The notes under the pieces were generated by a model. That model worked only from the letters and a program-made list of their open reading frames with translations. It did no database searches and was not told the origin of the DNA. A program made the position numbers and the translations under genes. This document shows positions 1 to 16,069 of a stretch of DNA of 16,069 bases, in pieces. Numbering within the stretch: the first letter of the stretch is position 1; every line of letters starts with the position of its first letter. Source of the DNA: Octopus sinensis (lineage: Eukaryota); NCBI RefSeq assembly GCF_006345805.1, contig NW_021825239.1:1-16069 (forward strand). The letters run 5' to 3'.

Positions 1-94
1 TTTAAAACTGTTTAATACTTACAACATTTAATGAATGATGTAGTACGAAACGATCGTACCAAATTACCGGAGTCATTCTGTTGCTTATTTTGGA

Positions 95-100
95 TATTAA

Positions 101-163
<63 letters not shown>

Positions 164-265
164 TATATATAGGTACACACACATATAGATAGATAGAGAC
201 ATACATACATGCATACAGACAGACATATAGGTAGATACAGATATGTATACAAGTATGCATGTATA
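95..265. repeat. (TA)n / (TAGA)/(TACA) compound microsatellite
   Basis: Direct reading: long TA dinucleotide run at ~100-170 followed by degenerate TAGA/CATA units. Confidence 0.95.
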
Positions 266-470
266 TCAATCCTGAGTCCTGAACCAGGTGTTTGATAACG
301 CCCGGGTAATGTAATACCTCGCGCTCCTCAGAGCTAGCCAGTATGTACAATATATAGTGTCTACACTTCGTTAGTAGTGGTTAAAAAGTTACATCCATAT
401 TTTGGCTGCTAGGATAAATGACGAAACGAACTGAATAACGGACCAAACCTCTCTGAGATATAAGACTAGA

Positions 471-893
471 AGGCAGGATATTGTTGTTTGGAACAGAGGG
501 GAAAAGGTATGTAACATCATAGAGGTTAGTATCCCTGCAGATATAAATATTTCTTTGAAAACCAAAGTAAAAGAGAAGATATATGGACAAATGCTTCAAA
601 ACCTCCAGCTTCTATATCCAGACTAGGAATTCATATTCATACTAATAATAGTTGGAATACTAGGTTTTGTTAGTAAATGGTTAAAAGAGAATCTGGATAA
701 ACTGGAATTTTCAGAAAGAGAAATCGACCAGCTAATTCGCACATTACAAGTGCAGTCTGTGAGTGGAACAGTAAAGATGTCCAAGATGTTTTCAAGTTCC
801 AAATGTGAATTTGTTTGTGACCTACATCTGAAAGAGGGAACCTTCTATCTTAGTTGGAAACCGATTTCCTCTACAGTGGAAGTTTTATAATAA
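471..893 (+). mobile_element. 3' fragment of an RLE-type (restriction-like endonuclease) non-LTR retrotransposon (R4/Dong/NeSL/HERO-like), pseudogenised, with 3' UTR
   Basis: Manual translation from 471: RQDIVVWNRGEKVCNIIEVSIPADINISLKTKVKEKIYGQMLQNLQLLYPD*EFIFILIIVGILGFVSKWLKENLDKLEFSEREIDQLIRTLQVQSVSGTVKMSKMF. This matches the RLE pattern (R)PDIV-x-IEVS-x-P-x-K-x-KY...IIVGALG...G(T/S)VKI typical of the C-terminus of RLE-clade ORFs. One in-frame stop; P of the PD motif is replaced by Q. Ends in a short TAA-rich tail at ~885-893. The clade cannot be assigned without a search. Confidence 0.8.
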
Positions 894-917
894 TTAAAAA
901 AACAGAAGAAAAAATAC

Positions 918-1110
918 CCTGTTGGTGATGTTAGAATTCCAACGAAGGAACCTTTAATCTAGGTTAGAAACCGGCTCTTTCTCTATTGGCATGAAATCTT
1001 GAATTAAAACTGAACAATGACATACATGCATACATACATTCATATATACATACATACATACATACATACATACATACATACATACATACATACATACATA
1101 CATACGTACA
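918..1110 (+). mobile_element. Second, related retrotransposon 3' UTR/tail ending in a (CATA)n microsatellite
   Basis: 947-973 (ggaacctttaatctaggttagaaaccg) matches 837-863 (ggaaccttctatcttagttggaaaccg) at 22/27 positions, i.e. it is homologous to the 3' UTR of the RLE fragment. It runs directly into a (CATA)n tract at ~1020-1110. Confidence 0.5.
1020..1110. repeat. (TACA)n tetranucleotide microsatellite
   Basis: Near-perfect catacatacata run read directly. Confidence 0.95.
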
Positions 1111-1883
1111 TCAGCCGAAATGTTATAATAATAAAACTATGATAGATAAGGGCATTTCACAAATATATTTTCCAGATCGAATGCCTTCCCACCGAATCCA
1201 TTATTATTACCGGGTAAACAACCAGAATCACACACAGGATAATTCTTTGAAATTCATTCAGTTCCTCATAGAGTATCATCATAGGAAGGACTTTGAGGAT
1301 TCTATGAATAAATAACTGCCAATCCTATACAATACCATTATGTCATAACGTAAACGAGTGTCATGCGGGCAATTATTTCAACACAAGAGTTAATTTTTAT
1401 TGAAGAATACAATGTATTAAGTTAATCTTATTTTTTTCATATTATTCTGGATGTTGCTAAAGGCGAAAGAGATAGCGTTTTATCAGCGTGTGTTTGTACA
1501 TTTAGTTTTATTCACGCCCGCGCGTGTGTGTGCGTACGTATAGTTCTGTGTGTGGTTGGGTCTATCAGGCTTATTATATTAGCGGTTTATATTAGCTTCC
1601 GTGAGATATCTTGAAACACACCTCTAAGCAAGTTGAACTTTAAGAGGTTTAATGAAGAGTGGAAGAAAGTAGGACTGTCCTTAACAAGATATAAATAGAC
1701 TTTTTGAAATCTCTGTATCTACATAACAATTTGCGAAGACTTTCACTTTCATATTATATGTATATATATAAATATAGTGAGAATTTACAAAAAAAAACGA
1801 AAGACAAAGACAGGTCTGTATATATACATACATATATTACACACACAAACACACACACACACACAGATTTATATATATGTATA

Positions 1884-2281
1884 TCTTTATATATAAAAGT
1901 GAAGTTGTGTGTCTGTCTCCTACGATTTAGATTCCTAACTACTCCCACATTTTGCGGTGCAGTTTAACCAAAACCGGGTATCTTATAGTCGTGATTCATA
2001 TCGAGCCCTTCTGGGTATTAGCGCGCGTCTACGATGAGTCTACGATTTAAAAAAAAAATTACCATCATTTTTTCCCATTTTTAACGCATGTTTTTGCTAT
2101 TATATAAGGGAAGTAACTCTCTAAAAATGTATTATTAAATCTCAGAACGTAAAAAGCTACAGTAACACCCCCCCCCTTTGTGGTTAGCCATATTGAGATG
2201 GCTATTATACTTTACATCTCTAAAAATGCTTATATAGTTATTTCCCTTACAAACCCGAGCAACGCCGGGCGATACTGCTAG
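1884..2281 (+). mobile_element. Non-autonomous Helitron (~398 bp), apparently complete
   Basis: 5' end A|TCTTTATATATAAAAGTGAAGTTGTGTGTCTGTC (TC at 1884, preceded by A). 3' GC-rich hairpin CCCGAGCAACGCCGGG at 2254-2269, then 8 nt, then CTAG (2278-2281) followed by T. This is the canonical 5'-TC...hairpin-CTRR-3' inserted between A and T, with no TSD. Confidence 0.8.
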
Positions 2282-2283
2282 TA

Positions 2284-2291
<8 letters not shown>

Positions 2292-2347
<56 letters not shown>
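2292..2347. repeat. (TAA)n trinucleotide microsatellite
   Basis: About 18 perfect TAA units immediately after the Helitron 3' end. Confidence 0.95.
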
Positions 2348-2529
2348 TTAGGGAGTATGGCTCCAAACTTACAGGGAAAAATTAGATTTAGGATTAAATC
2401 AAATTTCACAGTATAAATATATAAAATATGAATTAGAGATAAAACCACTATTAGGCAACTCAAACAGTGATAGACATTAACCAATACATAAATATCTCTA
2501 ATTCATATTTTATATATATATATAGGATG

Positions 2530-2861
2530 GGCTGTGTGGAAAGTAGCTTGCTTACCAACCATTTGTGCAGCCCTAGTCCCACAGTGTGGCACCTTGGCCA
2601 GGCGTCTTCTACTATTGCCTCAGGCCGACCAAAGTCCCGTGAGTGGATTTGGCAGACATATATGTGTGCGCGTGTGTGTGTGTGTGTGTGTATTTGTGTG
2701 TCTATGTTTGTCCCCCACAACATCGCTTGATAACCGATGCTGGTGTGCTTACGTCCCCCGTAACTTACCCTTTCGGGAAGGGAACCGTTGGTATAAGTAC
2801 TACGCTTACAGAGAATAAGTCCTGGAACCTATTTGCTCCAGCATGTCCGCAGTCAAATGAC
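2530..2861 (+). mobile_element. Degenerate tRNA-derived CORE-like SINE with internal (TG)n tract
   Basis: Starts with a tRNA-like A-box region (ggctgtgtggaaagtagcttgc); B-box region is decayed. gtggcaccttggccaggcgtcttctactattgcctcaggccgacc resembles the CORE-SINE domain (gtgaccttgggcaagt...). Internal (TG)n at ~2660-2700; tail gctccagcatgtccgcagtcaaatgac. Resembles, from memory, an abundant octopus SINE family. Confidence 0.65.
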
Positions 2862-2940
2862 AATACATTTATACACAAAGGGGAGATCATTGACAGGACT
2901 CCTTACATGCTAAAAGAGTCAGTTTATACCTCATATTTAC

Positions 2941-2945
2941 GATAC

Positions 2946-2981
<36 letters not shown>

Positions 2982-3069
2982 GGGGGGAGCGGGGGAGAGA
3001 GAAGAGAGAGAGAAAGAGAGACAGACAGACAGACATATAGATAGATATGTTTCTTTATTAGCCACAGAC

Positions 3070-3139
<70 letters not shown>

Positions 3140-3193
3140 GTAAATAGGTAGGTAGGTAGGTAGGTAGGTAGGTAGACTGACAGACAGACAGAC
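2941..3193. repeat. Compound microsatellite (TA)n-(GA)n-(GACA)n-(GATA)n-(GGTA)n
   Basis: Read directly; explains ORF 2924..3217. Confidence 0.95.
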
Positions 3194-3810
3194 GGTCCTA
3201 TATAGATTCACAACCAAACATAATAAATGTCACGTCGTTCGCTACGCCAATAGAGCTTTTGGTTTAAACATCAGAGATGAGGAATTTGTTTTATACTACT
3301 CATCTCTGTAGCCAACATAAAACTACGATGCGGTTCTCTTGCAAATGTGTAGACCACAATTTCTCAGTGGCACTATGATAACCAGCATTTATCACTTAAT
3401 AGGATATCGATATTTCAATTATATCGATATTATATTTAACACACGATACCACTTAAACACAACACATGCAAAAACAAAACTAAAATATGAGAATCGAAAC
3501 ATAACCAAAAAAAAAGACCAATATAAATATTAAAAATAAAGCAATGTTTTTTAAGGCAACGGGAAAACGCGAACCAATTTCACATCAACAATAGTTATAA
3601 GAGAAGCGATAAATAATAGCAGCTACAACAACAGCAACAACAACAACAACAAATTCAATAATACGAAATCTCATTAAATGTTGTGCTCTCATAGTTTGCC
3701 TGTTTTTGAGATAACCGTTTCAGCTCTTTTATGTGCACACGCGCATGCGTGCTTAGACATAGTTAAACGCAGACGCACACACAATCACACACACATACAC
3801 ACGATGTATG

Positions 3811-3867
<57 letters not shown>

Positions 3868-3871
<4 letters not shown>

Positions 3872-4262
3872 GTTTTGCAAGATCCTTGGTGTCAAGTCGT
3901 GTGTTGAAACAAATATTGTTGTATTCAGGTTTGGTCATGTTGCCAGTTTAGCCAATGAAACACACGCACTATATATTTGGTGTTCACTTGCTTCAGCTTT
4001 ATTTTTATTTTAAATTAATTGTATTTCGGCCAGATTTCTTTCGCCACACGTCTGTGTCCTCATCAGTGGTCCTTTGCTTTCTTCTTTCTTTTTTGTGTGT
4101 GTCTCTTTACTAATGATCTGCCATTTCGTATTCCTGTTGCATGAGTACATCCCTGTGTTTGTGTCTATGTTTAGTAAGTGTGGCGGGGGCAGAATGTGTA
4201 TGGTACCCCTGTTTATTCACGTTTCTTTAATTTAATTTAATTTAATTTATTTTATTCATTGG
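3868..4262 (-). mobile_element. Penelope-like element (PLE) terminal-repeat-like segment, left arm of an inverted pair
   Basis: Reverse complement aligns by eye with 4293-4639 over ~330 bp (e.g. gaaagaagaaagcaaaggaccactgatgag; gctgaagca.gtgaacac.aaatatatagtgcgtgtg; attggctaaactggcaacatgacca). Carries a hammerhead-like motif. A minus frame at ~4216-4150 reads INRGTIHILPPPHLLNIDTNTGMY, loosely fitting the I-H-I-x6-L-N-x-D end of PLE GIY-YIG domains. The PLE assignment is inference. Confidence 0.55.
4028..4072 (-). ncRNA. Minimal type I hammerhead-ribozyme-like motif (left copy)
   Basis: Minus strand: GGACCA-CUGAUGA-G-GACACA-gacg-UGUGGC-GAAA-GAAA-UC-UGGCC. Has the CUGAUGA and GAAA core, stem II (5/6 pairs), a ~1-bp stem III, a UC cleavage site and stem I (CCA/UGG plus GG/CC around a bulged A). 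One extra nt at the base of stem II is non-canonical. Confidence 0.55.
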
Positions 4263-4292
4263 TTTTTTTTTTTTGTTAGTAGATAAAAAACA

Positions 4293-4639
4293 AATGGATG
4301 AAATAAATTAAATTAAATTAAACGAACGTGAATAAAAAGGGGATTCTGATAATGCCGGTATCATACACATTACCACACACACTTATTAAACATAGACACA
4401 CAGAGGGATACACGCATGCGCAAATAAATATACATACAATTGGGAATTAAAATGGCACATGGTTAGGAAGGAAAGACGCCAAAAAAGAAAGAAGAAAGCA
4501 AAGGACCACTGATGAGATCACAGGAGTGTGATGAAAGAGACTCTGGCTGAAATACGATTTATATAAAATAGAGCTGAAGCAGGTGAACACTAAATATATA
4601 GTGCGTGTGCTTTTATTGGCTAAACTGGCAACATGACCA
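4293..4639 (+). mobile_element. Penelope-like terminal-repeat-like segment, right arm of the inverted pair
   Basis: Inverted, diverged copy of 3932-4262; homology stops 4 nt after the ATG at 4633-4635. Carries a hammerhead-like motif at 4503-4548. Confidence 0.55.
4503..4548 (+). ncRNA. Minimal type I hammerhead-ribozyme-like motif (right copy)
   Basis: GGACCA-CUGAUGA-G-AUCACA-ggag-UGUGAU-GAAA-G-aga-CUC-UGGCU. Perfect 6-bp stem II, 2-bp stem III (AG/CU), predicted cleavage after C4543, stem I CCA/UGG plus GG/CU. Lacks the canonical C11.1. Confidence 0.6.
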
Positions 4640-4687
4640 TCCCCAAATAAAACAATATATATATAAAACCACATCTATAAACAATAT

Positions 4688-4919
4688 ATATTTCTTTACT
4701 GCCCAGAAGGGGCTATACACAGAGGGGACAAACAAGGACAGACAAACAGATTAAGTCGATTACATTGACCCCAGTGCGTAACTGGTACTTATTTAATCGA
4801 CCCCGAAAGGATGAAAGGCAAAGTCAACCTCGGCGGAATTTGAACTCAGAACGTAGCGACAGACGAAATACTGCTTAGCGTTTCACCCGGCGTGCTAGCG
4901 ATTCTGCCAGCTCGCCGCC
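4688..4919 (-). mobile_element. tRNA-derived SINE, full-length monomer, 'tail A' type, with 10-bp TSD
   Basis: Minus strand: A-box-like TGGCAGAATCG near the 5' end; B-box-like GAGTTCAAATTCC; central GCCTTTCATCCTTTCGGGGTCGATTAAATAAGTACC (recalls the Meta-type conserved SINE domain, from memory); tail ending GGCAGTAAAGAAATA. Perfect flanking direct repeat taaacaatat at 4678-4687 and 4920-4929. Confidence 0.9.
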
Positions 4920-4928
4920 TAAACAATA

Positions 4929-5338
4929 TCTTTATCAACATAGAGTAGTTGCTTGGCTAGGTGGCGTTGCTCAATTCATCGTTCGAAAACATATAGTCTT
5001 CAAAGTGACACACAACTATTGATCTAATAAATAGAAACATTATTATTTCTAAATCTATCAAAGACATATATTCAGTAACAGTTCTGTAAAGTAAAGGTTA
5101 TTTGCCAACATAATGTGGCTGTCCTGGAAGAGACGATTGTTACTGTTGTGTAGCCCCAAGGAACAACGTTTCCAGCTGGCTATACGACACAATATCTGTG
5201 TCCTTATATTTTGGAACAGGAAGTCTAGCGCTCCCATCCAGCACAAAACAACATCTATGGACGGGTTTCCTTGTTATTGCTCTTTATCAGCCCAGAATAG
5301 CTGCTTGGTTCAATGGTGAATTCAGCAACGCCACCTAG
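4929..5338. repeat. Paired direct repeat plus inverted repeat (~410-bp unit of unknown type)
   Basis: Direct repeat 4929-4956 vs 5281-5308 (23/28 identical). Inverted repeat ctaggtggcgttgctcaattca (4957-4978) vs tgaattcagcaacgccacctag (5317-5338), 21/22 complementary. Confidence 0.75.
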
Positions 5339-5525
5339 TGAGATTATTTAGCTGGTAATAAATATACATGTATGTGTACATACATGTACAATTAGGTATG
5401 TATTTTATTCATTAAGTAAATCAAATGCCAGGGCTTGTCTCGAAGTTTGGAAAGACATATTTTTATGTTTATCATTCTATCTTCTGTCTATTTTTGTTCG
5501 TCTACCTCTGAATATAAATAAATAA

Positions 5526-5563
<38 letters not shown>

Positions 5564-5934
5564 GGAACACATATGTTCATATGCGTATATACACTCACGA
5601 ATTGAAAGCTATATTGTACCACACACCTTAATTAAATATAACTGAATATTGAACATCTAAAATCTGTAGGAAATAGAAAATATGACATATTTAATGAGAA
5701 AATTATGTATATATTGGACATTCCAGGAAATGAGTTATAGACACACCCACACTCATACACGCACGAACACACACGTACATACATACAGACACACAGACAC
5801 GCATATATACACCGCGGGATACGTAGAGAGAAAAAACATAGGTAGATAGATAGATACATACATACACACATACATACATATATACACGTACATACATATA
5901 CACACATATACATAGACACACAGCCAGACACACA

Positions 5935-6097
<163 letters not shown>

Positions 6098-6581
6098 ATG
6101 CTATTTTAGGTATTTAAATTTTGAGGTAGACAAGATGAGATATGTTTCAAATATCGATTAATTAATTAGTTTACGGAAGTTGTATACAGTTCCCGGAAAT
6201 AGAATATCCAATTTTTCATGTAGATGGCGTAAAGGGGAGGGTTGCGAAGGGTGTGGTAGGAAAAGAAGGAGAAAGAAGGAAAAGCGATTAGAGAGAGGTG
6301 TCAGTGGTAAGGGTAACGGGTTGTGCAAGGAGAAACTGGAGTGACGAGACTTGTCGAAGAAGGTGTTATAGGGAAATCAGTGTTGATAGGATTAATAGGT
6401 CGAGAAAAGAAAAAGATAGAACTTAAATAGGGGAAAGCACGAGGTGGCGGAGGTGAAGAAAGGGGACAAGGATGATAAAAGAGATGGGGAAACGGTGACA
6501 GAGAAAACGATGGTGGGGTCAGGGTTTATGAAAGAGATTGGGTGACTGGCGCAGAGAAATATTACTAAGTACTGATAATAT

Positions 6582-6960
6582 CGGTTTCAAATTTTGACAC
6601 AAGGCCAGCAACATGAGTGGGAGAGGGCGGGATAAGGGGACTAGTCTACTACATCGCCTCCAGTGTTTAACCGGTACTTATTTTATCGACTCCGAAAGGA
6701 TGAAATACAAAGTCGACCTTGTCGGAATTTGAACTCAGAACATAAAACTACTACCCACAAGGGGCTAAACACAGTGAGGACAAACAAGGACAGAGAAACG
6801 GATCAAGTCGATTATATCGACTCCAGTGCGTAACTGGTACTTAATTTATTGACCCTGAAAGGTTGAATGGCAAAGGTTGAATTTTAACTCAGAACGGAAC
6901 GGCAGACGAAATACCGCTAAACATTTTACTCAGCGTTCTAACGTTTCTTCCAGCTCACCG
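6582..6960 (-). mobile_element. SINE heterodimer: full tail-A monomer (~6748-6960) fused to a 5'-truncated tail-B copy (~6582-6742)
   Basis: Minus strand: head, B box, central domain and tail A (ccttgtgggtagtag), then re-entry at gttctgagttcaaattcc, central domain and a different tail (...tgctggccttgtgtcaaaatttgaaaccgatatt). Flanked by taagtactgataatat (6566-6581) and taattactgataatat (6966-6981). Confidence 0.8.
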
Positions 6961-6981
6961 TCTTCTAATTACTGATAATAT

Positions 6982-7137
6982 AAATCTCAAAATTTGGCAG
7001 AAGGCCAGCAAGTTAGGTGGAAGGGTAAGTCTTCTGCATCGATCCCAGTGATCACTGGTACTCATTTTATCGATCCCGAAACGATGAAAGGTAAAGTCGA
7101 TTCAGCCAGGCGCGCTAACGATTCTGCCATCTCCTTG
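6982..7137 (-). mobile_element. Tail-B SINE copy with internal deletion removing the B box
   Basis: Plus strand: aaatctcaaaatttggcagaaggccagcaag (tail B), ggtactcattttatcgatcccgaaacgatgaaaggtaaagtcga (central domain), jumping straight to ccaggcgcgctaacgattctgcca (head). Right flank taagtacagataatat at 7141-7156. Confidence 0.75.
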
Positions 7138-7153
7138 CATTAAGTACAGATAA

Positions 7154-7573
7154 TATTATGTTGACCGGAAGTTTCTGAGCGTTTTTAAGCCAAATCTTTT
7201 AACGCTTCATTGAACACACCTGAAACGTAACACAGTTAAAACTTTGGCGTTGCTTGAAGTGGTAGTGCATCTCTTCTTCGTACCTGACTAAAAATAGATT
7301 TATCTTTCATTCTGTTTACCCTTTATTGGCATTTTAAGAGGTTAACCAATAATTTCATATTCGCGTGGTAATCCATTTCTCTTTTTAAAAAAAGGAGAAA
7401 ATGCAGCAATGATTTACAAAACCATTTGTGAAGTTTATGGTGATGAAGGTGTAGGCGAGTCAACTGTTCGAAGGTGGTTTACAAAATTTAAAGCAGGAGA
7501 GTTTAGCTTGGAAGATAACAGTCACAGTCGAAGACCTTCAAAATTGGATGAAGATAGAAAGTTAAAGAAGTGA
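7154..7573 (+). mobile_element. Mariner (Tc1/mariner, DD34D) 5' fragment: TIR-like start and N-terminal HTH of the transposase, pseudogenised
   Basis: From 7394: GENAAMIYKTICEVYGDEGVGESTVRRWFTKFKAGEFSLEDNSHSRRPSKLDED, the Mos1-type N-terminal HTH followed by the (G)RP motif. Frameshift upstream; truncated at stop 7571-7573. tattatgttgaccggaagtttctgagcgttttt at 7154 resembles mariner TIRs (TATTAGGTTG...); the TIR call is less certain than the protein match. Confidence 0.85.
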
Positions 7574-7599
7574 TTTTAAATTCTCAAACGCAGGATAAT

Positions 7600-8690
7600 G
7601 CCCGTAATATAGCCTGAACAGGATAATGGTGGAAGGAATGTCGATAATGTTTAATGTTTAATACATAAGCACTGATAATGTTGGGCAACGTAGTGATAAT
7701 GTTATTTGAAGGAAGGAATGATAATGTTGGGTGGGAGATGTGGAAATGACGTTGACTGAAGAAATAGTGATAATTTTAGGAGAAATAGTCTTAATGTTGA
7801 ATGAGGTGTTATTGATAATGTAGGGGGGAAGGATTAATGATAAAATGGGTTGAAGAAATTAGTAACAAGGTTGTGTTTTCGGCGAGTTGGCAGAAACGTT
7901 AGCACGCTGGCCGAAATGCTTATCGGTACTTCATCTGCCGCTACGTTCTGAGTTCAAATTCCGCAGAGGTCGACTTTGCCTTTCATCCTTTCGGGGTCGA
8001 TTAAATAAGTACCAGTTACGCACTGGGGTCCATGTAATCGACTTAATCCGTCTGTCTGTCCTTGTTTGCCCTCTCTGTGGGTAGTAAAGAAATAGGTATT
8101 TCGTCTGCCTCTACGTTCTGAGTTCAAATTCCGCCGAGGTCGACTTTGCCTTTGTCCTCTCTGTATTTTGTCCTCTCTGTATTTTGCCCCTTGTGAGTAG
8201 TAAAGAAATAGGTTGTGTTGAGAAATTGTAATAATGTTGGGTGACTGAAGTTTCGATAATGATCGATGGAGAAAAGGTTTATAATAGTGAAAGGAATATC
8301 GATGATGTTTTATTTTTAATACAATATGCACTGATAATGTTATTTCAAGGAAAGGACGATAATTTTGGGTGGAGGATGTGGAAAAAATTGTTTGATCGAA
8401 GAATTAGTAATAATGTTGAATGAGGTAGGAATGATAATGGTGGGTGAAATTGTTAGTGATAAAACGGGTGGAAACAATTAGTTCCGAGGTTGTGTTGAGA
8501 AATTGTAATAATGTTGTGGGTGACAAGAGTTTTGATATTATTCGGTGAACAAAGGGTTGATAATTTGTGCACGGAATACTGATAACGTTCGCTTTTCTTT
8601 TTTTTTTTTTATATATATACACAAAGGTGCCGGTAATGTTATGAGAAGGAAATGCTGATAATGCATATGAAAAATATATTATGACAGGAA
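7600..8690. repeat. Degenerate GATAATGTT-based minisatellite with ~280-bp higher-order duplication, interrupted by a SINE
   Basis: gataatgt/gataatgg recurs every ~20-30 bp. ggttgtgttgagaaattgtaataatgttg occurs at 8211 and 8489; taatgttgaatgaggt...gataatg at ~7792 and ~8410; gataaaa(t/c)gggt at ~7839 and ~8458. Confidence 0.75.
7878..8209 (+). mobile_element. Tail-A SINE homodimer (full unit plus internally deleted second unit) with 10-bp TSD
   Basis: Head ggcgagttggcagaaacgttagcacg, B box, central domain and tail; junction aaagaaata|ggtatttcgtctg at 8094/8095. Second unit has a deletion and a 17-bp duplication (tttgtcctctctgtatt x2). Flanking aggttgtgtt at 7868-7877 and 8210-8219. Confidence 0.9.
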
Positions 8691-9116
8691 TCTTAAACAA
8701 GACATATTGTGTAGAAAGAAAAATAATCTTTTCATTTAGAAAAAAGTAATTCTAAAAGTTGTTGATTTTTACGTCGTTAAGTTGTGGTTGATTTTTTTTT
8801 TTGTCTTTTTAAATTTGTTTTTTTGGAAAACATTTCTTGTAAGATTAAAAAAAAATAGTAAGACTACCAAAAAAAACAAAACAAAAAAATAATAGAACGA
8901 AAAACAGCTAAAATACTGTTTATTTTGTTTTTGTTTATTTCGGTTTCTGTTTTTTTTGTTTTTTGGATATTACAAATAACATGTTTATTTATATGTTTTT
9001 TTTCTTTATTCTTACTTTTGAGATGTTTTTTTTCTTTAAATTTTCTTCCAAATCATTCAACATGGCAGAAAACGAGACAGGGAAAAACAAAATGAAACAA
9101 TACAAGAAAACAACGC

Positions 9117-9127
9117 GATGGTAATGG

Positions 9128-9158
<31 letters not shown>

Positions 9159-9342
9159 AGTATTAATGGTGACAGTGGTGATGGTAGTAATGGTGCTGAT
9201 GAGTGTAGTGGTGGTGGTGGTGGTGGTGGTGCGTGTGATAGTGGTGGTGGTGGTGGTGGTGGGTGTGGTAGTGTTATTGATGATAATGACCGCGACGATG
9301 ATGAAAATGATGATGATGATGATAATGATGATGATGATGATT

Positions 9343-9375
<33 letters not shown>

Positions 9376-9405
9376 TTGATGATGATGATGATGATGTTGA
9401 TGATA

Positions 9406-9464
<59 letters not shown>

Positions 9465-9595
9465 AGTATATATGAAGGTAATGGTGATGGTGGTGATGGT
9501 GAGTGTAGTGGTGGTGATGGTTGTGAGTACGGTAGTGGTGGTGGTGGTAATAGTGATGATGACGACGACGACGACGACTACGATGATGATGATGG

Positions 9596-9629
<34 letters not shown>

Positions 9630-9775
9630 AGTATATATGAAGGTAATGGTGATGGTGGTGATGGTGAGTGTAGTGGTGGTGGTAGTAGTGATGATGACGA
9701 CGACGACGACGACAACGATGATGAAGATGACGATGATGATGATGCGATGATGACGATGAGGATGATGATGATGGA
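9117..9775. repeat. Complex (GAT)n/(GGT)n/(GAC)n trinucleotide repeat with internal duplications
   Basis: Read directly. gaaagtatatatgaaggtaatggtgatggtggtgatggtgagtgtagtggtggtg occurs at 9462 and 9627 (165-bp period), with a diverged copy at 9156. Confidence 0.95.
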
Positions 9776-9874
9776 AGAAATATAGGAAAAACATTTTAAA
9801 GTAGAATATATGTATTTATGTACTTCATATATATATGTGTGTGTATGTGTGTGCGTGTATTCACTTATATATAT

Positions 9875-9908
<34 letters not shown>

Positions 9909-10579
9909 CTAATATATATATATATATAAGGTATATTTTTAAAATTTCTAAGTATGGCCAAACTCACATTTACTTGTGTGTGAGTGTGTCTGTCTGTCTG
10001 TCTGTGTGTGTGTGTGATAAATTGATATCACCATAAGACTGGAGGACAGTTAAGATACACATAGAGTAACAGAAATACAGAGAACATTTATTTTTAACCC
10101 AAAATCAACAAACAACAGCCACACCAAAAATACATCATCATATATAATCGAGAGAACGGTCATACCACTTGAACTCATTCAACTTCTTCTGTAAAGTGGA
10201 ATAGAACCAGAGGCCGAATATATGTGTGTCTCTAAGTAGGACTGTGTCCATATATGTACGTATATATTTATATACATGTATGTATATATGTGCGTATATG
10301 TGTATATGTGTGTAGATAGAATAAGAGTTGCAAAGATCGGTATAGGTAGAGAGGTTGGTACAAATATACCTACGTAAATAGACAGACAGAGAAACAAAGA
10401 GAGGGGGGAAGGGGGGGGAGAGACAGAGAGACAGAAAAGGGAAGAGAAAGAAAGGTAGAAAGAGAGTAACGTGGAAGGATGTGCTGACGGATGTTGAGAA
10501 GCTAGAGGGCGCAAAAAATAAAATTACGGTAAAAATTATCTGACAAGGAATATTTTGAACATTGGATGTTTTAATTATA

Positions 10580-10654
10580 TAGTGAGATCGAGAGGGAGAC
10601 AAAGAGAGAGAGACAGACAGACAGACAAAGAAAGAGACAAACAGAGAGAGAAAG

Positions 10655-10692
<38 letters not shown>

Positions 10693-11060
10693 GAATGTAT
10701 GGAATGAATGGTGTAAACAAGGTGCTGAGTTCATCATTAATTAATTTAGATATAGATATAGGTGAATGTATTTACACCTACACACTCGCCCGCACACACA
10801 CGTGTGTAGAGGTGTATATTATTATACGGACAGACATAATCCTATGATTGCACACACACACACACACACATATATATATGTATATATATATGTGTGTGTG
10901 TTTGTGTTTGTGATAACATATATACATACATGTATGTTCATATATTTATATATAATTGTGTGTGGTACACATATGTATTTAACACACATACATATATATA
11001 TACATACACACACACACGCATATATGTCCACATATACATATGTTCCTCACGCACTTATGT
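10580..11060. repeat. Mixed (GA)/(GACA)/(TA)/(CA) microsatellite-derived low-complexity region
   Basis: Read directly; explains ORFs 10766..11089, 10822..11031 and 10894..11097. Confidence 0.85.
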
Positions 11061-11274
11061 GTACACTCTACAGATGTATCGATCGTTGAATGTCTGAAGA
11101 AATGGTACAAAAATATATAAAGACTAAATGAATCTATTAGAAAGACATCAGCCATCTTGGGTTATAGTTATTTTGAAAACGGTAATTTTTATTCTGTACA
11201 TCACAGAAACTGCGGAAATGCCATAGAAATGGAAGCATAACATAGTTTCTTGCGGCTGATGATGCCGTCACTGT

Positions 11275-11360
11275 TGTTGTAGTAATGATTGTTGTTGGTT
11301 TTGTTGTTAGTGTAATTGTTGTTCTTGTTGCTGTTGTTGTTGATGATGATGATGATGTTG
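11275..11360. repeat. (GTT)n/(GAT)n degenerate trinucleotide repeat
   Basis: Read directly. Confidence 0.85.
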
Positions 11361-11561
11361 ACCATGTTGTTGCTAGCTCCTTATCAACGCAGTAATTTTT
11401 TTTTTGCTTTTGCTTTTTTCAAATCTAAAATATCTACTGAAAGCCTTTCTATCTTAATGATGTTATGTCAGGACTTGAAGGACGATTGATTGTTATCTCT
11501 AGCCGGCTGAGTGAAGACATAGGGACTGTTTCATTTAAAGACTCGTTATGTATTTATTTCT

Positions 11562-12712
11562 TTTTTCACTATTGCCCACAAGTGGCTAAACACAGAGGGG
11601 ACAAACAAGGACAGACAAAGGAATTAAGTCGGTTACATCTACCCCAGTGCGTAACTGGTACATAATTTATCGACCCCGAAAGGATCAAAGGCAAAGTCGA
11701 CCTCGGCGGAATTTGACTCAGAATGTAGCGCAGACGAAATACCTATTTCTTTACTACCACCCACAAGGGGCTAAACACAGAGTGAACAAACAAGGACAGA
11801 CAAACGGATTAAGTCGGTTACAATCGACCCCATGCGTACTGGTACATAATTTATCGACCCCGAAAGGATGAAAGGCAAAGTCGACCTCGGCGGAATTTGA
11901 ACTCAGAACGTAAAGGCAGACGAAATACCTATTTCTTTACTACCCACAAGGGGATAAACATAGAGGGGACAAACAAGGACAGACACAGGGATTAAGTCGA
12001 TTACATCGACCCCAGTGCGTAACTGGTACTTAATTTATCGACCCCGAAAGGATGAAAGGCAAAGTCGACCTCGGCGGAATTTGAACTCAGAATGTAGCGG
12101 CAGACGAAATACCTATTTCTTTACTACCCACAAGGGGATAAACATAGAGGGGACAAACAAGGACAGACACAGGGATTAAGTCGATTACATCGACCCCAGT
12201 GCGTAACTGGTACTTAATTTATCGACCCCGAAAGGATGAAAGGCAAAGTCGACCTCGGCGGAATTTGAACTCAGAATGTAGCGGCAGACGAAATACCTAT
12301 TTCTTTACTACCCACAAGGGGCTAAACACAGAGTGGACAAACAAGGACAGACAAACGATTAATTCGAGTTTTACATCGACCCCAGTGCGAACTGGTACTT
12401 AATTTATCGACCCCGAAAGGATGAAAGGCAAAGTCGACCTCGGCGGAATTTGAACTCAGAATGTAGCGGCAGACGAAATACCTATTTCTTTACTACCCAC
12501 AAGGGGCTAAACACAGAGTGGACAAACAAGGACAGACAAACGGATTAAGTCGATTACATCGACCCCAGTGCGAAACTGGTACTTAATTTATCGACCCCGA
12601 AAGGATGAGAGGCAAAGTCGACCTCGGTGGAATTTGAACTCAGAACGTAAAGGCAGACGAAATATCGCTAAGCATATCACCCGGCGTGCTAACCTTTCTG
12701 CCAGCTCGCCGT
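11562..12712 (-). mobile_element. Six-unit head-to-tail tandem array of the tail-A SINE (~184-bp period), with a single tRNA-like 5' head at 12667-12712
   Basis: Junction cagacgaaatacc|tatttctttac at 11743/4, 11929/30, 12113/4, 12297/8 and 12482/3 (spacings 186, 184, 184, 185). Every unit has the B box and central domain; only the rightmost continues into the A-box head. Candidate degraded TSD ttatgtatttatttct (11546-11561) vs ttatgcctttatttct (12715-12730), 14/16. Confidence 0.92.
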
Positions 12713-13083
12713 CTTTATGCCTTTATTTCTGTTAATCTACCCATCAGTTCATCAGTTTATCCATTGGTCGAGATATTCATCTGTCCATTGGAAACACCGA
12801 AGCCAGCGACCATGAAATTACTGGCCGAAGGACATAAGAATGATGGAGACGTCCCCTACTTGAAAGTATAACCAGGGTCAGAAGCAGAAACCGCTGCATA
12901 AAGATGGTGCATTGTCCCTGCGCCACAACTTTCAGCAACGAACAATGCGAATACATAATGCAAAGCAACGTACGAGGGTGGTCAAAAAGTAATGCCATTT
13001 TGTTTAGGACGGGTATAATTACCAACACAGGAACATGTATCATACATCAAAATGAAGCTGGTCCTCTGTGGATCACATTCCTG

Positions 13084-13275
13084 CTTCTCAACCTAGTCAC
13101 CGTTTCTCTCAATAGCAATGTTCCGCTTTCGAAAGAGAGCATGTATCCCTGCCCCGTTAAATTCTGTTGACTGTTCTTTGAGCCACTTCTTCACTACAGT
13201 TTTCACTTCCTCGTCACTGGAATAATGTTTGCCTCTCAAAGCCTCTTTCGTAGGTCCTAAGAGATGATAGTCCAG
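13084..13275 (-). pseudogene. Mariner transposase C-terminal fragment (left arm)
   Basis: LDYHLLGPTKEALRGKHYSSDEEVKTVVKKWLKEQSTEFNGAGIHALFRKRNIAIERNGD*VEK. This is the sequence following the mariner YSPDLAPSDY motif through to the typical GDYVEK terminus; one in-frame stop. Confidence 0.9.
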
Positions 13276-13312
13276 TGAAGATGATAGTCCAGTGAAGATG
13301 ATAGTCCAGTAA
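13262..13312. repeat. 3 x 17-bp tandem repeat at the fold-back centre
   Basis: agatgatagtccagtga at 13262 and 13279, agatgatagtccagtaa at 13296. Confidence 0.95.
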
Positions 13313-13313
13313 A

Positions 13314-13445
13314 GAGGCAGTGAAAACTGTAGTGAAGAAGTGGCTCAAAGCACAGTCAGCAGCATTTTATGGGGCACGGATACATGCTCTCATTCGAAGG
13401 TAGAACATTACTATTGAGAGAAATGGTGACTATGTTGAGAAGTAG
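13314..13445 (+). pseudogene. Mariner transposase C-terminal fragment (right arm)
   Basis: EAVKTVVKKWLKAQSAAFYGARIHALIRR*NITIERNGDYVEK*. Confidence 0.9.
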
Positions 13446-14078
13446 GGATGTGATCCACAGAGGACCAGCTTCATTTTGATGTATGATACATGTTCCTGTG
13501 TTGGTAATTATACCCGTCCTAAACAAAATGGCATTACTTTTGGACTCACCCTCGTACATGTTCTCATTCGAAGGTGGAACATTGCTATTGAGAGAAACGG
13601 TGACTATGTTGAGAAGTAGGGATGTGATCCACAAAGGACCAGCTTCCTTTTGATGTATGATACATATTCCTCTGTTGATAATTATACCTGTCGTCAACAA
13701 AATGGCATTACTTTTGGACTCATCCTCTTACATGCTCTCATTCGAAGGTGGAACATTACTATTGAGAGAAACGGTGACTATGTTGAGAAGTAGGGATGTG
13801 ATCCACAGAGGACCAGCTTCATTTTGATGTATGATACATATTTCTCTGTTGATAATTATACCTGTCGTCAACAAAATGGCATTACTTTTGGACTCACCCT
13901 CGTACATGCTCTCATTCGAAGGTGGAACATTGCTATTGAGAGAAATGGTGACTATGTTGAGAAGTAGGATTGTGATCCACAGAGGACCAGCTTCATTTTG
14001 ATGTATGATACATGTTCTTGTGTTGGTAATTATACCTGTCGTCAACAAAATGGCATTACTTTTTGACTCACCCTCGTA
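13383..14078 (+). repeat. 4 x 174-bp tandem repeat of the mariner terminal segment, each unit ending in a TIR plus TA
   Basis: Units 13383-13556, 13557-13730, 13731-13904 and 13905-14078. Each starts catg(c/t)tctcattcgaagg and ends ggcattacttt(t/g)gactca(c/t)cctc(g/t)ta. Confidence 0.95.
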
Positions 14079-14102
14079 TATATTATAAACATTTGGTTAT
14101 GA

Positions 14103-14155
14103 GTAGATGGCTGCGCAGGTTATTATGTGATGTAGATGGCTGCGCAGGTTATTAT
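14103..14155. repeat. Short tandem duplication (24-bp perfect repeat, 29-bp period)
   Basis: gtagatggctgcgcaggttattat at 14103-14126 and 14132-14155. Confidence 0.9.
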
Positions 14156-14399
14156 TAGATAATAAACATGGCTATGCGGCTGTTTTCATTATCCATGTCT
14201 CTGTATATCAATGTTTTACGTGTCTACTTCACGATGTTGAAACCATGGAACAAATGAAGTGCCAACTACACTTCAGCAACGGGAGGTTTCCGTTCATTTG
14301 AAACCTGTGTTATATAAAGAAGAATTATTCTTCATACAGTTTCAGATCACGTGAACGCTGTTTGTGATAAACGCCTAAATTATCCAACCCCTTCTCACT

Positions 14400-15120
14400 T
14401 GATATACATATATACTTACATACATACATACATACATATATACGCCCATACATACATACTACATACGTACGTACGCGAAAACATACATACATTCAAACAT
14501 GCATAAATACATACATTCATAAAAAGATACATACGCCCGTACGTGCATACATACATACATACGCATACATACATACATACATTCATTCATAAATACATAC
14601 TTTCATATAGACATACATCCATACATACATTCATACATACATACGCACATATGTACATACATTCAAACATAGATACATACATACATACATGCATACAGCT
14701 ATACATACATACATACATACATACATACGTACATACAAACATACAAACATACATACAAACATACATACAGGCATATACACATACTTTCATACATACATTT
14801 ATGTACATACATACACACATACATACATGCACAAACATACATGCATAAACCCGTACAAACATATATATAATACATACATATACCTATACATACATATATA
14901 TACATACATATACATATACATACATGCATACATACATACAATACACACATACATACATCCATACATCCATACATCCATACATCCATCCATTCATACATAC
15001 ATACATACATACATACGTACATATATACATACATACGTACATACATACATACATACATACATACATACATACATACATACATACATACGTACACACAAAA
15101 ACACATACATGCATGCAAAC
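14400..15120. repeat. Long degenerate (TACA)n microsatellite field
   Basis: Read directly; explains the HTYI/MYVC-type ORFs in the track. Confidence 0.95.
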
Positions 15121-15249
15121 ACAGGAATTATTTGATTTCCTGTTTGAAAACTTAATAATAGGAAATTTCTTATAAGTTTATCCATCATGTAGAATTTTGC
15201 GATTCCCAGGAACAAATGAACATGTGGAACGGTAAATACATAAAACCTA

Positions 15250-15304
15250 AACATACACACACACACGCACACACACGCACACACACGCACACACACACAC
15301 ATAC

Positions 15305-15346
<42 letters not shown>

Positions 15347-15673
15347 TATGCATATACAGTTACATAAATTTATGTATACAGATATATATAATATATATAA
15401 AAATTTATATATATATATATACATACAGACATATATATATATGTATGAATATATGTTAAAACCTGTATATATATATTATATATATATATATATATAATAA
15501 ATATATATTTATACACACACTATATATATATATATATATATATATATGCATAACAGCTACATACATTTATGTATACAGATAATATATATATATCTAACAT
15601 ACACATATATATGTATGAATATATGTATACTATTTATATATATTATATTATATATATATAAATAATTATTTAT

Positions 15674-15708
<35 letters not shown>

Positions 15709-15746
15709 CATGCATACAAATGCATATTTATATACATGTACATGTC

Positions 15747-15790
<44 letters not shown>
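15250..15790. repeat. (CA)n/(TA)n/(TG)n microsatellite field
   Basis: Read directly. Confidence 0.95.
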
Positions 15791-16069
15791 TCTCTCTGTA
15801 TGACCCGCTTTTCTGTTTTCCTACCTATCTAGCTGTTTAGATAATTATCCATTTACCTGGCCAAAATTGGTAGTTCTCTGTCGGCTTCTGCATCACTTCA
15901 ATTTTCTGTGCTTCTTTCGATATACACAACCAAAAACACATACACATACACATCCATTTATTCATACATTCCTATATATAAATATGCGCGTATGTGTCTG
16001 TGTGTATGCATGTACATTCCACATATGTGTATTTATGTCATAAATAATTATGTTCATTTTTCGTATATA

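What the first reader, a model, noticed from the sequence alone, without database searches (positions are those of the whole stretch)
11562..12712. SINE multimer system: six-unit array whose junction pairs the SINE 3' end with its own internal re-entry point
Seen: one complete SINE head followed (minus strand) by five further ~184-bp units. Each re-enters at the same base, ~46 nt into the head between the A and B boxes: ...GGTAGTAAAGAAATA|GGTATTTCGTCTGCC.... The junction is an imperfect hairpin. The tail's last 6 nt (GAAATA) are the reverse complement of TATTTC at the re-entry point, and tail GG(C/T)AG pairs with CTGCC (perfectly, as GGCAG, in the monomer at 4688-4919). In a monomer RNA the 3' end would therefore be held next to the re-entry site by 6+5 bp of pairing. 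The identical junction occurs in an independent, oppositely oriented, TSD-bounded insertion at 8094/8095. Inference: multimers are generated systematically rather than by random unequal crossover, either by RNA circularisation with rolling-circle reverse transcription or by RT template jumping from the internal site to a 3' end (jumping to RNA 3' ends is established for R2-type RTs). SINE-derived tandem arrays are known in other animals, so novelty would lie in the structural mechanism.
Basis: partly seen in the sequence, partly recalled or inferred. Interest (0 to 1): 0.8.

Follow-up and report, generated by a model that had tools for sequence, protein, structure and literature searches.

The report
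Fixed-joint SINE tandem array in octopus
A short mobile element (SINE) of octopus genomes sits here as a six-unit head-to-tail array whose units always join at the same base. This is a known kind of SINE-derived tandem repeat, but the RNA of its repeat unit is predicted to pair its own two ends, which gives a testable idea of how such arrays start.

Summary
One full SINE plus five ~184-bp units lie on the minus strand (11555-12710). All five joints read GAAATA|GGTATTTCG. The same joint occurs in an independent dimer bounded by target-site duplications (TSDs), at 8094/8095. An Octopus vulgaris locus has the joint with one base changed.

The array itself grew by DNA-level unequal exchange. Units 3 and 4 are identical and unit 2 is a recombinant.

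It cannot form in a full monomer RNA, where forcing it costs +11.5 kcal/mol. The re-entry base is the first base of the 3' arm of a stable local head hairpin. Once nt 1-47 are removed, the unit RNA is predicted to pair its two ends.

My best reading, at moderate confidence, has three steps:
- the RNA breaks in the hairpin loop;
- reverse transcriptase runs off at nt 48 and jumps to a nearby 3' end, which makes the joint;
- arrays then expand in place.

A dimeric master gene remains a serious rival. No ribozyme is present, so this is not a retrozyme. Genome-wide tabulation could not be done.

The parts
11555..12710 (-). Whole SINE multimer: one complete element plus five head-less units
   Evidence: TRF period 184, 5.9 copies; BLAST of one unit against the window; unit alignment
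12483..12710 (-). Unit 1: complete SINE with head (A-box-like and B-box-like motifs), CORE-like centre and tail ...GTAGTAAAGAAATA
12653..12685 (-). Head hairpin of unit 1 (consensus nt 29-61). It has 14 bp, and 5 of the inner 12 pairs are G.U, so it is stable only as sense-strand RNA. The loop is UAGC, and the re-entry base G48 (12666) is the first base of the 3' arm.
   Evidence: Minimum-energy folds of several copies; -10.9 kcal/mol in isolation; 86% of cells paired in 9 distinct heads against 39-53% in slid controls, with no informative covariation
12298..12482 (-). Unit 2 (nt 48 to tail). It is a recombinant: the 5' half is identical to units 3 and 4, and the 3' half is close to unit 1.
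12114..12297 (-). Unit 3
   Evidence: Identical to unit 4 over 184 nt
11930..12113 (-). Unit 4
   Evidence: Identical to unit 3
11744..11929 (-). Unit 5. It shares CCTTTACG with unit 1 and two private variants with unit 6, and has a GGT duplication in the tail.
11555..11743 (-). Unit 6, the terminal unit, with a degenerate tail GGGCAATAGTGAAAAAAGAAATA
12712..12733 (-). Upstream copy of the TSD-like flank (AACAGAAATAAAGGCATAAAGA)
   Evidence: 18 of 22 bases match the downstream copy; 8 of 2000 shuffles reach that score
11543..11564 (-). Downstream copy of the TSD-like flank (AAAAGAAATAAATACATAACGA). It overlaps the last tail, so the target site resembled the SINE tail.
7880..8209 (+). Independent dimer. 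Unit D1 is 7880-8094. Unit D2 is 8095-8209 and carries an internal deletion and a 16-bp duplication. The joint at 8094/8095 is the same as in the array.
7868..7877 (+). 5' TSD of the dimer (AGGTTGTGTT)
8210..8219 (+). 3' TSD of the dimer (AGGTTGTGTT)
4688..4919 (-). Monomer of the same family. Its TSD ATATTGTTTA lies at 4920-4929 and 4678-4687.
6749..6962 (-). Monomer of the same family with its tail cut 8 nt short. It is the middle member of a three-SINE chain.

Best explanation
This is a SINE-derived tandem array of an octopus SINE family. The element has a pol III box-like head, a CORE-like centre, and a tail ending ...AAAGAAATA.

Step 1, making the joint (inferred). SINE RNA is broken in the loop of the head hairpin, at C47|G48. 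The 184-nt product starts at G48. Its first bases (UAUUUC..CUGCC) are now free of the hairpin's 5' arm, so they pair with its own 3' tail (GGUAG..GAAAUA). The partner LINE reverse transcriptase copies this RNA and runs off at G48, right beside a 3' end. It then jumps end-to-end onto that end, or onto the 3' end of another SINE RNA. A final jump onto a full-length RNA supplies the head. The result is inserted as one unit with a single TSD.

Step 2, propagation (inferred). Such dimers can also act as source genes. The array contains no T4 terminator.

Step 3, growth of this array (shown). The six-unit length and its two-unit sub-pattern arose in place, by unequal crossing-over or gene conversion between units.
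For: Array growth at the DNA level:
- Units 3 and 4 are identical (0 differences in 184 nt).
- The 5' halves of units 2, 3 and 4 are identical, while the 3' half of unit 2 matches unit 1.
- Variants are shared by units 1+5, by units 2-4+6 and by units 5+6.
- TRF scores a 369-bp period above the 184-bp period.
- TSD-like flanks surround the whole array.

A fixed joint at independent loci:
- The array and the TSD-bounded dimer carry the same joint.
- O. vulgaris locus L122 carries the joint as AAAGAAAT|CGGTATTTCG.

A hot spot at nt 47/48:
- L122 reads [nt 89 to tail][nt 47-106]AAAA[nt 1-48].
- Its flanks are orthologous to O. bimaculoides. The 5' joint has a GAG microhomology, and a head fragment ending at G48 lies at the priming side.
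- This is the layout expected of a chimeric insertion stitched from RNA pieces.

Structure:
- G48 is the first base of the 3' arm of the head hairpin, next to the loop.
- Five of the inner 12 pairs are G.U, so the hairpin exists in RNA and not in DNA.
- End-to-end pairing is predicted only for RNAs that start at nt 47-51. Expected end-to-end base pairs are 3.7-5.7 there, against 0.17 or fewer for starts at nt 40-46.
- The pairing has probabilities of 0.5-0.73 in the unit RNA. It holds in units 1-6 and in the 4688 monomer.
- The tail's best partner in the whole SINE is the window starting at nt 48.

Other points:
- A second head-to-tail chain of three SINEs lies in the same window at 6563-7133.
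- No T4 run occurs inside the array. The first is at 11430.
Against: - Only three multimer loci could be examined, and the other 194 kb of cephalopod DNA fetched held just one of them.
- No RNA data are available. Cleavage at C47|G48 is inferred from DNA joints alone.
- Both multimers in the window have complete heads and an identical joint. Inheritance from a dimeric source gene explains this equally well.
- The L122 arrangement can also be produced by three ordinary events: insertion of a dimer, a nested insertion, then a deletion.
- The C/A difference at its joint could be a point mutation.
- There is no covariation evidence, because the copies are few and decaying.
- A six-unit chain made purely by jumps is unlikely. 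The jump step therefore explains dimers, not this array's length.
Confidence: 0.42

Rival explanations
1. Dimeric or multimeric master gene. The joint arose once, by any accident, in a source SINE. That dimer was transcribed by pol III from the head promoter and retrotransposed as a unit, as with Alu-type dimeric SINEs. Copies then expanded in place by unequal crossing-over. Under this reading the complementarity at the joint is a coincidence.
For: - All six joints in the window are identical.
- Both multimers have complete heads and a single TSD around the whole structure.
- The array has no internal T4 terminator, so a multimer could be transcribed whole.
- DNA-level expansion is shown directly.
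- Dimeric SINEs that amplify as dimers are well known (Discussion of PMC10702118).
Against: - Second units (units 2-6, D2, L122) share no diagnostic substitution that monomers or first units lack.
- The L122 joint differs at exactly the joint base, and in the direction of the head's own nt 47.
- L122 also has a head fragment ending at G48.
- The joint falls on the tail's best pairing site out of about 200, and on the loop/arm boundary of the head hairpin. Those would be two coincidences.
Confidence: 0.3
2. The unit RNA (nt 48-231) is ligated into a 184-nt circle, and rolling-circle reverse transcription yields multimers. This would be a ribozyme-free analogue of animal non-LTR retrozymes.
For: - The unit RNA is predicted to hold its 5' and 3' ends within 2 nt of each other.
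- In multimer transcripts each joint forms a small hairpin with the joint in its loop (-8.9 kcal/mol).
- Tandem 170-400-nt elements that cycle through circular RNA are described in animals (bioRxiv 10.64898/2026.07.22.740005).
Against: - No hammerhead or other self-cleaving ribozyme, nor any other Rfam family, is found in the array at E<=10. Excision would therefore need a host nuclease.
- Ligation needs compatible end chemistry, and a pol III 3' end lacks it.
- A single circle predicts identical units at birth and a star-like pattern afterwards. The array instead shows nested and recombinant patterns.
- A complete head at the 5' end needs an extra switch to a linear RNA.
Confidence: 0.1
3. 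Serial tail-homing insertions. Each unit is a separate retrotransposition event that lands in the tail of the previous copy, because the target is primed by homology to the RNA 3' end. Each new copy is 5'-truncated at a favoured stop near nt 48.
For: - Targets resemble SINE tails: AGAAATAAA at the array target and GTACTTAAT at the three-SINE chain.
- SINEs of two families abut tail-to-head at 6563-7133.
- Units 5 and 6 differ from units 1-4 about as much as unrelated copies do.
Against: - It needs the same truncation point in 7 of 7 joints, with no extra tail or TSD material at any joint.
- A perfect 10-bp TSD encloses the whole dimer.
- The identical units 3 and 4 and the recombinant unit 2 cannot come from separate insertions.
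- Fragment starts seen elsewhere are at nt 69, 81, 89 and 100, not at 48.
Confidence: 0.08
4. Purely DNA-level origin at each locus. Replication slippage or unequal crossing-over at a short homology duplicated nt 48-231 independently wherever it is seen.
For: - At the dimer, the 3' flank begins AGGT, which matches the re-entry sequence (C)GGT.
- SINE-derived satellites in squamates are attributed to unequal homologous recombination (PMC10702118).
Against: - The array's 3' flank (AATACAT) has no such homology, yet its joint is identical.
- The head hairpin is rich in G.U pairs and would not form in DNA.
- Identical breakpoints at independent loci are not expected from random slippage.
Confidence: 0.05

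Closest known systems
TSD1-(SINE)n-TSD1 tandem SINE arrays of the blood clam Scapharca broughtonii (PMC11481361)
   Same: The first SINE has a complete head, the following units are all truncated at the same head position, the last unit has a complete tail, and one TSD surrounds the whole array. Arrays run to 4-15 units, and the host is a mollusc.
   Different: In the clam the internal units are also truncated in the tail. Here every unit keeps the full tail. That paper discusses unequal recombination between TSDs as a possible route to such SINE arrays, and reports no complementarity between unit ends and no hairpin at the break.
SINE-derived satellites (sSats) of squamate reptiles (PMC10702118)
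   Same: Tandem repeats made of part of a SINE, with a longer terminal unit that reaches the SINE terminus. Unit length is 150-180 bp, with di- or trimeric sub-patterns. The authors argue for a non-random origin from SINEs.
   Different: sSat loci can reach 1000 units and tend to be subtelomeric. TSD-bounded short arrays with a fixed joint shared by independent insertions are not the stated pattern, and origin is attributed to unequal homologous recombination.
Dimeric SINEs that amplify as dimers (Alu and others)
   Same: Head-to-tail units transcribed from the left promoter and inserted with one TSD.
   Different: In Alu-type dimers the two monomers are diverged and each derives from a whole small RNA. 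Here the right unit is the same SINE minus its first 47 nt, and the copy number varies (2 and 6).
Animal non-LTR retrozymes (bioRxiv 10.64898/2026.07.22.740005 and the work it cites)
   Same: Short non-coding units in tandem, non-autonomous, and proposed to cycle through unit-length RNA with joined ends and rolling-circle copying.
   Different: The defining type I hammerhead ribozyme in each unit is absent. This element has a pol III SINE head and a LINE-type tail, not a Penelope-like pLTR.
End-to-end template jumping by non-LTR reverse transcriptases (R2 and group II intron RTs; chimeric L1 retrocopies)
   Same: [quoted passage not shown] The L122 structure and the three-SINE chain look like such chimeras.
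   Different: An RNA break at nt 47/48 is therefore required, and it has not been shown. The octopus partner LINE is unidentified.

Membership tests
SINE (short interspersed element) | Short, non-coding, many dispersed copies bounded by target-site duplications | tested here: met
   There are five or more copies in the 16-kb window. TSDs are ATATTGTTTA at the monomer, AGGTTGTGTT at the dimer, and 18 of 22 matching bases around the array. Copies at 85-96% identity occur in O. vulgaris, O. sinensis and O. bimaculoides loci and in an ENA metagenome contig.
SINE (short interspersed element) | Head derived from a small RNA gene (tRNA) with an internal pol III promoter | tested here: inconclusive
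   A-box-like TGGCAGAAACG and B-box-like GAGTTCAAATTCC are visible, with about 19 nt more spacing than in a tRNA. ARAGORN finds no tRNA in the window, in 12 heads, or in 196 stem-shortened variants. Rfam finds none at E<=10. The loop sequence TGCTTAGC resembles a tRNA-Ala(AGC) anticodon arm, but I recalled that from memory, so it is a lead only.
CORE-SINE superfamily | Shared ~45-65-nt central CORE domain | tested here: inconclusive
   A 23-nt central motif occurs in at least 120 JGI metagenome contigs, where similarity is confined to about 45 nt. That is how a conserved central domain shared with another host's SINEs would behave. PMC4824008 lists octopus OR1 as a CORE-SINE. No reference CORE sequence was available for alignment.
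SINE-derived tandem repeat / sSat | Tandem units that are a fixed part of a SINE, with a longer terminal unit reaching the SINE terminus | tested here: met
SINE-derived tandem repeat / sSat | Expansion and homogenisation by DNA-level unequal exchange | tested here: met
   Neighbouring units 3 and 4 are identical, unit 2 is a recombinant, and there is a two-unit sub-period.
Non-LTR retrozyme | Type I hammerhead ribozyme in every tandem unit | tested here: not met
   No hammerhead or any other Rfam family is found in the whole window at E<=1 or in three array units at E<=10. No CUGANGA core is present on either strand on reading the unit.
Non-LTR retrozyme | Unit-length circular RNA in vivo | not testable with these tools
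   No RNA data are available.
Dimeric SINE family (amplifies as a dimer) | Left and right units carry consistent diagnostic differences across loci | tested here: inconclusive
   No shared diagnostic substitution was seen in the second units of three loci, but the sample is far too small.

The most novel reading that the evidence does not exclude
A SINE carries a built-in route to becoming a satellite. A host nuclease cuts the anticodon-like loop of the head hairpin at nt 47/48. This frees a 184-nt RNA whose two ends then pair. The LINE reverse transcriptase, or a ligase, joins end to end at that pairing. Fixed-joint multimers are thus produced repeatedly during retrotransposition. This would be a ribozyme-free counterpart of retrozymes, and a defined molecular origin for SINE-derived tandem repeats.
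Probability: 0.3. Interest if true: 0.7.

Novelty: new member of a known kind. Interest (0 to 1): 0.48.

Why it matters
How interspersed repeats turn into tandem repeats and satellites is an open question. Published SINE-derived arrays in clams and squamates are explained only by general unequal recombination.

This family gives a concrete, falsifiable alternative for the first step. The joint sits at the loop of an RNA-only hairpin. The repeat unit's RNA ends are complementary only once the first 47 nt are gone. One locus also looks stitched together from RNA pieces that end at that position.

If the idea is confirmed genome-wide and at the RNA level, SINE multimerisation would be a product of RNA processing plus reverse-transcriptase template jumping. 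If it is refuted, this is an ordinary dimeric SINE subfamily with local array expansion.

Tried and rejected
1. Collecting genomic copies through ORFs. A SINE-antisense ORF that spans the joint found one protein in 5.8 billion, which gave one extra monomer (L001).
2. Collection scans. The B-box motif found nothing in the metagenome and genome contig collections. The central motif found nothing in the genome and viral contigs, but hit at least 120 metagenome contigs that share only ~45 nt. These are another host's SINEs, none of them in tandem, so they are useless for the joint.
3. Octopus DNA through proteins.
   - Rhodopsin gave the O. vulgaris, O. bimaculoides and O. sinensis loci.
   - An O. 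vulgaris protocadherin fragment, taken from the supplement of PMC6339937, gave five more loci.
   - The total was 194 kb, with only one further joint. The protocadherin loci contain no copy of this SINE.
4. Extending the window. Ten window ORFs are not in the protein collection.
5. tRNA origin. ARAGORN was run on heads and on 196 stem-shortened variants, and Rfam on the head. Nothing was found.
6. Retrozyme idea. No ribozyme is present.
7. Special conservation of the joint. The joint window has 2 variable columns, and 28 of 160 windows are as conserved or more so. There is no signal.
8. Covariation in the head hairpin. It is uninformative: 1 double change, no better than shuffles.
9. Homology-driven switch at the GAAAT shared by the tail and the hairpin's 5' arm. 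I rejected this because it predicts a joint that keeps the loop GCTTAGC, and that is not seen.
10. The Rfam 'miRNA' hits all lie on microsatellites and fall below gathering scores. They are chance matches.
Full report
WHAT IS THERE

The window is repeat-rich animal DNA. The SINE in question recurs at 85-96% identity in loci of Octopus vulgaris, O. sinensis and O. bimaculoides, so the window is octopus DNA by inference.

Tandem Repeats Finder reports a 184-bp period with 5.9 copies at 11575-12664. A 369-bp period over the same stretch scores slightly higher.

Read on the minus strand, a complete SINE starts at 12710 (GGCGAGCTGGCAGAA...). It has A-box-like and B-box-like motifs, a central stretch GACTTTGCCTTTCATCCTTTCGGGGTCGATAAATTAAGTACC, and a tail ...GGGTAGTAAAGAAATA. 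Five further units of 184-189 nt follow, down to 11555.

Every unit re-enters at the same base. All five joints read GAAATA|GGTATTTCG. The re-entry base is G48 of my consensus.

A BLAST of one unit against the window finds other copies:
- a monomer at 4688-4919, with TSD ATATTGTTTA;
- a monomer at 6749-6962, embedded in a chain with a sister family that has a different tail;
- a plus-strand dimer at 7880-8209, with the identical joint at 8094/8095 and a perfect 10-bp TSD (AGGTTGTGTT).

The array as a whole is flanked by AACAGAAATAAAGGCATAAAGA and AAAAGAAATAAATACATAACGA. These match at 18 of 22 bases, and 8 of 2000 shuffles score as well.

HOW THE ARRAY GREW

Units 3 and 4 are identical over 184 nt.

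The 5' halves of units 2, 3 and 4 are identical. The 3' half of unit 2 differs from unit 3 at about seven substitutions and matches unit 1 except for one.

Units 1 and 5 share CCTTTACG. Units 2-4 and 6 share ACATTC. Units 5 and 6 share two private variants.

This nested, recombinant pattern, together with the two-unit sub-period, is what unequal crossing-over or gene conversion produces. It is not what a single run of reverse transcription on one template produces: that run would give identical units which then diverge independently.

The flank divergence (4 of 22) allows for an old insertion, so the roughly 11% divergence of units 5 and 6 needs no separate origin. I consider DNA-level expansion of this array shown. 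Only the origin of the first joint remains to be explained.

The complementarity is real. The 16-nt tail's best duplex partner anywhere in the SINE is the window starting at nt 48. It ranks first of about 200 at -11.1 kcal/mol. Shuffled tails reach that value in 59 of 5000 trials.

In full-length folds of four copies and the consensus, the pair probabilities are 0.05 or lower, and mostly 0.001 or lower. Forcing the 11 pairs raises the ensemble free energy by 11.5 kcal/mol.

The reason is that UAUUUCGUCU is the 3' arm of a local head hairpin, GC.GGGUGAAAUGCU-UAGC-GGUAUUUCGUCU.GC, at consensus nt 29-61. This hairpin scores -10.9 kcal/mol in isolation. Across 9 distinct heads, 86% of its cells are paired, against 39-53% in slid controls. 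Covariation is uninformative.

Five of the inner 12 pairs are G.U. The hairpin is therefore a feature of the sense RNA, not of the DNA. G48, the re-entry base, is the first base of the 3' arm, next to the loop.

THE TWIST

Remove nt 1-47 and the picture reverses. In the 184-nt unit RNA (nt 48-231), the tail/5'-end helix is the minimum-energy structure, with pair probabilities of 0.5-0.73.

I scanned every possible 5' end from nt 1 to 149. The expected number of base pairs between the first 10 and last 9 nt is 0.17 or fewer for starts at nt 40-46. It jumps to 3.7-5.7 for starts at nt 47-51.

The pairing holds in units 1-6 and in the 4688 monomer (3.3-5.0 pairs). It is weak in L001 (1.7) and lost in the mutated D1 (0.3).

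The repeat unit is thus exactly the piece of the SINE whose RNA ends can hold each other.

A THIRD LOCUS

I could not scan an octopus genome. By way of proteins I fetched 194 kb of cephalopod DNA: rhodopsin loci of three species and six protocadherin loci.

The protocadherin loci hold no copy of this family. The O. vulgaris rhodopsin flank (L122) holds one complex. On its minus strand it reads:

[nt 89 to tail ...AAAGAAAT] | [CGGTATTTCG... nt 47-106] | AAAA | [nt 1-48 ...GCTTAGCG] | flank

The tail-to-head joint is the same as in the window, except that the base at the joint is C, the head's own nt 47, instead of A.

The flanks align to O. bimaculoides, which has 795 bp of other sequence between them. 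The upstream joint shows a GAG microhomology, as 5' joints of target-primed insertions often do. The downstream, priming-side piece is a head fragment that ends at G48.

The simplest single-event reading is a chimeric insertion copied from three RNA pieces, two of which have an end at nt 47/48. A three-event history is also possible: a dimer inserts, another SINE inserts into it, and a deletion follows. That history requires a deletion end to fall at nt 48 by chance.

The window adds a hint of the same kind. At 6563-7133, three SINEs of two families abut head-to-tail.

MECHANISM

[quoted passage not shown] It is not a jump from an internal site.

I therefore favour this sequence of events:
- a break in the hairpin loop at C47|G48;
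- a unit RNA with paired ends;
- run-off at G48 beside a 3' end;
- an end-to-end jump.

This makes dimers that insert with one TSD. Such dimers may also serve as source genes, because the array has no T4 run and the first one lies at 11430. Arrays then expand in place.

The steps that are shown are the fixed joint, the TSD bounds and the DNA-level expansion. The hairpin and the end pairing are predicted, not shown. The steps that are inferred are the cleavage, the jump and its recurrence. My confidence is about 0.4.

The main rival, at about 0.3, is a single ancestral dimer that spread as a dimeric SINE, with the complementarity a coincidence. The circular-RNA version is possible, at about 0.1, but nothing here requires it. 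Serial tail-homing insertions and purely DNA-level origins fit poorly.

COMPARISON WITH WHAT IS KNOWN

[quoted passage not shown] It also matches the SINE-derived satellites of squamates, which have a longer terminal unit (PMC10702118). The kind is therefore known, and this is a cephalopod member.

It is not a retrozyme. No hammerhead or any other Rfam family is found in the array at E<=10.

It is not demonstrably tRNA-derived. ARAGORN and Rfam find nothing.

Its centre behaves like a conserved SINE domain: at least 120 metagenome contigs share only those ~45 nt. The literature places octopus OR1 among the CORE-SINEs (PMC4824008). I could not align a reference to test that membership.

VERDICT

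- The array is an ordinary SINE-derived tandem repeat that expanded by unequal exchange.
- What is worth following up is the origin of its fixed joint. Three independent features point to nt 47/48: the hairpin loop, the switch-on of end pairing, and the L122 pieces.
- The decisive test is a genome-wide tabulation of joints and fragment ends, plus 5'-end and circular-RNA assays. I could not run these.

Noticed in passing
window 6563-7133 (minus strand): Three SINEs of two sister families lie head to tail. They share the head and centre and differ in the tail. The sister-family copy at 6963-7133 (with an internal deletion) ends exactly where the 6749-6962 element begins. That element's tail is cut 8 nt short and runs straight into a second sister-family copy (6563-6746) that starts at about nt 61. 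The outer flanks (GTACTTAAT and GTACTTAGTAAT) resemble the sister family's own tail.
   Followed up: partly
window 12981-14078: A foldback-like structure lies directly upstream of the SINE array. Its 244-nt inverted arms (12981-13224 and 13302-13545) are 92% complementary. The right arm continues as a 174-bp x 4 tandem array (13381-14078), and a 17-bp x 3.2 repeat sits at 13262-13315.
   Followed up: partly
window 8095-8209: The second unit of the dimer has lost about 85 nt of its centre. It carries a 16-bp x 2.2 duplication (8151-8186) that creates two TTTT runs, which would stop pol III.
   Followed up: no
window 9297-9773, 14404-15114, 15308-15664 and others: There are very long microsatellites: (GAT)~156, (ATAC)~176 and (AT)~181. 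All 98 Rfam matches at E<=1 (mir-297, mir-3149 and similar) fall below their gathering scores; those I checked lie on such simple repeats, so I take them as chance matches.
   Followed up: yes
L122 24000-24259 (O. vulgaris OX597836.1); L123 19957-20755 (O. bimaculoides): The permuted SINE complex [nt 89 to tail][nt 47-106]AAAA[nt 1-48] in O. vulgaris sits between flanks that enclose 795 bp of unrelated sequence in O. bimaculoides. The O. sinensis orthologue lies just past the end of L124.
   Followed up: partly
L002-L121 (JGI metagenome contigs): The 23-nt central motif CCTTTCATCCTTTCGGGGTCGAT occurs in at least 120 metagenome contigs, where similarity to this SINE is limited to about 45 nt. 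These are presumably SINEs of another animal host that share a conserved central domain. None is in tandem.
   Followed up: partly
L001 179-396 (ENA ERZ23499442 contig): A monomer of the family (85% identity) sits on a 543-bp 'metagenome' contig. Its head hairpin loop is 4 nt shorter (GAAATAGTGGTGTTTCG), and two one-sided stem changes turn G.U pairs into G-C.
   Followed up: partly
L128, L129 (ENA ERZ21867824, contigs of 312 and 149 kb): A deposited metagenome assembly contains long contigs with octopus-type protocadherin gene clusters, which means it holds host cephalopod DNA. The contigs are annotated with prokaryote-style small ORFs.
   Followed up: no
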